Notes under the pieces: generated by a model
What the model was told of the DNA's origin: nothing
The model's input: the letters and a program-made list of their open reading frames with translations, nothing else
Database searches by the model: none
Shown: one piece after another, positions 1 through 64,000 of the stretch
Position numbering within the stretch: the first letter of the stretch is position 1
Layout of the letters: the number at the start of each line of letters is the position of its first letter
Made by a program: the position numbers and the translations under genes
Source: Kiritimatiellia bacterium
GTDB taxonomy: Bacteria > Verrucomicrobiota > Kiritimatiellia > RFP12 > UBA1067
Assembly (NCBI GenBank): GCA_017514235.1
Contig: JAFWKK010000042.1
Coordinates: 73,483 to 137,482, forward strand
Length of the DNA stretch: 64,000 nucleotides
Reading direction: 5' to 3'

Positions 1-246
1 ACTATCCGCCGGAGACCGAAACGCACTACCGCAACTTCATACGCGCGGTGCGCGGCGAGACCAAGACCAACAGCCCGTTCTCGGTGGCTGGGCGCATCTC
101 GCAGCTGTTCACTCTCGGCTGCATAGCGCAGCGTGTCAGGCGCGGCTTCGAGTTCGATCCTGCGACGGGACGCGTCAAGGGTGACGAATACGCAGACTAC
201 TTCATCAAGGGGCATCGTCCCCGCAAGGGCTGGGAGGGCTACTACA

Positions 247-1698
247 ATGTCTGACAAGGGCAAGATGTCCAACTTCCGTTGGATGATCTGTTCGTTGCTG
301 TTCTTTGCGACGACGGTGAACTACCTCGACCGCCAGGTGCTGTCGCTGACGTGGAAGGACTTCATCGCGCCGGAGTTCCACTGGACTGACGCCGACTATG
401 GCGTCATCACCGGCTACTTCTCGCTCATCTACGCCTTCTGCAACCTGTTCGCAGGCAAGTTCGTCGACTGGATGGGCACGAAGAAGGGCTACATGTGGGC
501 GATTTTCATCTGGTCTCTTGCGGCGTGCCTTCACGCGGCCTGCGGCTGGGGCACGGTGCTGTTCGTTGACGGCGTGGACTCGGTTGCGGCGATGCGCACG
601 GTAGAGGCCGGCTCGGCCGTGGCGCTCTCTGTGGCGTCCGTCTCCGTCTGGCTCTTCCTCGGCTGCCGCTGCATGCTGGCGCTTGGCGAAGCCGGGAACT
701 TCCCGGCGGCCATCAAGGTGACCGCCGAGTACTTCCCGCCGAAGGACCGTGCGTTCTCGACGTCGATCTTCAACTCCGGCTCGTCCGTCGGTGCGCTTGC
801 CGCTCCTGCGACGATTCCGCTCATCGCCGAGTACTGCGGCTGGGAGATGGCTTTCATCATCATAGGCGCCCTCGGTTTCGTGTGGATGGGCTTCTGGCAG
901 TTCCTTTACAAGAAGCCTGCGGAAAACCCGAGGGTGAATGCGGAGGAGCTGGCGTACATTTCGGCGGGCGAGGCGCGGGCTGCCGGAAAGTCCGAAAGCT
1001 CCGGAACTTCCGAAGACAGGGGCATCGGATATCTGAGGGCGTTCTCGCTGCGCCAGACCTGGTCGCTCGTGCTCGGGCGCCTCCTTACCGACGGCGTGTG
1101 GTGGTTCTTCCTCTTCTGGACGCCGGGCTACCTTTCCGACCAGTTCGGCTACAAGAGCTCTTCCGGCATGGGCATGGCGCTCATAGTCACGCTTTACGCC
1201 ATCGTGACGTTCGCGTCGATCTACCTCTGCAAGCTGCCGACGTGGTTTGTTGACAAGAAGGGCATGAACGCCTACGAAGGCCGCATGGTGGCGATGTTCC
1301 TCTTCGCGTGCCTGCCGCTTCTTGCGCTTGGCGCACAGCCGCTCGGAAAGTTCAGCGCGTGGTGGCCGGCGATCCTGATCGGCTGCGCGTGCGCGGGGCA
1401 CCAGGCGTGGAGCGCGAACATCTACTCGTGCGTGAGCGACATGTTCCCCAAGTCCTGCATTGGCACGCTGACTGGCATCGCGCAGTGCGCGGCGGGCCTC
1501 GGCAGCTTCCTCGTGAACCTCTATGCCGGCAGGCTCTTCACGTATGCGGCGGAGAAGGGCGACGCCTTCGCGTTCCTCGGCTATACCGGCAAGCCCGCGG
1601 GCTACATGATCGTGTTCTGCTACTGCGCCGTCGCCTACATCGTGGGCTGGGCGTGCATGAAGTCGCTCGTGCCGCGCTACAGGAAGGTCGAGCTGTAG
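247..1698 (+). CDS. MFS transporter (anion:cation symporter / hexuronate-type family)
   Basis: ORF 133..1698 in frame; ATG at 247 gives MSDKGKMSNFRWMICSLLFF...; many hydrophobic segments; N-terminal NYLDRQ motif typical of ACS-family MFS. Confidence 0.7.
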   Translation: MSDKGKMSNFRWMICSLLFFATTVNYLDRQVLSLTWKDFIAPEFHWTDADYGVITGYFSLIYAFCNLFAGKFVDWMGTKKGYMWAIFIWSLAACLHAACGWGTVLFVDGVDSVAAMRTVEAGSAVALSVASVSVWLFLGCRCMLALGEAGNFPAAIKVTAEYFPPKDRAFSTSIFNSGSSVGALAAPATIPLIAEYCGWEMAFIIIGALGFVWMGFWQFLYKKPAENPRVNAEELAYISAGEARAAGKSESSGTSEDRGIGYLRAFSLRQTWSLVLGRLLTDGVWWFFLFWTPGYLSDQFGYKSSSGMGMALIVTLYAIVTFASIYLCKLPTWFVDKKGMNAYEGRMVAMFLFACLPLLALGAQPLGKFSAWWPAILIGCACAGHQAWSANIYSCVSDMFPKSCIGTLTGIAQCAAGLGSFLVNLYAGRLFTYAAEKGDAFAFLGYTGKPAGYMIVFCYCAVAYIVGWACMKSLVPRYRKVEL

Positions 1699-1711
1699 GA
1701 CGCGTCGGCCA

Positions 1712-2527
1712 GTGAATGCCAACCGGCAGCCTGCGCTTTCGGTCGTCGTTCCCACGAAGAACGAGGAGGCGAACGTAGGCGCGTGCCTCAAGTCGTTCGC
1801 GCCGTTCTGCGACGAAGTTGAGGTTATCGTGGTCGACAACTCGTCCCCTGACCGTACGCGCGAGATTGCGGTGGCTGCGGGTGCGGCGGTCTTCGTGCAG
1901 GGGCCGGAACGCTGCGCCCAGCGCAACCGGGGGTGGCGCGAGGCGCAAGGCGAATACGTCATGTTCGTCGACGCCGACATGACGTTGCCGGAAGGGACGG
2001 TGCGCGAAATCATCGGAACTTGCCGCGGGGGAGACGCAGACGCTCTCTACATACCTGAGGTCCGCGTCGGCGGAGGGCTGCGCCTGAAGGCGAGGAACTT
2101 CGAGCGTGGCTTTTACGACGGCACATGCATCGACGGGCTGCGCGTCGTCCGCCGCGCCCTGCTGGAGCGCGTCGGCGGCTATGACGAGGCGCTTGTCGCG
2201 TGCGAGGACTGGGATCTCGACCGCCGGCTTCTCGCGGCAGGGGCGCGGACTGCGACGACGCGCGGTTGCCTGTTCCACAATGAGGCGCGCCAGAACCTGC
2301 GGGCGCTTCTGCGGAAGAAGGCCTATTACTCCACGTCCGTGGCGGCCTACCGCGCCAAGTGGGGCGACGACGCGGTCTGCCGCCGCCAGTTCGGGCTTGC
2401 CTACCGGTTCTTCGGCGTGTTCGTCGAACGCGGCAAGTGGCGCAGGCTGATCCGCCATCCGATCCTCGCCGCCGTGATGTACGCCGAGCGCATTGCCGTT
2501 GGCGCAACCTACCTGATGTGCCGATGA
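1712..2527 (+). CDS. family 2 glycosyltransferase
   Basis: N-terminus LSVVVPTKNEE...VIVVDNSSPD...FVDADM matches the GT2 (GT-A fold) signature. Confidence 0.75.
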   Translation: MNANRQPALSVVVPTKNEEANVGACLKSFAPFCDEVEVIVVDNSSPDRTREIAVAAGAAVFVQGPERCAQRNRGWREAQGEYVMFVDADMTLPEGTVREIIGTCRGGDADALYIPEVRVGGGLRLKARNFERGFYDGTCIDGLRVVRRALLERVGGYDEALVACEDWDLDRRLLAAGARTATTRGCLFHNEARQNLRALLRKKAYYSTSVAAYRAKWGDDAVCRRQFGLAYRFFGVFVERGKWRRLIRHPILAAVMYAERIAVGATYLMCR

Positions 2528-3258
2528 ATGCCGACTGCACTGTTCTCGTTACGAGCTGCGACGCCTACCGAGACGTCGAAGGGCCGTTCCTGACGCTGTT
2601 CCGCCGTTACTGGCCGGACTGTCCGTTCGAGCTTGTCGTGAACGGGGAGACTGGCGCGGCGGACGGGTTCGACCGGGCGGTGCTTTCCGGCAGGGGAAAG
2701 ACATGGAGCCAGATGCTGGCGGAGGCTCTGGACGAGGTGGCGACGCCATACGTCCTCATGCTCATGAACGACTATTACCTGGAGTCGCCGGTCGACACCG
2801 CGCTCGTTTTGCGTCGTCTCGCCGAGACGAAGGCCAGGGACGCGCTCAACTACAGGCTGTGTCCGGATCCGCCGAGGGCGGTGAAGAACACTGCCTATGC
2901 GGTGTCCTGCAAGGTCGGGATATGGAACCGCAACTTCCTGCGGGGCCTTGCGTCGCGGACGAAGAGCGCATGGGAGTTCGAGCGGTACGGCAGCTTCATG
3001 TTCGACACGAGCGATCCGCGCCCGATTCTCGTCACGGAACGGCTGGAGTTCCCGTTCCTCGATGTGGTCCACAAGGGCTACTGGGAGCCGTTCGGCGTGG
3101 AACTGCTGCGGCGGGAGGGAATCGCCATGGACTTTGCGAAGCGCACGCTGCCGCCGCTCGGCGTCAGGATCCGTGAGACGGTCAAGAACCGCATCTTTCG
3201 CCTGAGTCCCGAACTGGTCACGCGCGTGCAGAACGTCTTCAACTGGGGGAAGAAGTGA
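2524..3258 (+). CDS. hypothetical protein, possibly glycosyltransferase-like
   Basis: ATG at 2524 in frame of ORF 2359..3258, overlapping (ATGA) the upstream GT2 stop; no motif I can name with confidence. Confidence 0.4.
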   Translation: MNADCTVLVTSCDAYRDVEGPFLTLFRRYWPDCPFELVVNGETGAADGFDRAVLSGRGKTWSQMLAEALDEVATPYVLMLMNDYYLESPVDTALVLRRLAETKARDALNYRLCPDPPRAVKNTAYAVSCKVGIWNRNFLRGLASRTKSAWEFERYGSFMFDTSDPRPILVTERLEFPFLDVVHKGYWEPFGVELLRREGIAMDFAKRTLPPLGVRIRETVKNRIFRLSPELVTRVQNVFNWGKK

Positions 3259-3306
3259 CTTGCCGCGTGCGCAGGGAGCGAGCCGTTCGCCTGTCAGGCC
3301 GTTTTT

Positions 3307-3315
3307 TGATATAAT
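3307..3315 (+). promoter_or_regulatory. extended -10 element TGATATAAT upstream of prs
   Basis: TGnTATAAT motif 25 nt before the prs ATG; the same motif type recurs before many genes in this window. Confidence 0.4.
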
Positions 3316-3339
3316 ACAAGCCCTTGAAAGGAATGTGAA

Positions 3340-4299
3340 ATGAACGATGACTTCATGGTGTTCTCGGGAACGGCGAACCTGCCGCTTGCCGAGGCTGTCG
3401 CCGCCTACCTGGGGCGGCCGCTCAACCGCATAGACATCAAGCACTTTCCGGACGGCGAGACGTTCTGCCAGGTCATAGAGGGTGTTCGCGGCAAGGACGT
3501 TTTCGTAATACAGTCCGGCTCTCCTGCGCCGAACGAGGCGTACATGGAGCTGTTCATCATCATGGACGCACTGAGGCGCGGCTCTGCGGCCCGCATCACC
3601 GCCGTGATCCCTTACTTCGGTTATGCCCGGCAGGACCGCAAGGACCAGCCTCGCGTGCCTATCACGGCGCGGCTCATAGCCAACCTGCTCCAACGGGCCG
3701 GCGCCGACCGCGTGCTGGCGATGGACCTTCATGCTAACCAGATACAGGGCTTCTTCGACATTCCGCTCGACCACCTCAAGGCGGAGCCGATCATACTCAA
3801 GTACATCCGCGAGCAGAACTGGGCGAAGCCAGTCGTCGTCTCGCCCGATACGGGCGGCGCGAAAACGGCCTACGGCTACAGCCGCAAGCTCGGCTGCGGC
3901 CTCGCCATCGTCGCGAAGCAGCGCACCGGCGACTCCACCGTGGACGCGTTCTCCGTCGTCGGCGACGTGAAGGACTGCGACGTCATAATGGTCGACGACA
4001 TGACAGCTACCGGCGGCACGCTCTCGGCCGCTGCGAAGATGTGCCGTGACAACGGCGCCAGGTCGGTGCATGCGTTCGTGTCGCACTTCCCGCTTACCGA
4101 GAAGGGCGTCGACCGCCTCATGCACGAGACTGAGCTGGACGAGCTCGTGGTGACCGATACGATTCCCCTTCGCGCAGGATTCGATCCGGGGCGGCTGCCG
4201 TTCAAGCTGACGCGGCTTTCCGTCGCGCCGCTCATCGGCGAGGCGATCCGCCGCACGCACAACGACGAATCCATCAACGACCTCTTCAACCACGAGTGA
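3340..4299 (+). CDS. prs: ribose-phosphate pyrophosphokinase (PRPP synthetase)
   Basis: FSGTANLPLAEAVA...HFPDGE...VIPYFGYARQDRK...VDDMTATGGTL motifs are diagnostic of Prs. Confidence 0.9.
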   Translation: MNDDFMVFSGTANLPLAEAVAAYLGRPLNRIDIKHFPDGETFCQVIEGVRGKDVFVIQSGSPAPNEAYMELFIIMDALRRGSAARITAVIPYFGYARQDRKDQPRVPITARLIANLLQRAGADRVLAMDLHANQIQGFFDIPLDHLKAEPIILKYIREQNWAKPVVVSPDTGGAKTAYGYSRKLGCGLAIVAKQRTGDSTVDAFSVVGDVKDCDVIMVDDMTATGGTLSAAAKMCRDNGARSVHAFVSHFPLTEKGVDRLMHETELDELVVTDTIPLRAGFDPGRLPFKLTRLSVAPLIGEAIRRTHNDESINDLFNHE

Positions 4300-4321
4300 G
4301 CCCGGAGGGTCCCGTCAGGCC

Positions 4322-6637
4322 ATGACGACTCCGGCCCAGTTCATCGACGACCCGGGCTGGGCCGATTTCCTGCCAGAATCGCACGAGGCGGTGCGAGCGC
4401 GGCACCTTCCCGCGCACGAGGACTGTTCCAGGCTGGACGAGGAATCCGTCGCGGCGCATCTGCGCTGCGGCGGCACGCTGGGCGCCATGCCCGGCTACGA
4501 GGAGCGTCCCGAACAGGTCGACATGGCTCGTTCGGTTGCTCACGCCTTCAACGCCCGCGAGCATCTCATGATCGAGGCCGGCACCGGCGTCGGCAAGTCG
4601 CTCGCCTACCTCGTGCCGTCGGTCCTGTGGGCCTGGACCAACGACACGCCGGTAATCGTCTCTACGGCGACGCGCAACCTGCAGTCGCAGCTCGTCGGCT
4701 CGGACATTCCGCGCGCCCTGCGCGTCCTAGGCGACGATGCGGCGAAGTTCCGCGTCGCGCTGCTTAAGGGCAGGTCCAACTATCTCTGCCTTCGCGCGGT
4801 CGGCGACTTCTTCGCCGCCGGCTACTGGACCATGTCCGCCGAGGAGCAGGCCCTCATGCCGGCGTTCATCGAATGGCTGCGCGCTACGCCCGACGGCGAC
4901 CTCGACACTTACGACGGCCTGCCGCGACAGCTTATCTCCTGCCCCGGAGACGAGTGCAGCGGCAGGCGATGCCCGTTCTATTCGCGCTGCTTCGTTTACC
5001 GCGCGCGCAAGGCTGCCGCTGCCGCGCACCTAGTGATCGCCAACCACGCGCTCGTTCTTGCTGAGGCGTCCGCGCCCGGAAGCGGACTGTTGCCAGCTTA
5101 CGGACGCCTTGTTCTCGACGAGGCTCACAACCTCGAGTCGATAGCGACTGACTACCTTGGCGCAGAGCTGTCGATGCCGGCCCTGACGCGCATACTGAAC
5201 CGCCTGCTGCGGCGCGGCAAGAGCCGCCGCGGACTGCGCCAGGGCGGAGTCCTGCACGCCATCGAGCGCCAGTTCAGCCGGGGGGCGTTCTCCGGCAGCC
5301 CGGTCGGCGGACGGGTAATGAGCGCGGTGGGCGAGGCGGCGAGGCTCGTCATGCGCATAGTCTCTGCCGCAGACGGTCTCTTTTCGGTTGCCGAGCGGCT
5401 GCTGGCCCCGGCGAAGGGCAAGGACGTCTGTCGCTACCGCGTGGACGGGGTGCGCAGCTTCAGCCTGCACGGCCTTTTCAAGCCGTACGGTTCCGAAGAA
5501 TGGGACGAGACGGAGTTTCGAAGGGCGCAGACCGACCTGGAGTCGGAACTCGCGGCGATGGTCAACCTGCTGCATTCTCTCGGCGGGGCGCTGGAGGAGG
5601 CAGTTCCGGAAGGCGAGCTCAACTATCTCGGGGACCTGGCGGCGCAGGTCTCAGGCATCGCAGAGTCGCTGGTCGCTTTTGCAAACGAGGCGAATTTCGT
5701 AATCTCTGGCGAGAAGGACACGCACGCCTACTGGGTGGAGAGGGTGAGAGCAGAGAGGCGCACCTCGTTCCTGCGCCTCGTTGCCGCGCCGCTGTCGGTG
5801 GCAGATGACTTGCGGCGGCTGTTCTACGACGTCCGCGACTCCGTCGTGCTCTGCTCGGCCACGCTTCGCGTCGGCAACGACTTCGGCTACATGGCGCGGC
5901 GGCTTGGCGCAGCTCCGTCGCCGGACTGCGAGAGTCGCTTCCGCTTCCTTGTTGCGACGAGTCCGTTCGACTATTTTCGGCAGGCTCTCGTGCTTGCTCC
6001 GGACTGCCTGCCTGATCCGTCCGCCGACCCTGCGAAGTACGCCGAGGCGCTGGCCTCGCTTACGAAGGACCTCTTTGCCGTCACGCGCGGGCGCGCCCTT
6101 GTGCTTTTCACGAGTTACGAGATGATGAAGGCCGTGGCCGCCGTCGCGCACCCGTTGCTGATGGAGGCGGGCGTTCGCCTGCTGGTGCAGGGCGAGGGAC
6201 TCTCCCGCGAGTCGATGACGCGCATTTTGCGAGAGTCGGCCCCGCAGGATGAGCCTACCGTGCTTTTCGGGGCTCAGAGCTTCTGGGAAGGCGTAGACGT
6301 CGCAGGGGAGGCGCTTTCGTGCGTCGTGATGGCGCGTCTTCCGTTCGCGCAGGTCGGCGATCCCGTGGTAGAGGCGCGCTCCGAGATGATAGACCGCGCC
6401 GGCGGCAGCTCCTTCCGCGACTACGCGCTTCCCGAGGCAGTGATCAAGTTCCGCCAGGGCTTCGGAAGGCTGATCCGCACGAAGTCCGACAGAGGCGTCG
6501 TAATCGTAACAGACCCGCGCCTCGTCACGAAGAGCTACGGGGCGACGTTCCGCAAGTCGATACCGGCGTCCGTCCACACGGTGACGGAGCAGGGCGAGCT
6601 CCTCGCCCGCGTCGGCGCGTTCTTCTCAAGCCTTTAG
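4322..6637 (+). CDS. ATP-dependent DNA helicase, DinG/Rad3-like (DEAD_2 plus helicase C_2)
   Basis: Walker A AGTGVGKSLAYL, DEAH-like VLDEAHNLE, 771 aa, C-terminal helicase motifs QGFGRLIRT. Confidence 0.8.
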   Translation: MTTPAQFIDDPGWADFLPESHEAVRARHLPAHEDCSRLDEESVAAHLRCGGTLGAMPGYEERPEQVDMARSVAHAFNAREHLMIEAGTGVGKSLAYLVPSVLWAWTNDTPVIVSTATRNLQSQLVGSDIPRALRVLGDDAAKFRVALLKGRSNYLCLRAVGDFFAAGYWTMSAEEQALMPAFIEWLRATPDGDLDTYDGLPRQLISCPGDECSGRRCPFYSRCFVYRARKAAAAAHLVIANHALVLAEASAPGSGLLPAYGRLVLDEAHNLESIATDYLGAELSMPALTRILNRLLRRGKSRRGLRQGGVLHAIERQFSRGAFSGSPVGGRVMSAVGEAARLVMRIVSAADGLFSVAERLLAPAKGKDVCRYRVDGVRSFSLHGLFKPYGSEEWDETEFRRAQTDLESELAAMVNLLHSLGGALEEAVPEGELNYLGDLAAQVSGIAESLVAFANEANFVISGEKDTHAYWVERVRAERRTSFLRLVAAPLSVADDLRRLFYDVRDSVVLCSATLRVGNDFGYMARRLGAAPSPDCESRFRFLVATSPFDYFRQALVLAPDCLPDPSADPAKYAEALASLTKDLFAVTRGRALVLFTSYEMMKAVAAVAHPLLMEAGVRLLVQGEGLSRESMTRILRESAPQDEPTVLFGAQSFWEGVDVAGEALSCVVMARLPFAQVGDPVVEARSEMIDRAGGSSFRDYALPEAVIKFRQGFGRLIRTKSDRGVVIVTDPRLVTKSYGATFRKSIPASVHTVTEQGELLARVGAFFSSL

Positions 6638-7561
6638 CGTTTCTGCCGGCGCTAGGGCCGGGCGCAGGGCTAGGCCGGCGAACGCCGTCTGCCGCCTGAC
6701 GCGCATGAGGAGCAGCTTCAACCTGTAAGGACCGGCATGGCGGTCCAGTGATTCCAGAAGGGCTCCGAACGCGAAAGAAATGAATTTAAGCGTCAAGAAG
6801 CGCACTTTCAGGCCGAGCCTGAGCGGCTCGGGCGGCAGGTGCAGTATGTTCCGGCGATAATATGCGAACCAGAACACGTATTGCGGCACGTTGCCGCCGT
6901 AGCCTTTTGCCGTGGCGAAGCGCAATCCCACGCCGGTTAGGTGAAGCACGCACGGGCGCCACCGTCTTGGGGGAATCATCACGTCCCAATCCGGGTCAAT
7001 CATCTTGGCGTCGCCGGCCAGCAGCACGTTCAATGCGTCCTGGTCGGGGTACGGCGGGCAACCGTATGTGCGGAAGAAATCTATCGCACGTGCCGTGAAC
7101 CCGGTTTCGCGCCATTTGCGCAGGTTGATGAGAGCGACGCCGGAGCATGCGTATTCGTGCCCGGGCGGCATGCGCAAGCCGTTTGCGGCGGCCCACCTGT
7201 CGAACTCCATGGCGATTGCGGGGAAGTCTTTCACCCAGCATATCGAGACGGCGTCATCGCGCTCTTTCCACAGTTCCTGCGGATCGCGGAACCACAGCGT
7301 GTCGACGTCCGAGTAGATGATCCAGTCGCAGTCAGGCAGAATCTCCGGCAGGAAGAGCCGCAGGTACGGCAGCTTGGAGCCGTTCCATTCCCGCAGCTGG
7401 AAGCGGTTTGCGAATGGGGCCATGTCGCCGTCGCCGAACTCGTGAAAGACGAGGCGGTTCGGGTCGGCGCAGGCCGACGTCATGCTGTGCCGTGTCGCCA
7501 GCAGCCCGGGACGGTACCGTTCGTTCGCGACGAGCGCGATATGGATTCTGCCGTCGTTCAT
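6626..7561 (-). CDS. glycosyltransferase, GT8-like (LPS-type)
   Basis: minus-strand ORF; N-terminus IHIALVANERY and internal D-x-D-like segment resemble GT8 nucleotide-sugar transferases; C-terminal tail is high-GC, low complexity and may be over-extended. Confidence 0.5.
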   Translation of the reverse strand: MNDGRIHIALVANERYRPGLLATRHSMTSACADPNRLVFHEFGDGDMAPFANRFQLREWNGSKLPYLRLFLPEILPDCDWIIYSDVDTLWFRDPQELWKERDDAVSICWVKDFPAIAMEFDRWAAANGLRMPPGHEYACSGVALINLRKWRETGFTARAIDFFRTYGCPPYPDQDALNVLLAGDAKMIDPDWDVMIPPRRWRPCVLHLTGVGLRFATAKGYGGNVPQYVFWFAYYRRNILHLPPEPLRLGLKVRFLTLKFISFAFGALLESLDRHAGPYRLKLLLMRVRRQTAFAGLALRPALAPAETLKA

Positions 7562-7606
7562 GACAACGCATTATATCATATTTGACACCGCCCTACAGGG
7601 CCGGAA

Positions 7607-7617
7607 TATGGTATAAT
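7607..7617 (+). promoter_or_regulatory. extended -10 promoter TATGGTATAAT
   Basis: -10 ends 12 nt before the ATG at 7630 of the exosortase gene, implying a near-leaderless transcript. Confidence 0.45.
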
Positions 7618-7629
7618 CCTCACTGTTCA

Positions 7630-9123
7630 ATGCGGGTTAAGGAGATACATGTCCGTGCGGCGCTCTTTGCGGCATCGCTTCTGGCGATGCTGTTCGGGTA
7701 TCGTCTGCTCCTTACGGTCCATGCGCCGGTCGTGTTCAACGACGTCATGGAGGACCTTTCATACGGCTGGTACGTGCCGGTCTTCTCGATTTACGTGCTG
7801 TGGCGCGAGCGCCGGGAGCTGGCGGCGTCAGTCGGGGCTCCGTCGTTATGGGGGCTTGTGCTGCTGCTGCCATCCCTCTTCATAGGCTATCTCGGCGCCG
7901 GCGGGTGTCAGATCCGTTTTGAGATTCTAGGTTTCGTGGGCATGCTCATTGCGTTGACCATGGCATTCTTCGGAACGGCCACGGCCCGGCAGGCGCTTTT
8001 CCCTGCGCTCTTTCTCCTGTTCTGCATGCCGTTCCACTCGTTTCTGGACATCATAACCATACATCTGCGAATGCTTGCCGTTTCGGTCGCATACGAGGTG
8101 CTTTCCGGATGCGGTGTGGACATCGTCAGGCAGGGCACGATGCTGACATCTTCGTCGGGGTCGTTCGCCATCGACATTGCCGAGCCTTGCAGCGGCCTCA
8201 GGTCTCTCTTCGCGATGATGGCCCTGACTGCGGGGTATTCGTATTTCACCCAGCCTACGTGGCTCCGTCGCGGCGTCATGTTCGTGCTGTCGGTGCCTAT
8301 AGCGATAGCCGGCAACATCGTGCGCATCTTCTCGATCGTCCTTGTCGCGGCGACGTGTTCTGCGGATTTCGCGACCGGATTCTACCACGATTACTCCGGC
8401 TACGTGGTGTTTCTTGTCGCCGTTGCGCTGATGGTCGCCACTGACGGGCTCGTAACGAAGATAGCCGGCGAGCGGGCTGCTCCGTCCGCATCGCCGTCGG
8501 GTGATCCGGCGCATTGCCCGGCGAGCGGTCTTTCGGGCTTGAGGCTGCTTGTTCCGGCGGTCACGGCGGTGTTTGCGGTCTCTGTCATGGCCTATCAGGC
8601 GCGCACTGTCGAACCTGTCTTGTGCGAAGCGCCGTCGGCGCGTCTCGGCGATATCCAGGGCTTTGCGTCGGAGAAGCTCGAGCCGAGCGAGAGCGAGTTG
8701 CATTCGCTTCCGGAAGACACTGTCATCGACAAGCGCGTCTACCATGCGCAGGACGGCGTCTCGTACTTCGTCACGCTCGTAATCGGCGGGCGCAGCAAGA
8801 GCTCCATCCACAGGCCGGAGCTGTGCCTGCCGTCGCAGGGATTCCAGATGACGAACCCCCGCGGCGTCAGCGTCGGTGGCGTCGACTGGCGCCTCCTCAC
8901 CCTCGAGCGGAGGTTGTCGCCGCCGCTCGGCTTCGCCTACACGTTTTTCAACCAGGACGGCTTCCGCACAGCCTCGCATGTCCGCCGGATATTCTGCGAC
9001 GTGTGCGACAGGAGCCTGCGTCATCGCATCGACCGCTGGGCGATGATGACCGTGAGCGCCTCGACGGCGGACGAGAGGCGAATGGTGGAGTTCCTTTTGC
9101 GGCTTAAGGAGGTTGTCTGGTGA
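7630..9123 (+). CDS. exosortase (Xrt family) fused to an EpsI-like C-terminal domain
   Basis: multi-TM N-terminal domain with conserved CSG...N..R exosortase motifs (AEPCSGLRSL...AGNIVRI); about 200-aa soluble C-terminal extension as in exosortase/EpsI fusions; start taken at the ATG after the promoter. Confidence 0.7.
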   Translation: MRVKEIHVRAALFAASLLAMLFGYRLLLTVHAPVVFNDVMEDLSYGWYVPVFSIYVLWRERRELAASVGAPSLWGLVLLLPSLFIGYLGAGGCQIRFEILGFVGMLIALTMAFFGTATARQALFPALFLLFCMPFHSFLDIITIHLRMLAVSVAYEVLSGCGVDIVRQGTMLTSSSGSFAIDIAEPCSGLRSLFAMMALTAGYSYFTQPTWLRRGVMFVLSVPIAIAGNIVRIFSIVLVAATCSADFATGFYHDYSGYVVFLVAVALMVATDGLVTKIAGERAAPSASPSGDPAHCPASGLSGLRLLVPAVTAVFAVSVMAYQARTVEPVLCEAPSARLGDIQGFASEKLEPSESELHSLPEDTVIDKRVYHAQDGVSYFVTLVIGGRSKSSIHRPELCLPSQGFQMTNPRGVSVGGVDWRLLTLERRLSPPLGFAYTFFNQDGFRTASHVRRIFCDVCDRSLRHRIDRWAMMTVSASTADERRMVEFLLRLKEVVW

Positions 9124-10991
9124 TAGAGGACATATTGCCTTATGCCGTGGCGTGCGTCTCCACGCTGCTCCTGACGCTGTTTCTGACGCCGCTGGTGCGC
9201 GAGACTAACAGGAGGTTCGGCCTTGTGGACCGGCCTGATGCGCGTCGGATAAACAAGGTTCCGATCCCGCGCGGCGGCGGCATCGCCCTTGTGGCTGGAG
9301 TGCTGGTCCCCTACGCGGTATTCCATCTGGTGACCGGGCGCCCGTGGATTCAGGGAATATCCGATGCTACGGCCTACAAGGCCACGGCGCTTGCGGTAGT
9401 CACGGCGCTTGTCGGGTTTGCCGACGACATCGTGTCGCTGCGGTCGCGAGTCAAGCTTGCGTTCCAGCTCGTGATCGCCGCGTTGGTCTGGGCGTGGGCC
9501 GGGCTTGGCTTTCGCGTGCTCTGGCCTGCGCTGCCCGCATGGTTCGACTTCCTGATGACGGTGTTTTGGGTGACAGGAGCCATAAACGCCTTCAACCTGA
9601 TCGACGGGCTGGACGGGCTGGCCACCGGGCTTGCGTTCATCGCCGTCTTTGGCATGGCCGGTTCGCTTTTCCTGGCGAGCAATCCGCAGACCACGCTCTT
9701 CTACTTTGCGATGATGGGCGGGCTTGTCGGCTTCCTGTTCTACAACTACAACCCGGCGTCGGTGTTCCTCGGCGACTCCGGTTCCATGTTCCTTGGCTTC
9801 GTCATCGCCGTGCTGCCGCTCGCCTCCCAGACGCCGGACTCGTTTCTTGTTTCCGTCGGGGTCCCGATGCTCGCGATGGGCGTGCCGGTCTTCGACACGG
9901 CGCTGGCCATCCTGAGGCGTACCATAAGGCGAATGCTTGCCGGCAGCGGGGGCGCCGTAGACCGCGTGATGACGGCCGATACGGACCATCTGCATCACCG
10001 CATACTGCGGGCCGTCGGCCTCAATCAGCGCAAGGCGACATGGATCCTCTACGGGCTGTCTGCCACGGCCGTGATCGTCGGCCTGGTCGCGCTGTCGCTT
10101 AGGTCCCATGCCGCGGGGCTCTGGATGGCTGCGATGGCTGTTGCGGTGTTCATCATATTCCACGACATGTCCATCGAGTTCTTTGACGCCGGGCGGCTTC
10201 TCGGAGACATAGCCCACTCGAGCAACCGCAACGTCCGTCGGAGGCTCGCAGGGTTGACGGTGCCGTTTTACGTGAGCCTTGACCTGCTGGCGCTCGTCAG
10301 CGTCTTTTTCGTCTGCACGTGGGCGATGCGCATGGAAGTCAACCTGCGGACGCTTCGCACCGTGTTGCTTCTGAGGGTCCTGCCGACGTTCGTGGCTCTC
10401 GCCTATTTCAGGGCCTACAGCACCGTCTGGTCTCGGGCGGTCGCGTCGAACTTCGTGCGACTGCTTCTGGCCTGCGCCGTCGGCTCGGTTGCCGGCTCGG
10501 TGGTGATATACTACTGGCCTTCGCTGTCGGGCGAAAGGCTGAAGGCGATGACGCTGGCATATGCGGCCGTGTCGTTCGTCATGCTGGCGTCGGTTCGCGC
10601 CTTTCGCGGCGTCGCGCGCGACATTTTCTATGCGATCGACTGCTCGCGGCTGCGCAACCGGCGGGACGTCTCGCGCATCCTTGTCTACGGAGCGGGCCTG
10701 CGCTACCGCACGTTCCGTCGCGAGCTCGTTCGCAGCGCGTCCGCCAACGACCGCATAATCGTCGGCATCCTCGACGACGACGTCTGCCTTCGCGGAAAGT
10801 ACATAGGCGGAATCAGGATTCTAGGCACGATCAACCAGGCGCCCGAGATCGTCAACAGCGTGAACGCGGACACGGTCGTGATAGCCTGCGAAATCAGTGA
10901 CGACTGGCTGAAGGTCGTGCGCAGGATCCTGGAGCCTACCGGGGTGAAGGTCACGGTCTTCTCGTTCGCCGAGCGGGCGTTGCAGAGCTGA
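9120..10991 (+). CDS. polyprenyl-phosphate HexNAc-1-phosphate transferase (WecA/MraY family) with C-terminal CoA_binding_3-like domain
   Basis: MraY/WecA motifs NAFNLIDGLDGLATG and VFLGDSGSMFLGF; extra TM block; C-terminal ILVYGAGLRYRTF...IVGILDDD...GIRILGT...ADTVVIA resembles the Rossmann-like module of WbaP/WcaJ-type sugar transferases. Confidence 0.7.
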   Translation: MIEDILPYAVACVSTLLLTLFLTPLVRETNRRFGLVDRPDARRINKVPIPRGGGIALVAGVLVPYAVFHLVTGRPWIQGISDATAYKATALAVVTALVGFADDIVSLRSRVKLAFQLVIAALVWAWAGLGFRVLWPALPAWFDFLMTVFWVTGAINAFNLIDGLDGLATGLAFIAVFGMAGSLFLASNPQTTLFYFAMMGGLVGFLFYNYNPASVFLGDSGSMFLGFVIAVLPLASQTPDSFLVSVGVPMLAMGVPVFDTALAILRRTIRRMLAGSGGAVDRVMTADTDHLHHRILRAVGLNQRKATWILYGLSATAVIVGLVALSLRSHAAGLWMAAMAVAVFIIFHDMSIEFFDAGRLLGDIAHSSNRNVRRRLAGLTVPFYVSLDLLALVSVFFVCTWAMRMEVNLRTLRTVLLLRVLPTFVALAYFRAYSTVWSRAVASNFVRLLLACAVGSVAGSVVIYYWPSLSGERLKAMTLAYAAVSFVMLASVRAFRGVARDIFYAIDCSRLRNRRDVSRILVYGAGLRYRTFRRELVRSASANDRIIVGILDDDVCLRGKYIGGIRILGTINQAPEIVNSVNADTVVIACEISDDWLKVVRRILEPTGVKVTVFSFAERALQS

Positions 10992-11042
10992 CCGATGGCT
11001 TGTCAACTGAAAACCAAAACAAGAAAAGGAAGGAGAAAGCAG

Positions 11043-11393
11043 ATGAAGAAACTGATGATTGCGGCGATGCTGGCGGCGATGTCCGGCGGCGCATGGGCCG
11101 CCGAGAAGGCGTCCGCCGATGCGGCGCCGGCCAAGGCAGAGGCCAGGGCGGAAGCGAAGCGTCCGGCGCGTCCGGCGTTCGACCGCGCCAAGTTCGAGGC
11201 GCGCATGAAGCAGCGCCAGGCCGAGAGGCGGGAGAAGGTCGTCGAGATACTCAAGGCCGGCGGCGTGGCGGAAGACAAGGTGCAGGCGCTTGCGGGGGAG
11301 ATAGAAAAGGTCTATTCCGCCCGTCCGCCACGTCAGATGCCGCGTCGCGGGAAGGCTGGCGGCGAAGGGCCGCGTGCTTCCGGCGCGAAGTGA
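11043..11393 (+). CDS. small secreted Ala/Arg/Lys-rich protein
   Basis: ATG at 11043 with upstream GGAAGGAGAAAG; signal-peptide-like MKKLMIAAMLAAMSGGAWA; charged low-complexity remainder. Confidence 0.45.
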   Translation: MKKLMIAAMLAAMSGGAWAAEKASADAAPAKAEARAEAKRPARPAFDRAKFEARMKQRQAERREKVVEILKAGGVAEDKVQALAGEIEKVYSARPPRQMPRRGKAGGEGPRASGAK

Positions 11394-11397
11394 TTTT

Positions 11398-11406
11398 TGG
11401 TATAAT
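11398..11406 (+). promoter_or_regulatory. extended -10 promoter TGGTATAAT upstream of gspE-like gene
   Basis: -10 ends 9 nt before the ATG at 11416, consistent with a leaderless mRNA. Confidence 0.45.
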
Positions 11407-11415
11407 ACCTTGATA

Positions 11416-13107
11416 ATGAACGAGAGCGGTTCCCTGGCGACGATGATCCTGAAGTCGGCCGGCGTCTATTCGGACGAGGCCGTTTCCCGCATATTGTCGT
11501 CGCGCGCCGCCAACGCGGGCATGGGGCTCGCGGAGGCGGCAGTCAAGTTCGGCGGCGTGCGGGAGCGCGAGTTCCTCGCCGCCGTCGGGCGGGTGCTCGG
11601 GATGGACACCGTAGACCTCGAGCGCCAGAGCCCTAGCCCTGAGGCGCTGCAGAAGCTGCCGGCCTCAGCCGTCTACCAGTTCAACGTGCTGCCGTTCAGC
11701 CTCGATGCCGATGCGCTGACCGTCGTGTCGTCCGACCCGTTCGACACTGCGGCGGCGGACGGGCTTCGTCTCGTCGCAGGCTGCCGCGTGCGGACGGCGC
11801 TAGCGCCGAAGGAGGAGGTCGAGAAGGCCGTCAAGAAGTTCTACGGCGTAGGCGCCGAGGCCATCGAGAAGATGCTCGAGGACGACCGCTACGACGTGAG
11901 CGAAGAGTTCGGCGCGATGACGAAGATCGACGTGAACGAGATGGGCGAAGAGGCGTCCATCGTCCGTTTCGTCAACCAGATCATCGCCGAGGCCGACCGC
12001 CAGGGTGCGACCGACATCCACATCGAGCCTCAGGAGACCGAGCTGCGCATACGCTACCGCATCGACGGCATGCTGCACAAGGTGGACGTGCCGCCGCAGC
12101 TGAACCGGCTGAAGTCGGCCATCATCTCGCGCATCAAGGTGATGGCCAACCTCGACATCGCCGAGAAGCGCCTTCCTATGGACGGGCGCATAGGCATACG
12201 CATCGCCGGGCAGGACATCGACATACGCGTTTCCACCATGCCCGCGGCATACGGCGAGTCGATCTCGCTGCGACTCCTTGCGAAGAGCGGCAGCTTCGTG
12301 AAGATGCAGGACCTCGGCTTCAACGCGCGCGACTTCGCCGTGGTCGACAAGATCATACACCGTCCGAACGGGATATTCCTCGTGACGGGGCCGACGGGGT
12401 CGGGCAAGTCGACGTCGCTCTACTCGTTCCTCAGCGAGGTGAACAAGATCGACGTCAGGATCATGACCGCCGAGGACCCGATCGAGTACCACATGGCCGG
12501 CATCAACCAGGTGCAGATGCAGAGCGAGATCGGCATGACGTTCGCCAGGGCGCTGCGCGCGTTCCTGCGCCAGGACCCGGATATCATCATGGTCGGCGAG
12601 ATACGCGACCGCGAGACCGCCGAGATCGCGATCAACGCGTCGCTTACGGGCCACATGGTGTTCTCCACGCTGCACACCAACGATGCGGCCGGCGCGTTCC
12701 CGCGTCTCATCGACATGGGCGTGGAGCCGTTCCTGATCGCGTCAGCCGTCGCCGGCGTAATGGGCCAGCGCCTATGCCGCCGCCTCTGCCCGGAGTGCCG
12801 GCGCGAGGTGCCGCTCGACCGCAAGTACTACAACCTCGACACGCCTCCGGAGAAGGATACCGTGTTCGAGCCCAACGGGTGCGAGAAGTGCTCCAAGACC
12901 GGCTACAGGGGGCGCCGCGCGCTCTTCGAGGTGCTTGAGGTGGATGAGGACATCGAGGGTGCGATCGTCCGCCGCGAGAACGCGACGCAGATCCGCAACC
13001 TGTCGCTCTCTAAGGGAATGAAGACGCTTCGCGAGGACGGCTGGGCGAAGGTCTTTGCTGGCGTCACGTCCGTAAAGGAAATCCTCCGCGTGACGGAGGA
13101 GCAGTGA
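11416..13107 (+). CDS. type II/IV secretion system ATPase (GspE/PilB family)
   Basis: Walker A GPTGSGKSTSLY, Asp box, His box, and CRRLCPEC tetracysteine motif; N-terminal GSPII_E_N-like domain. Confidence 0.85.
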   Translation: MNESGSLATMILKSAGVYSDEAVSRILSSRAANAGMGLAEAAVKFGGVREREFLAAVGRVLGMDTVDLERQSPSPEALQKLPASAVYQFNVLPFSLDADALTVVSSDPFDTAAADGLRLVAGCRVRTALAPKEEVEKAVKKFYGVGAEAIEKMLEDDRYDVSEEFGAMTKIDVNEMGEEASIVRFVNQIIAEADRQGATDIHIEPQETELRIRYRIDGMLHKVDVPPQLNRLKSAIISRIKVMANLDIAEKRLPMDGRIGIRIAGQDIDIRVSTMPAAYGESISLRLLAKSGSFVKMQDLGFNARDFAVVDKIIHRPNGIFLVTGPTGSGKSTSLYSFLSEVNKIDVRIMTAEDPIEYHMAGINQVQMQSEIGMTFARALRAFLRQDPDIIMVGEIRDRETAEIAINASLTGHMVFSTLHTNDAAGAFPRLIDMGVEPFLIASAVAGVMGQRLCRRLCPECRREVPLDRKYYNLDTPPEKDTVFEPNGCEKCSKTGYRGRRALFEVLEVDEDIEGAIVRRENATQIRNLSLSKGMKTLREDGWAKVFAGVTSVKEILRVTEEQ

Positions 13108-13122
13108 TCACGGCACGGGCAC

Positions 13123-13926
13123 ATGGCGCAGGCGCAGCTTTTCGCGGACGAATACAAGGTGAACCTCGACGTCTTCGAGGGTCCCCTTGACCTGCTGCTT
13201 TACCTCATCCGCCGGGAAGAGCTCGACATCTACGACATTCCCATCGAGCACATCACGGCGGAGTACATGCGCTTCCTGGAGGACGCGCGGCGCCTGAACC
13301 TCGACATCGCCGGCGAGTTCATCGTCATGGCGGCGACGCTCATGGTGATCAAGTCGCGCATGCTGCTGCCCGTGAGCCGGCGCGTCGCCGAGTCGGACGA
13401 AGCCGATGAGTGGGTCGATCCGCGCCTGGACCTCGTGCGCCAGCTCGTCGAGTACAAGAAGTTCAAGGACGCCGCAGTGCGCCTTGAGCTCCTCGAGGCC
13501 CGCGCCGCGAACTCGTTCGACTACGGCGGCGGACGGCCCAAGTTCGAGAAAACTGCCGCCGACGCGCTCGGCGCGCTCGCCGGGCTGGACCTCTACGACC
13601 TGCTGACCGCGTTCCAGTCGGTCCTTGCGCGGGCGAACGAGATTCCGCACGAGGAGCTGAAGGGCGTGCGCTACTCTGTGCCGGACAAGATGGACTACGT
13701 CATTGACCGCGTCCGGCGCGAGAGGCAGGTTTCGTTCCTCTCGCTCTTCGACCCCGAACGGTCCCCGAAGGGAGAGATAATCGTCACGTTCCTCGCTTTG
13801 CTGGAGCTGCTGCGGCAGCATCGCGTGATAGTCTACCAGAACGCGGCGTTTCACGAGATTACGATCCTCGTTTCGAAGGAGGATCCGCAGGACAGGCCGC
13901 TGGAGAGGCCCGACGACTATGAGTGA
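13123..13926 (+). CDS. scpA: segregation and condensation protein A
   Basis: N-terminus FEGPLDLLLYLIRREELDIYDIPI is a typical ScpA kleisin. Confidence 0.85.
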   Translation: MAQAQLFADEYKVNLDVFEGPLDLLLYLIRREELDIYDIPIEHITAEYMRFLEDARRLNLDIAGEFIVMAATLMVIKSRMLLPVSRRVAESDEADEWVDPRLDLVRQLVEYKKFKDAAVRLELLEARAANSFDYGGGRPKFEKTAADALGALAGLDLYDLLTAFQSVLARANEIPHEELKGVRYSVPDKMDYVIDRVRRERQVSFLSLFDPERSPKGEIIVTFLALLELLRQHRVIVYQNAAFHEITILVSKEDPQDRPLERPDDYE

Positions 13927-14647
13927 CGAAGTCAAGATGCCCCTGCCGGGCTCCCTGCAGGAGATTGTGGGCGCGCTTCTCTTCGCGAGCGAAACGCCGC
14001 TGACCGCGGCCGAGCTGCGCGAGGCCGTGCGCGCGGTTGACGCCGAGGACGGCGAGAACCGCGAGATCATGGACGTCTACCGCACGTGCACGGCTAAGGA
14101 GATCGACGCCGCGCTGCGCGGGCTCGAGAAGGCGCTTGAAGTGGCAGGCTCGGGCTTCAGGCTCGTCTGCACGGGCGGCGCATACAGGCTCCAGACCGCG
14201 CCCAGCTGCGGCCGCTACGTGCGGGCGCTCCTGCGGCTGGACAGGCCGAACCGCCTCGGGCGCGCGTCGCTTGAGGCGCTGGCCATCATCGCATACCGCC
14301 AGCCGCTCACCAAGAGCGAGATAGAGGACATACGCGGCGTTGACGTGACGGCGAACCTGAAGACGCTGATGGACCTTCAGCTGATCAGGCTGGTCGGGCG
14401 TTCGGAACTGCCGGGACATCCGTTCCTGTACGGAACGACGCCGCTGTTCCTGGACCATTTCGGGCTGTCATCGCTCCAGCAGCTTAACGAAATCGACCCG
14501 ACGCTCCAGCGTTCCAACCCGAGGCTGAAGGCGGAGCAGTACCGCAAGGAGAAGAAAGATGAGAAGGAACCGGAACAGACTACTTCCGCGCCTGCCGGCG
14601 ACGGCGTGGGCGGCGCTGGCAGCCCTGACGGCCCTGACGGCGTGTGA
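13919..14647 (+). CDS. scpB: segregation and condensation protein B
   Basis: ScpB-like winged-helix region (GALLFASETPLTAAEL...LEALAIIAYRQPLTKSEIEDIRGVD); overlaps the scpA stop; low-complexity acidic/Gly C-terminal tail. Confidence 0.75.
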   Translation: MSDEVKMPLPGSLQEIVGALLFASETPLTAAELREAVRAVDAEDGENREIMDVYRTCTAKEIDAALRGLEKALEVAGSGFRLVCTGGAYRLQTAPSCGRYVRALLRLDRPNRLGRASLEALAIIAYRQPLTKSEIEDIRGVDVTANLKTLMDLQLIRLVGRSELPGHPFLYGTTPLFLDHFGLSSLQQLNEIDPTLQRSNPRLKAEQYRKEKKDEKEPEQTTSAPAGDGVGGAGSPDGPDGV

Positions 14648-15518
14648 CCCCGCCGCCACGCGCGACGTGCGCGGCGAAAGGGAAGATCGCCACTATCAGG
14701 CGGCTGTGGAGGACTACAAGGCCGGCCGCGTGGATGCGGCGGCGAAGGGTTTCGAGGCGGCGATACGCGCCGACCCGGCCAATGCCGAAGCCCGTTTCCA
14801 GCTTGGCTGCCTCCTGCACGACGCGAAAAAGGACGCGGCAGGGGCGTTCTGCGCCTACCGCGAGTATCTCATGCAGCGTCCCGACGGCGACAAGGCCGCG
14901 CTCGCCAGGCAGCGGCTGTCCGTATGCGAACGCGAACTCGCAGCGGCTCTGGCGGAACGCCACAAGCTTGTCGCCGATCCGGCCATAGCCGAGGCGCAGG
15001 AGGCGTTGCGCAAGGAGGTCAAGGAGGCTAGGGCGCATGTGGCGCAGCTTGAGAAGGAACTTGCCGCTGCTAAGGCCAGCATGGAGGCGATGGCGGCCGA
15101 GCGCTTCCGCCTTCTCGCTGCCGTCCGCGGCGAAGACGAGCCGGCCGTCGCCTCCGCTGGCCCGGACGTCAAGGAAGTGAAGGACCTGCTGGAGGAGGAG
15201 AACGAGAGCTCGAACCACGTCGCCATCGTTGACGACGCAGCGCTCCTTCGCCGCGAGGGGTCGGCCGAGATCACGACCGGCTCGCTGCTGCTTCCTCCTC
15301 GTGCGACAGGCGATGTCGTAAGGGCGGAGAAAAAGGCGGACGGCAAGGCTGCGGTCCGTCCTCCGACCTACGAGGTCCAGGAAGGCGACACGCTCTACAA
15401 GATCGCAGTCCGCTTCTACGGCAGCATTCGGGCGTGGCGCATGATCCGCGACGCCAACAAGACCCTTATCTCGACGGACGGCCGCGTGCAGGCCGGCGAC
15501 ACTATCCGGCTTCCGTAG
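14559..15518 (+). CDS. lipoprotein with coiled-coil/TPR-like region and C-terminal LysM domain
   Basis: lipobox LTALTAC after a basic N-terminus; C-terminal YEVQEGDTLYKIA...GDTIRLP is a LysM motif. Confidence 0.6.
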   Translation: MRRNRNRLLPRLPATAWAALAALTALTACDPAATRDVRGEREDRHYQAAVEDYKAGRVDAAAKGFEAAIRADPANAEARFQLGCLLHDAKKDAAGAFCAYREYLMQRPDGDKAALARQRLSVCERELAAALAERHKLVADPAIAEAQEALRKEVKEARAHVAQLEKELAAAKASMEAMAAERFRLLAAVRGEDEPAVASAGPDVKEVKDLLEEENESSNHVAIVDDAALLRREGSAEITTGSLLLPPRATGDVVRAEKKADGKAAVRPPTYEVQEGDTLYKIAVRFYGSIRAWRMIRDANKTLISTDGRVQAGDTIRLP

Positions 15519-15801
15519 CATGAGCGCAATCCACACGACAGTCGTCACGGACGCCCACGCCTACACGCGCTCCAACAGCCCGTGGATTCTCGGCGAGCAT
15601 CGCTCGGTGTACGGCAAGCTGATACATTACCTCGCCGGCGGAGGCATGGAGGCGTTCGGGCGGACCGTCCGCCAGGAGGAGGTAAGGCGGTGCCAGATTC
15701 GCTTCCTGACGGCAGCGGCGGCCCTGGCGGTCGCATGGCTGCTGTTCCTGGTTTTCTGAAAACAACGTGAACGTAAAAGCAACTGGAAGGAGAAAAACAA
15801 G

Positions 15802-16329
15802 ATGAACAAGATGGCAGTTGTCTCGGTCTGCATGGCGGCTTGCTCGGTCGCGTTCGCACAGGGCAGGGACGATTTCATGCGCCAGCAGGCGTATGCGGAG
15901 ATGCAGCGCGTCTCGGGGCAGGTGGACGTTCTGCAGTCAAACCTTGGCGAGCTTCAGAACCGTGTCGGACGGCTCGAGGGCGGCGGTGACACACGGGCCC
16001 TCCGCCAGGAGATTGACGCGCTCAAGGCGTCCGTCGCCGAAATCCGTCGCGAAATGAGGAACATGCACGGCGAGATCGTAAAGGAACTTTCCGCGAAGTT
16101 CGCCGTCATGCTCAAAACAGTTACGCCGCCCGCTCCGCCTCCGGCGCCCAGGCAGCCGCCGAAGCCGTCGTACACCGGCCCGTGCAAGGAATACGTCGTC
16201 GAAGGCGGCGACACGCTGTCTGTGATAGCAGAGGCATTTGGCACTACTGTGCCAAAGCTAAGGGAAATGAACAACCTCAAGGGCGACAGGCTGAGCATCG
16301 GGCAGAAGCTGCTCGTGCCGAAGAAGTAA
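15802..16329 (+). CDS. secreted coiled-coil protein with C-terminal LysM domain
   Basis: signal peptide MNKMAVVSVCMAACSVAFAQ; C-terminal YVVEGGDTLSVIA...GQKLLVP is LysM; RBS-like GGAAGGAG upstream. Confidence 0.65.
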   Translation: MNKMAVVSVCMAACSVAFAQGRDDFMRQQAYAEMQRVSGQVDVLQSNLGELQNRVGRLEGGGDTRALRQEIDALKASVAEIRREMRNMHGEIVKELSAKFAVMLKTVTPPAPPPAPRQPPKPSYTGPCKEYVVEGGDTLSVIAEAFGTTVPKLREMNNLKGDRLSIGQKLLVPKK

Positions 16330-16340
16330 GGACAGGACAG

Positions 16341-17642
16341 ATGAAGATACTTGTCGTAGGGTCCGGCGGACGCGAACACGCCATTGCGTGGCGTCTCGCG
16401 CAGGATGAGGAGCGTCACGAGATATGCTGCGCACCAGGCAACGCCGGCACCGCCGCCGTCGCGACAAACGTCGCCATTGGCGCGGAGGACGTTGCGGGCA
16501 TTGTCGCGTGGGCGAGGGACGCGCGGCCAGATCTCGTCGTCGTCGGCCCGGAGGCGCCGCTCGTCGCCGGCCTTGCGGACGCCCTTCAGGCCGAGGGGAT
16601 CGTCGTGTTTGGCCCGACGGCCGCCGGCGCCCGCATGGAAGGGTCGAAGCGCTTTGCCAAGGAAGTGATGGACGCCGCCGGCGTGCCTACCGGCAAGGCA
16701 GAGACGTTCACCGACCCCGTGAAGGCCAAGGCAGCGCTTCCGGCGTTCGGCCTTCCCGTCGTCATCAAGGCGGACGGGCTCGCGGCCGGTAAGGGCGTCG
16801 TCGTTGCCGAGACGGCTGCGCAGGCCGAGGCCGCGATAGACGACATGCTCGTCGGCAACCGCTTCGGCAAGGCCGGCGCGGAAGTCCTCGTCGAGGAGTT
16901 CCTGTATGGCGAGGAGTGTTCGATTCTCGCACTCGTCGACGGCGAGAACGCCGTGCTGCTGCCGAGTTCGCAGGACCACAAGCGCGTCTTCGACGGAGAC
17001 AAGGGGCCGAACACTGGCGGCATGGGAGCGTATTCGCCTGCGCCGGTCGTCACCGCCGACAAGCTGCCTGCAATCAGGGAGAAGATCATCATGCCTGTCG
17101 TCCGCGAGCTGAAGAGGCGCGGCATCACCTACAGGGGCGTTCTCTACGCCGGGCTGATGGTTAACGACGAAAACGCGAATCCGCACGGTCCGCTCGCGAA
17201 GAGCGGCTCGACCGTGAACGTCGTAGAGTTCAACGCCCGCTTCGGCGACCCCGAGACGGAAGCCGTGCTGCCGCGACTTGGCGGCAGCTTCGCGCAGGCG
17301 CTCCTGAATGCCGCGACGGGCCGTTTGAGCGAGTCCGACGTGACGGTTTTGCCTGAGGCCGCGGCGACCGTCATCTGCGCGTCCGGCGGCTATCCCGGAG
17401 CCTACGAGAAGGGCAAGCCGATCTCCGGACTTGCGGACAATCCGGCGCTCGTATTCCATTGCGGCACGAAGGAGTCGGGCGGACAGGTCGTCACCTCGGG
17501 AGGGCGCGTCCTCTCCGTGACCGGGCGCGGTGCGACACTGCGCGAGGCGGTAGACCGCGCCTACGAAGGAGTGGACAGGATTTCCTTTGACGGAATGTTC
17601 TGTCGGCGTGACATCGCCCACCGGGCGTTCGAGCGCGGTTGA
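16341..17642 (+). CDS. purD: phosphoribosylamine--glycine ligase
   Basis: [19 protein letters not shown]... is the canonical PurD N-terminus; ATP-grasp core; start chosen at the ATG after GGACAGGACAG. Confidence 0.9.
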
Positions 17643-17649
17643 CAGGCCG

Positions 17650-18390
17650 ATGCGCATCGTCTCCCTGGCAAGCGGTTCGGCCGGAAACGCCACGGTCGTC
17701 GAACATGACGGATCGGCGATTCTCGTAGACTGCGGCGTTCCGTACTGTATGCTGAAGAACTGCTCCATGGATGCGGTGCTGATTACGCATTCGCACATAG
17801 ATCACGTAAAGGGGCTAAAGACCCTGCTCCGTCGCCGCGACATTCCGGTGTACGCGAACTTCATGACGGCGGAAGCTGTGGCCAGCGCATACGGCGTTCC
17901 CGAGTCGGCGTTCGTATGTTTCGAGAACGGGCAGCCTTTCGACGTCGGCGCGTTTTCCGTCAGGGCGTTTTCGATTCCGCACGACACGAGCGACCCGGTA
18001 GGCTATCTGGTCAGCGCCGGAGGCGTCACCTACTTCCACGGCACCGACATAGGGACTCCGCTAGACTCGATCGGGCTGAAGCTCGCCGAGGCCGACGTGG
18101 CGACGTTGGAGTCCAACCACGATCCGGAGATGCTCCGCACTAGCGGACGGCCCCCATGCCTCATACAGCGCATCGCCGGTCCGCGCGGACATCTGGCGAA
18201 CGAGCAGGCCTGCGACCTTGTGCGCCGTTTCGCTTCTCCTCGCCTTAAGCGCCTTGCGCTCGCCCACCTCTCCGGCGAATGCAATTCGCCGCACCTTGCG
18301 TTCGATGCCATGCGATCGACGCTGCTTGAGATGGGCCGTGGCGACGTTGTCCTCAAGACGCTCAGTCAAGATGGAGCGGTGGAGATATAG
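17650..18390 (+). CDS. MBL-fold metallo-hydrolase
   Basis: ITHSHIDHVKG metal-binding motif; about 246 aa. Confidence 0.7.
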   Translation: MRIVSLASGSAGNATVVEHDGSAILVDCGVPYCMLKNCSMDAVLITHSHIDHVKGLKTLLRRRDIPVYANFMTAEAVASAYGVPESAFVCFENGQPFDVGAFSVRAFSIPHDTSDPVGYLVSAGGVTYFHGTDIGTPLDSIGLKLAEADVATLESNHDPEMLRTSGRPPCLIQRIAGPRGHLANEQACDLVRRFASPRLKRLALAHLSGECNSPHLAFDAMRSTLLEMGRGDVVLKTLSQDGAVEI

Positions 18391-19231
18391 GCAGATTCCG
18401 GCTTTGGCCTGTTGCTTGGCTCTTGCCGGGTGCGGTAACGTTGAGAGCGACCGTGTCGAATGGACGGTGATGGGCACTGTCGCGGCGTTGCAGACTCGTG
18501 GAGTCGGCGATGTCTCGAAGGTTAAGGCGCTGGTCGAGGAGACCAAGTCCATTTTCGGCGAAGTGGAGCGGCGGCTCAACGCCCATTGCCCGACGTCCGA
18601 TGTGAGCCGGCTCGCGGCGCTTCCGCAGGCGGACGTGCCGTTGCGGTGCGCCGCGGCGGACCGCCCGTGCTATGAGGCGGCGTTCAGGCTGATGAAGGCG
18701 TCGGGCGGTGCGTTCAATCCGCGTTGGCGCGGTCCTGGCACCCTTGACCTCGGCGCCATAGCCAAGGGCTTCGCTGCAGACCTCGCGGCGGACGCCGCCG
18801 GCGCAGTCGGCGTCGACGCGCTCGTCGATCTCGGTGGGAACCTCAAGGCTGCGCGAAGTTCGTCCAGGCCATGGCGGACAGGAGTGAAAGATCCCAACGG
18901 AAACGGTTTCGCTGCCGTCGTGGAGCTTCGTGGGGGCGAAGCTCTTGCGACGAGCGCCACGTATTTCCGCGGCAGCCACATCTTTGACGGGCGGACGGGA
19001 AGGGCTGTGACTAACGGTGTCGCGTCGGTGACGGTCCTTTGCGAATCGGCGATGTGGGCAGACGGACTCTCCACAACGCTTTTTGTGCTTGGCCCTGAAG
19101 ATGGACGTGCATTTCTTGTGAATATAATCCGTTCCGGACATGTTCCGGGCGGAGCGCCACCGGCAGCGCTCTGGATTCTTGACGATGGCCGTCAGGTCAA
19201 GCACGATCCAGACCGCCGCTTCCGACATTAA
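18371..19231 (+). CDS. FAD:protein FMN transferase (ApbE family) lipoprotein
   Basis: lipobox LALAGC; early VMGT motif and overall length typical of ApbE; the family call is moderate. Confidence 0.55.
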   Translation: MERWRYRQIPALACCLALAGCGNVESDRVEWTVMGTVAALQTRGVGDVSKVKALVEETKSIFGEVERRLNAHCPTSDVSRLAALPQADVPLRCAAADRPCYEAAFRLMKASGGAFNPRWRGPGTLDLGAIAKGFAADLAADAAGAVGVDALVDLGGNLKAARSSSRPWRTGVKDPNGNGFAAVVELRGGEALATSATYFRGSHIFDGRTGRAVTNGVASVTVLCESAMWADGLSTTLFVLGPEDGRAFLVNIIRSGHVPGGAPPAALWILDDGRQVKHDPDRRFRH

Positions 19232-19283
19232 AAAATTTTTTTAAATTCTTCAAAATTCCCTATTGCAATTCGGTGGGGGAAAG

Positions 19284-19291
19284 TGTATAAT
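19284..19291 (+). promoter_or_regulatory. extended -10 promoter TGTATAAT upstream of mraZ in an AT-rich intergenic region
   Basis: AT-rich 19240-19300 with TGTATAAT; ATG at 19303 lies 11 nt downstream (leaderless). Confidence 0.5.
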
Positions 19292-19302
19292 GGTGTCAGA
19301 AA

Positions 19303-19788
19303 ATGTCAGAGGAAGGCAACAAGGGCGTCGCAAAGTCGACAAGGGTAGGAAAAAGCGGCTTTTCTGGCCGTTTTGACCGTCCTTTGGATGGCAAAAAGCG
19401 CTTCACCATTCCTAGCGAGTGGCGAAACCTTATGGGCGATCCTGAATTCGTCTACGTGATGCCCGACCCGACCGACAGGTGTGTGAACATCATACCAATG
19501 GTGGAGTGGGAAGCCAGAATGGAGAAGCTCAGGGAGAAAGCGCTCTTTGATCCGGCGCTTAAGCCCGTGCTTCAGAAAATCGGCGCCAACTCTGAAATGC
19601 CTGCCCTTGACGTTCAGGGCCGTATCCGCATAAGCGACAAGCTCCTTCAGTTTGCGAACTTGACGACGACTGTCGCTATGCTGGGTGCGGTCCGTATGAT
19701 TCAGCTGTGGGATCCGGCGGTGCTGCCGCCGGTGGACGAGGTCGATCAGGCGGGTCTGGGCGAGGCGCTGGCCATCGCCGGCTTCTGA
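19303..19788 (+). CDS. mraZ: transcriptional regulator MraZ
   Basis: duplicated SpoVT/AbrB-like MraZ fold; GRFDRPLDGKKRFTIP and second-repeat motifs; first gene of the dcw cluster. Confidence 0.8.
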   Translation: MSEEGNKGVAKSTRVGKSGFSGRFDRPLDGKKRFTIPSEWRNLMGDPEFVYVMPDPTDRCVNIIPMVEWEARMEKLREKALFDPALKPVLQKIGANSEMPALDVQGRIRISDKLLQFANLTTTVAMLGAVRMIQLWDPAVLPPVDEVDQAGLGEALAIAGF

Positions 19789-19795
19789 CGGAGGA

Positions 19796-20689
19796 ATGCG
19801 GGCTATGGAAAGTCACGTTCCGGTTCTGTTGGAAGAGACGCTTGAAGTCCTGGCCGTGAAGCCTGGCGGCCGGTATGTGGACGGCACGTTCGGCCGCGGC
19901 GGCCACGCGCGGGAAATCGTCCGAAGAGGCGGGGAAGTCCTGGGCATCGACCGGGACGAGGCGGCCGTAGCGGCTGCGGGCGACATTCGCGTCGTCCATG
20001 GGCGGCACGGCGAAATGAAGGATATTGCAAATGAAAACGGATGGAATGAGGTCGATGGGATATTACTGGACCTTGGTGTGTCGAGTCCTCAGCTGGATGA
20101 CGCCGGACGCGGCTTCAGCTTTCTCCGCGAGGGACCCCTTGACATGCGGATGGACCGCTCGTGCGGAACAAGCGCGGCCGACCTGGTGAACGAGGCAGAC
20201 GAGGCCCGGCTGGAATCCATCTTCCGCGAACTGGGCGAAGAGCCCGGGGCTCGCCGCATTGCGCGGGCGATAGTGCGTCGGCGCGGGTTCAGGACGACGA
20301 CGGAACTGGCGGACTTCGTGGAGCGGACGGTAGGGCGGCATGGCGCACACCATCCGGCGACGCGCGTGTTCCAGGCGCTGCGCATGGCGGTGAACGACGA
20401 GCTGGGGGAGCTGGAGCGGGCTCTTGCCGGCGGCCTGGAGCTGCTGCGGCCGGGCGGGCGCTTTGCCGTCATCGCCTTCGAGAGCTTGAGCGACCGCATC
20501 GTGAAGCGTTTCTTTGCTGCGCACACGGGGCGAATGCAGTCGCTGCAGCAGGGCGGCGAGGAATGGGTTGGAGAGCTGCCGCGCACGCGTACGGTAACGA
20601 GGCGGGCGGTCGTGGCGGGCCGCAGGGAGCAGGAGATTAATCCGCGGTCGCGCAGCGCGCGTCTGCGGGCAATCGAAAGGCTGAAATGA
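19796..20689 (+). CDS. rsmH: 16S rRNA (cytosine1402-N4)-methyltransferase
   Basis: HVPVLLEETLEVLAVKPGGRYVDGTFGRGGHAREI is the diagnostic RsmH N-terminus. Confidence 0.9.
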   Translation: MRAMESHVPVLLEETLEVLAVKPGGRYVDGTFGRGGHAREIVRRGGEVLGIDRDEAAVAAAGDIRVVHGRHGEMKDIANENGWNEVDGILLDLGVSSPQLDDAGRGFSFLREGPLDMRMDRSCGTSAADLVNEADEARLESIFRELGEEPGARRIARAIVRRRGFRTTTELADFVERTVGRHGAHHPATRVFQALRMAVNDELGELERALAGGLELLRPGGRFAVIAFESLSDRIVKRFFAAHTGRMQSLQQGGEEWVGELPRTRTVTRRAVVAGRREQEINPRSRSARLRAIERLK

Positions 20690-21111
20690 GAAAGAACAGG
20701 AAGATTCCGAAGAACCTCTCGGTCGTGGCGGCGAACACGATGCGCTTCGGCGCCATACTGGTGTTCGGGTTCGTGATGGTGATACTGAATCTTCTCGCCT
20801 CGTCGACCTGCAAGCACCTGATGGCGACTAAGGGCAAGATGGAGAAGGAGCTCGCCCGCCTGGAGGATGCGCGGATGCAGGAGTCAACCCGCTGGGAGGA
20901 GATGAAGACTCCTGATCGCATAGAGATCGCGCTTCTCAAGCACGGGCTTTCCATGAAGCTTCCGCGGCCGGACCAGAATGTCCGGATGCGTGCCGACGGC
21001 ACGCCGTACCCGGGGCAGCTTTCGCTGGCTCGCGGGAGACGCCGCGTCGGGAGCGCTTCGGCGGCGCTTTCCAAGCCTGCGGCTCCCGGGGCGCGTCGCC
21101 GGCTGCGCTGA
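20686..21111 (+). CDS. cell-division protein FtsL-like
   Basis: small single-TM protein with a coiled-coil region, positioned between rsmH and ftsI. Confidence 0.5.
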   Translation: MRKNRKIPKNLSVVAANTMRFGAILVFGFVMVILNLLASSTCKHLMATKGKMEKELARLEDARMQESTRWEEMKTPDRIEIALLKHGLSMKLPRPDQNVRMRADGTPYPGQLSLARGRRRVGSASAALSKPAAPGARRRLR

Positions 21112-21128
21112 GGCGGGGTCACTACGCG

Positions 21129-22970
21129 ATGCGCGGCGAGAACAATTGGCGTTTCTGGCTGCCGGTCGCGGCGCTGGCGCTGTTTGCCGTCTATTCGTCT
21201 CAGAAGCTCATCCGCTGCCACGTCGACCCGACGGTCGACGCTCCGGACTATCTCTTCTCGCGCAAGATTCTCGCCCGCCGCGGCTCGATATACTCTTCCT
21301 ACGGCAAGAGCTATCCGTTCGTCAAGTCCGTGCCGTTCTGGGAGTACAGCCTCGACCCGGTTTCGCTGACTAACGCGGTCGTCCGCCGTAAGGGGGAGCC
21401 GCGGCGTCCGAAGAAGGCTATCGTGAAGACGATCGCCGCCGCACTCGGTCTCGATTACCAGCGCGTCTTGGATATGGCAAACGCCGCGCCTCATCGCGGC
21501 TACCGCAATCAGTTCCTCGCCCTCTCGTCCGACCCGGACGCACACCGCACCATTGCCGACTCCACCCTGGTCTCCGGAGTGGCGATACAGGACAAGCAGG
21601 TGAGGCAGTACATCCACGGGCGGCGCCTCGCGCACGTGCTAGGCAGCGTCAACGCCGAGCATGTCGGATCCGCCGGCATCGAGCAGCGGTTCAACCGCGA
21701 CCTGACCGGGACGCCAGGGACCATACAGGGAATGCGCGACGCCTTCCGTCACGAGCTCTACGACCGGCGGAAGGTGTCGATAGACCCGATACCAGGGGCC
21801 GACGTCTACCTGACCATCGACCACAACATACAGTTCGAGGCCGAGGACGCCCTGAAGTGGGGCCTGCAAGAGTTTGGGGCAGGCTCCGGCTGGTGCATCG
21901 TGATGGACTCGCGCACTGGCGCGATCCTGTCGATGGCGTCGCTGCCCGACTTCGAGCCGCTCAGGTTCGGGAGCGCCTCCGACAACGCCAAGATCAACCG
22001 CGCCATAGCCTTCAACTACGAGCCGGGGTCCGTGATGAAGACGTTGACCGTCGCCGCCGCCATCGACTGCGGCTTCGTTCGCCCCGGCACCGTCTACCGC
22101 ACCAACCGCGACGATCCGAACTACTACCGGCTGCCGGGCGACGGGTCGCATGTCTGGGAGCCGACGATGACCATCCGCGACGCGATAGTCCACTCGTCCA
22201 ACATCGTCGTCGGCAAGCTAGGCTACGACATGAAGCCGAAACGCCTCTACTCCTATTTCCGCAAGTTCGGGCTTGGGGAGCTTACCGGCATCGAGCTGCC
22301 GGGCGAGCAGTACGGCATACTGCCTGACCCCAACAAGCGCATGTGGGACATGGCGTCTTGGTCGCGTGCGGCTATCGGCCAGTTCGTCGCCGTTACCGGA
22401 ATACAGCTCATCAGCGCCTATCAGGCTATTGCCAACGACGGGCTGCGAATGCGGCCATACGTCGTTGACAAGGTAGTCGGCTCCGACGGCGCTGAACTTT
22501 ACCGCCATTCGCCTGTTTCGGCCGGTCGCGCCATTTCCGTGCGTACGGCGCACACGATGCGCGACATCATGCTCGACGTCGCCTCGCCGAAGGGCACGGC
22601 CCGCCGCGCCGCGATACGCGGCTACTCCGTCGCGGGAAAGACCGGCACCGCCCAGAAGCACCTGCCAGGCATCAAGGGATATGCGCCCGGGCTTTATCGC
22701 GCGTCGTTCTGCGGCATAGTGCCGGCGTCGGATCCTCGCCTTGTCATTCTAGTCACGCTCGACTTCGACAAGCTCACCAAGTTCCACCAGGGCGGCAATT
22801 CCGCCGGACCGGTCTTTCGGCGCATAGCGACCGCCGCGCTTCGCTATCTCATGATCCATCCGGACCGCCCCGACGAGCTCGCCGAGTTCGATGACGACGA
22901 CGAGTTCGACCGCATCATGGAGGAACGCGCGCGCAAGCGCGCCGGAGTGAGCGCCGGCACCGAGCGGTAG
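21129..22970 (+). CDS. ftsI: peptidoglycan D,D-transpeptidase (penicillin-binding protein FtsI/PBP2 class)
   Basis: N-terminal TM, PBP dimerisation region, then transpeptidase motifs S-x-x-K (SVMK), SSN and KTGT. Confidence 0.85.
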   Translation: MRGENNWRFWLPVAALALFAVYSSQKLIRCHVDPTVDAPDYLFSRKILARRGSIYSSYGKSYPFVKSVPFWEYSLDPVSLTNAVVRRKGEPRRPKKAIVKTIAAALGLDYQRVLDMANAAPHRGYRNQFLALSSDPDAHRTIADSTLVSGVAIQDKQVRQYIHGRRLAHVLGSVNAEHVGSAGIEQRFNRDLTGTPGTIQGMRDAFRHELYDRRKVSIDPIPGADVYLTIDHNIQFEAEDALKWGLQEFGAGSGWCIVMDSRTGAILSMASLPDFEPLRFGSASDNAKINRAIAFNYEPGSVMKTLTVAAAIDCGFVRPGTVYRTNRDDPNYYRLPGDGSHVWEPTMTIRDAIVHSSNIVVGKLGYDMKPKRLYSYFRKFGLGELTGIELPGEQYGILPDPNKRMWDMASWSRAAIGQFVAVTGIQLISAYQAIANDGLRMRPYVVDKVVGSDGAELYRHSPVSAGRAISVRTAHTMRDIMLDVASPKGTARRAAIRGYSVAGKTGTAQKHLPGIKGYAPGLYRASFCGIVPASDPRLVILVTLDFDKLTKFHQGGNSAGPVFRRIATAALRYLMIHPDRPDELAEFDDDDEFDRIMEERARKRAGVSAGTER

Positions 22971-22993
22971 CAGTTGCGGGAACGCGGGGAAAA

Positions 22994-23002
22994 GCGTATA
23001 AT
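22994..23002 (+). promoter_or_regulatory. extended -10 GCGTATAAT upstream of pgi
   Basis: motif 35 nt upstream of the pgi ATG, with AGGAGATGG next to the start. Confidence 0.4.
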
Positions 23003-23037
23003 TCCCGCCCGAAGTCAACGGCAGAACAACACAGGAG

Positions 23038-24666
23038 ATGGCTGAAATGGCAGACAAGTGGGCGAATCTCGACGACGCGATGACGGCATCGAGAAAGAAG
23101 ACGATAGCGGAGCTGTTCGCGGAAGATCCCGACCGGGCCAAGCGCTTCTCGGTCGAGGCGGCAGGGTGGTTTCTCGACTACTCGAAGAACCGCGTGGATC
23201 GGGCGGCGATGAAGTCGCTCGTTAAGCTCGCCGAGGAATCGGGGCTGAAGGACGAGATCGAGCGCATGTTCACGGGCGAGAAGATCAACCGCACCGAGAA
23301 CCGCGCCGTGCTGCACACAGCCCTCAGGAACTGCGATCCCGCGGCGAAAGTGTTCGTGGACGGCAAGGACGTCATGCCGGACGTTCGCGCCACGCTCGCC
23401 CGCATGGGCGATTTCGCTGACCGTGTGAGGACGGGCAAGTGGCGCGGCTACACGGGCAAGCGCATCCGCTACGTGGTTAACATCGGAATCGGCGGCAGCG
23501 ACCTCGGCCCCGTCATGGCGAACCTCGCGCTTACGCCGTACGCGAAGCGCAGCCTCCGTTTCTTCTTCGTCTCCAACGTCGACTCCACCCATCTCGCCGA
23601 GACGCTGCGGGCGGTCAAGCCGGCCGAGACTCTCTTCATAGTCGCGTCGAAGACGTTCACCACGCAGGAGACGATGTCCAATGCCCGCGCCGCGCGCGAG
23701 TGGCTCGTGGGGCGGCTGCCGGGCGTCAACCCGAACGACGTCGTGTCCAGGCACTTCGTGGCGGTGTCCACGAACGCCGATGAGGTCTCGAAGTTCGGCA
23801 TCGACACTGCGAACATGTTCGGCTTCTGGGACTGGGTGGGCGGCCGATATTCGCTGCCGTCGGCGATCGGCCTTTCGCTGATGATCGCCATCGGCCGCGC
23901 CAACTACGCGAAGTTCCTGAAAGGCTACTGGAAGATGGACTGCCACTTCCGCACCGCGAAGTTCGAGAAGAACATGCCGGTCATCATGGCGCTCCTCGGC
24001 ATCCTGTATTCGGACGGCTATGGCGCGGAAACCTACTGCTGCCTGCCGTACGACCAGTATCTCGCGCGCTTCCCCGCGTACCTCCAGCAGATGGACATGG
24101 AATCGAACGGAAAGGGGGTCGACCGCGACGGCAAGCCCGTGTCCCGCGCCACCGGACCTATCGCGTGGGGCGAGCCCGGCACCAACGGGCAGCATTCGTT
24201 CTACCAGCTCATCCACCAGGGGACGCACCTCATCCCGTGCGACTTCATCGGCTGCTGCAAGACGCACAACCCGATCGGCGACCTGCACGACAAGCTGATG
24301 GCTAACCTCTTCGCGCAGACGGAGGCGCTGGCGTTCGGCAAGACGGCCGAGCAGTGCCGCGCCGAGGGCGTGCCGGAGGAGCTTGTGCCGTTCAAGACTT
24401 TCACGGGAAACCGTCCAACGAACACACTGCTCTGCAAGGAGCTTGTTCCCGAGACGCTCGGCGCGCTCATCGCCTTGTACGAGCATAAGGTCTTCACGCA
24501 GGGCGTCATACTGAACATCTACTCGTTCGACCAGTGGGGCGTGCAGCTCGGCAAGGTGCTGGCCAAGGGCGTACTTGCGGACCTTACGGCGGAGAAGCCC
24601 GCCGGCGGCCACGACGGCTCCACGGCGCAGCTCATAGCCCGCTACCGCGCCGCCGTCGGCCGGTGA
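23038..24666 (+). CDS. pgi: glucose-6-phosphate isomerase
   Basis: PGI signature regions [32 protein letters not shown]. Confidence 0.9.
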
Positions 24667-24698
24667 ACCGCAGTGCCGCCTGCGGCGTTGAAGAAGTT

Positions 24699-25061
24699 GT
24701 GAACCTGGCAGATCTATTTCAGAAGGGTGGGCCCGTGATGTGGCCCATCCTGGCGCTGTCGGTGCTGGGCCTGGCGATCCTGGTCTGGAAGGCGCTCGAG
24801 TTTCGCGCCGGGCGCCGCGACGGACGCGGCCTCACCGTCGTCTCGACGATAATCACGGCGGAGCCGATGCTCGGCATCCTGGGCACGGTGATCGGCATCA
24901 TCCGCACGTTCTCGTCGCTTGACGCCGCCGGCGGCGTCACGAATCCGCTGTCCGCGACTGCCGGCATAGGAGAGGCGCTCATCACGACGGCCGGCGGGCT
25001 CATTGCCTCGCTCGTGCTGCTGTTCCCGTACAACATCCTTGCTGGCAGGGCCGAGGAATGA
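24699..25061 (+). CDS. MotA/TolQ/ExbB proton-channel family protein (short form)
   Basis: three hydrophobic helices with the conserved GLLGTV.G and G.A..TT motifs; start uncertain (GTG at 24699 or ATG at 24738). Confidence 0.6.
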   Translation: MNLADLFQKGGPVMWPILALSVLGLAILVWKALEFRAGRRDGRGLTVVSTIITAEPMLGILGTVIGIIRTFSSLDAAGGVTNPLSATAGIGEALITTAGGLIASLVLLFPYNILAGRAEE

Positions 25062-25450
25062 AGCGGAGTCGGAAGGCGAGGCTTGAGCTGACGCCGCTTC
25101 TGGACGTCATGTTCCTTGTGCTTGTCTTCTTCATATACTGCATCTTCGACATGGCGGTCCACCGCGGCGTGAAGGTCGACCTGCCCGACGCCAAGGGCGT
25201 TCCGGAGAACGGCGAGCGCATCGTCATTACTATCGGGGCCGACGACTCGATGCAGCTGAACGGCATCGACACTACGAAGGAGGACGCGCTCGCCCGTGTC
25301 ATGAAGCTGCAGGCGGCGAACGTGAAGCTGCCGGTGCTGATCTCCGGCGACCGAAAGTCGTCCCTCGGCCTTGGTGTCGAGCTGCTGGCGGCGCTGAAGG
25401 AGGCGGGCGTGGAGGCGGCCAGCATCCAGGTGTCGGGGAAGCGGAAGTGA
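25058..25450 (+). CDS. biopolymer transport protein ExbD/TolR
   Basis: LTPLLDVMFLVLVFF TM followed by a periplasmic domain; overlaps the upstream stop. Confidence 0.8.
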   Translation: MKRSRKARLELTPLLDVMFLVLVFFIYCIFDMAVHRGVKVDLPDAKGVPENGERIVITIGADDSMQLNGIDTTKEDALARVMKLQAANVKLPVLISGDRKSSLGLGVELLAALKEAGVEAASIQVSGKRK

Positions 25451-26139
25451 GGAACGCCGTCCTTGCGCTGCTCGCGTCGCTGGCGCTGCACGCCTGCCTG
25501 GCGGCGGCGCTGGCCCTCTGCCTTTCACAGGGCTCCGTGCCGGAGGTCGCGGTTTCGCTAGACCTCGCGCACGTGGAGCTGAGCTTTGCCGAGCAAGAGA
25601 ACCTTGCCGCGCCGGTAGCCGCGCCGGTAGCCGCGCCGGATGCTCCGCCGCCTGCGAAGCCGCCGTCGCCGCGTCCGCCGGCTGACGAGGCTCCGGTCAC
25701 CGGAGACCTGCCGTTGCCCTCGCCCCCGGAGATTGCGTCCGCGCCGCCGCTGGAGCCGGAAGAGCCGCCTGTGGCGATGGAGACTCCGGAACGCCCGTCT
25801 GATGAAGCGCCGTCGGAACAGCATCGGCCGCCTGCGCCGGACTCCGCCGCGCCGCGGCAGGCGAAGCTGACGGCTCCGCCACGGCCGAGAACGAGCATAC
25901 GTCCCGACTATCCGAAGGGAGCGCGGCAGCGCGGCGAACAGGGCGAAGTCGTGCTGGAGATTTCCGTAGGCGCGGACGGGACGGTTGACGGCGTTTCCGT
26001 TGTGTCGTCCAGCGGCTTTTCCGAACTGGACGAGGCTGCCGTGCGGGCGACGCGTCGCGCACGTTTCACGCCGGCGCAGGCGGGCGGCCACGCCGTCTCC
26101 TCAATGGCGCGCCTGACGCTTGCGTTCAGGCTGAAATAG
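25447..26139 (+). CDS. energy transducer TonB
   Basis: N-terminal TM, Pro-rich spacer (PPPAKPPSPRPP...), C-terminal TonB domain. Confidence 0.75.
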   Translation: MRNAVLALLASLALHACLAAALALCLSQGSVPEVAVSLDLAHVELSFAEQENLAAPVAAPVAAPDAPPPAKPPSPRPPADEAPVTGDLPLPSPPEIASAPPLEPEEPPVAMETPERPSDEAPSEQHRPPAPDSAAPRQAKLTAPPRPRTSIRPDYPKGARQRGEQGEVVLEISVGADGTVDGVSVVSSSGFSELDEAAVRATRRARFTPAQAGGHAVSSMARLTLAFRLK

Positions 26140-26247
26140 GTCGGCGTTACTTGATTTTGGCCGCTGACTTTAGTAAACTAGCCTCATTACTCACAGTGGC
26201 TTTTGTCGTTGAGCGGAAATCTGTGTGGAAACAAGAAGACAAAAATC

Positions 26248-28416
26248 ATGAGCGTAAGAAAATCTCTGGTTGCGGTGGCGGCGATGTCAATGTCGCTTGC
26301 GGCGAACGCTTCGGTTTTTAACGTGCTGGAATTCGGCGCGAAGGGCGACGGCGTTGCCAAGGACACCGCTGCCGTGCAAAAGGCGGTCGATGCGGCGAAT
26401 GCGGCGGGCGGCGGCGAGGTGCTGTTGCCGAAGGGCACGTATCTCTGCGGCTCCGTGTTCCTCAAGAGCGGAGTGGATTTCCACCTTGCCGACGGCGCGG
26501 TGCTGAAGGGCAGCCCGGAGCCGGCCGACTACAATGCGGTCGATGTCGCGCCGCAGAACAGCGGACGGCTCGGCGCTGGCGACAACGCCAGCGGCGGACA
26601 TCTCCTTCTTTGCATCGAGCAGAAGGACGTGACGTTGCGCGGCCCCGGCAAGATCGACGGGAACTCTGGCGCGTTCCTGAAGATGCCGGACGGCTCGCAC
26701 CCGAAGAGCAAGCTGGAGATACCGTGGCGTCCCTCGCAGATGGTGTGGTTCGTGGAATCGCAGAACGTCGCGATCCGCGACATCGAGCTTGCTGACGCGC
26801 CGTACTGGAGCTGCTTCGTCTACGGTTGCGAGGACGTGACGGTGGAACGCGCAAACATACACACCGTCCGTAAGCCGCACACTTACAACGGCGACGGGCT
26901 GGACATCGATTCCTCGCGTCGCGTGCGCGTGACGGGCTGCACCATATCCACCGCCGACGACTCCATCACGCTCCGCGCCGACGGCGCACGGCTCAAGCGC
27001 GCCGGCGACTGCGCGGAGGTGACGGTCTCAAACTGCACGTTCTCGTCGGACTGCAACGCAATCCGTCTCGGCGTCGGCAACGGACGCATTCGCGACTGCT
27101 CGTTCGGCGACATCCGGATCGAGAACACGCGCTACGCGGTGAACGCCGTAGGCGCGTGGTCGCGTCCTGAGCATGGCGCGGACATCTCGCGCATCTCGTT
27201 TGAGAACATGGAGATTGACGCGAAGGGATTCTGCAAGTTCTACTACAAGATGGCGACGGAAAGCGTGTTTGACGGCATCACCTTCCGGCACGTGCGCGGC
27301 AAGGTGCGCGAGCCGTCGATTTTCGACGACACTCCGACTCGTCCGTTCCGGAACCTGCGTTTCGAAGACGTCAGGCTTGACGGCGAAACGAGTTCTAGGG
27401 TCAAGGCGCCGTCGACGGCGGAAAGTGTTGCCGTTGCGTTGACCAACGGTACGGCCTTTCTGCTGTCCCGGCAGGCCGAGGACGGGCACTGGAGCGATCC
27501 GCAGATGCCGGCGCTGACGGCGCTGCCGCTGTGGGCACTGACCTGCGCGGGCGCCGCTGACGCCGCCGAGTCGTGCCGCCGCGCCGCCGCGTTCGTGCTT
27601 TCCACCCAGCGTCCCGACGGCGGCTTCTACGTGCCGAAGCCAGGGCGCGGCGGCTCGGGGCTCGGCAACTACAACACGTCCGTCTGCCTCGCAGCGCTTT
27701 TCGACTCGGGACTTGCGCCGAAGTCCGCGATGCTTCGCGCGCGCGCGTACATAGCCTCCTCTCAGCTGACCGGCGACGACACGATGGCAGGAGGCTTCGG
27801 ATACGACAAGGTTTCGCGGCGCCGATACGCCGACCTCTCCAACACCGCCTACGCGATGGACGCGATGGCCAGGACCGCGTCGCTCGAGGAGCTTCGCTCC
27901 GACGGCAGCGCACGCGCCGACCTTGACTGGGAAAAGGCGCTGAAGTTCATCGACGGACTGATGGAGAAGGACGGACCCGATGCCGGCGGCGCGGCATACA
28001 ACGAACGGACGCCTCAGGCCGGCACGTCAACCAACGCGCAGGGACGCGTCCATCTCCGCGCCTACGGGTCAATGACCTACGCCGCCGTCCTTTCGATGTG
28101 CGCGGCGAAGCTCGACAGGGGCGACCCGCGCGTGCGGCAGTCGCTGGAGTACCTGGCGACTAACTGGACCGTTGACGAGAACCCCGGGATGGGAAGCCAG
28201 GGGCTGTACTACTTTTACGACATCATGGCGAGGGCGCTTTCCGCCGCCAAGGTGGACGAGGTAGGCGGCCATGCCTGGCGGAAGGAGCTTGCGGCGAAGG
28301 TCGTCTCGCTTCAGAAGCCGGACGGCAGCTGGAGCAACGACAACAACCGCTTCTGGGAGGCTGATCCTGTTCTTTGCACGTCGTTTGCGATGATCGTGCT
28401 CGCCCTCTGCCGCTGA
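26248..28416 (+). CDS. secreted GH28-like / pectin-lyase-fold beta-helix protein fused to C-terminal alpha/alpha-toroid (prenyltransferase/squalene-cyclase-like repeat) domain
   Basis: signal peptide MSVRKSLVAVAAMSMSLAANA; FNVLEFGAKGDGVAKDTAAVQKAVDAA is the classic GH28/pectate-lyase-superfamily start; C-terminal half has repeated QxxDGGF / DGSWS motifs. Confidence 0.6.
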   Translation: MSVRKSLVAVAAMSMSLAANASVFNVLEFGAKGDGVAKDTAAVQKAVDAANAAGGGEVLLPKGTYLCGSVFLKSGVDFHLADGAVLKGSPEPADYNAVDVAPQNSGRLGAGDNASGGHLLLCIEQKDVTLRGPGKIDGNSGAFLKMPDGSHPKSKLEIPWRPSQMVWFVESQNVAIRDIELADAPYWSCFVYGCEDVTVERANIHTVRKPHTYNGDGLDIDSSRRVRVTGCTISTADDSITLRADGARLKRAGDCAEVTVSNCTFSSDCNAIRLGVGNGRIRDCSFGDIRIENTRYAVNAVGAWSRPEHGADISRISFENMEIDAKGFCKFYYKMATESVFDGITFRHVRGKVREPSIFDDTPTRPFRNLRFEDVRLDGETSSRVKAPSTAESVAVALTNGTAFLLSRQAEDGHWSDPQMPALTALPLWALTCAGAADAAESCRRAAAFVLSTQRPDGGFYVPKPGRGGSGLGNYNTSVCLAALFDSGLAPKSAMLRARAYIASSQLTGDDTMAGGFGYDKVSRRRYADLSNTAYAMDAMARTASLEELRSDGSARADLDWEKALKFIDGLMEKDGPDAGGAAYNERTPQAGTSTNAQGRVHLRAYGSMTYAAVLSMCAAKLDRGDPRVRQSLEYLATNWTVDENPGMGSQGLYYFYDIMARALSAAKVDEVGGHAWRKELAAKVVSLQKPDGSWSNDNNRFWEADPVLCTSFAMIVLALCR

Positions 28417-28599
28417 AGCCTCCGCCACCGCCGTGTCGTTTAGACCTTCGGTCGCGGCAGATGCGGCGCGGCACGAAAGCGGGTCTAAAGCCCGACACGA
28501 AAAATCCCACGTTTCGCCTCCATTTCGCGAGATTTCGTGTACCGCGAAGGCGGTTTTTGTGTCCTGCGTACGGCGCACCCTGAAAGGGGCGGCGGTTGC

Positions 28600-28639
28600 G
28601 GCGCGACTGGCGAGGCGACGCCTCGGGCCAGGTCGCGCC
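28600..28639 (+). other. GC-rich near-perfect hairpin in the intergenic region downstream of the GH28-like gene
   Basis: GGCGCGACTGGCGAGGCG-A-CGCCTCGGGCCAGGTCGCGCC; no T-tract, so not a canonical intrinsic terminator. Confidence 0.3.
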
Positions 28640-28750
28640 GCAATCGCCGTACGTTGCCGCATGGCAACGCGCCGTTCGCAGGCGTTCGTGGTCGCGCGTA
28701 GCGCAATCATTCCACAATCGAGCATCATATTACTTGGAGTGACCTCCCCC

Positions 28751-28780
28751 TTGACTTGATGTAACCAATAGGTTAAAATA
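28751..28780 (+). promoter_or_regulatory. sigma70-like promoter TTGACT-N18-TAAAAT at the island boundary
   Basis: clean -35/-10 pair in an AT-rich stretch, pointing into the first four-helix-bundle element. Confidence 0.45.
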
Positions 28781-28834
28781 CGCGTCAGACGGTTCGGATG
28801 ATAGTCATGTCATCTATGGACAAAATAGCTATTG

Positions 28835-28872
28835 TGAGGTATTCGGCTGCATACCCCACGGGCGCGGAGCGT
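28835..28872 (+). repeat. 38-nt conserved leader motif, copy 1 (identical to 45029-45066)
   Basis: TGAGGTATTCGGCTGCATACCCCACGGGCGCGGAGCGT, exact match to copy 2; contains the small hairpin GGTAT-TCGGCTGC-ATACC. Confidence 0.85.
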
Positions 28873-28874
28873 AT

Positions 28875-28932
28875 GCTTAGTTGGAGGTAGGAGTTGGAGT
28901 TGGAGGTAGGAGTTGGAGGTAGGAGTTGGAGG
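28875..28932 (+). repeat. purine-rich tandem array (unit about TTGGAGGTAGGAG, about 4 copies) upstream of four-helix-bundle gene 1
   Basis: direct repeats read from the sequence; roughly complementary to the array at 29305-29435. Confidence 0.85.
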
Positions 28933-29304
28933 ATGGAGGGGCAGGATTTTCAGTACAGGAATTTGATTGTGTGGCAAAAGGCCATGCGGTTCTCTAAAGC
29001 CGTTTATGCGCTGATCAATCAATTCCCCGTAGCAGAGAAGTATGCGCTTTCTGATCAGGTTCGTCGTGCGGCAGTGAGTGTTCCTAGCAACATTGCGGAA
29101 GGATGTGGACGCGCCTCAAATCGTGACTATGCTCATTTCCTGTCGATCGCACGTGGTTCATTGTATGAAACAATGACACAGCTGGAATTGGCACAATCGC
29201 TTGGATACATTGATGCTATCAAAGATATCGAAGAGTTGGCCTCGGAGATAAGTCGTATGCTAACAACATTGATGAAGAAATACACGCCGCTCTCCAAATC
29301 CTAA
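28933..29304 (+). CDS. four-helix-bundle protein (23S rRNA intervening-sequence protein / Avd-like family), copy 1
   Basis: IVWQKAMRFSKAVYALINQFP..EKYALSDQVRRAAVSVPSNIAEGCGRASNRDYAHFLSIARGSLYE..TQLELA is the hallmark of this family; the ORF track extends the start into the repeat array via TTG, and I prefer the ATG at 28933. Confidence 0.8.
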   Translation: MEGQDFQYRNLIVWQKAMRFSKAVYALINQFPVAEKYALSDQVRRAAVSVPSNIAEGCGRASNRDYAHFLSIARGSLYETMTQLELAQSLGYIDAIKDIEELASEISRMLTTLMKKYTPLSKS

Positions 29305-29435
29305 CTCTACCTCTCCCCTCCAACTCCACCTCTCCCCTCCAACTCCACCTCTCCCCTCCAACTCCACCTCTCCCCTCCAACTCCAACTCTCTCCTCCAAC
29401 TCCAACTCCAACTCTTTTCTCCAACTCATCTCCCC
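29305..29435 (+). repeat. pyrimidine-rich tandem array (unit about CTCCACCTCTCCCCTCCAA, about 4 copies, then CTCCAACTC variants) downstream of four-helix-bundle gene 1
   Basis: direct repeats; reverse-complement related to the upstream array (TTGGAGG versus CCTCCAA). Confidence 0.85.
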
Positions 29436-29687
29436 TTGAACACAATTGACCATATCGGCTCCGCGTTCTTGCGCCGTATCCTCCGCCGCATGAAGGAGAT
29501 GGGCGTGTCGCAGACGGAGCTTGCCAAGCGCATGAAGGTGTCCCGTCCGTATGTCACGAAGGTGCTGCACCGAGACGTGAACTTCTCGTTCAAGACGGCG
29601 GCTCGGCTTGCGGATGCGCTAAAGATGGACTTCTTTCCGGAGCTGCGTCCCAAGGAAGGTTCTTCGGTGCCCGATGAGGGCAAGTAA
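29436..29687 (+). CDS. XRE-family helix-turn-helix transcriptional regulator
   Basis: GVSQTELAKRMKVSRPYVTKVL is an HTH_XRE motif; the true start is probably an internal ATG near 29490, since the track start is TTG. Confidence 0.55.
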   Translation: MNTIDHIGSAFLRRILRRMKEMGVSQTELAKRMKVSRPYVTKVLHRDVNFSFKTAARLADALKMDFFPELRPKEGSSVPDEGK

Positions 29688-29717
29688 TACAAACCAAAAA
29701 AGAAAAGGAGAATAACA

Positions 29718-29945
29718 ATGAAGTCATTCCTGTTCGCCAATGTGCCGCTGAGCGCGGTGCATTTCATCCTGTTCTTGATCTTCAAGGGCAGTTTCCTCGG
29801 ACAGCCAGGCTATGCCGTCGCCAATGCGCTCGGTGCGGCGTCAGGCGGCGTCATCTGGTGGCTGATCATGGTCGTCAACTCCCTCGTCTGGGGTGCCGTC
29901 CTCTCCCTCTTCGTCTTTCCGCTCATCCGCAAGATTCTGAAGTAA
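29718..29945 (+). CDS. small two-TM membrane protein
   Basis: AAAAGGAGAATAACA-ATG ribosome-binding site; two hydrophobic helices; no family recognised. Confidence 0.4.
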   Translation: MKSFLFANVPLSAVHFILFLIFKGSFLGQPGYAVANALGAASGGVIWWLIMVVNSLVWGAVLSLFVFPLIRKILK

Positions 29946-30000
29946 GCCCAGTGGTGTGTGCAGAATTTGCACATGCCACTATTCACGGTGCTGTTATCTG

Positions 30001-30054
30001 AAGAGTGTCCAATATCACCAACTCACTAACTCACCAACTCCCCCACTTCTATCC
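30001..30054 (+). repeat. orphan pyrimidine-rich short repeats (CCAACTCA-type) directly upstream of the wzx-1 start
   Basis: CACCAACTCACTAACTCACCAACTCCCCCACTTCTATCC-ATG; same flavour as the downstream arrays of the four-helix-bundle elements. Confidence 0.5.
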
Positions 30055-31608
30055 ATGTCCCCGAATCGCAGGATATTCCTGAACATCGTTGCCACGTACG
30101 GACGGAGTCTGTACACGCTGGTGGTAGGATTGTTCTGCGGTCGGTGGACGCTGATGGCGCTGGGGGAGGTCGATTACGGACTCATGGGAGTCGTTGGCGG
30201 ACTGATTGCCTTCGTGCAGTATTTCGACAGCATCTTGGCGAGTGCAATCGGAAGGTTCTTCGCCATTGCGGTCGGCGAAGGGAAGGCCGACCGGAAATCA
30301 GGCATTGAATCCGGCCGCAAGTGGTTCACTACAGCGGTGGTGATCCAAACGGCATTGCCGACTTTTCTTCTCATAACGTTCTATCCGGTCGGGGAGTGGG
30401 CCGTCAGGCATTTTCTGACGATTCCGCCGGACAGGGTTCAGGCGTGCGTGTGGGTGTGGAGATTCGTGTGCCTGTCAGGATATTTAGGCATGCTGACGAT
30501 GCCGTTCCGTTCCATGTACATGGCGCATCAATATATTGCGGAGCTTACATTTTATTCTTTTATGACTACTACGTTTAACGCCTGTTTTCTCTATTACATG
30601 GTAACGCATCCCGGCGTTTGGCTGGCCAAGTTCGCGTTCTGGCAATGTCTGCTTTCGATGTTGCCCGAATTGATCATCGCAATTAGGGCATATTTCCTTT
30701 TTCCGGAATGCAGAGTGGTAAGGCGGCACATTAGATGCTGGTGCAACATCAGGGCGATGGCGGGTTTTTCGCTGTGGACGGCAATCGGTACGCTGGGTGT
30801 CATTCTCCGCGGGCAGGGAATATCCATTCTCGTCAACAAGATTTATGGCTCGCGAGTCAATGCCGGCGTAGCGGTCGGTTATTCGCTTTCTAATCATTGC
30901 AACTCATTGACGGATAGCATGTTCAACGTATTTTCCCCTGCCATCTACAACGCCTGGGGTGAGAAAAATTACGACAAGGCGCGCAGCATGGCCTACCAGA
31001 TATGCAGGGTCGGCACGTTGTTTCTTCTTGTTTTCGCGCTTCCGCTTTCACTGGAAGTTGACGAGGTGCTGCGATTGTGGCTTAAGAATCCCCCGCAATA
31101 TGCCGCTGGGATCTTTCTTTTTGTCATGGCGTCAACGGTAATCGACAAGATGGCGGCCGGCCACATGATATGTGTCAGTGCCAGCGGCAAGGTCGCCGGA
31201 TACCAATCGTTTCTTGGCACGACGCTGATTTTGACGTTGCCGCTCGCATGGTTGCTTGTAAAGCTCGGCATGGGCGTATATTCCGTGGGTTGGGCGCTGG
31301 TGGCGACGATGGCGGTTTGTTCTTCGGGGCGGATTTGGTTCGCGAGACGGCTTGTAGGCATGAGCGGACGATACTGGATACGGAGTGTCGTCGTCCCGCT
31401 TTCGGGGGTTGTCGTTCTGTCTCTTTGCGTGGGGTCCTTGCCTCGATTTTTTCTGTCGGCCTCCCTTGCGAGAGTCTGTTTCACGGTGGGGGTCGTCGAA
31501 TTTTTCATGATTCCATTTTCATGGTTCTTCGTCTTGAGCGGCTCCGAGCGCGCTTTTGTGGTGTCGAGGGTTAATGCTGTCGTTTCAAAAATGAGGAGAA
31601 CGTGCTAA
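30055..31608 (+). CDS. polysaccharide biosynthesis protein / Wzx-like flippase (MOP superfamily), paralog 1
   Basis: about 14 predicted TM helices; N-terminal 60 aa nearly identical to the paralog at 35171. Confidence 0.65.
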   Translation: MSPNRRIFLNIVATYGRSLYTLVVGLFCGRWTLMALGEVDYGLMGVVGGLIAFVQYFDSILASAIGRFFAIAVGEGKADRKSGIESGRKWFTTAVVIQTALPTFLLITFYPVGEWAVRHFLTIPPDRVQACVWVWRFVCLSGYLGMLTMPFRSMYMAHQYIAELTFYSFMTTTFNACFLYYMVTHPGVWLAKFAFWQCLLSMLPELIIAIRAYFLFPECRVVRRHIRCWCNIRAMAGFSLWTAIGTLGVILRGQGISILVNKIYGSRVNAGVAVGYSLSNHCNSLTDSMFNVFSPAIYNAWGEKNYDKARSMAYQICRVGTLFLLVFALPLSLEVDEVLRLWLKNPPQYAAGIFLFVMASTVIDKMAAGHMICVSASGKVAGYQSFLGTTLILTLPLAWLLVKLGMGVYSVGWALVATMAVCSSGRIWFARRLVGMSGRYWIRSVVVPLSGVVVLSLCVGSLPRFFLSASLARVCFTVGVVEFFMIPFSWFFVLSGSERAFVVSRVNAVVSKMRRTC

Positions 31609-32615
31609 TGTTCAAGGATTTTTTCAGGGTTGTTTTGCGTCCGTTTCGCATGGCTTGTGGGGCGTTATTGAGATATTTGCACGTTCGGCGGTTGTTCAGG
31701 TATGATCGCTTGCGGTTCATGAAGAATTCGGGCACGTTCGGAACTGGGAAGAAGCGGGAATACGTGCAGAAGGAAAAAATCATCATGGGGTATCATGTGT
31801 TGGAGAAAGGGTTGACAATGCCATCCTGTCGCTTGGGTTTTGGCCGCGAAGCTGTTTTAGATCTCATGCATGCGATTAGCGAATATGAAAATGACTTCGG
31901 GAAATCTGACGGGCAAGTGGATCATGCGTCTAGGTGCGTCAAGGCATATCTTCATCTTCATGAAGATGAACAGTATGACATGGCTGCCGACGCAGGCTTT
32001 TGGAATGCAGTAAAGGATTTTTGCGATGCGAGGAGCGGGGCGCCTGCCCAGATGATGAAATTCGACAGGGATGATTTCTTTGGCCAAGTTAATTCCCCGT
32101 TCGAGGTTTTTGCAAAATCAAGGCATACGGTAAGACACTTTGCGGGGACGGTTTCAGATGAGACCATTGAGAAAGCTGTGGATTTGGCGAGGACATCTCC
32201 TTCGGCGTGCAATAGGCAATACGTTAGAGTCCACTGCTTGCGAGACCACAAGTTGCATGAGAAAATATATAAGTTGCAAAATGGGAATCGGGGATTTGCC
32301 TCGGCAGCGGACAAATTGCTGATAGTGACTTCTGATCTTAATGGGTTGCGGTGGCATGAAGAGCGGAATGATGTCTTCACTAATGCCGGTATCTTCATAA
32401 TGAATCTCATGTATGCATTGCATTATAACCGCTTGGGGTGCTGTGTCTTAAACTGGTCTGTGTCACCAGACTCTGACAAGCGATTGAGAGGCATAATACC
32501 ATTAAAAGAGTCAGAGACCGTTGTCGCCTTGATAGCAGTCGGCCATCTTCCAGACGACTTTCTTGTGGCGGCTTCTCCTAGGAAACCTCTGCAGGAAGTC
32601 CTTGTCTGGCATTAA
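31608..32615 (+). CDS. nitroreductase-family domain protein (N-terminal unknown domain)
   Basis: C-terminal SRHTVRHF...SPSACNRQ nitroreductase motifs; ATG overlaps the wzx-1 stop (TAATG). Confidence 0.55.
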   Translation: MFKDFFRVVLRPFRMACGALLRYLHVRRLFRYDRLRFMKNSGTFGTGKKREYVQKEKIIMGYHVLEKGLTMPSCRLGFGREAVLDLMHAISEYENDFGKSDGQVDHASRCVKAYLHLHEDEQYDMAADAGFWNAVKDFCDARSGAPAQMMKFDRDDFFGQVNSPFEVFAKSRHTVRHFAGTVSDETIEKAVDLARTSPSACNRQYVRVHCLRDHKLHEKIYKLQNGNRGFASAADKLLIVTSDLNGLRWHEERNDVFTNAGIFIMNLMYALHYNRLGCCVLNWSVSPDSDKRLRGIIPLKESETVVALIAVGHLPDDFLVAASPRKPLQEVLVWH

Positions 32616-32642
32616 TCCTGATCCGTCTACATATAGCGGCTG

Positions 32643-33782
32643 ATGAAATCCATAGGCATAGTTACGCTAGGCGACTGCTTTCTGCTAGGCAATTACGGGA
32701 CATTTCTCCAGCACTTGTCGTTAAGGCGATTTGTCGAAGGTCTTGGTTATCGATGTGGGCGCATTCTGCGCAAGAGCGACAGCCCGTCAAGAGCCGTAAC
32801 CGTCTTTCGGATAGTTAAGCGGTTGTTGTCAATTCCTTGGCATGTCTTTCGTATGGGGGCTAGCATTTCAGACGAATTGCGAATCCAAACGTGTTGTGCA
32901 CGGCAGATGGCATTGTTTAGGCGCGATTATGAGAGGTTGCTTGGGGGGGGCGGGCAGGAAGTGTCTGTCGATAGGTGCGATGGGATTATAATAGGGGGTG
33001 ACCAGGTTTGGAATGATGCTGCTGATCTGGTATTTGGGATAGGCCATGGAGAGGGTTGCAAAGTTATCTGCTATGCTGCAAGTGCGGACTGGGTGCAAGC
33101 GTCTGGAGATACAAGGTGGCTGGATAAGGCGCGCAGGGAACTTCCTGGATTTGAAGCCATATCTGTGCGCGAAGATGCTGGTGTCAAGTTCCTTAATGAG
33201 GAAATTGGATTTCATAAAGAAATCGTTCGTGTCTGCGATCCGGTGTTTTTGAACAACAAAGAGTTCTATTTCAATTTGGTGTCAAATGAAAAGATTCTAA
33301 AAAAGCCAACATTGCTGTGCTATCTCTTGAACATACGGGAGTCAAGGGATTTCTCCATGGAATTTTATAAAAGCGTCGCCGATAGTCTTGGCGTCGACTT
33401 GAAGATTGTATGCATACAGGGAGCAGAGCGATATTTGAAACTGCGATACCAAACTATACCTTCTCCATGTGATTACATAAGAATGTTTAGGGATGCGGAA
33501 TATGTAATCACAAATTCATTCCATGGCGTGTGTGTTTCGTTACTGTTCGGGCGGCAGTTCGTTTGTCTTAAGCAAAGGGAAATCTCCAATTCAAGTCAGA
33601 ACATTCGAAGTATGGAGTTGCTTGGGCGTCTTCATCTTGAGAGTAGGATTTGCGATATCGGTAGTCAAAAGGAATCTTTGTTTGCTTTGCTGAAGACTCA
33701 AATTGATTTTAAATGTATTGATGTTGCGTTGGACGAAGAAAGAAAGTTCTCGGCAGAATGGCTAAGGCAGGCATTGCAATGA
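32643..33782 (+). CDS. polysaccharide pyruvyl transferase family protein
   Basis: N-terminus KSIGIVTLGDCFLLGNYGTFLQ matches the PS_pyruv_trans start (compare the paralog at 40758). Confidence 0.65.
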   Translation: MKSIGIVTLGDCFLLGNYGTFLQHLSLRRFVEGLGYRCGRILRKSDSPSRAVTVFRIVKRLLSIPWHVFRMGASISDELRIQTCCARQMALFRRDYERLLGGGGQEVSVDRCDGIIIGGDQVWNDAADLVFGIGHGEGCKVICYAASADWVQASGDTRWLDKARRELPGFEAISVREDAGVKFLNEEIGFHKEIVRVCDPVFLNNKEFYFNLVSNEKILKKPTLLCYLLNIRESRDFSMEFYKSVADSLGVDLKIVCIQGAERYLKLRYQTIPSPCDYIRMFRDAEYVITNSFHGVCVSLLFGRQFVCLKQREISNSSQNIRSMELLGRLHLESRICDIGSQKESLFALLKTQIDFKCIDVALDEERKFSAEWLRQALQ

Positions 33783-34798
33783 CACCGTTCTTCTCCATCG
33801 TCATTCCGGTCTACAACGTAGCGCCGTATCTGCGCGAGTGTCTTGATTCCGTCTTGGCGCAGACGTTCGCGGACTGGGAGGCGCTCTGCGTTGATGACGG
33901 TTCGACTGACGGTTCCGGGGCAATCCTCGACGAGTATGCGGCCAAAGATTCGCGAATCAAGGTGCTTCACACTGGGAATCGCGGAGTAAGCGCGGCAAGA
34001 AACTCCGGCATTGACGCGGCAAGCGGGGAGTACGTGACCTTTCTCGATGGAGACGATGCATATGAACGTTTTTGGCTCGAGAGCTTTTATGGGCTGATCA
34101 AGGAAACAGGGGCGGAACTTGTCCGGCTGCGAGTGAAGTTCTGGAATGGCGGGGCGCATGAAAGCGGTCTGGCGGTGGACCGTCCGCATCGAGCCTGCTT
34201 CGTCGGGGATGAAGTCGTGAGTTGGGGGTGCCCGACCTACTCGCTGGAGGGGTGGTCGTGGTTGAATGCCATAAGGAGATCGTGCTTGAACGGTGCGGTA
34301 CGGGTAAGGTTCCCGGTCGGCATGAAGTTCATGGAGGACAATGTTTTCATGATGAATGCGTTGCCTCATGTTCATGCGGCTTGCCAAGGCGAGGTCTCCG
34401 GTTATCTTTACAGGCAGCGGGCGACGTCCGTTTGCCTGGCAAGGAAAAGCGCCCAGGTGGTTGTTCGCCTCTTCGATGAAACTGTCCCGCTGTTCGCTGC
34501 GATGTCTGCGGCGAACCGGAAGTGTCTTTCGGGAATGCTCGGACGGTCGGTCCTTTATTGGTGTGAACGCAGGGACAGGGACGAAATCGGCGGCGCTGCA
34601 ATCGTCCGTGCCCGTATCGTGGCCGCCATGAAAGATTCGATGTTCCATGTTTCGGACATGCCGGTGAGGTGGCGGCTTGGGTTCGTGGCGATGTTGCATT
34701 TGCATTCGCTTCTTGTCATGGATTTGCTGTTGTTCCTGCAGCGTACCTGGGGTTGTGCAAGACGATTGCGGAAAGGTATAATACGCGGCAAACGTTAA
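33779..34798 (+). CDS. family 2 glycosyltransferase (conserved 5' module)
   Basis: FSIVIPVYNVAPYLRECLDSVLAQTFADWEALCVDDGSTDGS; 5' about 130 nt nearly identical to the GT2 genes at 41875 and 45498 and to the pseudogene at 43126. Confidence 0.8.
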   Translation: MTPFFSIVIPVYNVAPYLRECLDSVLAQTFADWEALCVDDGSTDGSGAILDEYAAKDSRIKVLHTGNRGVSAARNSGIDAASGEYVTFLDGDDAYERFWLESFYGLIKETGAELVRLRVKFWNGGAHESGLAVDRPHRACFVGDEVVSWGCPTYSLEGWSWLNAIRRSCLNGAVRVRFPVGMKFMEDNVFMMNALPHVHAACQGEVSGYLYRQRATSVCLARKSAQVVVRLFDETVPLFAAMSAANRKCLSGMLGRSVLYWCERRDRDEIGGAAIVRARIVAAMKDSMFHVSDMPVRWRLGFVAMLHLHSLLVMDLLLFLQRTWGCARRLRKGIIRGKR

Positions 34799-34868
34799 GG
34801 AGGGGCCTTGGAATGTGGTATGCTTTGTTGGCTTAGGGTGACGATGGCGGCATGGAGAATGGTATAAT
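34775..34868 (+). promoter_or_regulatory. two extended -10 boxes (GGTATAAT at 34775-34782; TGGTATAAT at 34860-34868)
   Basis: same promoter flavour as the core genes; positioned before the 80-aa ORF and wzx-2. Confidence 0.4.
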
Positions 34869-34886
34869 AAATATGAGCAGTAACGT

Positions 34887-35129
34887 ATGAGCAGTAACGA
34901 TTTTTCTGAGAATCTCTTCTGGGATGCCGACCTGTCCGATCTTGATCTAGCCCGGAACAGGCGGTATGTCGTACAGCGAGTCATGGAGCGCGGAACCGTC
35001 ATCGACCTTTGTAAGATTTTTCATCTCTATGGCATGACTGGCGTTGTCGAAACGGCGAAAACGCTTCGTGCGCATGACCAGAGGGCCTTGTCTTTTGTCG
35101 CCTGTCGCGAATTTGTAAAGGGCATATAG
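34887..35129 (+). CDS. hypothetical 80-aa protein
   Basis: ORF placed between the two polysaccharide modules and preceded by promoter motifs; no family recognised. Confidence 0.35.
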   Translation: MSSNDFSENLFWDADLSDLDLARNRRYVVQRVMERGTVIDLCKIFHLYGMTGVVETAKTLRAHDQRALSFVACREFVKGI

Positions 35130-35130
35130 A

Positions 35131-35170
35131 ACTCACCCTCTCCCAACTCATAACTCACAACTTCCTCTCC
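35131..35170 (+). repeat. orphan pyrimidine-rich repeats (AACTCA-type) directly upstream of the wzx-2 start
   Basis: GAACTCACCCTCTCCCAACTCATAACTCACAACTTCCTCTCC-ATG. Confidence 0.45.
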
Positions 35171-36733
35171 ATGTCCCCTAACCGTCGAATCTTCTTGAAC
35201 ATTGTTGCCACGTACGGGCGGAGTTTGTATGCGTTGGTCGTTGGCTTGGTCACTGCAAGGTGGACATTACAGGCTTTGGGAGTTGTTGACTATGGACTTA
35301 TGGGAGTTGTAGGTGGTCTTACTGGGTTTATTTCTTTCTTTAACGGAATCTTGGCGGCTGCTGTCGGTCGGTTTTATGCAATATCGGTTGGCAAGGCGAG
35401 TGTAAAAGGACACGAACTTGAGGGACTGGATGAGTGCCATAAATGGTTTTCCACTGCTGTATTTTTGCACATGCTTGTGCCGACGATTTTAATTGTTGTT
35501 GGCTATCCTGTTGGCGTATGGGCTGTTAGAAACTTTCTAACCATTCCACCTGATCGTGTCTCTGATTGTGTTTGGGTATTTCGCTTTATGTGTGTGTCGT
35601 GTTATATATCAATGTTGACAGTTCCCGTAAATGCGATGTATACGGCCAAACAGTATATTGCCGAATTGACGATTTATTCTGTTGTTACAACGACGCTAAA
35701 TGCACTTTTCTTATATTATATGGTCTCGCATCCAGGCGTATGGCTGGCCAAGTTTATGTTTTGGACTTCGCTTCTGTCCATCGCACCAAATGTGATTATT
35801 TTCTTGCGTGGAGTTTTTCTGTTTAAGGAATGCAGGTTAATTCCCAGGTATCTGTTATCGTGGGCGCGAATCAAGCAGTTGGTATATTTTGTGGGAATGT
35901 GGACCTGCGGTGGTACAGCATGGCTGTTGAGAGTTCAGGGAATCAACATTCTCATTAACAAGTATTTTGGGGCAAAAGTGAATGCGGCTATGGCTATTGC
36001 GAATAGTGTAAATGCGCACACTAGAAGTTTGTCAGGATCCATGCTCGGTGCTTTATATCCTGCCATAACATCTGCCTATGGCGCAGGAGACCTTGAGCGC
36101 ATGCGAGCGTTGGCGTATCGTGCATCCAAACTTTCAGTGCTTTTTGTTTTGATTTTCATGTTGCCCATTGCGTTGGAGTTGGAGGAAGTTCTACGCGTTT
36201 GGCTGATAAACCCGCCTGAATATGTTTATGGGCTGTGTCTTTTGGTCTTTGCGGTAACTATTACTGATCAGATTACTATTGGCCAAATGATGGCAATAAA
36301 TACCAGAGGCAAGATACTTTGGCCCACTGTTTTCCAAAGTGGAAGTCTTCTTATGGGATTCCCACTTGCATGGTTGTTTTGCTGGGTAGGATTTGGGGTG
36401 TATTCTGTGGCGGTCGCATTGTTGATTTCGATGTTCAGCTGTTCGGCCTGGAGGATATGGTTTGCGCGTGGTTTGGTCTCCATGTCTTCTTGGTACTGGA
36501 TAAAGAGAATATTGATACCAGTAGTCCTTTGCGCATTGATTAGCGCGGTAATCGGATGGATGCCTCGTCTGTTCATGCCGCCATCACTTTATCGGATTGT
36601 TGTTGCGGGACTTGTCAGCGACGTGATTCTTCTTGCGTTAGCTTGGCTTGTTTTGCTTGATGGAGACGAACGAGAATTCCTAAGAGGGCGGTTTAGCCTA
36701 TTGTACAGAAACTTAAAGGCGAGAATGAAGTAA
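35171..36733 (+). CDS. polysaccharide biosynthesis protein / Wzx-like flippase, paralog 2
   Basis: MSPNRRIFLNIVATYGRSLY... same N-terminus as the 30055 gene; multi-TM. Confidence 0.65.
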   Translation: MSPNRRIFLNIVATYGRSLYALVVGLVTARWTLQALGVVDYGLMGVVGGLTGFISFFNGILAAAVGRFYAISVGKASVKGHELEGLDECHKWFSTAVFLHMLVPTILIVVGYPVGVWAVRNFLTIPPDRVSDCVWVFRFMCVSCYISMLTVPVNAMYTAKQYIAELTIYSVVTTTLNALFLYYMVSHPGVWLAKFMFWTSLLSIAPNVIIFLRGVFLFKECRLIPRYLLSWARIKQLVYFVGMWTCGGTAWLLRVQGINILINKYFGAKVNAAMAIANSVNAHTRSLSGSMLGALYPAITSAYGAGDLERMRALAYRASKLSVLFVLIFMLPIALELEEVLRVWLINPPEYVYGLCLLVFAVTITDQITIGQMMAINTRGKILWPTVFQSGSLLMGFPLAWLFCWVGFGVYSVAVALLISMFSCSAWRIWFARGLVSMSSWYWIKRILIPVVLCALISAVIGWMPRLFMPPSLYRIVVAGLVSDVILLALAWLVLLDGDEREFLRGRFSLLYRNLKARMK

Positions 36734-38119
36734 ATGCTTCGGGCCCGTCGTGTATCTCATATGAAACGAATTGAACTTTATAGAATGGTCGTAGAGGGTG
36801 ATAGAATCCTTTACGAAATAGTGCAGGATGCTGGCGTAGGGTTGTTGAAACAGGACCGCGTGAAGTTGTTCGTTCGCTTTCACAATTTAGAAAGCGTACA
36901 TGTTGACTTGAACAAGATTCCACAATCAATCCTCGCAGTTCCAATTTCGCTGTACTTGTTGCCACTTACATATTTCTACAAAATAGAGCTAGTCTTGCCG
37001 ACGATTGACAAGATGCTCTATGGGCGGTTGCCTGATATATATGCCGCATACTCAAATGTCTATGGACCTTTCAAAGAAGAGTGGCGTGGCAAATTGACCG
37101 TTAAAACCATTGCTGACACCCCAGCAAAAGACGATGAGGCGTATGATAAAGTCGTCTTCTTTTCAGGAGGGGTTGATGCATGTAGCGCAGGAATCAACAA
37201 TCCAGGACGTAAGACGCTTTTGGTAAGTATTCCCGATATAGAGATACTTGCAAAGAACGAAGGACCTCTGCGAGAAGAGAAATTCTCGCTGATAAGGGCA
37301 TTCTCAAGTGTCATTAATAGTGATTGGGTCTTGATATCGAATAACTTCAATGCTGCGCTTTTTAATGATCATGAGATAAAAAAGGAGTTGCGCACACAAA
37401 AGGGACTTTGTAGTCCCGCGTTTGAATTTGATGGTTGGTTGGGAATGAAATTTCTTGCCAATATGTGTTGCGTTGCTCCGCTTGCGTATGCTTTGGGGGT
37501 TAAAGATCTTATTATGGGGTCGGGTTTTTCACAGATAGAAGACAGATACAATCTTAATGACGATGGAGCACATCCATCGCTTTCAAATTCTATTGCATTC
37601 TCAGGAGTAAGATTTGGTGATCAGGATGGATTATATACACGCCGAACAATGAAGGTGAGTAATATAATCAAATGGTGTAACTCACATGGTAAGAGAGTAA
37701 AACTGTGGACTTGTTTTTGCGATAAGTCGTCACAATGTGGGGTCTGTCATAAGTGTGTTCGTACCCAACTTAATATCCTTTGTGCTGGTGAGAATCCAAA
37801 AAACTGGGGCTTTGAAAATTTTGATGAAAAGAAATTCTCACACTTCATGTATTGGTATAGATATTACGAAAAGAACCCTTGCTTTCTCTGGGATGTAGTT
37901 GATGCGATAGACACAAAACGTGGTTATGTGTGTTGCAATCACATGTTGCATTGGCTTAAGCGCATTGGCTACAAGGAGTATATGAAGAGAGCCAGGTCAC
38001 GTATAGTGTGGCTTAATCGGTTTAGACGAATTATAAGGATTTTCTATGTTCACAAGTATCCCCATTATATGAAGCGGATATGTGAACGACTTGTTAAGTG
38101 CTTGAAGTCAGAGCGATAA
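36734..38119 (+). CDS. hypothetical protein with PP-loop-like SGGxD motif and C-terminal Cys cluster
   Basis: VVFFSGGVDACSAG resembles the adenine-nucleotide alpha-hydrolase PP-loop; CFCDKSSQCGVCHKC cluster; possibly N-acetyl-sugar amidotransferase-like, family uncertain. Confidence 0.4.
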   Translation: MLRARRVSHMKRIELYRMVVEGDRILYEIVQDAGVGLLKQDRVKLFVRFHNLESVHVDLNKIPQSILAVPISLYLLPLTYFYKIELVLPTIDKMLYGRLPDIYAAYSNVYGPFKEEWRGKLTVKTIADTPAKDDEAYDKVVFFSGGVDACSAGINNPGRKTLLVSIPDIEILAKNEGPLREEKFSLIRAFSSVINSDWVLISNNFNAALFNDHEIKKELRTQKGLCSPAFEFDGWLGMKFLANMCCVAPLAYALGVKDLIMGSGFSQIEDRYNLNDDGAHPSLSNSIAFSGVRFGDQDGLYTRRTMKVSNIIKWCNSHGKRVKLWTCFCDKSSQCGVCHKCVRTQLNILCAGENPKNWGFENFDEKKFSHFMYWYRYYEKNPCFLWDVVDAIDTKRGYVCCNHMLHWLKRIGYKEYMKRARSRIVWLNRFRRIIRIFYVHKYPHYMKRICERLVKCLKSER

Positions 38120-38148
38120 TCGAAGTCAGAGGTATAAGGAGAGATGGC

Positions 38149-39927
38149 ATGAGCAAACATTATTACACTGATGAGAAAAATGCGCAGATTGTGATTGCGT
38201 TATTGAAGGCGCATGGAATACGGGACATGGTAATAAGTCCAGGCGCAACGAATGACGTATTTGTCTTGAGTGTACAGGGCGATCCTGATTTCAACTTGTA
38301 TTCTGCCGTCGACGAACGTCATGCGGGATATCTTGCGTGTGGCATTGCACAGGAGAGCGGGAAGCCTGTTGTAATAAACTGCACAGGAGCGACTGCAAGT
38401 CGGAATTACATGTCGGCGCTAACGGAGGCGTACTACCGCAAACTCCCGATTCTTGCAATTACCTGCTCTCAGCATTCATCGCACATCGGTAATATGTACC
38501 CGCAGATGACGGACAGAATCCATCTGCCATCAGATATCGTGAACCTTTCCGTCCAGTGCCCCATACCTCATACGTACGAGGAGGTTCGCGACTGCGAATT
38601 GAAGGTCAATCGTGCAATTTTGGAACTTACGCATCGTGGCGGTGGCCCGGTTCACATAAACCTTGAAACGTCATTCAACGGGAATTACTCAGTCGAAACA
38701 CTGCCAAAAGTGCGGAAGATTGGCAGGGTGATGGCGACGGATGCCGAATGGCCTTCAATTGATGTGGGGGCGAAGGTTCTTGTTTGGATAGGTTCGCACA
38801 AACCTTTCACGGAAAAAGGAATGGCGGCTTTGACATCTTTTGTGAAATCCAACAATGCCGTCGTCATAGGTGACATCACAAGCAATTATGACGGATCGAT
38901 TCGTGCGTCTGAGCTGTGTTATCAGTATGGTTCAAAGAACAATCCGGATTTCGCCAAGCTTAAGCCGAATCTCATCATACATATTGGTGAAATCTCCGGT
39001 GATTATGCTACGTTCGGATGGCTCAAAAACACCGCTCCTGTATGGCGTGTCAGTGAAGACGGGCAATTGCGAGATTTTCTTTGTGGTCTTGCAATGGTCT
39101 TCGAAATGCCGGAAGAAACGTTTTTCTCTCATTATTCATATGAAAAATCCACAGTAGGAGACTATGCTGACTGTTGGAAGTCTAATACTGCTGAAGTCGC
39201 TGCGGTGAAGACGGATTTGTTTTTTTCTGCATTGTGGATTGCCCAAACACTTTCTCCCAAAATCCCAGAAGGAAGCAATTTGCATCTTGGGATTCTCAAT
39301 CCGTTGCGTTGCTGGAACATGACTGGCGTAAATGTAACGCATGGTTTCTCTACTGTCGGAGGATTTGGAATTGACGGGGGAACGTCAGCCATGATCGGTA
39401 CATCATTGGTTAACCCTTGTCGTCTTAATTTTGGCGTGTTTGGAGATTTGTCGTTCTTTTACGATTTGAACTCCATTGGCAATCGCTATGTTGGAAGAAA
39501 TCTTCGAATACTTGTCATCAATAATGGTGAAGGTGGCGAATTTCTTGTGCCTGGAAATGTTTATGAAAATGCGAATTGTGGGGAGAGGGTTCATGACTTT
39601 ATTTCTGCAAGGGGGCATTTTGGCGCGAAGTCAACCACTTTGTTGAAACATTTTGCGGAAGACCTCAGATTTAAGTATCTGTCAGCAGCGTCCAAGGAAG
39701 AGTTCTTGTCTGTATGTGAAGACTTTGTGAAACCAGAAATAGACAGGTCAATAATCTTTGAATGTTTTACTTCCGCAGAGGAAGACAGAAAAGCTCTTAA
39801 TGCTGTGCGACACAAGGCCGTGTATGTACATGGAGATAACGGCGTTGTTTCGGGGTTGAAGTCCGTCGCAAGAGCGGTGTTGCCGACAGGAGTAAAAAAT
39901 ATGTTGAAAGCTGCCATAAAGGGATGA
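38149..39927 (+). CDS. thiamine-pyrophosphate-dependent enzyme (acetolactate-synthase-like three-domain architecture)
   Basis: N-terminal TPP_enzyme_N motifs (ISPGATN, GYLACGIAQESGKP, CTGATASRN); length about 590 aa; C-terminal TPP-binding GDLSFFYDLNS..N. Confidence 0.7.
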   Translation: MSKHYYTDEKNAQIVIALLKAHGIRDMVISPGATNDVFVLSVQGDPDFNLYSAVDERHAGYLACGIAQESGKPVVINCTGATASRNYMSALTEAYYRKLPILAITCSQHSSHIGNMYPQMTDRIHLPSDIVNLSVQCPIPHTYEEVRDCELKVNRAILELTHRGGGPVHINLETSFNGNYSVETLPKVRKIGRVMATDAEWPSIDVGAKVLVWIGSHKPFTEKGMAALTSFVKSNNAVVIGDITSNYDGSIRASELCYQYGSKNNPDFAKLKPNLIIHIGEISGDYATFGWLKNTAPVWRVSEDGQLRDFLCGLAMVFEMPEETFFSHYSYEKSTVGDYADCWKSNTAEVAAVKTDLFFSALWIAQTLSPKIPEGSNLHLGILNPLRCWNMTGVNVTHGFSTVGGFGIDGGTSAMIGTSLVNPCRLNFGVFGDLSFFYDLNSIGNRYVGRNLRILVINNGEGGEFLVPGNVYENANCGERVHDFISARGHFGAKSTTLLKHFAEDLRFKYLSAASKEEFLSVCEDFVKPEIDRSIIFECFTSAEEDRKALNAVRHKAVYVHGDNGVVSGLKSVARAVLPTGVKNMLKAAIKG

Positions 39928-39931
39928 TGTT

Positions 39932-40756
39932 ATGATGGATTTCTTAAAACGAATTGTCAAAGGCATAACAGGAACTGTCAGAAATGCTCCTGCGCGGATT
40001 CCTGTATATGTCCCTGTGTTGCAAAGCGAACTTTTGAAGGGGCGTGCAGCATTGATTACTGGTGGCAGTTGTGGGATTGGTTATGCAATTGCAGAAGCAT
40101 TTCTACAGGCGGGCGCCAAGGTGATAATCTCAGGACGAAATGAAGAAAAGTTAAAAGAGGCGGTTTCCAAATTGTCTTGTAAGGGATATGCTTCATGTAT
40201 ACAAATGGACAATACGAAGCCGGCTTCGTTTGCAGGGATTTTGTCAGATGTGGATGCTTTTGATATCCTTGTAAACAATGCTGGATATGTTGGTGGTGGT
40301 GTTTTCGGCAGCACTTCAGAATCAGAATATGACGCAGTACTTGATACGAATCTTAAGGGAGCCTACTTTCTTGCACAAGAAGTGGCATCTATTTGGAAAA
40401 GCAAAGGAGTGCGGGGTAATATCCTTAATATATGTTCTGCCTCCAGCCTTCGCCCAGGAACCTCGCCATACATTATTTCTAAATGGGGAATGCGGTCGCT
40501 CACGGTTGGGATGGCGAAGCAATTGATAAAACATGGCATTGTCGTGAATGGCCTTGCGCCAGGAGTCACTAATACGGAGCATTTTACTCATGGTGAAAAA
40601 AACATCGGGAAGCCAAGCAATCCGTCTGGACGTATGGTGACAAAAGAAGAAATTGCAAACATGTCTGTAATACTTGTCAGCCCACTCTGTCGGATGGTGG
40701 TGGGCGACATACTTTATATGACTGGTGGTGGTGCTATTATAACATTGGACGATTGA
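39932..40756 (+). CDS. SDR-family oxidoreductase
   Basis: ALITGGSCGIGYAIA Rossmann motif and a YxxxK-type region. Confidence 0.8.
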   Translation: MMDFLKRIVKGITGTVRNAPARIPVYVPVLQSELLKGRAALITGGSCGIGYAIAEAFLQAGAKVIISGRNEEKLKEAVSKLSCKGYASCIQMDNTKPASFAGILSDVDAFDILVNNAGYVGGGVFGSTSESEYDAVLDTNLKGAYFLAQEVASIWKSKGVRGNILNICSASSLRPGTSPYIISKWGMRSLTVGMAKQLIKHGIVVNGLAPGVTNTEHFTHGEKNIGKPSNPSGRMVTKEEIANMSVILVSPLCRMVVGDILYMTGGGAIITLDD

Positions 40757-40757
40757 T

Positions 40758-41873
40758 GTGAGAATTGCAATTTTAACTTTTCACCGCGCTTATAACTGTG
40801 GTGCCATGCTTCAGGCATGGGCACTCAAGACAGTGTTGGAGCGCATGGGTCACGTTGTAGAGTTTCCAATATGCAATCATGTAGGTGAGACGAGGCGTTG
40901 GTTGTATGATTGGGTGAACAAAGAAAAGCATGGCATTCAACTCATAAGATCATTGCTGGGGCGGACGTTTGTTAATGGTATGTCCATCCCGGCAGAAGAT
41001 ATATTGCGCTGGAGATATAGGAGATTCCGCAAGGCCAATTTTAATGAACGGATTTGTTTCCCCGAAGATTTGGGTAAGCATTATGACCTTGTTGTCGTAG
41101 GAAGCGATCAGGTGTGGAGCGAAAGACATTCGGACGGAGATGCTCCTGTGTTTTTTGCAGAGAACATTTTAGGCGATGTCCGCAAGATTGTATATGCGGC
41201 AAGCTATGGCGATAAACCATTGGATGATGCGTTGGTTAGCCGTGTTGTGGCTGCGGTGGAAAGATTCTCTGCCGTGTCTGTCAGAGAGCCAATGGCAAAA
41301 CAGCAATTGGGGCAATACACGCGAAAGCAAATTGATACGACACTTGATCCGACGCTGCTATTGGATGGTAAGGATTACGAGGCAATAGCAACGAGCCCAA
41401 GATTTGTGCGTAAACCATATTTATTCATGTACACGCTTTCCACCGCTCCGTTTTTTGTCAATACGGCAAAAACATTGTCGGATAGACTGGGGGTAAGATG
41501 CATAATAACGCCATGTTACCAATATACGAGGTATGCAGCGCCAAAAGGGTTGACATATAGCATCTCACCTGATAGGCTTGTGGGATTGGCACGCGAAGCC
41601 AAATATGTCTTAGCAGGCTCTTTTCATGGAACGGTTATGGGGGTTATATTTAAAAAGCCATTTTTGTCGTTACGGGCATGCTGTGATAATTATGAGTCAA
41701 GACCTGCTGCGTTGTTGAATGTGATGGGTTGTAGTAATCGGCTTGTTAACCCAGAAACTTCGATAGATGCGATGGAAGCGTTGCTGAGGACAAATTTACC
41801 ATCTACGGCATACGATAAACTATATGCGAAGCGCACGGAGTCTTTAGAATGGTTAAGAAGGGCAATCGGATAG
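40758..41873 (+). CDS. polysaccharide pyruvyl transferase
   Basis: MRIAILTFHRAYNCGAMLQAWAL is the canonical PS_pyruv_trans N-terminus. Confidence 0.8.
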   Translation: MRIAILTFHRAYNCGAMLQAWALKTVLERMGHVVEFPICNHVGETRRWLYDWVNKEKHGIQLIRSLLGRTFVNGMSIPAEDILRWRYRRFRKANFNERICFPEDLGKHYDLVVVGSDQVWSERHSDGDAPVFFAENILGDVRKIVYAASYGDKPLDDALVSRVVAAVERFSAVSVREPMAKQQLGQYTRKQIDTTLDPTLLLDGKDYEAIATSPRFVRKPYLFMYTLSTAPFFVNTAKTLSDRLGVRCIITPCYQYTRYAAPKGLTYSISPDRLVGLAREAKYVLAGSFHGTVMGVIFKKPFLSLRACCDNYESRPAALLNVMGCSNRLVNPETSIDAMEALLRTNLPSTAYDKLYAKRTESLEWLRRAIG

Positions 41874-41874
41874 T

Positions 41875-42879
41875 ATGATAGCCTTTTCAATTGTAATTCC
41901 AATATATAATGTTGTGCCCTATCTGCGCGAGTGCTTGGATTCTGTCTTGGCGCAGACGTTCACCGATTGGGAAGCGATTTGCGTTGACGACGGTTCTACC
42001 GATGGTTCAGGCTCGATTCTCGATGAGTATGCTGTTTGTGATCGGCGCTTCCGCGTTATACACCAGACCAACGCTGGTGTCAGCGTGGCCCGAAATGTCG
42101 GCATGTTAAATGCGGTTGGCGGATACATTACATTTCTGGACGGAGATGATGTGTATGACAAGAATTGGTTGACTGAGGCGGCCAACATAATTGCAAAGAC
42201 AGGTGCCGACGTTGTTCGCATGCGGTTTGTTAAGTTCCATGACAAATTGCCGACGGGAACATTGAGCAGTGGCTGTAAGATATATGATGGAGTCGAAGAG
42301 GTTAGGAAATGGGGGATTCGTGAATTTGCAGAGGGTGGTTATTCTTGTCTGGTTTTCATGAAGCGAGACAAGTTGTCTATGGCTGCTGGGTATGAGTTCC
42401 CTGATGAAGTGGATTTTATGGAGGACAATGTTTTCATGCTTCGCAACCTTCCTTCTTTTAGTAAGGCAGTGCAAAGTGAGTTCGCTGGATATTATTATCG
42501 CGTTAGATCAAATTCGGCTTCTCGTGGTTTGCTGACGGTTGAGTCTGTCGATAGGTTAATGAAAGAGTTTGCAGGGTTGTATGATAGATTCGGGTCTGAC
42601 ATTGCATCGGGCATTGCCAATATGCTACAGACTGTAGCTTTTTCATGGCGAGAGCGGGGCGAGAGAAAGCGCAGGGGCGCAGATAGAAGCGTGGCGATTA
42701 TGTTTCAGCGGATGTTCGACGGCGGCTGTTTTGACACGAACCGTATCCCTTTTCGATGGCGACTTGGATTCGAAGCGATAATTCGCTTCCACAGCTTTTG
42801 CCTCATGGATGTCCTTTATGGGCTTCACCGGTTGTGGGGACGAGTCAGGATGGGCAAACAGCTCCCTTCGTGGGCATGA
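41875..42879 (+). CDS. family 2 glycosyltransferase (conserved 5' module)
   Basis: FSIVIPIYNVVPYLRECLDSVLAQTFTDWEAICVDDGSTDGS. Confidence 0.8.
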   Translation: MIAFSIVIPIYNVVPYLRECLDSVLAQTFTDWEAICVDDGSTDGSGSILDEYAVCDRRFRVIHQTNAGVSVARNVGMLNAVGGYITFLDGDDVYDKNWLTEAANIIAKTGADVVRMRFVKFHDKLPTGTLSSGCKIYDGVEEVRKWGIREFAEGGYSCLVFMKRDKLSMAAGYEFPDEVDFMEDNVFMLRNLPSFSKAVQSEFAGYYYRVRSNSASRGLLTVESVDRLMKEFAGLYDRFGSDIASGIANMLQTVAFSWRERGERKRRGADRSVAIMFQRMFDGGCFDTNRIPFRWRLGFEAIIRFHSFCLMDVLYGLHRLWGRVRMGKQLPSWA

Positions 42880-42957
42880 TGTTTTGTTGTTATGCGCGGA
42901 CATCCGCTGATTGAGAGTTTGGTGTAAGAAGTTTGTAAGTTGGGGAGTGGGGAGTTT

Positions 42958-42974
42958 GAACCACGAAATACACT
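42958..42974 (+). repeat. 17-bp direct repeat TGAACCACGAAATACAC (copy 1; copy 2 at 43422-43438)
   Basis: exact duplicate flanking the GT2 pseudogene fragment. Confidence 0.7.
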
Positions 42975-43125
42975 AAATACACGAAAGAGAAAATCAACCC
43001 CTAGGATTATGTTGCACGGACATAATGTTTTTCGGCATAATATTCGATTCAAAGGCAGAAACGAAGATTAAACACCATTAAATTAATGGCGGTTAAATAA
43101 TGAGGTTTTTGAGTATTGCCGTTTT

Positions 43126-43412
43126 TTTCCATAATCATCCCGGTCTATAACGTCGCGCCCTATCTGCGCGAGTGCCTGAATTCCGTCTTGTCGCAGACGT
43201 TCGCCGATTGGGAGGCGATCTGCGTTGACGATGGTTCGACCAACGGGTTCTGGCTCGATTCTTGATGAATATGCTACATGTGACTGGTGATTCCGTGTCA
43301 TCCACCAGCTCAACGCCGGTGTTAGCGCGGACAGAAATGCCGGCATGTTAAATGCGGTTGGCGAATACATTACATTTCTGGACGGAGATGATGTGTATGA
43401 TCCGGGCGTCAG
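43126..43412 (+). pseudogene. GT2 glycosyltransferase remnant (5' module only, frameshifted, no start codon)
   Basis: nucleotide-level match to the GT2 5' module (PFFSIIIPVYNVAPYLRECLNSVLSQTFADWEAICVDDGST) then frameshift and stop; truncated at the second TGAACCACGAAATACAC repeat. Confidence 0.7.
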
Positions 43413-43421
43413 GGGTCGGTC

Positions 43422-43438
43422 TGAACCACGAAATACAC
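43422..43438 (+). repeat. 17-bp direct repeat TGAACCACGAAATACAC (copy 2)
   Basis: see copy 1. Confidence 0.7.
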
Positions 43439-43519
43439 GAAAAGGGGAAGATCGAGAGTTAGATAATGGCGTAAAATCAGCGATTGACAAGTCGGATTTC
43501 GTTGTGATATAACTCTTGT

Positions 43520-43590
43520 GCAATGAAAAATTGAGTGAGGTAATGAGTTAGTGGGGAAGGGAGGATTTGAGTGGTGGGGACTTCAAGTGG
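43520..43590 (+). repeat. orphan purine-rich repeat patch (TGAGTGAGGTAATGAGTTAGTGGGGAAGGGAGG...)
   Basis: reverse complement resembles the CT-rich repeats upstream of wzx-1. Confidence 0.35.
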
Positions 43591-43602
43591 GTTGCCAAGG
43601 CG

Positions 43603-43666
43603 GCGGATTTTACGGCGGAAGTGGAAAAACGGCGGCGTTTTTTACGGTTGCGCCGTAAAATCCGCC
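43603..43666 (+). promoter_or_regulatory. perfect 16-bp inverted repeat GGCGGATTTTACGGCG ... CGCCGTAAAATCCGCC (plus a partial third copy) upstream of the ATPase gene promoter
   Basis: seen directly; possible operator or terminator hairpin. Confidence 0.5.
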
Positions 43667-43687
43667 GTTGCGTTAGGGCGGCTGATA

Positions 43688-43696
43688 TAGTATAAT
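43688..43696 (+). promoter_or_regulatory. extended -10 TAGTATAAT, 8 nt upstream of the ATG at 43704 (leaderless)
   Basis: motif recurs elsewhere in the window. Confidence 0.45.
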
Positions 43697-43703
43697 ACGC
43701 ACC

Positions 43704-44864
43704 ATGGGCATAAAAAGAAAGTTGAAAGATGCCGAAGGCAGTTATTTCTTATTCGGTCCGCGTGGAACGGGCAAGACGACCTGGCTCGATGAAAATCTAT
43801 CAGATGCCATTCGGATATCGCTGCTTGACGCTGCAACTAAGCGGGAGCTTCGATCTTATCCCGAACGACTGGAGAATTATATAGGCGGAGCAAAAGACAA
43901 GACGGTTGTTATTGACGAGGTGCAGCGCGCGCCTGAACTGTTGAGTGTCGTTCATCGCCTCATGGATGAAAAACGCGGGTTGAGGTTTGTGATGACTGGA
44001 TCCAGTGCCCGCAAGCTCAAGCGAAACGCTTCTGCCGATTTGCTTGCCGGACGGGCTATAAAGAGGATGTGCCACCCGTTTCTGGCATCGGAGATGGGCG
44101 AAGCATTCCGGCTGGAGGAGGCTTTGCGACTTGGCATGATACCCTTGGTTCGCTATCCTGAAAGTGGTACAAGCGAAGATGTGCTCAAGACGTATCTCGA
44201 TTTGTATCTTGAAGAGGAAATCACGACAGAGGGTGTGATTCGAAACCTTGACTCGTTCTCGAGGTTCTTGCAAGTGGCAAGCTTCTCGCACGGAAGCGTT
44301 CTGTCGGCAAGTTCCATTGCTCGTGAATCCGGCATAAAACGTTCCACGATCGACTCGTATTTTGACGTCTTGGAGGAAATGCTTGTCGCGTCCAGACTGC
44401 CGGTGTTCAACAAAAGAGCCAAGCGTCAGTTGATAGGGCACGACAAATTCTATTTTTTCGATACTGGAGTGTTTAGGTCGCTTCGTCCCAAAGGGCCACT
44501 GGACAATCCAAATGAGATTGACGGCGTGAGTCTTGAAGGCTTGGTTTATCAGCAGCTGAAAGCATGGAACGATTACCTTGTCGAGCCTAATTCACTGTAT
44601 TTCTGGCGAACGAAGAACGGCGTCGAGGTTGATTTTGTCGTTTACGGCGAGAACACGTTTTTTGCGCTGGAAGTGAAGAACTCCTGCTATGCGGAGCGCA
44701 AAGATGCGCAGTCGCTCGAATCGTTCGTTTCCGATTATCCGGAAGCACAAGCATTGCTCCTCTACCGAGGGGGGCAGGTTCAGCAAGTTTCGCCGCATGT
44801 TAAGGTGATGCCCGTTGAAGAGTTCCTGCTGGGACTTGATCCTTCAAAACCTTTGCACTTTTGA
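43704..44864 (+). CDS. ATP-binding protein (AAA domain plus DUF4143-type C-terminus)
   Basis: Walker A FGPRGTGKTT, Walker B VVIDEVQ; architecture of the common AAA_14/DUF4143 proteins. Confidence 0.65.
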   Translation: MGIKRKLKDAEGSYFLFGPRGTGKTTWLDENLSDAIRISLLDAATKRELRSYPERLENYIGGAKDKTVVIDEVQRAPELLSVVHRLMDEKRGLRFVMTGSSARKLKRNASADLLAGRAIKRMCHPFLASEMGEAFRLEEALRLGMIPLVRYPESGTSEDVLKTYLDLYLEEEITTEGVIRNLDSFSRFLQVASFSHGSVLSASSIARESGIKRSTIDSYFDVLEEMLVASRLPVFNKRAKRQLIGHDKFYFFDTGVFRSLRPKGPLDNPNEIDGVSLEGLVYQQLKAWNDYLVEPNSLYFWRTKNGVEVDFVVYGENTFFALEVKNSCYAERKDAQSLESFVSDYPEAQALLLYRGGQVQQVSPHVKVMPVEEFLLGLDPSKPLHF

Positions 44865-44972
44865 GTGGAAGAGTGGGGGATTTTGAGCCGTGACGGGGAA
44901 ATCTGCGCCGCGATTCCGTGCGTCGCTTCCGCCCGGTGGTTCGAGAATTGATTCACATGGCGCGGGAAAAAA

Positions 44973-44981
44973 TGGTATAAT
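44973..44981 (+). promoter_or_regulatory. extended -10 TGGTATAAT upstream of four-helix-bundle element 2
   Basis: about 45 nt upstream of the conserved 38-nt leader. Confidence 0.45.
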
Positions 44982-45028
44982 ACACAACAAGCGATGGACT
45001 TGCGAAAGGACGTGTTCGGGTCGTCGTA

Positions 45029-45066
45029 TGAGGTATTCGGCTGCATACCCCACGGGCGCGGAGCGT
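45029..45066 (+). repeat. 38-nt conserved leader motif, copy 2
   Basis: exact match to 28835-28872. Confidence 0.85.
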
Positions 45067-45104
45067 CTTGTCAGTAGTCGGGGGTCAGGGGCCAGAGGAT
45101 AGAG
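45067..45104 (+). repeat. purine-rich short array (GGGGGTCAGGGGCCAGAGGATAGAGG) upstream of four-helix-bundle gene 2
   Basis: complementary in character to CCTGACTCC repeats downstream. Confidence 0.55.
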
Positions 45105-45461
45105 GTGGTTAAGACTTATAAAGAGTTAGTGGCTTGGCAAAAGGGGATGTCGCTTGTGAAAGCCGTCTATGCTTTAGTGAAACGGTTCCCAAAAGTTGAG
45201 CAATATCGACTTGTTGACCAGTTGACGCGTGCTGCAGTCAGTGTGCCATCTAACATTGCAGAGGGATTCGGTAGGGCTACCAACAAAGATTTCGCACACT
45301 TCCTGTCGCAGGCTCGAGGCTCGCTGTTTGAAGTAGAGACGCAGTTGTTGATAGCAAAGGATCTTGGATTTGTTGGTGATGTAACGTCAGAGCTTGAACT
45401 ATCTTCCGAACTTGGGAAGATCCTAAATGGTCTCATACGTAAACTACTCCCTGTCCCCTAA
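45105..45461 (+). CDS. four-helix-bundle protein (23S rRNA IVS protein / Avd-like family), copy 2
   Basis: LVAWQKGMSLVKAVYALVKRFPKVEQYRLVDQLTRAAVSVPSNIAEGFGRATNKDFAHFLSQARGSLFEVETQL; GTG start. Confidence 0.8.
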   Translation: MVKTYKELVAWQKGMSLVKAVYALVKRFPKVEQYRLVDQLTRAAVSVPSNIAEGFGRATNKDFAHFLSQARGSLFEVETQLLIAKDLGFVGDVTSELELSSELGKILNGLIRKLLPVP

Positions 45462-45497
45462 CTCCTGACTCCTGTCTCCTGACTCCTGCCCCCTAAA
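45462..45497 (+). repeat. pyrimidine-rich short array (CTCCTGACTCCTGTCTCCTGACTCCTGCCCC) downstream of four-helix-bundle gene 2 and directly before the GT2 start
   Basis: seen directly. Confidence 0.6.
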
Positions 45498-46535
45498 ATG
45501 CCTTTCTTCTCCATCATCATCCCGGTCTACAATGTCGCGCCCTATCTGCGCGAGTGCTTGGACTCTGTCTTGGCGCAGTCATTTGCAGATTGGGAAGCGA
45601 TCTGTGTCGATGACGGTTCGACTGATGATTCAGGCGCGATTCTAGATGAATATGCGGCGAAGGATCCGCGCTTTCATGTTATCCATCAGCAAAATGCAGG
45701 TGTCAGCGCCGCAAGAAACAAGGCGCTTGAAGTCGTTGCAGGGAAATGGTTTCTTTTTCTGGATGGTGATGATTTACTTTATAGCGATGCTCTGGAAGTT
45801 TTTATTCCATATATAAGATATGATGATGTTGATGGGATTCTTGTGCATCCATATACTTCTTCTTGGGATGGGAATGGTGTCCCACAACGAAATTGTGTTG
45901 TCGATGTTCTTGTGAAAGATGCTTCAAAGGAAGATTTATTCATAGGACCGTATGCGGCAAATGGTTTTTCATTTTCGCGTATTTATTCCACAAGAATATT
46001 TAGGCACTTACGTTTTAGGGAAGACATGTCCATGTCGGAAGATGTTTGTTTTTGGTTTGATGCTTTAAGCGTTACTGCGCGGTGGATGATATTGCGTGCG
46101 GAATATTATCTTTATCGTCAACGGGGCGATTCTGTGTGTGGGGAAAACGATCCACATAAATGCGGACAGATTCTGGAATCCGTTTTACATGCGCTTAATG
46201 TAATTGACAAACGGCTTGATGTTTCTAAATCTGCTGGAGCTAGATATTTGAGGCGTTTCCCGTCGTCTCCAAGATATTATATTGGTCTTGCCGTATGCAG
46301 ATATAAAGAACTTACTGATGAGGAATGGGATGATTTGTCGAATAAAGTAAAAGCCATTGATGCTATATGTGGGCGATGGTCATTGGGTGTTTTTGTCAAT
46401 TTATTAATGGCGTTTGCGGTAAATAGACGATTGCGTTTCGTGCTGCCAATATTGCTAAGAATGAGTAATTGCTATGATTGTCTGAGAATTCAAGTTGGTG
46501 GATTGTCACGAAAATTAGGTTTTATAAGAAGATGA
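45498..46535 (+). CDS. family 2 glycosyltransferase (conserved 5' module)
   Basis: FSIIIPVYNVAPYLRECLDSVLAQSFADWEAICVDDGSTDDS. Confidence 0.8.
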   Translation: MPFFSIIIPVYNVAPYLRECLDSVLAQSFADWEAICVDDGSTDDSGAILDEYAAKDPRFHVIHQQNAGVSAARNKALEVVAGKWFLFLDGDDLLYSDALEVFIPYIRYDDVDGILVHPYTSSWDGNGVPQRNCVVDVLVKDASKEDLFIGPYAANGFSFSRIYSTRIFRHLRFREDMSMSEDVCFWFDALSVTARWMILRAEYYLYRQRGDSVCGENDPHKCGQILESVLHALNVIDKRLDVSKSAGARYLRRFPSSPRYYIGLAVCRYKELTDEEWDDLSNKVKAIDAICGRWSLGVFVNLLMAFAVNRRLRFVLPILLRMSNCYDCLRIQVGGLSRKLGFIRR

Positions 46536-47239
46536 CAATTGCAATTATAATTGCAGGGGGAGTAGGTTCGCGCATGGGTGCGGATGTGCCGAAGCAGTTT
46601 GTGCAGGTGAACGGAAAACCGGTATTGTTCTATACATTGGAGGCATTTGAGCGACATCCGATGGTTGATGCAATTGAACTCGTATGCATTGATGGTTGGC
46701 AAGACACGGTGTGGGCGTATGCTCGAGAGTATGACATTTCGAAGTTAAAATGGATTGTAAAGGGTGGAGCGAGTGGTCAGGAGTCTATACGGAACGGTGT
46801 GTTTGGTCTTGAGGGCAAATGTGCTTCAGATGACATCGTGATTGTTCATGATGGGATTCGTCCTTTGGTTGATTCGGCGGTTCTCGATGATGTGATTCGG
46901 AAAGCAAGGCAGTTTGGGAATGGCGTTACATCAATGCCATACAATGAGCAGATATTCCTTGTGGATGCGGAGCGGCCTGATACGACGGTGAAGTACATAC
47001 CACGAGAGACATTACGTCGTGTTGCCACTCCGCAGGCCTTTCGGTTTGGATTGCTGGATGAAAAATACCATGAGGCATTCGAGAAGAAGATTGGAATATA
47101 CGGCTCGTCCTATACGAACACGATGATGGCGGAACTGGGGGTGCGATTGTATTTCGCGGCGGGTTCGGATCGAAATATTAAACTGACAACGCCAGGAGAC
47201 ATTGAGATATTCAAGGCGATGATTCAAGGGAACGGTTGA
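46532..47239 (+). CDS. IspD/TarI-family cytidylyltransferase (likely CDP-ribitol/alditol-phosphate cytidylyltransferase)
   Basis: IIAGGVGSRMGADVPKQF nucleotidyltransferase motif; ATGA overlap with the upstream stop. Confidence 0.7.
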   Translation: MTIAIIIAGGVGSRMGADVPKQFVQVNGKPVLFYTLEAFERHPMVDAIELVCIDGWQDTVWAYAREYDISKLKWIVKGGASGQESIRNGVFGLEGKCASDDIVIVHDGIRPLVDSAVLDDVIRKARQFGNGVTSMPYNEQIFLVDAERPDTTVKYIPRETLRRVATPQAFRFGLLDEKYHEAFEKKIGIYGSSYTNTMMAELGVRLYFAAGSDRNIKLTTPGDIEIFKAMIQGNG

Positions 47240-47275
47240 GCAATTGAATTATACTGAGCATACGGAAGCGAAAAC

Positions 47276-48343
47276 ATGAAGAGACTGTTGGAGATATCTG
47301 AATATGTTGAGGATGTGAAGCGTGTCGCATCTTTCGATTTGCCGTGGGAGAAACTACGTGATAAGACAATTCTCATAACGGGTGGCACGGGTCTTATCGG
47401 AAGCTTTTTGGTCGATGTGTTAAATGCTGCAAGACTTGATTGCAAGGTATTGTTATTTGGTCGGTCAGAAGAAAGGGCGAAAACTCGTTTCGCTGAATAC
47501 TGGGATAAGGGGTGGATTCATTTTGTGAAGTGGGATTCGAGTGAGGGGTTTGAGAGGTTTGACGAGTTTGAAGAGTTTGAGAAGTTCGATTATATGTTGC
47601 ACCTTGCCAGCAATACACATCCAGTGGCGTACGCAACGGATCCGATTGGCACGATAACGACGAATGTTATTGCGCTCAATAATCTGCTGGCGTTGGCGGC
47701 GGAGAAGTGTGCGACGAGGTTCTTGTTCGCATCTTCAAATGAAATTTACGGAGAGAATCGGGGGGATGTGGAGCTGTTTGATGAGAAGTACTGTGGTTAC
47801 ATAGATTGCAACACGTTGCGGGCAGGGTATCCAGAGTCAAAGCGTTGTGGCGAAGCATTATGTCAGGCGTACATAAGGCAAAAGAACTTGGATTGCGTCA
47901 TTGCGCGTTTGACTCGCACTTATGGACCAACGATTCTGTCGACTGACACCAAGGCCATTAGCCAGTTCTTCAACAACGCACTCAAAGACGAAGACATTGT
48001 CTTGAAGAGCGAAGGGAAGCAATATTATTCTTATCAATATGTTGTAGATTCGGTGTCGGGCCTCATGACTGTGTTGCTTAAGGGTGACTGCGGTGCTGCG
48101 TACAATATCGCCGATGAATCCAGCGACATTACGCTTCGCGATCTTGCCGCGTTGATCGCCAAGCAAGCTGGGCGCAAGGTTGTGTTTGATCTGCCTGATG
48201 CGGTTGAAGCTGCAGGTTTCAGCAAGGCTACAAAGGCTAGGCTGGATGGTGCTCGGTTGCGTGCGCTTGGCTGGTTGCCATCATATGACATTAAAAGCGG
48301 TGTGATGCGAAATTATTGTGTGCTTAAGAAATCTCGGGCATGA
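47276..48343 (+). CDS. NAD-dependent epimerase/dehydratase (extended SDR)
   Basis: ILITGGTGLIGSFLV Rossmann motif and a YxxxK region; about 355 aa. Confidence 0.75.
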   Translation: MKRLLEISEYVEDVKRVASFDLPWEKLRDKTILITGGTGLIGSFLVDVLNAARLDCKVLLFGRSEERAKTRFAEYWDKGWIHFVKWDSSEGFERFDEFEEFEKFDYMLHLASNTHPVAYATDPIGTITTNVIALNNLLALAAEKCATRFLFASSNEIYGENRGDVELFDEKYCGYIDCNTLRAGYPESKRCGEALCQAYIRQKNLDCVIARLTRTYGPTILSTDTKAISQFFNNALKDEDIVLKSEGKQYYSYQYVVDSVSGLMTVLLKGDCGAAYNIADESSDITLRDLAALIAKQAGRKVVFDLPDAVEAAGFSKATKARLDGARLRALGWLPSYDIKSGVMRNYCVLKKSRA

Positions 48344-49071
48344 AAGAGTATAATTTGCGACCGCTCTGGGACGAATTGTTGAAGGTCTACAAGGTCTTTG
48401 CTGCCATATGCGACAAGCATCATTTGCGGTATTATGCTTGTGGCGGCACTGCGCTGGGGGCGGTGCGGCACAAGGGGTTTATCCCATGGGACGATGATGT
48501 CGACATGTTTATGCCGCGTTGTGACTATGCAAGGTTTGTTGAGATTGTGCAGGCGGAATTGCCGGAAGGTTTTTCTTGGCAGTCGATTGAGAATGATCCA
48601 GACTACAAGTTGCCATTTGGAAAGGTTTGGAATAACGATAAGATTATGGTGAATGAAGTCCGACGGGAATCCAATCTATTGCTTGAGCAAGGTGTTTATA
48701 TTGATATTCTTCCTTTGGATGGGATTCCAAAGGATCGCTTCCGTCTTTTTTTATGGCTTGCATGGCGCTCAATTTGGCGCCATCTGCCTCGTTTCTTAAC
48801 TGACAATCAAGGAGCGAGACTCAGACATCAGCGTTTTCGGTCAGCCATTGACTTTGATAGCGCGGAGCGGGTAGAAGACTCCAAGGAGAGTGCAGAAAGG
48901 TTAAAGAGAACCGCATGGACGGCCAAGACATTTGGCGAGCCGGTCTGGATGGAATTTGATTCTGTCAAGGTGCCTTTGCCACACGACTGGGATGAATACC
49001 TGCGCGGTATGATAGGTTCAGACTACATGACGCCGCCGCCGCCGGAAAAGCGCGTGCCAGGGCATCGGTAG
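48340..49071 (+). CDS. LicD-family phosphotransferase (phosphocholine/ribitol-phosphate transferase type)
   Basis: YYACGGTALGAVRHKGFIPWDDDVDMFMPR contains the LicD DxD signature. Confidence 0.75.
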   Translation: MKEYNLRPLWDELLKVYKVFAAICDKHHLRYYACGGTALGAVRHKGFIPWDDDVDMFMPRCDYARFVEIVQAELPEGFSWQSIENDPDYKLPFGKVWNNDKIMVNEVRRESNLLLEQGVYIDILPLDGIPKDRFRLFLWLAWRSIWRHLPRFLTDNQGARLRHQRFRSAIDFDSAERVEDSKESAERLKRTAWTAKTFGEPVWMEFDSVKVPLPHDWDEYLRGMIGSDYMTPPPPEKRVPGHR

Positions 49072-49093
49072 ATTGTTGTAAGGATGGTTATAA

Positions 49094-50218
49094 ATGAAGC
49101 GATTTGAGTGCCAGATTTTGGTGACCCGACCATATCTTCCGCCGCTTGACGAGTTTAAGAATGGGCTGGAGGAGGTCTGGTCGAATCAATGGCTTACGAA
49201 TAATGGGCCGATGTTGCAAAGGTTCCAGAAGGAATTGTCGCGGTATCTTGGCGTTCCGGAGACGAATATTGCGTTATTCAACAACGGAACGCTTGCGTTG
49301 GAATTAGGATATTACGTGATGGGTCTTGCTGGCGGTGAAGTCATCACTACGCCGTTTACCTTTGTCGCGACGAGCCATGCGCTTATGCGGATTGGCGCGA
49401 GGCCGGTATTTGCCGATATTGATCCTGAAACGATGTGCCTTGATCCTGCGAAGGCCGAAAAGCTGATAACGCCGCGCACCAAGGCGATTGTGCCCGTGCA
49501 TGTGTACGGGAACGTTTGCGACGTTGAGGGGTTTGAGCGATTGGGAGAGAAGTACGGCGTGAAGATCATTTATGATGCCGCGCATGCGTTTGGGGTGTTT
49601 AGCCGTGTAGAACGTGTAGATCGTGTAGAAAAGAAGAGCATAGGGTTTTGTGGGGACATGAGCATGTTCAGCTTTCATCCCACGAAGTTGTTTCATTCGT
49701 GCGAGGGCGGGTTGTTGGTATTCAAGGACGCGGCGGTTCGGGAAAAGCTTTATGAGCTTCGCAACTTTGCGATTCGAAGTGAAACAGAATGTGTTGACGT
49801 AGGAACGAATGCCAAGATGAATGAGCTTCAGGCGTTGATGGGCATTTGTTGCCTTAGAAAGATGCCTGAATTGCTTGAGTATCGTCAGAAGATTTACGAG
49901 GCATATGAAGAGGTGTTCGCGGATTGCGAAGATGTGAAGCTTGTGCCGCACTCGCAGAACAAGGCGTATGTTCCTGTTTTGTTTAAGAGTTTTGCAATTC
50001 GTGAGCGGGTGTATGCTGAGTTGAAGACGTGCAACGTGTTCTCGCGGCGGTATTTCTATCCGCTCTTGACTGATTTTGCGCCGTATGCGTATGGAAATGG
50101 GAGTTGCCCTATCGCTGAAGACTTGGCTTCCCGAGTGCTGACATTGCCGACATACTACGGATTGCCGCTGGATGATGTGAAGGCGATAGCGGAGAATGTA
50201 AAGGAGATGGTGAAATGA
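49094..50218 (+). CDS. DegT/DnrJ/EryC1/StrS-family sugar aminotransferase (PLP-dependent)
   Basis: full-length match in character; FSFHPTKLF lysine region. Confidence 0.8.
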   Translation: MKRFECQILVTRPYLPPLDEFKNGLEEVWSNQWLTNNGPMLQRFQKELSRYLGVPETNIALFNNGTLALELGYYVMGLAGGEVITTPFTFVATSHALMRIGARPVFADIDPETMCLDPAKAEKLITPRTKAIVPVHVYGNVCDVEGFERLGEKYGVKIIYDAAHAFGVFSRVERVDRVEKKSIGFCGDMSMFSFHPTKLFHSCEGGLLVFKDAAVREKLYELRNFAIRSETECVDVGTNAKMNELQALMGICCLRKMPELLEYRQKIYEAYEEVFADCEDVKLVPHSQNKAYVPVLFKSFAIRERVYAELKTCNVFSRRYFYPLLTDFAPYAYGNGSCPIAEDLASRVLTLPTYYGLPLDDVKAIAENVKEMVK

Positions 50219-51219
50219 ATGTTCTCCTTTCAGCTGTGGGGCGTCGTGCCTACCTCGTTGAGTATTTTAAGGATGTGGTACGGCCTTTGGGCGGGAGAGT
50301 TTATGCGACTAATACGACGCCAGATGCTACGGGTTTCTTGGCGGCGGACGAGTCAAGGATTGTTCCCCCGAGTGCCACGAAAGAGTATGTGGATGTAATG
50401 GTCGCATTGTGTAAAGAGTGGGATGTGCGATTATTGTTTTCGCTTCATGATTGGGATGCGCCTGTGCTTGCAAGGGCTAAAGATCGATTTCTTGCCGTGG
50501 GCACAATTCCTGTGATGGGGTCTCCTGAACTTTTGTCCATATGTCTTGACAAATATATGACTGTTAAGTCAATGGAGAATATAGGCGTTAGATGTCCCAA
50601 GACTGTTCTTTCAATGGAAGCCGCATTGGCGCAGATTCCATTCCCTATGATTGTAAAGCCCCGTTGGGGGCAGGGGTCGCTTGGTCTTTTTAAAGTAGAC
50701 GACCACGATGAATTGGAGTCGGCAGTGATGCTTGCAGAGAAAAGCGCAAGGAATTTCGCGGCAGTGTGTCCGGAAATCGATGTTGCGCAACCTCAGATCG
50801 TGATACAGGAACATGTTTCGGCATCGGAATATGGATGCGACATAGTAAACGATCTTGCGGGTAGATTTCACAACGCATTTATCAAGCGCAAGTTTGCGAT
50901 GCGTTCTGGCGAAACAGACGCGGCAGAGAGTGTGGAATGTCCAGCTATACAAAAAGCAGCCAGACGAATTGCCGAATGGTCGTGCCACCTTGGATGCATG
51001 GATTCGGATTGGTTTGTTCCAAAAGACGGCGATCCGATTTTAATTGAACTTAATCCACGTTTTGGCGGCGGGTATCCTTTTTCACATTGTGCGGGTGTAG
51101 ATGTCCCGTTGGCGTGCATCAACTGGGCTATGGGAAAAGATAATGAGGACTGGTGCAAGAACTTTAGAGTTGGCGTGCGGGCATTCAAAGACATTTCGAT
51201 GTTTGTTAAAACGGATTGA
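50215..51219 (+). CDS. ATP-grasp domain protein
   Basis: pre-ATP-grasp plus ATP-grasp fold indications (MIVKPRWGQGS...ELNPRFGGG). Confidence 0.55.
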   Translation: MNVLLSAVGRRAYLVEYFKDVVRPLGGRVYATNTTPDATGFLAADESRIVPPSATKEYVDVMVALCKEWDVRLLFSLHDWDAPVLARAKDRFLAVGTIPVMGSPELLSICLDKYMTVKSMENIGVRCPKTVLSMEAALAQIPFPMIVKPRWGQGSLGLFKVDDHDELESAVMLAEKSARNFAAVCPEIDVAQPQIVIQEHVSASEYGCDIVNDLAGRFHNAFIKRKFAMRSGETDAAESVECPAIQKAARRIAEWSCHLGCMDSDWFVPKDGDPILIELNPRFGGGYPFSHCAGVDVPLACINWAMGKDNEDWCKNFRVGVRAFKDISMFVKTD

Positions 51220-51268
51220 CATCGTTGTTCATGGGCGGTAGTTAGTTGTCAAGTGAAAAGGAATTATT

Positions 51269-52477
51269 ATGGATAATCCAAAGACTCCGTATTTCTTGGT
51301 GGATGAGGCACGAATAGTTGTCTCAATTCAGAGTATTAGATCTTCTTTGGACAGGTATTGGCCGAATAATGCAATATCGTATAGTGTGAAAACCAATAGC
51401 ATTCCTTGTGTGTTAAAAGTTATTTCTAAATTGGATGTATGGGCAGAAGTCGTATCAGATGCAGAGTATGTATTAGCGCAGGAATGTGGATTTAGTGCCA
51501 GACAATCAATTTGCAATGGTCCGATCAAATCAGATAGCTTTCTCAAAAGTGCGATAGAGAGTGGGGCTCTGATAAATGTTGATTCCGTTGCAGAGGTGAT
51601 AAGGGTAATGCAAATAGCTGCAGGACAGTATGTTAAGTTAGGAGTGAGGTTAAATGCCAATGATGCAATCGATTCTAGTGATATGATGTGTGGAGATGGA
51701 GGTAGTCGGTTCGGTGTGTCGGAAAGAGATGGCGAATTGCGCTGTTTGTTGGATTTGGTGGCTGAGAATAAGAACATTAGTGTTTCAGGCATTCATCTTC
51801 ATTGCAATACTAAGGGACGACGAAAGGAAAATTATGCGCGCTTGGTAGAATACTTCTCCAAGATTGTTCATCAATATGACATTAAAAGTATAGATGTCTT
51901 CGATATCGGTGGCAGTTTCGGTCACGATTTTGACAAGCAAGGCAATATGTTTGGATTATGGCCATCTTGGGATGACTATTTCTCCACAATAGCGAATGAA
52001 CTTTCTAAAAATGGCTTTTCCTCTCGTGCTCTCAAGCTTATTATCGAGCCAGGATCGTCATTGATATCTGATGCTATGGATTATTATACGACTTGCTTGT
52101 CTAGAAAAACTATATTTGGGAAGACGTGGATGCAGATAGATGGGTCAAGAATACATATTGATCCTCATTTTACCCGTAAATCATTTTTAGGCACCATAGA
52201 GTGCATTGCGAATTTGCCTGTGCAAAAAGAAAGAAGTCAGTATTTCTGTTCTGTTCTGTCGGGGAATACATGCCTTGAGAAGGATAGAATTTATGTAGAT
52301 GGCCATCCATTGGAATGCTCTCCTGGAGACAAATTAAGGTTCAAAAGAGTTGGCGCGTATACTTACGGTCTTTCACCTTGCATGTTTATCACTCCGCCGC
52401 CAGAAATATGGTTTATGGCGAAGGTTGGTGAAATGACGAGAGAGAGGATGCCGCAATGGATAGGTAAAATGCATTGA
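51269..52477 (+). CDS. PLP-dependent decarboxylase, fold-type III (Orn/DAP/Arg decarboxylase family)
   Basis: YSVKTNS lysine motif region; two-domain length about 400 aa. Confidence 0.65.
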   Translation: MDNPKTPYFLVDEARIVVSIQSIRSSLDRYWPNNAISYSVKTNSIPCVLKVISKLDVWAEVVSDAEYVLAQECGFSARQSICNGPIKSDSFLKSAIESGALINVDSVAEVIRVMQIAAGQYVKLGVRLNANDAIDSSDMMCGDGGSRFGVSERDGELRCLLDLVAENKNISVSGIHLHCNTKGRRKENYARLVEYFSKIVHQYDIKSIDVFDIGGSFGHDFDKQGNMFGLWPSWDDYFSTIANELSKNGFSSRALKLIIEPGSSLISDAMDYYTTCLSRKTIFGKTWMQIDGSRIHIDPHFTRKSFLGTIECIANLPVQKERSQYFCSVLSGNTCLEKDRIYVDGHPLECSPGDKLRFKRVGAYTYGLSPCMFITPPPEIWFMAKVGEMTRERMPQWIGKMH

Positions 52478-53748
52478 ATAGGAGGACATCTGCACAGTTT
52501 GTGAGTTTGCAGTGCTTCTTGCTCTTTGGTTATGGCGACCATTTTGGAGCGGAGATTTGCGGTATGACGCTTAAAGAAGAGTTTGCTGTTTTACGCGGTA
52601 GTTCCATAGAATCAATTTATTGTGATTCAATTGATATTCCATGCATTGAGACATCGGATGTCGAGAGACTTTGCAAACATCCAGTTGTCTCGGTCCATAT
52701 GATCACCTATAATCATGAGCCATACATCAGGCAGGCGATAGAAGGGGTTATGATGCAGAAGACGGACTTTGAGTTTGAACTTGTCATTGGAGAAGATGCA
52801 TCACAAGATAAGACTCGTGAGATTTGCTTTGAGTATCAGCGCCGATACTCAGGACGGATTCGTGTTCTGTGGTCCGAGGAGAATGTTTTTGCCATAGCCG
52901 GGAATGAAACTCGTGTCACAGCTGCGTGCAGAGGCGAGTATATCGCTTTTTGCGAGGGCGATGATTATTGGACAGATCCTTACAAATTGCAAAAACAAGT
53001 TGCTGTCATGCGAAAGCACCCCAATGTGGGTCTTTGTTTCTGTAATGCTGATGTGAAAAATGAGAAGACCGGAGTTTTTTATCCTTGGAGTTGCGGACTT
53101 GTCTTCCCGCATGGTGAGATTAGCGGATTGAAATTTGCCTTAATGCATATCTTTGGGTCAAATCCTTTGACGGCTGGTAATGATTGTAATACTTTGATGA
53201 CTGCTTCGGTTCTTTTGCGTCGGGAGTTGCTTTTGGAGGCAAAGCGGCGGTTTGAGGTGTTTACATGGAATCTTTTGCTTTCTGATACGACTACATGGTT
53301 GGGCCTTGCATTTCTCTCTGATGTATATTTCCTGCAAGACAAAGTCTCTGTCTATCGTCGAAACGAAGGTGGTCTTACTTGGCATTCGATAGGGCCTGTA
53401 TGTCGTGATGCGATGCTCGTGCGGACTTTCTTTGTCCTAAAGGGGTTGAACCTATCGTTGCGCGATGTCAGTGCAAGTTTTTGCGACAACATCATTCGCA
53501 CCTACTATGCGCAGCAGATTGGGAAATCGAGGAAGGAGTGCCGCCGGAATCTTGATGTGTTGATGTCGTCGGAACATTTTGCGTTTGTTTTCAAGAGGCG
53601 GAGGAGTTTCCCGATTGTTTTTGCGCTAAGGCGGGGATGGGTTTCGGCCGGATGGCTAAATTTCTTTGGACGTCTTTATAATCGTGTTTTCAAAAGTTTT
53701 TCAATTCCCAAGAAGCTGCAAGAAATATGTGAGGGTACCCATGCATGA
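52474..53748 (+). CDS. family 2 glycosyltransferase
   Basis: VSVHMITYNHEPYIRQAIEGVMMQ...GEDASQD GT2 signature; the true start may be downstream of the ORF-track start. Confidence 0.7.
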   Translation: MNRRTSAQFVSLQCFLLFGYGDHFGAEICGMTLKEEFAVLRGSSIESIYCDSIDIPCIETSDVERLCKHPVVSVHMITYNHEPYIRQAIEGVMMQKTDFEFELVIGEDASQDKTREICFEYQRRYSGRIRVLWSEENVFAIAGNETRVTAACRGEYIAFCEGDDYWTDPYKLQKQVAVMRKHPNVGLCFCNADVKNEKTGVFYPWSCGLVFPHGEISGLKFALMHIFGSNPLTAGNDCNTLMTASVLLRRELLLEAKRRFEVFTWNLLLSDTTTWLGLAFLSDVYFLQDKVSVYRRNEGGLTWHSIGPVCRDAMLVRTFFVLKGLNLSLRDVSASFCDNIIRTYYAQQIGKSRKECRRNLDVLMSSEHFAFVFKRRRSFPIVFALRRGWVSAGWLNFFGRLYNRVFKSFSIPKKLQEICEGTHA

Positions 53749-54683
53749 ACGTTGGTAAAGATATTTCTACCAAGTTCGCCAACATGGGGTTTGTGTGCGT
53801 CTGTCTTGTCGTGCTCATGCATGTGCATTGTCCATGGGAAGGCGGCGGAATCAATCAGTTGGCGGTTCCGTTCTTCTTCGCCATGTCAGGCTATTTCCTT
53901 GCCACGCATGTTGATGAAAGGGGATGGTATGCGCGGGCGTTGTCGAAGAGAGTCCGCACATTGCTTGTTCCACTCTTTGCATGGTGTGTGATTTGGATGT
54001 TATTTACAATCCCTATTGCGCTGATACTTAACGTTCGTGCAGGTCGTGACTTGTCTGTCAATATTCTGACTGGATGGGGAATGCTTAGGTATCTGGCATT
54101 GGATGTTACGAGGACTCCTGCGTTGGGTCCTCTTTGGTATGTTCGGTGTCTGCTTTTCTTTGTTATTGTTTCGCCGGCGATTGTTTGGCTGATACGGAGA
54201 AGTGGATTTTTCGTATTGATGGTGCTTGGTTGCGTGTATTATGCCTATTCTGCAATGGGGACGAATTTCTCGTTCTTGTCTTATGGCTTTTCTTTGGAAG
54301 GCGTTTTCTGTTTCTCGGCGGGGTTGTTTCTTAGAATGAAGCAAGTGTCGTTGAATCTCAATCCGATTGTTGGAGTCCCTTTATTTGGTGCAGGCCTTCT
54401 TGCATATTACATAGGATGGACGGAGTTGTCGATTGTACTGATGATTGTAGGACTGTGGGGTTTGATGCCAGCGAGAAGGTTCCCAATGTTTCTTGTCGCC
54501 AATACATTTCCGATTTACCTGATGCATATGTTTGTTTTACTCCTTTTCGGAAATGGGAAAATAGCTTCGCCGTTGTTGGCAATAGGAGTTGGCATAATCG
54601 TAGTAATCGTATCGGTTGTCATGGCGGAGGCAATTCGCAGACTTGCTCCAGGTTTCTCTGTGATTCTATGGGGGGGGCGATAA
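53745..54683 (+). CDS. acyltransferase family 3 membrane O-acyltransferase
   Basis: multi-TM protein with an early conserved His (VLMHVHCP) typical of acyltransferase_3. Confidence 0.6.
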   Translation: MNVGKDISTKFANMGFVCVCLVVLMHVHCPWEGGGINQLAVPFFFAMSGYFLATHVDERGWYARALSKRVRTLLVPLFAWCVIWMLFTIPIALILNVRAGRDLSVNILTGWGMLRYLALDVTRTPALGPLWYVRCLLFFVIVSPAIVWLIRRSGFFVLMVLGCVYYAYSAMGTNFSFLSYGFSLEGVFCFSAGLFLRMKQVSLNLNPIVGVPLFGAGLLAYYIGWTELSIVLMIVGLWGLMPARRFPMFLVANTFPIYLMHMFVLLLFGNGKIASPLLAIGVGIIVVIVSVVMAEAIRRLAPGFSVILWGGR

Positions 54684-54686
54684 ACG

Positions 54687-55148
54687 ATGGAAAAGGGCGA
54701 AAGTTCTATGAAGAAGTTATTCTCACGACAATTTCAGAAGACGAAGGCGATTGCCGACAGTCTGTCGGTCAATGTGCCGAAATTTCGAGGTCTTCGTCAT
54801 CTTGTTTCTACACTTCGGTATTCGATAGATGGTTTCTGCGCTTGTTTTAGAAATGAAATAGCTTTTAGGCAGGAACTTTTGCTTGGAGCATTTACGCTTG
54901 TTGCTGTTATTGTTTTGCCAATTCCGATTCTTGTGCGAATGTACCTGACGGCAATTTGGGTTGTTCTTGTATGCGTTGAATTGATCAATACTGCGATCGA
55001 AGCTATTGTTGATATGATTTCTCCTGATTGGAACGCCACTGCAAAACTCGCAAAAGACCTTGGCAGTGCGGCAGTCTTTAGCATATTGACGCTTTTCATA
55101 GGAAGTTGGGTAGTGGTTGTTATTCAGTTGTTTAGGGAATTGATTTAG
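54687..55148 (+). CDS. dgkA: diacylglycerol kinase (prokaryotic DgkA family)
   Basis: RNE..FRQE...E..NTAIEA..D motifs with three TM helices. Confidence 0.6.
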   Translation: MEKGESSMKKLFSRQFQKTKAIADSLSVNVPKFRGLRHLVSTLRYSIDGFCACFRNEIAFRQELLLGAFTLVAVIVLPIPILVRMYLTAIWVVLVCVELINTAIEAIVDMISPDWNATAKLAKDLGSAAVFSILTLFIGSWVVVVIQLFRELI

Positions 55149-55156
55149 GAATCAAA

Positions 55157-56764
55157 ATGATGAAGCGGATCCCATCTTTCTCCCTTTTTGCTCTTTCGAT
55201 TGTCATCTTCGTGTTGATGACGGCTGATGTGTATTCCCGCTTTGGTGGGATTTCTGCTTTGGGTTGGAAGCAATGTGTCGTTTGGTGGGCGTTCCTTTTA
55301 GCGCCGGCATTTGTCCTTGGGCGCTTCTCGCGGTTTTTCTATGTCCTTGTCCTCTTCTACATTTTTCTTGTCACTGCGGTCAGTATGTACATTAGATGTG
55401 TGTTCTCGATGTCAATTGGTGGCGATTGGCTGTTAATTGTGATGAATTCGAACAAATCGGAAATACTGAATTTCTTGAGTGGGATGATGTGCGTTAGATC
55501 GTTTCTTGTACTAACAGCGGTTCTTTGCTTGCTGCTGGGTGTATGTCTGCTTGCATGGAAGACGCGATATCCGCGTTGTTCTAAATTGTCCTCATCAATT
55601 GCCATTGCACTAATTGTACCTGTCGTTCTATTGGATGTTATCCATGTGCAATGGCGGAATGGCCTTTTTTATATGAATTTTACGAACGTCATTAGACAGA
55701 CTAAGCGCAGTCATGACTCGTTTGCCGGGTTAATACGGGCTGTCAACCATCCAAACCTGCCTGATCAATTGCCGCTGTCGCTAAACGGCGATAATCCACC
55801 GCTTGGGGTGATAATTATAGGCGAATCAGCTACGCGGAATCACTGGAGCCTTTATGGCTATAAAGCACGAGATACGACGCCGTGTTTGAACTCCATCTCA
55901 AACGAGATTTATGTGTTTAAGGATGTAGTTGGGTGTTGGTCTGCAACCGCAGATGCCTGTAGGTATCTTCTGACCGATACGCTAATTGAGGATGAGCGCT
56001 TGGCAAGTTGCACGCTGCCAGATGTTTATCGCCGTGCTGGATATGATTGCGTATTCTACACGATGTCGCCAGAACCTGGAACAGGATATTATGATGTGCT
56101 GGATGCGTTGTTTCGCACCTGCAGCACGAATGTTTATCTGAACACGCGTGATATCTTGCATCCTGTACTAGACGATGCTTTGCTTCAGCATTTTAAACTG
56201 GAGGTAGAGTCGCGGCGCGATGAATCGCATCCGTCCATTCTTTTCTTTCAGCTTGGCGGATGCCATTATCCATATGATCGTTGGTATCCTGCGGACGAGA
56301 ATGTCTTTGGCGCCGGGCCGTCTGACAGTGTGATCCACTATGACAACGCTGTTCGCTTCGACGACAGGATAATCGGAGAAATGATGCAGATTATAAGGCG
56401 TGAGAACCGACCGGTTTTCGTGTTTTATATTTCTGATCATGGAGAGACTCCAGATTCTTTGCATTGGCGTAATTTCCCTGATCGTGATCTTTGGGAGCTT
56501 CCAATGTTTATTTGGTATTCACCGCAGTATGCAAAATGTTATCCGGATATTGTAGCGCAAACGGCGGCGGCGGTGAATCTTCCGTTGCAAAGCGACCAAC
56601 TCTTCTTCGGCCTTGTATCGATGGCACGGGTCGCAAGCACTGACATACCAAGTTATGCGAAAAGCAAAGACTTTCTTTCGCGCGAGTTTAAGATACGTGA
56701 AAAGCGCCTGGTCCTTAAGAAGAAATATGTCTATCGGAAAGATGGAGGAAGAGAGTTAAAATGA
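55157..56764 (+). CDS. phosphoethanolamine transferase (sulfatase superfamily, EptA/EptB-like)
   Basis: N-terminal five-TM region followed by a sulfatase domain (IIGESATRNHWSLYGY, HYDNAVRFDD). Confidence 0.7.
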   Translation: MMKRIPSFSLFALSIVIFVLMTADVYSRFGGISALGWKQCVVWWAFLLAPAFVLGRFSRFFYVLVLFYIFLVTAVSMYIRCVFSMSIGGDWLLIVMNSNKSEILNFLSGMMCVRSFLVLTAVLCLLLGVCLLAWKTRYPRCSKLSSSIAIALIVPVVLLDVIHVQWRNGLFYMNFTNVIRQTKRSHDSFAGLIRAVNHPNLPDQLPLSLNGDNPPLGVIIIGESATRNHWSLYGYKARDTTPCLNSISNEIYVFKDVVGCWSATADACRYLLTDTLIEDERLASCTLPDVYRRAGYDCVFYTMSPEPGTGYYDVLDALFRTCSTNVYLNTRDILHPVLDDALLQHFKLEVESRRDESHPSILFFQLGGCHYPYDRWYPADENVFGAGPSDSVIHYDNAVRFDDRIIGEMMQIIRRENRPVFVFYISDHGETPDSLHWRNFPDRDLWELPMFIWYSPQYAKCYPDIVAQTAAAVNLPLQSDQLFFGLVSMARVASTDIPSYAKSKDFLSREFKIREKRLVLKKKYVYRKDGGRELK

Positions 56765-57786
56765 CTGCCTTGCAGCCGATGGACGAGACTTTTCACATTG
56801 CCGTTTCCTGTAACGAGTGTTATGTCCCCGGTGCGCTGGTAGCGCTGGCAGGCGTGGCGGTCAATGCCAGGCCGGAAATGTTCCTTGCCTTTCATGTTTT
56901 TACTGAAAGTGTAAAGGCTGAATCGATTGATTTTATGAGTAGCACATTGAAGCGGCTGCATGCGAACAGCGAGTTTTGTCAGCATGTTTGTGGCGAGGAT
57001 TTGCTTGCCGGCCTTCCTTATTGGGCAGGATCCCGCATGGCGGCGGTGCGATGCCACTACGCAACTTTAATGCCAGATGTTGATTGGTGCCTTTACCTTG
57101 ACTGCGATGTGCTTTATCTTGCCAGCGTGGAGGAGCATTTCTCATATCGCGACGAGAGCGTATATGCGTGTGTCGTCCAGGAAGAATCTGCAAGGACGAG
57201 GAGATCGGAGCGCTTGTGGATTCGCGACAATTGTGGCGTAGAGATACCAGATGACAGGTATTTTAATTCGGGCGTGGTGCTTTTCAACTTCAAGAAGATG
57301 CGCGAGGACGAAGTCCCTGAAAGGCTGATGCGGTTTTTCAAAGACCATCCTAAAGTGCCAAGTCCGGACCAAGACGCTTTGAATGCGACGTTCGGAGGGA
57401 AGGTAAGGATGATACCTCCGAAATTTGATCGGTTGCAAGTGTTCTTAAATGACGACAAGATGAACGAGAGGCCCGTTGTTCACTACGTATGCGGGAATCC
57501 GTGGTTGCCGAAGTCTGGAGTTGTGGCAAACAATCGGTTTCGGATGTGGCATCGCTTTGCAGACAAATATGTATGGATGAGAAAAGGGGAAAGTTGTCGA
57601 CAATGTTTCTCAAAGAAATTGCTTGTGCTAAAATTTGCCTTTTACTGGGTTCTTAAAACACCAATAGTCGGTAGATTGCTTGCGCTTATTATGCAGTTGA
57701 TAGGGAAGACAAGCAGTGCAAGATCATGGCAATCCAATCAAGTGGGATGTGATTTGTCATCGAGAGTTGTGCTGAGGACGATATGA
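56761..57786 (+). CDS. family 8 glycosyltransferase (LPS glycosyltransferase type)
   Basis: FHIAVSCNECY, DCDVLYL (DxD), NSGVVLFN motifs. Confidence 0.75.
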   Translation: MTALQPMDETFHIAVSCNECYVPGALVALAGVAVNARPEMFLAFHVFTESVKAESIDFMSSTLKRLHANSEFCQHVCGEDLLAGLPYWAGSRMAAVRCHYATLMPDVDWCLYLDCDVLYLASVEEHFSYRDESVYACVVQEESARTRRSERLWIRDNCGVEIPDDRYFNSGVVLFNFKKMREDEVPERLMRFFKDHPKVPSPDQDALNATFGGKVRMIPPKFDRLQVFLNDDKMNERPVVHYVCGNPWLPKSGVVANNRFRMWHRFADKYVWMRKGESCRQCFSKKLLVLKFAFYWVLKTPIVGRLLALIMQLIGKTSSARSWQSNQVGCDLSSRVVLRTI

Positions 57787-58481
57787 ATGTTTATGTCATA
57801 AACATGGATAGGGATCGCGACCGAATGCAGGCCATCGGTCAGCAGTTAGAAAGACTTCAGGTTCCGTATAATAGGTTCAGGGCTGTTGATGCCAAGAGGC
57901 TTGATAAATCAGAATTAAAGGGAGCAGTTAATGGTTTTCGCTGGTGGTGTGCGCTTGGTCGCCCCATTCGCATTGGCGAGATAGGTTGCGCCATGAGTCA
58001 TTATGCAATATACAGACAGATGGAGACCCCGGTTTGCATTTTGGAGGATGATGTGATTCTGGCTGATGATTTTTCTTCTGTACTTGAGCGCGTTGAGGAA
58101 TGGTTAGATTGTTCTCGCCCGCAAGTCGTATTGCTCAGCAATCACTCGTCGAAAGTGAATCAAAACGCCGGCATTTTCCCAGCAGTATCTGACATGTATG
58201 CGGAGGGGTACGTTATTACGCCATTGGCTGCGCGCAGGTTGGTCGGTGTAAACTGGCCTATGCAACGGCCATGCGATCATTGGGGGGCGTGGGCAAGAAG
58301 GGGACTCATAGAGCTTTATCATTCTTTCCCCACCGTATGTTCGCAGGATCAGTCTCGGTATGCGAGCGGCACGGTGGATAAAGGTTGCTTCAAGGTGTCG
58401 GAACTGAGCAAGGTCCGCTGGCTGTTGCACAAGGGCTTGCGCCTTGTCGGAAAAACTCTTGATAAAATATTGCCGCTATGA
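57783..58481 (+). CDS. family 25 glycosyltransferase (LPS biosynthesis Lic2B/LgtB type)
   Basis: VYVINMDRDRDR N-terminus typical of GT25. Confidence 0.65.
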   Translation: MNVYVINMDRDRDRMQAIGQQLERLQVPYNRFRAVDAKRLDKSELKGAVNGFRWWCALGRPIRIGEIGCAMSHYAIYRQMETPVCILEDDVILADDFSSVLERVEEWLDCSRPQVVLLSNHSSKVNQNAGIFPAVSDMYAEGYVITPLAARRLVGVNWPMQRPCDHWGAWARRGLIELYHSFPTVCSQDQSRYASGTVDKGCFKVSELSKVRWLLHKGLRLVGKTLDKILPL

Positions 58482-59572
58482 TTTGCTTTACGTGGTGGGG
58501 GCTGACGCAGTACGCTGCGCGGGTGATCGAGGCTTTTAATAAGGTCTCGAAGGAGCCTGTCTGCGTGGTTGCAACTCGTCCGCATAGTTCCCCCGTAGAG
58601 GGCATGGAGCAGATTCTCACATGCCCGCTTGTATGGGTTAAAGAGGGCGATGTTGAGTTCGCGACAAGGCTGCCAGAGGTCCCGCGAGTTTTATTCGTAT
58701 CAAATTGGAATCTTCCGTGTTGGAAGTATCTTGAGCTCGTTGTGAAAAACAATGGCGGCAAGACGGTTGCCATGATTGATACTAATTATAGATGCTTTGG
58801 CGTTGGGAACGGGCGGCTTAAAGCTTTCTTGAAGCAGTATGCTTGGATTCTTCGCTTTAGACTATTTGTCAGTCATCGGTTTAACAGTTTCTTTGTGGTT
58901 GGTACGAGTGGACGAAAACTCATGCGCCATTGCGGGGTGCCAGAGAATCGTGTGTTCCACGGTCTTTATGGTGCGGATAGCTCGCTATTTTACGATGGCG
59001 CATCGTTGTCGCAACGTCCGAAGCGTATAATATATGTTGGACAGTTCATCAACCGCAAGAATGTACGGCGTATGATATTGGCGTTCCTTCAAGCGAAAAA
59101 GGTGGCTGGAGATGTGGCAAATGAGTGGCACCTTGATTTGTATGGTGCTGGAGCATTTGCTGATGAGTTGTCTCGAATGATTTCGCAAGCCGGAGATTGC
59201 TCGGTAGCGATGCATCCTTTTTGCCAGCCAGAACGCCTTGCCGTTGAATACAGGCGTTCTCGTGTGTTTTGCCTGCCGAGTCTTGAAGAGCATTGGGGGG
59301 TTGTCGTGCATGAGGCGGCACTCTCTGGGTGTGCCTTGCTTTTGGCAAAAGGCGTCGGCGCCGGTGAAGATTTTCTCGGGAAGGATAATGGGATATTGTT
59401 TGATCCTTTTTCTGTCGATGCGATGTCGCAGGCCATGTTGCAGATTATGCGATGGAGTGATGAGCAGTGGTGTCATGCCCATGAAGAGTCAGTTCGCTTG
59501 GCGTCCAGTTTTGGATTGGAGCGATTTGTTCGGTCGGCCATCAAGATTTGTGCCGATGCTACAGTGCCTTGA
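58478..59572 (+). CDS. family 4 glycosyltransferase (glycos_transf_1)
   Basis: C-terminal FCLPSLEEHWGVVVHEAALSGCALLL GT4 EX7E-region. Confidence 0.75.
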   Translation: MICFTWWGLTQYAARVIEAFNKVSKEPVCVVATRPHSSPVEGMEQILTCPLVWVKEGDVEFATRLPEVPRVLFVSNWNLPCWKYLELVVKNNGGKTVAMIDTNYRCFGVGNGRLKAFLKQYAWILRFRLFVSHRFNSFFVVGTSGRKLMRHCGVPENRVFHGLYGADSSLFYDGASLSQRPKRIIYVGQFINRKNVRRMILAFLQAKKVAGDVANEWHLDLYGAGAFADELSRMISQAGDCSVAMHPFCQPERLAVEYRRSRVFCLPSLEEHWGVVVHEAALSGCALLLAKGVGAGEDFLGKDNGILFDPFSVDAMSQAMLQIMRWSDEQWCHAHEESVRLASSFGLERFVRSAIKICADATVP

Positions 59573-59574
59573 GT

Positions 59575-60867
59575 ATGTTTCGTAGGGTAATTTATCAGGC
59601 AAAGTGGCGCTTGCATCATCCGACGGCGTTCGCACGGTTTGCCGATATTATGGCGAATCTCGAGAAGTCGTCTGGCCAGCTTGCTGCCGAACAGGAAGTG
59701 GCACGGCAGAGAATAGTTCGCCATGCGATGGCCCATACTGTTTTTTACAGGGAGAAATATACGGACGCGGGCTTTGGGTTGTCCGACATCGGCAGACAGG
59801 GGTGGTTCGAGAAGTTGCCGATAGTGACTAAGAATGACCTTCGCGAACGCTTCGCCGATTTCGTCGATACAGATCGGCGGCAGTTCTTGGCTGTCTCGAC
59901 TACCGGCGGTTCTACGGGTGTGCCCACCAAGACAGGCTACGACAGGCGCATTCCCGAAGAAGTTTATTCATGGCGGCTCCAGTCGTGCTACGGCGTCCAT
60001 CCTTGGGACGACCATGCATACGTGTGGCGGGATACGCGGCGTTCGAAGTGGGCGAAGTTGAAGAATGCCGCCGCATGGTGGCCGACGCGCCACCTGAAAC
60101 TCGATGCCACGTTGCTGAGCGACGCTGCGATGGATGAATTTATTGAGAAGTTCAATCGTCTGAAGCCTTGCCTGCTGCAGGGATATGTGGGCGCAGTTTC
60201 GCAGCTTGCGGAATATATGCTCAAGTCAGGCAAGGCCATTGCCTTGTCACCGAAAGTCGTATGGACCACCTCGGCCCCTCTGTCGGAAGTTCAGAGACGC
60301 CTGATTGAGACGGCTTTTGGCGCTCCGGTGTGCGATGAGTACGGTAGCTGCGAGTGCCGCTGGATAGCCTTTCAGCGGCCTGGGCATGAAGGATTGCGCG
60401 TCAATACGGAGCATGTGCATATAGAGTTTTTGCCAGACCAGGGCGGAGATGGGCATGGATATGGTCGGACGCTTTTGACCAATCTTGAAGATACGGTTTT
60501 TCCATTGATCCGCTACGAGAACGGCGACCGTGGCCGTTGGCTTGACTATCCCTACATTGATTCGGTAAAGGGACGGGAAGTGGAGTCGTTTGTCCTCACG
60601 TCGGGGAAAGTGGTCAACGGCGAATACCTCACAACGATCTTCGACGAGTCGCCGGATTTGGTGTATGGCTTTAGGGCCGTACAGCATGCGGATCTTAGCA
60701 TAACGATCGAGTACATTCCGGCGAAGGATGAGGGCAAGGTGCTGGAAGTCCTGCAGAAATTCGCGGACAAGATCGAAGGCGACGCCGTCGTTGACTTCAA
60801 ACGCGTCGACCAAATCTCGCATGACAGAGGCAAGCTTCGCTTTGTAGTGCGGGAAGTGAAAGGTTGA
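59575..60867 (+). CDS. CapK-like adenylate-forming enzyme (phenylacetate-CoA ligase / F390 synthetase family)
   Basis: length and motif pattern (STTGGSTGVPT adenylation motif, C-terminal region) of PaaK/CapK-like proteins in capsule loci. Confidence 0.6.
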   Translation: MFRRVIYQAKWRLHHPTAFARFADIMANLEKSSGQLAAEQEVARQRIVRHAMAHTVFYREKYTDAGFGLSDIGRQGWFEKLPIVTKNDLRERFADFVDTDRRQFLAVSTTGGSTGVPTKTGYDRRIPEEVYSWRLQSCYGVHPWDDHAYVWRDTRRSKWAKLKNAAAWWPTRHLKLDATLLSDAAMDEFIEKFNRLKPCLLQGYVGAVSQLAEYMLKSGKAIALSPKVVWTTSAPLSEVQRRLIETAFGAPVCDEYGSCECRWIAFQRPGHEGLRVNTEHVHIEFLPDQGGDGHGYGRTLLTNLEDTVFPLIRYENGDRGRWLDYPYIDSVKGREVESFVLTSGKVVNGEYLTTIFDESPDLVYGFRAVQHADLSITIEYIPAKDEGKVLEVLQKFADKIEGDAVVDFKRVDQISHDRGKLRFVVREVKG

Positions 60868-60931
60868 GAGGTTCGAGAGGTTTGGGCGGTTTGAGAAGTT
60901 CGAAAGTTCGAGAGTTTGAAAGTTTGAGAGT
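60868..60931 (+). repeat. purine-rich tandem array (GTTYGAGAG units) upstream of four-helix-bundle gene 3
   Basis: GTTGAGAGGTTCGAGAGGTTTGGGCGGTTTGAGAAGTTCGAAAGTTCGAGAGTTTGAAAGTTTGAGAGT; begins at the stop codon of the CapK-like gene. Confidence 0.8.
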
Positions 60932-61321
60932 ATGGCAACAATAAAACGATTCACCGATATCGTTGCGTGGCAAAAGAGCCGCGAGATGGTAAAGCGGATT
61001 TACGAGTTGACTCGGCGTGAGCCATTCTCCAGAGATTGGGGATTGAAGGATCAGATACAGCGAGCTTCAGTAAGCATATGCAGCAACATCGCTGAAGGAT
61101 TTGAACGGAGCGGGGACAAGGAGTTCGTGAATTTTCTCTGGATTGCAAAAGGATCAGTAGGGGAAGTAGCCTCCCAATTGTACAATGCAAAGGATTGCGG
61201 GTACGTTGATGAAGAAGACTTCATTTCGTTGCAAGAAGATCTGAAGTTGTTGAGTGCAATGCTTTATAGCTTAATTCGGTCAATGAAAACTTCATCCTTG
61301 AAAGGTGAGCGATATAAGTAA
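60932..61321 (+). CDS. four-helix-bundle protein (23S rRNA IVS protein / Avd-like family), copy 3
   Basis: IVAWQKSREMVKRIYELT...DQIQRASVSICSNIAEGFERSGDKEFVNFLWIAKGSVGEVASQL. Confidence 0.8.
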   Translation: MATIKRFTDIVAWQKSREMVKRIYELTRREPFSRDWGLKDQIQRASVSICSNIAEGFERSGDKEFVNFLWIAKGSVGEVASQLYNAKDCGYVDEEDFISLQEDLKLLSAMLYSLIRSMKTSSLKGERYK

Positions 61322-61457
61322 CCTTCAAACTTTCAAACTTTCAAACCTTCAAACTTTCAAACTTTCAAACCTTCAAACTCTCAAACTTTCAAACCTTCAA
61401 ACTCTCAAACTTTCAAACCTTTCGAACCTTCAAACCTCCCAAACTTTCCACCCTCCC
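61322..61457 (+). repeat. pyrimidine-rich tandem array (CTTTCAAAC/CTCTCAAAC units, about 14 copies) downstream of four-helix-bundle gene 3
   Basis: reverse-complement relationship to the upstream GTTTGAGAG array. Confidence 0.85.
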
Positions 61458-62921
61458 ATGTTCTCACACCTTTACGATCGCAAGTATCTTTTTAAATGCC
61501 TTTTGTCTATGGCGTTTCTTTTTGGCCTTATGAAGGCGACGGGCGGGTCGGGCTTTGTAATCGTTATCCCAATGGTTTTTTATGGATTGCTGTCCCGCAA
61601 GACGGAGTCGCTTTTCTTCTGGCTTCTGATGTCAGTATGTGCAATTATAGCTAATGGTTATGTGATCCCTAAAAATGCGGTGTTTGCCTGGTCGCAGCGT
61701 GGTCTGATGTTGAGTTTAGGTGTTTGTATGGCCTTGAATGTAATGGCATACCCTAAGCATGCCGTCATGAAACCATATCTTGGAATTATATTCTATATTG
61801 TATTTATGTTTTTCTCTTCTGCACAGGGGTGGTGCCCGCCTATTTCCTTCTTGAAGTTGATTTTGTTCACCGTTATTTATTTCTCTTATTTTGGGGTGGC
61901 GAATCAGGTTGGCATTAATCCAACTGTTTCGAGCAAACATGTGCGCAGTGTAATGCTAGCGGTCTCTCTCCTTTTTGTGGTAGGATCGATCTTGCTTGTT
62001 CCGTTCCCAGGCTTGTCGCAGATGAAGCATGACGACTTTGTTGACAGTCCTCTTGCAACAAGCCTTTTTATGGGAATGACCAACCATTCTCAGTGCCTTG
62101 GGCCGGTTGTATCGTCGATCTCAATTGTGGTCTTTGCTGATCTTCTATTTTCTGTTAGGAAATGGGATCCCCTTTATCTTTTCATCTTGTTTTGTTGCCC
62201 CTATCTTATCTACAAGACATCGAGTCGAACGGGCATGGGTGCCTATGTGCTTGGCATGATGTTTGTGGCGTATATTTTCATGCGTGCGCGGGGTGTAGGG
62301 TCGCGATGGAAATCGCGAGCCTTGACGACGGTAATGATATTTTCATGTGGATTGATTCTTGTTTTAGCATGTTTGCCAAGGGTCCAGAAATCGGCACTGC
62401 GATTTCTGTTGAAGACGACCAGCGAAAGCCCGTCTGCCGTAACAGCAGAAGCGGTGATGAGTACGCGGCAGGCACTTATCGACAGGTCACTTTACTATTT
62501 CCGAAAGAAACCTCTCTTGGGGAATGGTTTTCAAGTGTCGGAAGAGATGTCTAGCCTGAAGTTAAAGGGCGTTGCTTCTGTTTTGTCAGCTCCGATTGAG
62601 AAAGGCGTATGGGTTTCAGCAGTGTTGGAGGAAGGAGGCATCATAGGATGGTTGCTTTTTGTTTGGTTTCTTGTGGTCTGTATCATCACGTCAATCAAGC
62701 GACGAGCCTATATTGGAGCGTCATGCCTTTTTCTGAGCATGCTTACAAATCTTGGAGAATTCACGTTCTTCTCTATGTCATACACTGGTGGTTTCACATG
62801 GGCGATGGTTTTTGTAGGCCTTGCGCTTGACATTAGGAAAATGAAGGATGAGAATGCGGCCATCCAGCGTGAAATGATGATGCGTGAGATGCGAATGCAG
62901 CAAGGAGGGGTCGGCAGGTGA
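61458..62921 (+). CDS. O-antigen polymerase/ligase-like (Wzy/WaaL-type) membrane protein
   Basis: about 10-12 TM helices and a large periplasmic loop; start taken at the ATG after the repeat array, since the ORF track begins inside the repeats. Confidence 0.55.
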   Translation: MFSHLYDRKYLFKCLLSMAFLFGLMKATGGSGFVIVIPMVFYGLLSRKTESLFFWLLMSVCAIIANGYVIPKNAVFAWSQRGLMLSLGVCMALNVMAYPKHAVMKPYLGIIFYIVFMFFSSAQGWCPPISFLKLILFTVIYFSYFGVANQVGINPTVSSKHVRSVMLAVSLLFVVGSILLVPFPGLSQMKHDDFVDSPLATSLFMGMTNHSQCLGPVVSSISIVVFADLLFSVRKWDPLYLFILFCCPYLIYKTSSRTGMGAYVLGMMFVAYIFMRARGVGSRWKSRALTTVMIFSCGLILVLACLPRVQKSALRFLLKTTSESPSAVTAEAVMSTRQALIDRSLYYFRKKPLLGNGFQVSEEMSSLKLKGVASVLSAPIEKGVWVSAVLEEGGIIGWLLFVWFLVVCIITSIKRRAYIGASCLFLSMLTNLGEFTFFSMSYTGGFTWAMVFVGLALDIRKMKDENAAIQREMMMREMRMQQGGVGR

Positions 62922-64000
62922 AGGTCCTGCACGTCATCTCATCTATTCATCGTTCGTCCGGCGGGCCGTCAAGGTCGGTTCAGGGACTGGCGGCCGCAGA
63001 GTGCCGCGCAGGCGTAGATGCCGGAATCTTCACGTTCCGGCATGGCGACAAGCCGTGGGTGGACGGCATTTCGTTCGTTCATTCAGGGGTGGAGATAGAT
63101 TCTGAACTGCTGGAGTTCAAGCCAGACATTGTGCATCTGCACGGACTGTGGAATCGCAGGCTTCATCGTGCTGCGGTCGCTTGCCGAAAGTTGGGGGTTC
63201 CGTATGTCATTGCGCCGCGAGGGATGCTTGAGCCGTGGAGCCTGAAGCAGAAGTGGCTCAAGAAACGGATTGCTCGATTCCTTTACCAGGATAGGGATCT
63301 GCGGTGCGCCGCAGCGCTCCATGCCACGGCAGAGAGCGAAGCGGAGCAGTTTAGGCGCATGGGGTTCAAGAATCCAGTAATCATCAGCCCCAATGGCGTC
63401 AATCCTCCCAACCTCCCACCCACTCTCCCACTCCAACTCAAACCTCCAACTCAAAATCTCCAACTCCAACTAAAAACTCCAACTAACACTAACCTCCAAC
63501 TCCCACTCAAAACTCCAACTCAAACCCTCCAACTCCAACTCAAGACTCCAACTAATACTAAAAGAACCTTGTTCGTGAGCCGGATGCATCCGAAGAAGGG
63601 TGTGATGGAGCTGGTCGAGGCCTGGGGAAGTTTAGTGGCTAGTGCTGAGTGGTTGGTGCGGAACGGTTGGAAGTGTGAGTTGGTGTATACGGTTAGCGGG
63701 GAACTTGAGAAGGGGTATGAGGCGAAGGTAAAGGCGAGGGTTAAGGAGCTGGGGCTGGAGGATAAGTTCATATTTACCGGCGCGCTGAATGACGACGAGA
63801 AGTGGGAGGCGTATGCGAGAGCGGACCTGTTCGTGCTGCCGACCTACAGCGAGAACTTTGGAATAGTGGTTGCCGAGGCGCTTTATGCCGGCGTGCCGGT
63901 AATCACCACAAAGGGCACTCCCTGGCAGGAACTGGAGACCGAGAGTTGCGGTTGGTGGATTGACGTTGGAGAGGATGCGTTGGCTGATGCTTTGACAAAG
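62918..64000 (+). CDS. family 4 glycosyltransferase, 3'-partial, with in-frame repeat insertion
   Basis: GTG start overlapping the upstream stop (GTGA); KVLHVISSIHRSSGGPSRSV...; C-terminal GT4 motifs EXFG (YSENFGIVVAEALYAGVPVI); runs off the window end, so it is absent from the ORF track. Confidence 0.75.
   Translation, partial: MKVLHVISSIHRSSGGPSRSVQGLAAAECRAGVDAGIFTFRHGDKPWVDGISFVHSGVEIDSELLEFKPDIVHLHGLWNRRLHRAAVACRKLGVPYVIAPRGMLEPWSLKQKWLKKRIARFLYQDRDLRCAAALHATAESEAEQFRRMGFKNPVIISPNGVNPPNLPPTLPLQLKPPTQNLQLQLKTPTNTNLQLPLKTPTQTLQLQLKTPTNTKRTLFVSRMHPKKGVMELVEAWGSLVASAEWLVRNGWKCELVYTVSGELEKGYEAKVKARVKELGLEDKFIFTGALNDDEKWEAYARADLFVLPTYSENFGIVVAEALYAGVPVITTKGTPWQELETESCGWWIDVGEDALADALTK
63404..63575 (+). 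repeat. pyrimidine-rich CTCCAACTC-type tandem array embedded in-frame in the GT4 gene
   Basis: translates in the GT4 frame as NLPPTLPLQLKPPTQNLQLQLKTPTNTNLQLPLKTPTQTLQLQLKTPTNTK without stops, between the ISPNGVN and KRTLFVSRMHPKKG domain-boundary motifs. Confidence 0.8.

Follow-up and report, generated by a model that had tools for sequence, protein, structure and literature searches.

A PF05635 four-helix-bundle gene between complementary repeat arms, ahead of a glycosyltransferase gene in a Kiritimatiellia bacterium

Element 2 is one of three elements of the same general layout in the window, the 64,000-nucleotide stretch of DNA analysed here. It consists of a 5' repeat arm, an Avd-like four-helix-bundle (4HB) gene of the PF05635 family and a complementary 3' repeat arm, an arrangement referred to below as a cassette. 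Its neighbours are a gene for an AAA_14/DUF4143 ATPase and a gene for a family-2 glycosyltransferase (GT2). The features of the locus are as follows.

44952-44981, forward strand: promoter-like site TTCACA-18-TATAAT with an extended -10 TG, 11 of 12 consensus matches
45029-45066, forward strand: leader hairpin motif, with stem TGAGGTAT/ATACCCCA and loop TCGGCTGC, followed by GGGCGCGGAGCGT; outside the bracket
45063-45110, forward strand: 5' arm of element 2, G/A-rich, with GGGGTCAG-type units; contains the Shine-Dalgarno (SD)-like AGAGGA and the GTG start codon
45105-45461, forward strand: 4HB protein gene, PF05635/TIGR02436, 118 aa, GTG start, TAA stop
45442-45496, forward strand: 3' arm of element 2, C/T-rich, with CTCCTGAC-type units and direct-repeat families D1 and D2; paired part 45442-45489
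45498-46535, forward strand: GT2 gene, the first gene 3' of the cassette, with no terminator between

The ORF at 45105-45461 is a member of the PF05635/TIGR02436 family (23S rRNA intervening sequence (IVS) protein, S23p), and its profile matches lie above the curated thresholds for both PF05635 (E=1.8e-35, 121.8 bits against a cutoff of 33.8) and TIGR02436 (E=3.5e-35, 120.5 bits against a cutoff of 24). The nearest solved structure is that of Xanthomonas XCC0516 (2GSC, E=1e-21). The family core is present (WQK ... SxPSNIAEG..R ... ARGS..E..TQL), and W11, Q12, R42, S46, SNIAEG 49-54 and R57 are invariant columns in the family alignment. The GTG start proposed in the original prediction is supported, since the homologues start at this same position of the alignment (MVK/RT/SY...). 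ATG occupies that position in P0018 and P0019, and one identical protein, P0024, starts with GTG at one locus (L097) and with ATG at another (L099). Copies of the 4HB gene that start with GTG are sometimes left uncalled, as at locus L229. The protein is under strong purifying selection, with a dN/dS of 0.05-0.09 (against P0003, P0012 and P0010), and by homology to Avd and XCC0516 it probably forms a pentameric nucleic-acid-binding ring. To our knowledge, the function of PF05635 has not been known since the family was discovered in the rRNA intervening sequences of Leptospira and Coxiella, and the DGR protein Avd is the sole characterised relative. The family is very large (2,310 matches at E<=0.001 in one search), and PADLOC gave no match for any of the three 4HB proteins of the window.

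The gene has its own bracket, as had been claimed. Predicted foldings join 45063-45110 to 45442-45489 in a stem of 38 bp, within which the start and stop codons of the 4HB gene both lie. The last codons of the gene are encoded within the 3' arm, which stops 1 nt short of the GT2 ATG at 45498. The stem is found in the MFE and centroid structures alike (45025-45505), and nearly all of its pairs have a pairing probability of 0.93-1.0 in a 440-nt context. The arm-arm duplex has an energy of -47.1 kcal/mol, against -28.9 +/- 4.1 for shuffled arms of the same composition (z=-4.5, with 0 of 500 shuffles as good). The original prediction had itself named chance pairing of purine-rich with pyrimidine-rich sequence as the result that would count against it, and the complementarity is above that expectation. 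The fold of the whole region is no more stable than shuffles (z=-0.53), and therefore the arm-arm interaction alone is special.

Of the three brackets in the window, that of element 2 is the weakest (z=-7 for element 1 and z=-10 for element 3). Its repeats are short and degenerate, with approximately three 8-nt units upstream and five to six downstream, and its cognate arm pair ranks 5th of 34 against the non-cognate arms of 33 other elements. The bracket was found by duplex folding and missed by ungapped inverted-repeat detection, because its pairing needs bulges.

The site at 44952-44981 is, judging from its sequence, the likely start of a transcript that includes the leader, the cassette and the GT2 operon. 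No terminator-like site is present in 44800-45650, and the GT2 gene is probably co-transcribed with the cassette. The cassette and GT2 arrangement occurs in 10 contigs from independent samples. All 10, each with an identical 4HB or GT2 protein, have identical arms, and no empty site or polymorphism for element 2 was seen among them.

The interval first reported for the element, 45029-45500, does hold the gene and the bracket, but its first 37 nt (45030-45066) are a separate, generic leader hairpin. This motif has two exact copies in the window, at approximately 45030-45066 and at 28836-28872 (before element 1), where none is expected by chance. It is rejected as a part of the cassette, since among 68 distinct copies in metagenome contigs the 4HB gene is next in only 1 and other genes follow in about 67. 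A leader peptide is rejected as well, since the P0024 variant keeps the pairing and alters both the peptide and the frame of the conserved block, and the closing pair of the hairpin co-varies (G:C 54, A:T 13, G:T 1, A:C 0). Rfam 15 at gathering thresholds finds no family, rRNA included, in the 64-kb window, and neither the leader hairpin nor the bracket has a match at E<=10 in 44850-45550. The term 'IVS-like', used for the element in the original prediction, is apt for the complementary termini in a long stem, but it is an analogy because element 2 does not lie inside an rRNA gene.

The other two elements in the window are built in the same way.

28873-29435, forward strand: element 1, with the 5' arm at 28873-28946 (GGAGGTAG/GGAGTTG units), the 4HB ORF at approximately 28933-29304 and the 3' arm at 29290-29435
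60850-61462, forward strand: element 3, with the 5' arm at 60850-60934 (GTTTGAAA/GTTCGAGA units), the 4HB ORF at 60932-61321 and the 3' arm at 61318-61462

Element 1 has the leader motif before it and an XRE-type HTH gene (29436-29687) after it, and element 3 has no leader motif. The genes around these two elements are of XRE, GH28, GT4 and Wzy-like types. The arm sequence changes from copy to copy and the complementarity is kept, as predicted; in all three elements the best partner of the upstream arm is its own downstream arm. Another locus, L158, matches the element 1 locus in its promoter, leader hairpin and XRE gene and has only 29 nt between, and the element 1 and P0003 loci have two different cassettes (53% amino acid identity, different arms) at the exact site that is empty in L158. 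Since the homologous XRE operon occurs both with and without a cassette, the arms and the gene behave as one insertion/deletion unit.

The bracket is not confined to the window. Among 77 diverse PF05635 homologues from many phyla, flank pairing at z<-3 is found in 31 (40%), as against 1 of 99 neighbouring genes used as controls (1%; Fisher p=2e-12), which supports the earlier suggestion that pairing, and not a sequence motif, is the relevant property. At least three 7-mers are shared in inverted orientation by the flanks of 54 of the 77 homologues (70%), and in 19 of 34 cases no 3' arm pairs better with the 5' arm than the cognate one. Tandem repeats are present in 81% of the upstream and 72% of the downstream flanks, and a period of 7 is dominant (84 of 121 best tandem-repeat hits). 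Repeat-armed, stem-enclosed genes occur outside rRNA in Kiritimatiellae, Verrucomicrobia, Planctomycetes, Acidobacteria, Bacteroidota, Clostridia, CPR bacteria and cyanobacteria; a plasmid copy in Calothrix brevissima NIES-22 (AP018208.1, 70848-71225), for example, is bracketed by GGGTGTA/TACACCC, and there are copies in Nostoc and Flavobacterium as well. The literature searched, which takes in a minority of the subscription journals, does not connect PF05635 genes outside rRNA with tandem repeats in their flanks, and the enclosure of these genes by paired arrays across many phyla appears to be previously undescribed.

Co-variation across homologous elements, a check proposed with the original prediction, is evident. 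The repeat units of both arms change together between close homologues (GGGGTCAG/CTGACCCC, GGAGTTAG/CTAACTCC and GTACGAAGG/CCTCCGTAC as against GTACTTAGG/CCTAAGTAC), and in near-identical loci the arms co-vary and differ in repeat copy number. Pairing is not obligatory, since relatives of P0024 have no 3' arm and relatives of P0019 have direct purine repeats on both sides; the stem is therefore dispensable for retention of the gene.

The predicted polarity, purine upstream and pyrimidine downstream, extends to the family. The 5' arm has more purine than pyrimidine in 40 loci and the reverse in 13, G exceeds C in 42 and C exceeds G in 11 (p=2e-5), and a further count of polarity tied to gene direction gives 24 against 0. 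That the composition follows gene direction (42 against 11, and 24 against 0) points to a constraint tied to transcription or translation. A G-quadruplex in the purine arm was set aside as an idea, since G-runs are too few in element 3 and in many of the heptamer arms.

The explanation that we prefer, with moderate confidence, is that element 2 is a cassette of the ORF-bearing rRNA IVS type in the mRNA leader of a polysaccharide-biosynthesis operon, and that its arms would pair in the transcript as an RNase III-type stem. A stem of such length is a typical RNase III substrate, and the length found in element 2 would be compatible with the enzyme. We infer the following sequence of events. The transcript would run from the promoter at approximately 44952-44981 through the leader hairpin, the cassette and the GT2 gene. 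The 3' arm, once made, would pair with the waiting 5' arm to give the 38-bp stem, which would bury the ribosome-binding region, the start codon and the stop codon of the cassette. RNase III may then cut the stem and free a small paired-end mRNA from the downstream operon mRNA, as in rRNA IVSs, and through this cleavage the insertion of a cassette into a transcription unit would be tolerated. Expression of the 4HB protein would be tied to the opening or cutting of the stem. Arms made of tandem repeats could pair independently of register and so survive the gain or loss of repeats, and with one arm poor in C and the other poor in G neither would fold on itself. Having the C-poor arm first may also avoid an exposed C-rich, Rho-attracting tract while the gene is being transcribed.

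An alternative, which we regard as rather unlikely, is that the arms act in DNA, either as terminal inverted repeats or hairpin/cruciform ends for mobility or recombination, or as inverted arrays kept alike by slippage and gene conversion, with the RNA stem as a by-product. The insertion/deletion behaviour and the two different cassettes at one site are in its favour. A transposable element or MITE would need a target-site duplication beside its terminal inverted repeats, and a transposase that acts in cis or in trans. Inverted arms are there, and one homologous site occurs both filled and empty. However, no transposase or recombinase is encoded in or beside the cassettes, although enzymes acting in trans may exist, and no target-site duplication is visible when the filled and empty XRE-operon sites are compared. 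The concerted evolution of the arms, their fast change in copy number and the existence of direct-repeat variants (P0019) would also fit an origin in DNA, as would the control at displaced nearby positions, where the same repeat families occur in both orientations (15 inverted, 15 direct). The pairing energy has no significant strand bias: sense duplexes are marginally better than antisense duplexes at p=0.053 in a set biased by selection on sense z-scores, and at p=0.06 when selection treats the strands alike. Nor do the two strands differ in the frequency of G-U pairs. On the other hand, the 42:11 polarity relative to gene direction is unexpected for symmetrical DNA ends, and the arms run up to, or into, the start and stop codons.

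It seems improbable that the arrays are instead binding sites of the encoded pentamer, with each protein recognising its own unit in RNA or DNA, for autoregulation or in a nucleoprotein particle, and with complementarity as a secondary property. Short tandem repeats with a dominant period of 7 nt flank 72-81% of the loci and the protein is under strong purifying selection, both of which are in keeping with such a role. So is the homology to Avd, seen in the weak bAvd and NF033474 matches; Avd is a pentamer in the form of a positively charged barrel and binds both nucleic acid and reverse transcriptase (PMC10053308). Units of the GGrGwyAG type are common to relatives with at least 79% identity, but common descent explains this equally well. 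The most conserved residues, the invariant W11 to R57 set given above, are unchanged across elements with unrelated repeat units, which argues against unit-specific recognition.

An orphan DGR accessory gene (Avd), with unrelated low-complexity repeats that pair by chance, would account for the weak similarity to bAvd (E=8e-4) and to NF033474 Avd (E=7e-4), but is very improbable given scores of 20.3 bits for PF22296 against a cutoff of 40 and 19.9 bits for NF033474 against a cutoff of 80, ATPase and GT2 genes and not a reverse transcriptase as immediate neighbours, pairing above shuffled controls, and a bracket that is family-wide and lacking in control genes.

Several known systems come close to this cassette. 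Like the 23S rRNA IVSs (Coxiella burnetii helix 45 with S23p; Leptospira), element 2 has an S23p-type ORF within complementary ends that pair into a long stem. In the Coxiella IVS the terminal stem is 28 bp long and is cut by RNase III, variable tandem heptamers GACAGAT precede the S23p ORF, and the heptamer copy number differs between strains (PMC4990558). Element 2 shares with it the short tandem repeats directly 5' of the ORF and a purine-rich SD-like region in the 5' arm, although the repeat units in the window are 8 nt (or 6+7 nt) and not heptamers. The Coxiella ORF is reported as decaying and probably untranslated, whereas that of element 2 is under strong purifying selection. The 23S and 16S rRNA IVSs replace helix 9, 25 or 45, unlike element 2, which has a leader or intergenic site in a protein-coding operon; and excision from the precursor RNA by RNase III, without religation, is a mark of rRNA IVSs. 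With Avd of the Bordetella phage BPP-1 DGR (PF22296, NF033474) the element 2 protein shares a homologous four-helix-bundle fold, but it scores far below the Avd cutoffs and its gene has no adjacent reverse transcriptase or template/variable repeats.

RNase III stems around a functional RNA, such as those of the 16S and 23S rRNA precursors and of phage T7 and lambda inter-cistronic sites, are formed by pairing of flanks over more than 20 bp in a polycistronic transcript. They resemble the PF05635 arms in enclosing a unit by long-range flank pairing and differ from them in being unique sequences with no tied protein family.

Intergenic tandem units of 7 nt are described in cyanobacteria (Calothrix and Nostoc, GGGGAYT), in Xanthomonas (GGGAATC, with ~70 convergent pairs) and, as TAACTGA, in Beggiatoaceae, Cyanobacteria and Bacteroidetes. 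They often have one G-rich strand, vary in copy number, are mostly transcribed, sometimes occur as inverted pairs able to form stem-loops, and have a function stated to be unknown (PMC4692102, PMC4679880). Text searches of the two papers gave no mention of S23, 23S, intervening sequences, four-helix bundles or XCC0516. The PF05635 arms are likewise tandem units of ~7 nt with variable copy number and inverted pairs, but they bracket a specific gene, and the unit changes between elements.

Genes of the PF05635 family also occur in CPR rRNA insertions, and their presence inside cas operons is on record (PMC3936711). The stem-enclosed, repeat-armed architecture travels with the PF05635 gene outside rRNA, and the rRNA IVS would therefore be a special case of a general cassette. 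More broadly, and tentatively, PF05635 genes with complementary, strand-polarised arrays of ~7-nt units may form one widespread class of self-contained cassettes that colonise transcription units, in mRNA leaders, at operon junctions, in cas loci and in rRNA; the ORF-bearing rRNA IVS of the classical kind would be only the best-known landing site. It is possible, if doubtful, that part of the excess of heptameric repeats and inverted pairs in bacteria, such as the cyanobacterial heptanucleotide repeats and the Xanthomonas GGGAATC pairs, consists of cassette arms or orphaned arms. The bracketed cassettes offer a testable route both to the function of PF05635 and to the origin of abundant heptameric tandem repeats, the role of which is called unknown in the literature. 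In annotations of such loci, reverse-strand ORFs are miscalled within long pyrimidine arrays.

The interval 45029-45500 has three separable parts, a hairpin motif, a four-helix-bundle (4HB) ORF and two flanking repeat tracts, here called arms. The features of this cassette, element 2, and the other 4HB genes of the window (tblastn) are as follows.

44952-44981, strong promoter-like site (TTCACA-18-TGnTATAAT)
45029-45066, conserved hairpin motif at the start of the interval
45063-45110, paired part of the G/A-rich 5' tract, before the ORF
45105-45461, + strand, 4HB ORF of element 2, 118 aa, PF05635/TIGR02436
45442-45489, paired part of the C/T-rich 3' tract, behind the ORF
~28933-29304, + strand, 4HB gene of element 1
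60932-61321, + strand, 4HB gene of element 3

The element 2 protein scores 121.8 bits against the PF05635 profile (cutoff 33.8), and with an agreeing TIGR02436 match it is classed as an unambiguous member of this 'four helix bundle' family of 23S rRNA intervening sequence (IVS) proteins. Among solved structures the nearest is that of Xanthomonas XCC0516 (2GSC), and the closest relatives come from Kiritimatiellae MAGs. A locus identical to element 2 is found on 10 contigs, one of them in MAG assembly GCA_017534195.1. The GTG start that had been proposed is supported, since all homologues begin at the same aligned position, and there the codon switches between ATG and GTG from locus to locus, even with an identical protein. 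The protein is under strong purifying selection (dN/dS 0.05-0.09); its C-terminal tail is variable, and the sequence coding for this tail is the 3' arm. One contig carrying the identical locus leaves the GTG-started gene uncalled (L229, 2108-2464).

The original prediction held that the two tracts are complementary, and this goes beyond low-complexity chance. The arm-arm duplex of element 2 is -47.1 kcal/mol, against -28.9 +/- 4.1 for composition-matched shuffled arms (z=-4.5), with 0 of 500 shuffles as good. In the predicted fold of a 440-nt RNA, 45063-45110 and 45442-45489 form 38 bp, nearly all with pair probabilities of 0.93-1.0, and this predicted stem takes in both the start region (SD-like AGAGGA; GTG at 45105-45107) and the TAA stop codon at 45459-45461. 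The bracket of element 2 is the weakest of the window's three, elements 1 and 3 giving z=-7 and z=-10. The window (55% G+C) holds exactly three 4HB genes, and the proteins of elements 1 and 3 are only 55% and 44% identical to that of element 2. In line with the claimed architecture, each of the three is preceded by purine-rich and followed by pyrimidine-rich repeats of its own, and by duplex energy each upstream arm favours its own downstream arm. Ranked with 33 heterologous arms, the cognate pair of element 2 comes only fifth, since G-rich arms also pair with the C-rich arms of other elements when their units are of related type. Reverse-strand ORFs read or called from long pyrimidine 3' arrays (window 29426-29785; L245, 813-1418) are annotation artefacts.

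The bracket belongs to the 4HB gene family as a whole. The survey covered 80 loci with diverse members from Acidobacteriota, Bacteroidota, Planctomycetota, Verrucomicrobiota, Clostridia, Elusimicrobiota, CPR and Proteobacteria, with pairing counted on 77 genes. Flank pairing at z<-3 was seen for 31 of these 77, versus 1 of 99 control genes that neighbour them in those loci (Fisher p=2e-12). A strand-symmetric count, requiring three or more 7-mers shared by the upstream flank with the reverse-complemented downstream flank, classed 54 of the 77 as inverted, 7 as direct, 1 as tied and 15 as neither. TRF detects tandem repeats in the upstream flank of 81% and in the downstream flank of 72%, compared with 21-34% of control windows 1.1 kb away. 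A period of 7 scores best in 84 of 121 cases, the remainder being mostly 14, 21 and 28; the window elements depart from the family type only by unit length (8 nt, or 6+7 nt).

Almost every element has a unit of its own (GGTGCAG, GACGGTG, TTAGTCA, GTCAGTA, TTAGAGG, AGTACCA and others), which recurs downstream as its reverse complement. In 19 of 34 bracket-positive elements, the 5' arm pairs best with its own 3' arm. Complementarity is thus retained while units differ, as expected if pairing and not a specific sequence is kept. The purine-upstream, pyrimidine-downstream polarity is real without being absolute: G exceeds C in the 5' arm at 42 loci and C exceeds G at 11 (strand-symmetric set; p=2e-5). 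Mean purine content upstream is 0.60 (controls 0.48) and mean pyrimidine content downstream 0.56 (controls 0.49), and the composition is best described as C-poor in front (16% C) and G-poor behind (17% G). A cultured example is the 'S23 ribosomal protein' gene on a Calothrix brevissima NIES-22 plasmid (L251), with a clean GGGTGTA/TACACCC heptamer bracket. Plasmid homologues are concentrated in heterocystous cyanobacteria, e.g. 14 Nostoc and 4 Calothrix among 37 records. On the Nostoc PCC 7120 plasmids gamma (L249) and alpha (L250), both copies retain a CTCTGCC heptamer 3' array, and transposase genes lie directly upstream, at the expected position of the 5' arm.

Homologues 79-92% identical to the element 2 protein have arm units that are related yet different, and matched between the sides.

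P0003 arms: GGGGTCAG/GGAGTCAG with CTGACCCC/CTGACTCC
P0018 arms: GGAGTTAG/GGGGTTAG with CTAACTCC/CTAACCCC
P0012 arms, higher-order units: GTACGAAGG...GGGGTCA with TGACCCC...CCTCCGTAC
P0010 arms, higher-order units: GTACTTAGG with CCTAAGTAC

Repeat copy number varies among otherwise identical loci of these relatives, whose 3' arrays reach more than 330 nt. There are two exceptions. P0024 (L097-L102) has a 5' arm without a complementary 3' arm, and in P0019 (L103-L108) both flanks carry purine repeats of the GGAGTTAGG type, in direct orientation. The P0019 loci also have a TGGTATAAT promoter after the repeats, homologous to that upstream of element 2.

An identical copy of the 37-nt hairpin motif precedes element 1 (28836-28872), and none is expected by chance. 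Scanning metagenomes with its central 16-mer gave 68 distinct true copies (contigs L109-L188), and the motif was rejected as a cassette part, since a 4HB gene follows only one of them. The others, often several per contig, precede XRE, AbiE-like, MKRIFISSVQKEF...-starting and other genes. The motif, which sits ~50 nt downstream of promoters, has the stem TGAGGTAT/ATACCCCA and the loop TCGGCTGC, followed by GGGCGCGGAGCGT; its closing pair co-varies (G:C 54, A:T 13, G:T 1, A:C 0). Rfam gave no match to it, for the window at gathering thresholds or for 44850-45550 at E<=10. Because 64 of the 68 copies open with ATG or GTG, the motif may be the start of a short uORF; the candidate in element 2 has 25 codons, from 45027 to a TAG at 45100-45102, ending 2 nt before the GTG. 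Since a diverged variant keeps the pairing and changes the peptide, the motif is regarded as a nucleic-acid element.

A homologous XRE operon is found with and without the cassette. On L158, a promoter carrying a palindromic operator (TAACCAATCGGTTA) is followed by a leader, the hairpin motif, a 29-nt spacer and an XRE-type HTH gene, and this arrangement occurs twice. The element 1 and P0003 loci share this promoter, leader, hairpin and XRE gene, with a 4HB gene and two arms inserted between the hairpin end (...GAGCGT) and ...CCCCT plus the start codon. At this same site the two cassettes have 53% amino-acid identity and unrelated arms, and the identical P0003 protein occurs in at least three different upstream contexts. 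The arms and the 4HB gene thus behave as one insertion/deletion unit. Among contigs with the identical element 2 locus, no empty allele was found. A palindrome, TAACCAAT(A/C)GGTTA, lies between -35 and -10 of the element 1/XRE promoter (window 28753-28785; also L158 ~95-130 and ~4680-4715, and L001 ~2810-2845). Homologous operons retain it whether or not they carry the cassette, and the XRE repressor encoded downstream probably uses it as its operator.

The Coxiella IVS is a direct precedent for the element 2 layout. There the ORF of the IVS protein (S23p) lies in the loop of a 28-bp terminal stem that RNase III cleaves in vitro, a strain-variable number of tandem GACAGAT heptamers precedes the ORF, and an arm contains the purine-rich SD region (PMC4990558). 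Element 2 falls outside the rRNA IVSs by location, and outside Avd/DGR by score and context; by analogy, it most likely works in an IVS-like way yet is no IVS. No terminator was found between the promoter-like site at 44952-44981 and the first gene downstream, a family-2 glycosyltransferase (GT2, 45498), suggesting that the cassette lies in the 5' leader of a polysaccharide operon (GT2, IspD-like cytidylyltransferase, epimerase). Given the Coxiella precedent, the arms are proposed to pair within the transcript. The RNase III-type stem formed in this way would block translation initiation on the cassette itself, and its cleavage would separate a small 4HB mRNA from the operon mRNA.

The link of composition polarity to gene direction fits a transcript-level constraint. 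C- or G-poor arms would be unable to self-fold and so remain free for long-range pairing, and a C-poor first arm may spare the exposure of a Rho-loading tract over the ~400 nt before its partner is made. In a G-U test of RNA-level selection, sense pairing exceeded antisense pairing by only a weak trend (p=0.05-0.06), and therefore a DNA-level role of the arms, as mobility ends or through concerted evolution by conversion, remains a serious rival, if a rather unlikely one. That the arms are binding arrays for the probably pentameric 4HB protein is less probable still.

The arms resemble abundant heptameric repeats whose function is given as unknown, namely GGGAATC in Xanthomonas (including ~70 convergent pairs) and GGGGAYT in Nostoc (PMC4692102), and TAACTGA (PMC4679880). 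Text searches in both papers gave no mention of this gene family. Genes of this family are recorded inside cas operons and in CPR rRNA insertions, where the passages naming the family describe no flanking repeats, and the searchable, incomplete literature yielded no description of the bracket outside rRNA. Element 2 is a modest instance of a general architecture, apparently undescribed, that belongs to a very large protein family. The observation behind the original prediction is real and its structural interpretation is supported; the finding matters mainly because the bracket extends across the family and because its link to rRNA IVSs and heptameric tandem repeats can be tested.

The gene just upstream of element 2 (43704-44864) encodes an AAA_14/DUF4143 ATPase that hits PDC-S01, a candidate defence family in PADLOC (E=5e-55). 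Neighbours of the toxin-antitoxin or defence type (ParE, AbiEii, Fic, Zeta, DUF2971) are frequent beside related cassettes. GT2 pseudogene fragments at 43116-43265 and 43345-43400, their N-terminus nearly identical to that of the intact gene at 45498, place the ATPase-promoter-leader-cassette block in a part of the polysaccharide locus that has been rearranged into a mosaic. A purine-rich tract (GTGAGGTAATGAGTTAGTGGGGAAGGGAGGATTTGAGTGGTGGGG, 43535-43580) precedes no gene; a long hairpin comes next (43600-43675), and the tract may be the orphan 5' arm of a lost cassette. A dispersed short repeat, GAACCACGAAATACAC(G/T)AAA..., with CGCAAAG(A/G)-type tandem units, lies at 42959-42985 and 43416-43441. 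It recurs in intergenic DNA of this lineage (L001, L137, L168, L172, L181) and gives spurious opposite-strand ORFs with 'FRVFRGS'-like translations.

Follow-up and report, generated by a model that had tools for sequence, protein, structure and literature searches.

A putative IVS-like cassette with a PF05635 four-helix-bundle gene between inverted arrays at a polysaccharide operon junction of a Kiritimatiellia bacterium

The small proteins of PF05635/TIGR02436, whose function is not known, form a very large and highly diverse family. The sole context in which it has been studied is the intervening sequence (IVS) of 23S rRNA, the origin and purpose of which have been an open question from about 1990 onwards (PMC4990558). 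The IVS of Coxiella harbors a homologous ORF and a 28-bp stem that is cut by RNase III in vitro, and tandem heptamers (GACAGAT) with strain-variable copy number precede the start codon; the ORF itself was reported as decaying and untranslated (PMC4990558). Avd, the accessory protein of diversity-generating retroelements (DGR), is a small four-helix bundle of the same fold superfamily (PMC10053308). Among repeats, the REP/BIME and ERIC elements of enterobacteria are ORF-less hairpin inserts that show one consensus per genome and vary between strains. The STRR of cyanobacteria are short tandem heptamer arrays, and the TAACTGA repeats of Beggiatoaceae form period-7 arrays as well (PMC4679880). 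Within the literature searched, the PF05635 protein and the 23S rRNA IVS are thus already known, whereas an array-bracketed design at operon junctions is apparently undescribed. For contexts other than rRNA, no description of PF05635 genes with inverted arrays on both sides was found in open-access papers (subscription-only papers were excluded), and none of those searched reported a link between PF05635 and STRR or TAACTGA arrays.

The window, i.e. the whole stretch of 64,000 nucleotides analyzed here, contains three PF05635 genes according to tblastn (Table 1), in agreement with the preliminary description, which had counted element 3 as the third of three. The gene of element 3 fills the gap between a CapK-like gene (adenylate-forming ligase family) and a Wzy-like gene. 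Its product matches PF05635 with an E-value of 1.4e-36 and 125.3 bits (cut-off 33.8) and TIGR02436 with 124 bits (cut-off 24). The closest solved structure is 2GSC (E 1.6e-17) and 2RLD is also homologous, the match covering residues 9-120; both structures contain five chains. By this homology the protein meets the criterion for a four-helix-bundle fold, which remains an inference from sequence. The true start of the CapK-like gene is a later ATG, as the 430-aa form is matched instead of the 439-aa ORF originally called. At the Wzy-like ATG, the N-terminus MFSxLYDRKY is shared by six of seven compared loci including the window; the exception is L091, where gene calling chose a later ATG although the DNA contains this ATG and the first codons after it. 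No match to a sigma-70-like promoter or an intrinsic terminator was detected inside element 3. None of the three copies in the window is adjoined by a transposase, an integrase or a reverse transcriptase; their neighbors are glycosyltransferases, a ligase, a polymerase, an ATPase, a helix-turn-helix protein and a glycoside hydrolase. Rfam at gathering thresholds returned nothing across the window, including no rRNA, and the PADLOC defence-system models did not match any of the three proteins. The G+C content is 64% in the backbone and 47.5% in the polysaccharide region. An identical locus was found in nine metagenome contigs.

Table 1. Coordinates of element 3, its host genes and related features in the window.
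Feature	Position	Strand	Basis or remark
Upstream host gene, CapK-like	59575..60867	+	homologs carry PF27533 CapK_C
5' arm, G-rich array, ~8.5 units GTTYGARAG	60861..60931	+	TRF, inverted-repeat search, base composition
Four-helix-bundle gene PF05635/TIGR02436, 129 aa, in loop of predicted stem	60932..61321	+	profile matches
3' arm, C-rich array and degenerate tail	61320..61457	+	TRF, inverted repeats, RNA fold, composition
Downstream host gene, Wzy-like polymerase	61458..62921	+	PF04932 (weak); true start ATG 61458
Sister element 1	28879..29426	+	TRF, PF05635 match, inverted repeats
Sister element 2	45070..45497	+	TRF, tblastn, family-model search
37-nt conserved leader motif	28836..28872	+	directly 5' of element 1
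Solo C-rich array, CTCCAACTCAAA type	63425..63553	+	in frame, linker of GT4 glycosyltransferase
Solo array GGTTTGAGA x5	47542..47586	+	in frame in epimerase gene (FERFDEFEEFEKFD)

The upstream array was resolved by TRF into 60861-60914 (period 9, 6.2 copies) and 60889-60931 (period 8, 5.2 copies). The preliminary description had let it begin at the CapK-like stop codon, and this holds, as the TGA (60865-60867) falls within the first repeat unit GGTTGAGAG. The array (71 nt; 28 G, 4 C) ends 1 nt before the ATG of the element 3 ORF. GTTTGARAG occurs 11 times in the window compared with 1.16 expected, a count that 0 of 100 shuffles reached. The downstream array was detected at 61320-61448 with period 8, 15.9 copies and 81% matches, and its higher-order unit of 24 nt is repeated 4.8 times with 94% matches. 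It consists of CTTTCAAA, CCTTCAAA and CTCTCAAA units, overlaps the stop codon of the element 3 ORF and, as had been claimed, extends with a degenerate tail up to the Wzy-like start. Between 61322 and 61457 (136 nt) there are 50 C and 1 G; the 3' arm is twice as long as the 5' arm. Other details did not hold: the true period is 8, the 9-mer units given before share one base, the downstream units number about 16 instead of about 14, and CTTTCAAAC is more common than CTCTCAAAC. The apparent N-terminal extension MSDISNLQTFKLSNLQ... of the Wzy-like protein is an ORF-calling artefact starting from a GTG at 61305.

The gene, the inverted arrays and the pairing arms of element 3 were all confirmed. 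The downstream array had been described as the near-perfect reverse complement of the upstream unit; in an inverted-repeat search, the arms are complementary at 83% over 47 nt and 73% over 55 nt. The arms are at least about 390 nt apart and are predicted to be able to form a stem of roughly 70 bp. RNA of the region 60850-61470 folds at -205.7 kcal/mol compared with -161.7 +/- 6.1 for shuffled sequences (z = -7.3), and the predicted stem encloses the ORF. A lack of any pairing potential, which would have refuted the preliminary description, is not given. The minus strand of the region folds equally well (z = -6.7). With an ungapped helix score of 32, element 3 ranks in the top tenth of the 80 loci surveyed below. 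Nearly all long inverted repeats in the 64 kb, the longest included, bracket elements 1 and 3, the search being limited to arms at most 3 kb apart. Six contigs span all or nearly all of the downstream array and three others break within it. In two of the six the array is 48 nt (two 24-nt units) shorter while the rest of the sequence is identical; this difference may instead reflect repeat collapse in short-read assembly.

Comparison with related loci showed that the cassette is variably present. CapK- and Wzy-like genes are adjacent without cassette in L096 (CapK 76% identical, 51 nt gap) and L097 (74%, 3 nt gap), and the cassette is also absent from the 45 nt gap of L090 (88%). In contrast, L091 (85%) harbors a PF05635 cassette at the same junction. 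A second junction of the same locus type, MFS|PEP-mutase, holds a cassette in L091 and L094 but none in L092. The ancestral state of the CapK/Wzy junction was likely empty, because the more distant relatives are empty. According to the presence/absence pattern, the cassette was gained at this junction and then lost, replaced or transferred among close relatives. Between the window and L091 the cassette is an island of divergence, with 47-68% identity in the ORF and 75-95% in the flanks, and pS amounts to 0.90 in the ORF and 0.56-0.67 in the flanks. The pN/pS ratio of the ORF against the L091 copy is ~0.34, which indicates that the coding sequence is still constrained. No target-site duplication was seen at occupied versus empty sites of the two junctions compared. 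The final one or two CapK codons vary between occupied and empty loci (REVKG* in the window, REVND* in L090). Array-like remnants occur at some empty sites: of the 18 bases that make up an array double unit, L090 retains 16, and solo arrays are found in L094 (GTCTTTCGT x3) and L096 (TAATTCCA x2.5). The match in L090 might suggest that arms derive from the target sequence, but the second junction has nothing comparable.

These results support the earlier proposal of a discrete, possibly mobile insertion, for which a presence/absence test at syntenic loci had been named and came out positive; a conserved element at every orthologous locus, which would have refuted it, was not found. Mobility holds only at an evolutionary scale, because cassettes in housekeeping operons look vertically inherited (see below), and neither RNA cleavage nor a mechanism of movement has been shown. 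The analogy to IVSs, which had also been proposed, is supported by PF05635 homology, an enclosing stem and start-codon-adjacent tandem repeats varying in copy number.

Like ORF-bearing 23S rRNA IVSs of the Leptospira/Coxiella type ('S23p'), element 3 places a PF05635 ORF in the loop of a terminal-inverted-repeat stem, has short tandem repeats ahead of its start codon and is sporadically distributed. The 48-nt difference in the downstream array is a further likeness in copy-number variation, as far as collapse can be excluded. However, its host is a protein-coding operon and not a 23S rRNA helix, so that this criterion is not met. Its arms are arrays of 71 and ~136 nt instead of a 28-bp stem, its ORF is under purifying selection, and excision has been demonstrated in vitro for Coxiella but not here. 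Membership in the Avd/DGR system is not met either, as element 3 lacks a reverse transcriptase and template/variable repeats. The same applies to insertion sequences and MITEs: common terminal repeats, target-site duplication and transposase were not seen, although a transposase acting in trans is not excluded. PF05635 cassettes resemble REP/BIME and ERIC in being hairpin-forming, variably present inserts within transcribed spacers between co-directional genes, which meets the location criterion, but they carry a gene and have no common consensus, so that membership is not met. With STRR and TAACTGA repeats they have in common arrays of period 7 within intergenic leaders, many of which stop about a base short of a start codon, whereas those repeats use one unit genome-wide as direct repeats without a partner arm.

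A survey of 80 PF05635 loci from many phyla indicates that the array-bracketed design is the norm for the family. The gene is co-directional with both neighbors in 59 of 73 loci, and the gaps that separate it from them have medians of 70 and 51 nt. Arrays were detected in 124 of 160 PF05635 flanks compared with 95 of 480 control windows, and those with at least three copies in 64/160 compared with 18/480. The period of the 124 arrays was 7 in 83 cases and 8 in 19. In 28 of 49 loci, the units upstream and downstream are reverse complements of each other, compared with 2.1% across loci, and 47 distinct units occur in these 49 loci. Helix scores of 18 or more were reached by 43/80 loci, but by 0/240 shuffled and 5/240 cross-locus pairs, and pairing of the flanks had a z below -3 in 35 of 77 loci. 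Cross-locus energies were misleading as a control, as G-rich and C-rich flanks of different loci pair with each other; per-locus shuffles and the ungapped-helix score were used instead. RNAduplex pair counts were not informative, with medians of 85 observed and 81 shuffled. Genes following C-rich arms lack a purine-rich ribosome-binding region. A polysaccharide-specific role was considered and rejected, since sugar-nucleotide genes adjoin only ~4 of 76 cassettes and the neighbors span 141-159 Pfam families.

Same-site cassettes of related species can have different arms that still pair, as in L039/L045 (flanks 96-98% identical), L051/L055/L078 and L091/L094 (GGTTTCT:AGAAACC versus GGGTTTC:CGAAACC). 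Arm sequences turn over fast while complementarity stays, which suggests either selection on pairing or arm-to-arm copying. The energy test weakly favors the sense strand (25 vs 13 loci, p = 0.03), and transition mismatches within helices do not differ significantly (97 G:U vs 80 A:C, p = 0.23). Given this strand symmetry, complementarity shows no visible tuning to the sense RNA and may be maintained at the DNA level. Housekeeping operons show the same architecture, for example at sdhA|sdhB and rfbB|rfbA. Same-junction cassettes in related genera diverge along with their flanks (pS 0.55 vs 0.39-0.51), other pairs being similar, and pN/pS of the ORF is 0.2-0.35 in the L091 comparison and the same-junction pairs. 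Cassettes in conserved housekeeping operons look vertically inherited, and it is conceivable that they are long-term residents instead of frequent movers.

The interpretation we favor, by a modest margin (probability ~0.55), is that element 3 is an IVS-like cassette within an mRNA operon, the arms of which pair and are probably cut by RNase III; cleavage, movement and the role of the protein are inferred. The self-contained cassette consists of the four-helix-bundle gene between two inverted arrays of an 8-nt unit and takes the place of the short CapK-like/Wzy-like spacer in the polysaccharide operon. It is probably transcribed within the operon mRNA, because it has no own promoter or terminator match and is co-directional with its neighbors; RNA data are lacking. 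In this mRNA, the two arms, G-rich on the 5' side and C-rich on the 3' side, whose pairing potential is shown, would form a long but imperfect duplex that leaves the ORF in its loop. By analogy with the homologous ORF-bearing 23S rRNA IVSs, this duplex may be an RNase III substrate, and cutting would free the RNA of the cassette and divide the operon message in two at the junction. In this view, the cassette was gained at the junction after the locus family had diverged, and close relatives have since lost or replaced it or passed it on to one another. Several observations weaken this reading. Transcription through the element and its cleavage are both inferred without RNA data, both strands fold equally well, and G:U and A:C mismatches are balanced. 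There is no transposase, integrase or reverse transcriptase beside the three copies, nor was a target-site duplication seen. Furthermore, the Coxiella ORF seems to be untranslated and decaying (PMC4990558), whereas the ORF here is under purifying selection.

The alternative that survives best is a possible host-serving operon device instead of a selfish insert, which shares the RNA mechanism with the favored reading and differs in who benefits. The stem would be kept for processing or insulating the polycistronic mRNA; in one version it would mask a C-rich 3' arm devoid of G, onto which the termination factor Rho could otherwise load, or set downstream expression. The four-helix-bundle protein would then be an RNA-binding helper. 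This is supported by the divergence of same-junction cassettes in step with their flanks, by purifying selection on the ORF, by the replacement of arm sequences with persisting complementarity, by the length and composition of the 3' arm and by the lack of a purine-rich ribosome-binding region after C-rich arms. However, presence and absence among close relatives at two junctions, extremely diverse neighbors without a common regulated pathway, and arms without a conserved sequence for a regulator to recognize argue against it.

It is unlikely that element 3 is a DNA-level mobile element, in which the inverted arrays would be recombination or transposition ends (MITE-like, IS-like or hairpin-dependent) served by an enzyme in trans, with the gene as cargo or cofactor. 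Junction-precise gain and loss, strand-symmetric complementarity and the footprint-like solo arrays at empty sites in L090, L094 and L096 agree with this reading. On the other hand, arm sequences are specific to each copy, even among copies of a single genome, which misfits a sequence-specific transposase, and no target-site duplication, common terminal motif or nearby transposase was seen. The distance between the arms is also unfavorable; such a separation is a poor geometry for a DNA cruciform. A bolder extension of the IVS reading is likewise doubtful: PF05635 cassettes would be pan-bacterial, autonomous intervening sequences able to colonize any transcribed operon junction, and 23S rRNA IVSs the special case that was noticed first. 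ORF-less arrays in 5' leaders, or in frame within genes of the same genomes, would then be relics or non-autonomous derivatives, as might the heptamer arrays of cyanobacteria and Beggiatoaceae, and the Avd-like protein would make, maintain or move arrays, e.g. in concert with RNase III or with a reverse transcriptase of the cell.

A contingency locus, in which array slippage would alter stem or leader length and switch expression of the Wzy-like polymerase, is very unlikely: the array is shorter in two of six contigs and the GT4 array varies in length, but the former may be assembly collapse, given the three contigs breaking in the array, and the same architecture occurs in sdhA|sdhB and rfbB|rfbA, where phase variation is improbable. 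Finally, a DGR with the four-helix-bundle protein as Avd is all but excluded at this locus, since the homology of PF05635 proteins to Avd (PMC10053308) and the weak matches of elements 1 and 2 to Avd models stand against NF033474 scores of only 20-26 bits for these two (cut-off 80), no match for element 3 and the absence of a reverse transcriptase among the genes flanking the three copies.

If the operon-junction cassette of the favored reading is the normal habitat of the family, the rRNA IVS would become one instance of a general element, and IVS biology would become accessible in ordinary operons of cultivable bacteria; carriers in the survey include Capnocytophaga, Flavobacterium and Sphingobacterium. 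Many bacterial operons would then hold a long double-stranded RNA stem, with effects on mRNA processing, polarity and downstream expression. A phmmer search returned 19,550 representatives of 50%-identity clusters for PF05635/TIGR02436, and arrays are read as protein extensions in the Wzy-like gene, in L094 and in many matches of 160-250 aa. Such annotation artefacts and the breaking of contigs at arrays would be explained. The reported linkage of the family to CRISPR arrays might be an array artefact too, a possibility that is our own inference and untested. The fast yet complementary turnover of the arms would provide a clean natural system for inverted-repeat co-evolution.

The arms of the three copies in the window are mutually unrelated. 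Element 1 has a 5' arm of GGAGTTGGAGGTA (28879-28932), an ORF from the ATG at 28933 to 29304 and a 3' arm of CTCCAACTCC... at 29290-29426, with an RNA fold z of -5.7. Element 2 has a short 5' arm of GTCAGTAGTCGGGGGTCAGGGG.. (45070-45104), an ORF from the GTG at 45105 to 45461 and a 3' arm of CCTGACT units (45447-45497) that runs up to the start codon of a GT2 gene (ATG at 45498); a terminal stem of ~30 bp is predicted, while z of the whole region is just -1.3. An identical copy of the 37-nt leader motif upstream of element 1 lies at 45030-45066, 5' of element 2, making two exact copies versus 0 expected. A further 142 instances were found in metagenome contigs. The motif was rejected as a cassette component, as a PF05635 gene comes next in just 2 of 116 instances, and it is probably not part of the cassette. 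Its fold is not significant (z = -1.2), and Rfam returned nothing around it at E up to 1. The in-frame GT4 array has no partner arm and differs in length among homologs; its pairing with a downstream G-rich stretch was rejected as not significant (z = -1.3). Solo arrays also occur in leaders of this genome's relatives, and the array within the epimerase gene belongs to the same unit family as element 3.

Element 3, the PF05635 cassette in question, lies between a CapK-like and a Wzy-like gene, where 590 nt separate the stop codon (TGA) of the former from the ATG of the latter. Its ORF matches PF05635 with an E-value of 1.4e-36 and TIGR02436 with 124 bits (cut-off 24), and its homologs include 2GSC and 2RLD, two four-helix-bundle proteins of solved structure. 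The unit GTTTGARAG occurs 11 times in the window, with 1.2 occurrences expected. The 3' arm is twice as long as the 5' arm and contains 50 C and a single G in its 136 nt. Complementarity between the arms amounts to 73-83% across 47-55 nt, and RNA folding predicts a stem of about 70 bp that encloses the ORF (-205.7 kcal/mol versus -161.7 +/- 6.1 kcal/mol for shuffled sequences; z = -7.3). The opposite strand gives an equally strong fold. No promoter-like or terminator-like site was found inside the element, and the surrounding genes share one strand and all belong to polysaccharide synthesis. The measurements of array, ORF and arm pairing confirm the preliminary description of element 3 with small corrections only: its 9-nt period was wrong, the period being 8, its approximately 14 downstream units are approximately 16, and the N-terminal extension of the Wzy-like protein which it mentioned is an ORF-calling artefact. 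Its interpretation as a discrete insertion resembling the intervening sequences (IVS) of 23S rRNA was supported, as syntenic presence/absence was found at junctions. Elsewhere, gene callers likewise read PF05635 ORFs or their neighbours through arrays, which results in proline-/leucine-rich tails and proteins of 160-250 aa (locus L094, 9333-9833, and many phmmer matches).

Coordinates of element 3 and of related features in the window
Feature	Position	Strand	Remarks
Stop codon of CapK-like gene	60865-60867		TGA
5' arm, G-rich tandem array	60861-60931	+	~8.5 units GTTYGARAG
129-aa PF05635 ORF	60932-61321	+	profile matches PF05635, TIGR02436
3' arm, C-rich array	61320-61448, degenerate tail to 61457	+	period 8, 15.9 copies, 24-nt higher-order unit
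ATG of Wzy-like gene	61458
PF05635 gene, element 1	28933-29304		tblastn
PF05635 gene, element 2	45105-45461		tblastn
Leader motif, two identical copies	28836-28872; 45030-45066		TGAGGTATTCGGCTGCATACCCCACGGGCGCGGAGCG(T), 37-38 nt, directly 5' of elements 1 and 2
Solo array	35130-35170		C-rich, adjoins ATG (35171) of flippase-like gene
Solo arrays of the 42.9-43.6 kb spacer	42910-42990; 43410-43445; 43530-43590		G-rich and CACGAAATA-type
Degraded duplicate	43120-43400		5' part of the GT2 gene starting at 45498
Array in epimerase gene	47542-47586		five GGTTTGAGA units, element 3 unit family
Array in GT4 gene	63425-63553		CTCCAACTCAAA-type

A tblastn search of the window located three PF05635 genes, including that of element 3, and their proteins share 33-53% pairwise identity. 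All three cassettes combine a G-rich 5' arm with a complementary C-rich 3' arm, the unit of which differs from cassette to cassette (GGAGTTGGAGGTA; GTCAGGGG/CCTGACT; GTTTGAGAG). Of the long inverted repeats found in the 64 kb at a spacing of <=3 kb, nearly all, the longest among them, enclose elements 1 and 3.

Nine metagenome contigs carry a locus identical to that of the window. The downstream array is 48 nt shorter in two of the six contigs spanning all or nearly all of it. Three contigs (L086-L088) terminate within the array, which shows that the arrays also break short-read assemblies. More distant syntenic loci were reached through homologs of the CapK-like protein with 74-88% identity.

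Occupancy of two junctions at syntenic loci
Locus	CapK identity	CapK-Wzy junction	MFS-PEP-mutase junction
Window	100%	PF05635 cassette	genes absent
L090	88%	empty, 45-nt gap	not comparable
L091	85%	PF05635 cassette, GTTTGAGAG/CTCTCAAAC unit family as in window	PF05635 cassette
L092	84%	unrelated 189-aa ORF	empty, 15-nt gap
L094	81%	155-nt promoter-like spacer without cassette	PF05635 cassette
L096	76%	empty, 51-nt gap	not covered
L097	74%	empty, 3-nt gap	not comparable

It is very likely that an array-bracketed PF05635 cassette was inserted at the CapK-Wzy junction. The remotest relatives are empty, which makes a gain inside this locus family the probable history. Identities of CapK (81-88%) and Wzy (75-80%) place the five closer loci at approximately equal distances, and the two occupied CapK-Wzy loci are not mutually closest, which requires more than one gain, loss or transfer. 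Cassettes have, in all likelihood, been both gained and lost in evolution. Their boundaries are precise: on one side the final 1-4 codons of the preceding gene have been rewritten, and on the other the 3' arm runs up to the following start codon; no target-site duplication was seen at the compared junctions. The 'empty' spacers harbor short pyrimidine-rich mini-arrays directly before the Wzy ATG. That of L090 matches 16 of the 18 bases of an array double unit, and spacers without cassette contain GTCTTTCGT three times (L094) or TAATTCCA 2.5 times (L096). The mini-arrays of 'empty' spacers might represent footprints. Between the window and L091, DNA identity is 75-95% in the flanks versus 47-68% in the ORF, with sharp edges at the arms, and pS reaches 0.90 (saturated) in the ORF versus 0.56-0.67 (unsaturated) in the flanks. 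A pN/pS of about 0.34 indicates that the ORF is still constrained as coding sequence. This island of divergence fits a replacement, or a separate acquisition by a site that was used more than once, and a locally faster rate is not excluded.

Cassettes located at the same junction in related species possess unrelated arm sequences, each of which is self-complementary, as in three Flavobacterium loci (L051, L055 and L078). In two Capnocytophaga species (L039 and L045) the flanks of the shared junction are 96-98% identical and the four-helix-bundle proteins 69%. The cassettes of L091 and L094 have common outer ends, with GGTTTCT facing AGAAACC in one and GGGTTTC facing CGAAACC in the other. In the housekeeping operons among these loci, synonymous divergence of the ORF is similar to that of the flanks, and the cassettes there are therefore vertically inherited, long-term residents; their protein constraint is moderately relaxed (pN/pS 0.2-0.35).

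The PF05635 family is large, as a single phmmer search retrieved 19,550 cluster representatives. A scan with one genome per species confirmed at least 580 relatives, and the best 80 loci were analyzed, which belong to Bacteroidota, Planctomycetota, Verrucomicrobiota, Acidobacteriota, Bacillota, Nitrospirota, Thermodesulfobacteriota, Gemmatimonadota and others. In 35 of 77 loci, flank pairing exceeded that of shuffled flanks (z < -3). Ungapped helices scoring at least 18 were present in 43 of 80 loci, versus none of 240 shuffled and five of 240 cross-locus pairs; element 3, with a score of 32, ranks in the top tenth. Tandem arrays were present in 124 of 160 PF05635 flanks versus 95 of 480 control windows, and arrays with at least three copies in 64 versus 18. 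The period of the 124 flank arrays was 7 in 83 and 8 in 19. Where both flanks carry arrays, 28 of 49 loci have an upstream unit that is the reverse complement of the downstream one (versus 2.1% of cross-locus pairs), and these 49 loci contain 47 distinct units. The G-rich arm is on the 5' side in 71 of 80 loci (p = 4e-13), a polarity that is a property of the hairpin itself, independent of ORF direction. In 59 of 73 loci, both neighbouring genes point the same way as the PF05635 gene, and the gaps to them are short (medians of 70 and 51 nt). These neighbours are not polysaccharide-specific and represent diverse Pfam families, among them succinate dehydrogenase-type flavoprotein and iron-sulfur subunits, methylmalonyl-CoA mutase, rfbB-rfbA, fatty-acid oxidation genes, SufB, gyrase and many others.

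Both the PF05635 protein family and the rRNA IVS are already known. The Coxiella 23S rRNA IVS contains a homologous ORF preceded by tandem heptamers of strain-variable number, and its 28-bp terminal stem is cleaved by RNase III in vitro, with a cut where the first heptamer begins (PMC4990558). Element 3 meets all other testable features of such an IVS, but lies outside the 23S rRNA gene, the defining location. The open-access literature searched contains no description of operon-junction PF05635 genes enclosed by inverted arrays, although an earlier description in subscription-only papers is not excluded; papers on heptamer arrays of Beggiatoaceae, Xanthomonas and Nostoc do not mention the family. 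A large clustering study lists '23S rRNA IVP' among CRISPR-array-linked domains (PMC10910872, figure legend). Because these genes are flanked by short arrays, we infer that repeat arrays might have been mistaken for CRISPR.

Architecture, pairing potential, operon-internal co-directional placement, junction gain/loss and arm co-variation are established for the cassette. The following steps are inferred. Element 3 would be transcribed together with its operon, and the arms would pair in the transcript. By analogy with the Coxiella IVS, RNase III would cut this stem, releasing the cassette RNA and splitting the message between CapK and Wzy. We slightly favor this reading of the arms as an RNase III-processed RNA stem (probability about 0.5-0.6). 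On weaker inference, the C-rich, G-poor 3' arm would, if left unpaired, resemble a loading site of the termination factor Rho, whose early exposure would be avoided by having the G-rich arm first. A second weak inference is that, with the start codon at the base of the stem, the ORF may be translated only until the 3' arm has been transcribed. Mismatches within helices are balanced (97 G:U versus 80 A:C, p = 0.23) and an energy test gave only a weak preference for the sense strand (p = 0.03). Together with the similar folding of both strands, this means that complementarity could be maintained by DNA-level copying between arms, and not by selection on one transcript.

That the cassette is a regulatory device serving its host is still a serious alternative, which involves the same RNA mechanism and differs only in the beneficiary. 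A MITE- or IS-like element is unlikely, as every cassette copy has its own ends; no mobility enzyme linked to the cassettes was found. The reading as Avd, the accessory protein of diversity-generating retroelements (DGR), fails its own tests, with the Avd model far below cut-off and no reverse transcriptase nearby.

The leader motif upstream of elements 1 and 2 shows neither an Rfam match nor a significant fold. Its second copy is located about 45 nt 3' of a TGnTATAAT-like box. Across 80 metagenome contigs there are 142 copies of the 23-nt core, several per contig; the 5' edge is sharp, and the following gene starts a median of 43 nt downstream. The motif appears to be an abundant, undescribed 5'-leader element of this bacterial group. 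Just 3' of the motif, solo G-rich heptamer arrays (TAGTGGC, TAGTTGT, GAATAGT) were found in the loci L108, L123, L127, L134, L135 and L157, in 5' leaders of unrelated genes without complementary partner or PF05635 gene. The window itself harbors solo arrays without PF05635 gene, and the degraded GT2 duplicate hints that the 42.9-43.6 kb spacer was once rearranged. Two further arrays are in frame within genes, one in an NAD-dependent epimerase (FERFDEFEEFEKFD) and one in the inter-domain linker of a GT4 glycosyltransferase (LQLQLKTPT...). The latter array varies from 0 to about 57 residues in close homologs, some of which contain a second in-frame insert, TETQRHRGTEE...SEPLSLCDSVLKE, resembling a translated hairpin repeat. 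These polysaccharide loci also contain small PDDEXK_3 (PF13366) genes (L090, 7060-7880; L081, 9100-10500), which are flanked by direct repeats of 60-200 nt with CACGAAATA/TTTCGTG arrays, and the L090 copy has an array hairpin upstream as well; they represent a second kind of small-gene cassette with different repeat geometry. The G+C content is 64.3% in the backbone (1-28000) versus 47.5% in the polysaccharide region (29900-64000), which is consistent with a horizontally exchanged, hypervariable polysaccharide locus.

Follow-up and report, generated by a model that had tools for sequence, protein, structure and literature searches.

A GT4 glycosyltransferase gene at the end of the stretch of DNA analysed here (64,000 nt, hereafter the window) carries a nearly G-free array of tandem repeats that is read in frame with the enzyme, and this array is probably a translated minisatellite in a disordered tether, shaped by the duplication of repeat units and by short-tract recombination. 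In-frame repeats in glycosyltransferases are already known. What is unusual is that, throughout a clade of uncultured gut bacteria, one structurally permissive spot of a conserved enzyme appears to be a place where cassettes are swapped in, that the cassettes are built from short repeats that also form the stems around IVS-like four-helix-bundle genes, and that the differences between near-identical alleles are almost confined to a patch of ~300 nt with the repeats at its centre. Should the arrays drive recombination, they would provide a mechanism for diversifying surface-polysaccharide enzymes as well as a handle on the spread of the IVS-like elements; to our knowledge, the origin and mobility of their four-helix-bundle genes have been unexplained since these were first discovered in 23S rRNA. 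If the arrays do not drive recombination, the family would offer a clean natural experiment on how a GT-B fold tolerates tethers of 12 to 258 residues. The features discussed below are collected in Table 1.

Table 1. Positions in the window of the GT4 gene, its repeat array and related features
Feature	Position	Strand	Remarks
GT4 glycosyltransferase gene (predicted GT-B fold)	62918..64000	+	GTG start; 3' end beyond window; Pfam, EX7E motif, Foldseek
Coding region of N-terminal Rossmann-like domain	62918..63403	+	ends in conserved ...VIISPNGVN
In-frame, nearly G-free array encoding the inter-domain tether	63404..63559	+	156 nt, 52 aa: PPNLPPT + 4 x (LQLQLKTPTxx)
Degenerate lead-in of array	63404..63424	+	PPNLPPT
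Array units 1 and 2, first copy of 69-nt double unit	63425..63493	+	33 + 36 nt; LPLQLKPPTQN, LQLQLKTPTNTN
Array units 3 and 4, second copy of 69-nt double unit	63494..63559	+	33 + 33 nt; LQLPLKTPTQT, LQLQLKTPTNT
Start of C-terminal domain	63560..64000	+	KRTLFVSRMHPKKG ... SENFGIVVAE ...; truncated at window edge
Second variable site of GT4 gene (site 2)	63626..63676	+	GSLVASAEWLVRNGWKC; G/T-rich, weakly repetitive
IVS-like element 1	28879..29414	+	arm 28879-28932, gene 28933-29304, arm 29305-29414; TIGR02436, fold z = -5.35
Four-helix-bundle genes of the three IVS-like elements	28933-29304, 45105-45461, 60932-61321		
In-frame array (TGAGAGGTT)5 in SDR epimerase gene, same locus	47542..47586	+	~8 aa added to loop

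In this Kiritimatiellae bacterium of the gut or rumen, the GT4 gene is part of a polysaccharide locus, its surroundings being those of a variable surface-polysaccharide locus. Its start codon overlaps the stop codon of the Wzy-like gene upstream, and the complete protein of 406 aa (P0001) extends beyond the part coded in the window. Pfam detects Glyco_trans_4_4 at aa 15-160 (PF13579, 65.7 bits against a cut-off of 29.7) and Glycos_transf_1 at aa 207-359 (PF00534, 98.4 bits against 26.4), and both glutamates of the EX7E motif in the C domain (SENFGIVVAE; E312 and E320) are invariant among 30 orthologues (alignment A1). Foldseek with the AF2 model of the protein retrieved MshA, BshA, WaaG and PimA (E 1e-13 to 1e-15) and, over a wider range that takes in SPS, E 1e-11 to 1e-15; TM scores are only ~0.4, a consequence of how the domains are arranged and of the low confidence at the end of the N domain. 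The model, which is only moderately confident (pLDDT 71, pTM 0.54, the N-domain end also being low), predicts a two-Rossmann GT-B fold in which residues 166-211 have a pLDDT <50 and lack secondary structure, between the last strand of the N domain and the first strand of the C domain. The tether encoded by the array (aa 163-214) is thus predicted to be a disordered surface loop, and the first-pass annotation, which had placed the repeats at the inter-domain linker, agrees with the model in this respect.

The array is made of head-to-tail units with lengths that are multiples of three, in an open frame. Tandem Repeats Finder called 63425-63561 with periods of 6, 13, 33 and 69; the period-69 row has 2.0 copies with 88% matches and 0 indels, and the period-6 sub-repeats are imperfect (68% matches). 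The base composition is A56 C72 G1 T27, and the GT4 frame alone is stop-free across the array, the remaining five having 1-6 stops each. In the first-pass annotation the array ran on to 63575; it is indeed present, repetitive and in frame from 63404, but the bases from 63560 to 63575 belong to the C domain, coding for its conserved KRTLFV. The continuity of the frame was read correctly, as the full-length protein on record also attests. The same array is found in three slightly different alleles of that protein (P0001, P0121 = MBR3222454.1 and P0122), which differ at 1-5 residues and leave the array unchanged, and its DNA in an independent assembly (L088) is identical to that of the window. 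The array is neither an assembly artefact nor a broken frame. A search of a protein database with the 52-aa linker peptide returned 15 candidates, of which 0 were scored, low-complexity masking being the likely cause.

Among orthologues the linker of this family usually measures 13-15 aa (39-45 nt in 102 of 166 loci across phyla, the mode), which makes the array far longer than the norm. The frame is maintained through the linker in 166 of 166 GT4 loci, and the 120 closest proteins all read through it, with the conserved motif of the N domain on one side and that of the C domain on the other. Linkers of the gut Kiritimatiellae clade measure 12 to 258 aa and belong to several repeat classes. 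Within the closest clade, where N domains are 90-93% identical, there is one LQLQLKTPT unit in L086, two in L081 and four in the window, L084 and L085, with the whole 1-2-4 series nearly G-free; repeat copy number thus differs between related strains or species. Many orthologues at a greater distance (64-70% overall identity) have a lone unit (STLQLQLKTPTDPD) at the linker site. The seed unit is therefore old there, whereas the four-unit expansion is specific to the lineage of the window. The suggestion that the repeats had colonised the coding sequence is too strong as to the direction of transfer, and the old single unit is in part the ancestral linker that the first-pass annotation had named as grounds for refutation. 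Linker class is also almost uncoupled from the phylogeny of the domains, with the class of the nearest neighbour matching in 34 of 108 cases by N domain and 21 of 108 by C domain, where chance would give 16%.

Exchange between alleles is the second source of variation. Two near-identical allele pairs, which come from short-read metagenome assemblies where chimeric assembly between co-existing strains is possible, have their differences almost confined to a patch of ~300-350 nt over the linker and the second array site. Between L170 and L171 there are 0 substitutions in columns 1-385, 31 of 32 in columns 386-700 and 1 after column 700, and every indel falls in columns 386-740, one being a 21-nt unit at site 2. 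Between L172 and L173, columns 351-700 account for 88 of 99 substitutions, and the swap takes in both array sites. In the window, Tandem Repeats Finder detects a period of 14 at site 2 (63634-63670); in other alleles this site holds arrays or an in-frame hairpin, as in L085 and L086 (CACAGAGG...CCTCTGTG), and is exchanged jointly with the linker. No second copy of the GT4 gene that might act as a paralogous donor lies within +/-10 kb at any locus. It had been proposed from the window alone that the array expands or spreads at the DNA level and could create enzymes of variable length. The 1, 2 or 4 units of close relatives and the ~300-nt recombination patches argue for the former, and the latter holds between strains and species because unit counts differ and alleles differ by such patches.

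The anatomy of the array suggests how it may have grown. A single 33-nt LQLQLKTPTxx unit, present at the site in many orthologues, would have been tandemly duplicated in this lineage, from one unit to two and from two to four, with the final step copying the 69-nt double unit; this probably happened by replication slippage or unequal crossing-over. In-frame, stop-free products would have been the only survivors because a disordered surface loop can be expected to tolerate changes in length and sequence. Comparison across the gut Kiritimatiellae shows two processes, namely the gain and loss of repeat units and the replacement of ~300-350-nt patches by homologous recombination between alleles, in which each patch comprises the linker and the second array site ~70 nt downstream and the nearly invariant coding flanks would be the homology arms. 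The units themselves may be drawn from a genome-specific repertoire of short-period repeats that also forms the inverted arms of the four-helix-bundle genes. Both the length and the sequence of the tether differ between strains, the effect on catalysis would presumably be small, and an on/off switch at the array is not supported.

The proposed origin of the units draws on two arrays in the window (GT4 and epimerase) that show kinship with element arms. The three four-helix-bundle genes of the window have the IVS architecture, each being an ORF in a loop that is closed by a long stem of inverted flanking sequence; element 3 spans 60861-61448, and elements 1 and 3 both fold with z about -5.3. 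The arms of element 1 are purine-rich (GGAGTTGGAGGTA...) on one side and complementary (CTCCAACTCC...) on the other. The GT4 array has 41 of 148 9-mers (28%) in common with these arms, compared with 2.9% in controls, the common words coming mostly from (CTCCAA)n. The window contains 18 occurrences of the word CTCCAACTCCAA (<=1 mismatch), where 0.38 would be expected, with 7 matches in the GT4 array, 10 in the element 1 arms and 1 in the 35171-36733 ORF. This ORF has a weak MatE match and is probably the second flippase gene. Each IVS-like element has its own repeat unit and only the arm unit of element 1 matches the GT4 array, so that a repeat family common to the array and the IVS-like elements can be upheld for element 1 but not for the others. 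The unit of the epimerase array is the arm unit of element 3 (19 of 52 9-mers in common against 2.9% in controls). A further candidate in-frame array, (CGTGTAGAA)3 at 49604-49630 inside an aminotransferase gene, was left as probable chance. Four-helix-bundle genes in several phyla are all flanked by short-period arrays. The GT4 array has no four-helix-bundle ORF inside or adjoining it, and with one arm only and no ORF it is not itself an IVS-like element. At gathering thresholds an Rfam scan of the whole window gave 0 hits. The four-helix-bundle proteins match Avd at 26 bits, far below the cut-off of 80, and a diversity-generating retroelement target was rejected, no reverse-transcriptase domain being present in any ORF scanned in the window.

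Kinship of this sort could also mean that a selfish element has inserted here, the array being one arm or the decayed remnant of a mobile array-armed hairpin similar to the Rickettsia palindromic elements; such a hairpin would correspond to an IVS-like element without its gene, and its in-frame insertion into the linker would have survived by luck. The words in common with element 1 and the array-bracketed four-helix-bundle genes of several phyla are compatible with this, in-frame palindromic elements have been described (PMC10969869), and two-armed array hairpins do lie in frame at the same linker in L033 and L061 (Verrucomicrobia), L154, L158 and L042/L132, as well as at site 2 of L085 and L086. 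The array of the window, however, has no second arm and cannot pair with itself because it contains 1 G in 156 nt, and it splits into tandem 33-nt units that form a 1-2-4 copy series in relatives. Within the 2.2 Mb of fetched loci, CTCCAA arrays are not scattered over many genes and occur almost only at the GT4 site and around element 1, and 0 of 166 loci have a four-helix-bundle gene splitting GT4 at the linker (N- and C-domain matches <=1500 nt apart). Some loci have longer distances between these matches, which reflect tandem glycosyltransferases upstream. We regard the insertion of a selfish element as unlikely.

The known systems nearest to this reading help to place the array. Like Rickettsia palindromic elements and other MITEs, it consists of ~100-150 nt of repetitive DNA in frame at a surface-exposed position of an enzyme, with related sequences outside genes too (PMC10969869). 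Rickettsia palindromic elements are palindromic, have a family consensus and occupy dozens of unrelated genes (PMC10969869), whereas the GT4 array is one-armed, made of tandem short units and, in the fetched data, essentially confined to one site and one IVS-like element; the two-armed in-frame linker hairpins of L033, L061, L154 and L158 are the closer match. The intervening sequences of 23S rRNA carry an S23p or four-helix-bundle ORF (PF05635, TIGR02436; PMC4990558) and are resembled by the three four-helix-bundle genes of the window, one of which, in element 1, has the arm unit used by the GT4 array. Unlike them, the elements of the window lie in polysaccharide operons and have short-period tandem arrays as arms, and the GT4 array has neither an ORF nor a complementary arm. 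A bolder idea is that short-period arrays are the active ends of an unrecognised element class of the PVC group, consisting of array-armed hairpins with or without an Avd-like four-helix-bundle gene in the loop, which would repeatedly plant in-frame cassettes in permissive loops of polysaccharide enzymes and trigger recombination nearby. On this view the GT4 linker, together with site 2, would be a hotspot for the targeted diversification of surface-glycan enzymes in gut Kiritimatiellae and not a passive minisatellite, an idea that we judge very unlikely.

Tether variation may instead be adaptive, tuning domain closure, oligomerisation or acceptor reach and hence the glycan that is made, with cassette swaps driven by diversifying selection in a manner resembling the heptad-repeat "molecular ruler" of Helicobacter pylori. 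Two independent near-identical pairs have patches with the linker at their centre, the gene lies within a variable surface-polysaccharide locus, and linker classes keep their amino-acid sequence on divergent backbones, with identical 14-24-aa linkers also found in proteins whose domains are only 75-80% identical. In the few within-class pairs with DNA, linker identity is about 80-88% compared with 80-90% for the upstream flank. Such within-class conservation implies that the linkers are not simply free-drifting junk and that some constraint or frequent conversion is needed. Set against this, the classes (LQLQLKTPT, RVERVE, EPRNTQNTR, SLVVSRQ) are unrelated in sequence and composition, the tether is predicted to be disordered, and the linker accommodates inserts of up to 258 aa and therefore looks permissive rather than tuned. 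We consider adaptive tuning very unlikely. Its precedent, the alpha-1,3-fucosyltransferases FutA and FutB of H. pylori, has a heptad-repeat region, and futA and futB also contain a C-tract (PMC2583950). There, as in the GT4 gene, a surface-glycan glycosyltransferase contains in-frame tandem repeats of strain-variable copy number that change via slippage and via recombination between gene copies or alleles (PMC2583950). In the Fut enzymes the repeats are 21-nt heptads at the C terminus, where they build a structured dimerisation or "ruler" domain whose influence on O-antigen fucosylation has been demonstrated (PMC2583950), whereas those of the GT4 gene are 33-nt units in a predicted disordered inter-domain tether, where whole sequence classes are swapped.

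The extreme composition of the array raises the question of a function at the RNA level, in which the C/A/U-only array would pair with the G-rich, C-poor mRNA of the early C domain to form a ~400-nt hairpin with a loop coding KRTLFVSRMHPKK; this could slow ribosomes at the domain boundary, alter mRNA stability or make an RNase III site, in the manner of the IVS-like element stems. The best duplex of the array with the 439 nt downstream of it reaches -112.8 kcal/mol with 117 pairs (63404-63560 with 63598-63810), while 150 other same-strand 439-nt segments of the locus have a mean of -58.9 (sd 12, minimum -90.7), and pairing of this strength is not predicted by the neutral model. The site-1 and site-3 arrays of L116 are complementary to each other, and the fold of the whole region has z = -2.0; as a dinucleotide-shuffle score, however, -2.0 is only a small departure. 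In every orthologue the region downstream is rich in G and poor in C (G 0.28-0.43, C 0.08-0.26) and codes for E/K/G/V/W-rich sequence, and the G-rich linker classes (SLVVSR, GVRSQ, RVE) pair worse than their reverse complements would. When linker/downstream pairing was compared across alleles it was not conserved, and it therefore looks like a by-product of the composition of the LQLQ array class. We have little expectation that the pairing is functional.

Other bacteria are well known to have phase-variable repeats in their glycosyltransferase genes, those of Haemophilus, Neisseria and Campylobacter being simple-sequence contingency loci, and the GT4 array resembles them in lying inside a glycosyltransferase gene of a variable surface-polysaccharide locus. 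It is scarcely credible, though, that slippage of its 6- or 13-nt sub-repeats, both of which are present, shifts the frame and toggles the enzyme, although the first-pass annotation had allowed for phase-variable enzymes: 0 of 166 loci are out of frame, the units that in fact vary (33, 36, 69 and 21 nt) are multiples of three, slippage is disfavoured by the imperfection of the sub-repeats, and three near-identical alleles and an independent assembly all have one and the same array.

A minisatellite-encoded tether also invites comparison with secreted carbohydrate-active enzymes, which have Pro/Thr-rich linkers, often glycosylated, between their modules. Both are low-complexity, P/T-rich, flexible and length-variable connections between folded domains; unlike the secreted linkers, the GT4 tether joins the halves of one catalytic GT-B fold in a cytoplasmic enzyme, and its sequence is set by a DNA repeat that is also present outside genes. 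The linker insert of P0096, at 258 aa, has no Pfam family, and its DNA is array-free and resembles ordinary coding sequence.

The repeat array inside the last gene of the window, a GT4 glycosyltransferase, reads as an in-frame minisatellite that renders the tether between the two enzyme domains variable in both length and sequence. The first-pass annotation had described an in-frame array and located it correctly, although its 3' end lies at 63559 rather than 63575. The description holds, with a 21-nt lead-in followed by four units of 33, 36, 33 and 33 nt, the frame of the GT4 gene as the only one open across them, and 18 CTCCAACTCCAA-like words in the window against 0.38 expected. The encoded peptide runs PPNLPPT, LPLQLKPPTQN, LQLQLKTPTNTN, LQLPLKTPTQT and LQLQLKTPTNT, and only 1 of the 156 nt is G. 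Tandem Repeats Finder detected periods of 6, 13, 33 and 69 nt; since the 69-nt period comprises two copies with 88% identity and no indels, a block of two units was probably duplicated most recently. The array is real and not an artefact; an independent assembly (locus L088) carries it identically, and it is unchanged in three protein alleles differing elsewhere by 1-5 residues, namely P0001 (the complete GT4 protein, 406 aa, 100% identical to the window translation), P0121 (MBR3222454.1, 'Kiritimatiellae bacterium') and P0122. The bacterium belongs to the Kiritimatiellae of the gut or rumen. GC content falls sharply at about 29 kb (window ~29000), from ~64% in a part with core genes (exosortase, priming transferase, T2SS ATPase, PBP, PGI, GH28) to ~47% in the 35-kb polysaccharide locus, where GC skew on the coding strand is also strongly positive.

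Positions of the features discussed, in window coordinates unless a fetched locus (L-handle) is named
Feature	Position	Detail
GT4 gene	from 62918	GTG start, overlaps Wzy-like gene stop; incomplete at window end
GT4 array	63404-63559	codons 163-214, flanked by ...VIISPNGVN and KRTLFVSRMHPKKG
Site 2 of GT4 gene	63626-63676	second variable site
G-rich, C-poor coding region	63598-63810	partner in predicted array pairing
IVS-like element 1	28879-29414	four-helix-bundle gene
IVS-like element 2	45067-45495	four-helix-bundle gene
IVS-like element 3	60861-61448	four-helix-bundle gene
SDR epimerase gene	47276-48343	
Epimerase array	47542-47586	(TGAGAGGTT)5, in frame
37-nt repeat	28836-28872; 45030-45066	GAGGTATTCGGCTGCATACCCCACGGGCGCGGAGCGT
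GT2 5' fragment (pseudogene)	42940-42995; 43100-43450	duplicates start of GT2 gene at 45498
Spurious N-terminus of Wzy-like long ORF	61305-61457	SNLQTFKLSNLQTFKL...
Linker hairpin, L033	L033:10486-10643	two-armed, in frame; Verrucomicrobia
Linker hairpin, L061	L061:2942-3120	two-armed, in frame; Verrucomicrobia
Site 2 palindrome, L085	~7050-7170	in frame
Linker insert of protein P0096	L169:10487-11260	258 aa, non-repeat, in frame
PDDEXK_3 gene	L085:4473-4871	
Four-helix-bundle gene	L086:5458-5850	
Arrays of L116 GT4 allele	L116:115-215; 290-330	three, in frame

Pfam assigns aa 15-160 of the protein to a GT4-type N domain and aa 207-359 to a Glycos_transf_1 C domain; the protein's EX7E motif is intact and invariant. 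An AlphaFold2 model built with 30 orthologues as input (mean pLDDT 71, pTM 0.54) matches the GT-B GT4 enzymes MshA, BshA, WaaG and PimA (E 1e-11 to 1e-15). In this model, residues 166-211 have a pLDDT < 50 and no secondary structure, and they fall in the gap that separates the last strand of the N domain (160-162) from the first of the C domain (215-221). The unstructured stretch between the domain strands, the GT-B matches and the intact EX7E motif thus point to the array as the inter-domain tether, where it had been proposed to lie, however, because confidence is also low where the modelled N domain ends, this placement is supportive rather than decisive. The effect of the tether on function may quite possibly be neutral.

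Linker length was measured as the distance between the PNGVN and (K/R)RxLF motifs in 166 loci from many phyla. It is divisible by three in all 166, with a mode of 39-45 nt (102/166 loci); more distant Kiritimatiellia have ordinary linkers of 13-18 aa. Among the 120 closest proteins, of the gut Kiritimatiellae clade (59-86% overall identity), the flanks are nearly invariant, and the linkers range from 12 to 258 aa and form several repeat-like classes. The nearest relatives of the window (N domain 90-93% identical) all belong to the LQLQLKTPT class and have nearly G-free linkers, with one unit in locus L086, two in L081, and four in L084, L085 and the window. A single unit, STLQLQLKTPTDPD, also occurs in many more distant alleles, which suggests an old seed at the linker and a four-unit expansion specific to this lineage. 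The array had been taken for an insertion; at 156 nt the window linker does rank among the longest of the 166 loci, but a single unit was present here long before, and the array would have expanded locally from it. The GT4 allele of locus L116 has an array at each of three sites: CTCGAACTCCAACTC in the linker, (AGGAGTYAGG)n over ~90 nt at site 2 and, at the third, GGAGTTGGAGAATGGAGTTGGAGAGG, the complement of its linker array.

Linker classes of GT4 orthologues, with the underlying repeat only where DNA was read
Class	DNA repeat	Count
FEPRNTQNTR	GAACCACGAAATACACGAAA	25
LQLQLKTPT	CTCCAACTCC	24
FSRVERVE	(CGTGTAGAA)n	17
SLVVSRQ	(AGTCGTT)n	14
LELQLKTRT	CTCGAACTCCAACTC	7
GERG, GVRSQES, others	(AGTCAGG)n for GVRSQES	smaller groups

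Linker class shows almost no tie to the phylogeny of the N or the C domain. The nearest neighbor shares the class in 34/108 cases by N domain and 21/108 by C domain (16% expected by chance), and in four of the seven pairs with 90% identity or more in each of the two domains, the linkers are unrelated or have been largely rearranged. Two of these pairs, aligned as DNA, are decisive; they come from short-read metagenome contigs, for which chimeric assembly is a caveat. Between L170 and L171, no substitution falls in columns 1-385, 31/32 fall within columns 386-700 and one lies beyond column 700, while all indels, one of them a 21-nt repeat unit of the second array site, are confined to columns 386-740. 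Between L172 and L173, 88/99 substitutions lie within columns 351-700 and the class has switched jointly at both array sites. A chimera would itself need alleles that are identical to the left and right of the patch, so natural mosaics are implied anyway. This concentration of differences in linker-centred replacement patches of ~300-350 nt indicates short-tract homologous recombination between alleles, onto which unit slippage is added, in agreement with the earlier suggestion that the arrays change at the DNA level. The array sits within a recombination-prone cassette.

The rival explanation that survives best is insertion of a selfish element of the palindromic kind. Two-armed array hairpins occur in frame at the GT4 linker in Verrucomicrobia (L033, L061) and in other taxa (L154, L158 and L042/L132), with those of L033 and L061 sharing a conserved core and arms that vary compensatorily (CAGAGGG/CCCTCTG vs TCAGAGGTCAG/CTGACCTC). 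At site 2, L085 and L086 carry a palindrome (CACAGAGGCACAGAGG ... CCTCTGTGACTCTGTG) encoding ETQRHRGTEEGLNGNSEPLSLCDSVLKE; the TQRHRGTE-type peptide recurs in other alleles (P0008, P0037, P0096), at the linker and at the C-terminus. Proteins P0096, P0087 and P0114 have non-repetitive in-frame linker inserts of 77-258 aa with a common motif, PLTE(V/A)V...(H/K)(R/H)Q(V/A)AAG, which takes the form PLTEVVETVAKHQAAGFSPSTT in P0096 and P0114; none of the three inserts has a Pfam match. The GT4 linker is therefore a recurrent, permissive landing place, and these recurrent insertions keep the selfish-element reading alive beside local expansion. The nearest known counterparts are Rickettsia palindromic elements inserted in frame (PMC10969869) and the heptad repeats of H. 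pylori fucosyltransferases (PMC2583950). The GT4 array differs from either in where it lies, in how it is built and in that entire repeat classes are swapped.

It is also conceivable that RNA pairing gives the array a meaning in the window's own allele. The array can pair over its full length with the downstream G-rich region (117 pairs, -112.8 kcal/mol), better than with any of 150 other locus segments. However, every orthologue is rich in G there, linker classes that are themselves G-rich are unable to pair with it and the whole-region shuffle z-score is only -2.0; the pairing is a probable by-product of composition. Phase variation, which had been raised beside length variation, is not borne out, with 0/166 loci out of frame, varying units in multiples of three, imperfect short sub-repeats and an array unchanged among near-identical alleles.

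The array units are also kin to the arms of the IVS-like elements. Each of the three four-helix-bundle genes (PF05635 / TIGR02436) has a purine-rich array upstream and a complementary one downstream, and elements 1 and 3 have long stems (fold z = -5.3). The same architecture with other repeat units is found around four-helix-bundle genes in loci of Lentisphaerae and Bacteroidota (L011, L014). It matches that of 23S rRNA intervening sequences, which carry an ORF in the loop of an RNase III-cut stem (PMC4990558), whereas the window's elements lie in polysaccharide operons. The GT4 array and element 1 arms have 41/148 9-mers in common, most of them owed to a hexamer repeat; the epimerase array, encoding SSEGFERFDEFEEFEKFD and adding ~8 residues in a loop relative to homologues, has 19/52 in common with element 3 arms (control segments 2.9%). 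Two such coincidences in one locus are unlikely by chance (roughly estimated at well below 1%), so coding arrays and element arms share one genome-specific repertoire of repeats. The repeat family previously proposed to unite them holds for the GT4 array and element 1, but the arms of each element have their own units. The GT4 array is not itself an IVS-like element, as it has neither a complementary arm nor an ORF.

The exact 37-nt repeat (zero matches expected by chance) has no Rfam match and was not found in 173 fetched loci; each copy lies directly upstream of an element's purine-rich arm, the second preceded by a TGGTATAAT-like -10 box, and the repeat possibly serves as a leader element for the polysaccharide operons. 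The GT2 fragment is bordered by GAACCACGAAATACAC(G/T)AAA motifs, the DNA encoding the FEPRNTQNTR linker class, so array-type sequences mark a rearrangement junction too. Between the MFS transporter and PEP-mutase genes, L085 has a PDDEXK_3 gene and L086 a four-helix-bundle gene, and the two appear interchangeable in such loci. Finally, the Wzy-like long ORF opens inside the downstream arm of element 3, and the true start is likely ATG 61458.
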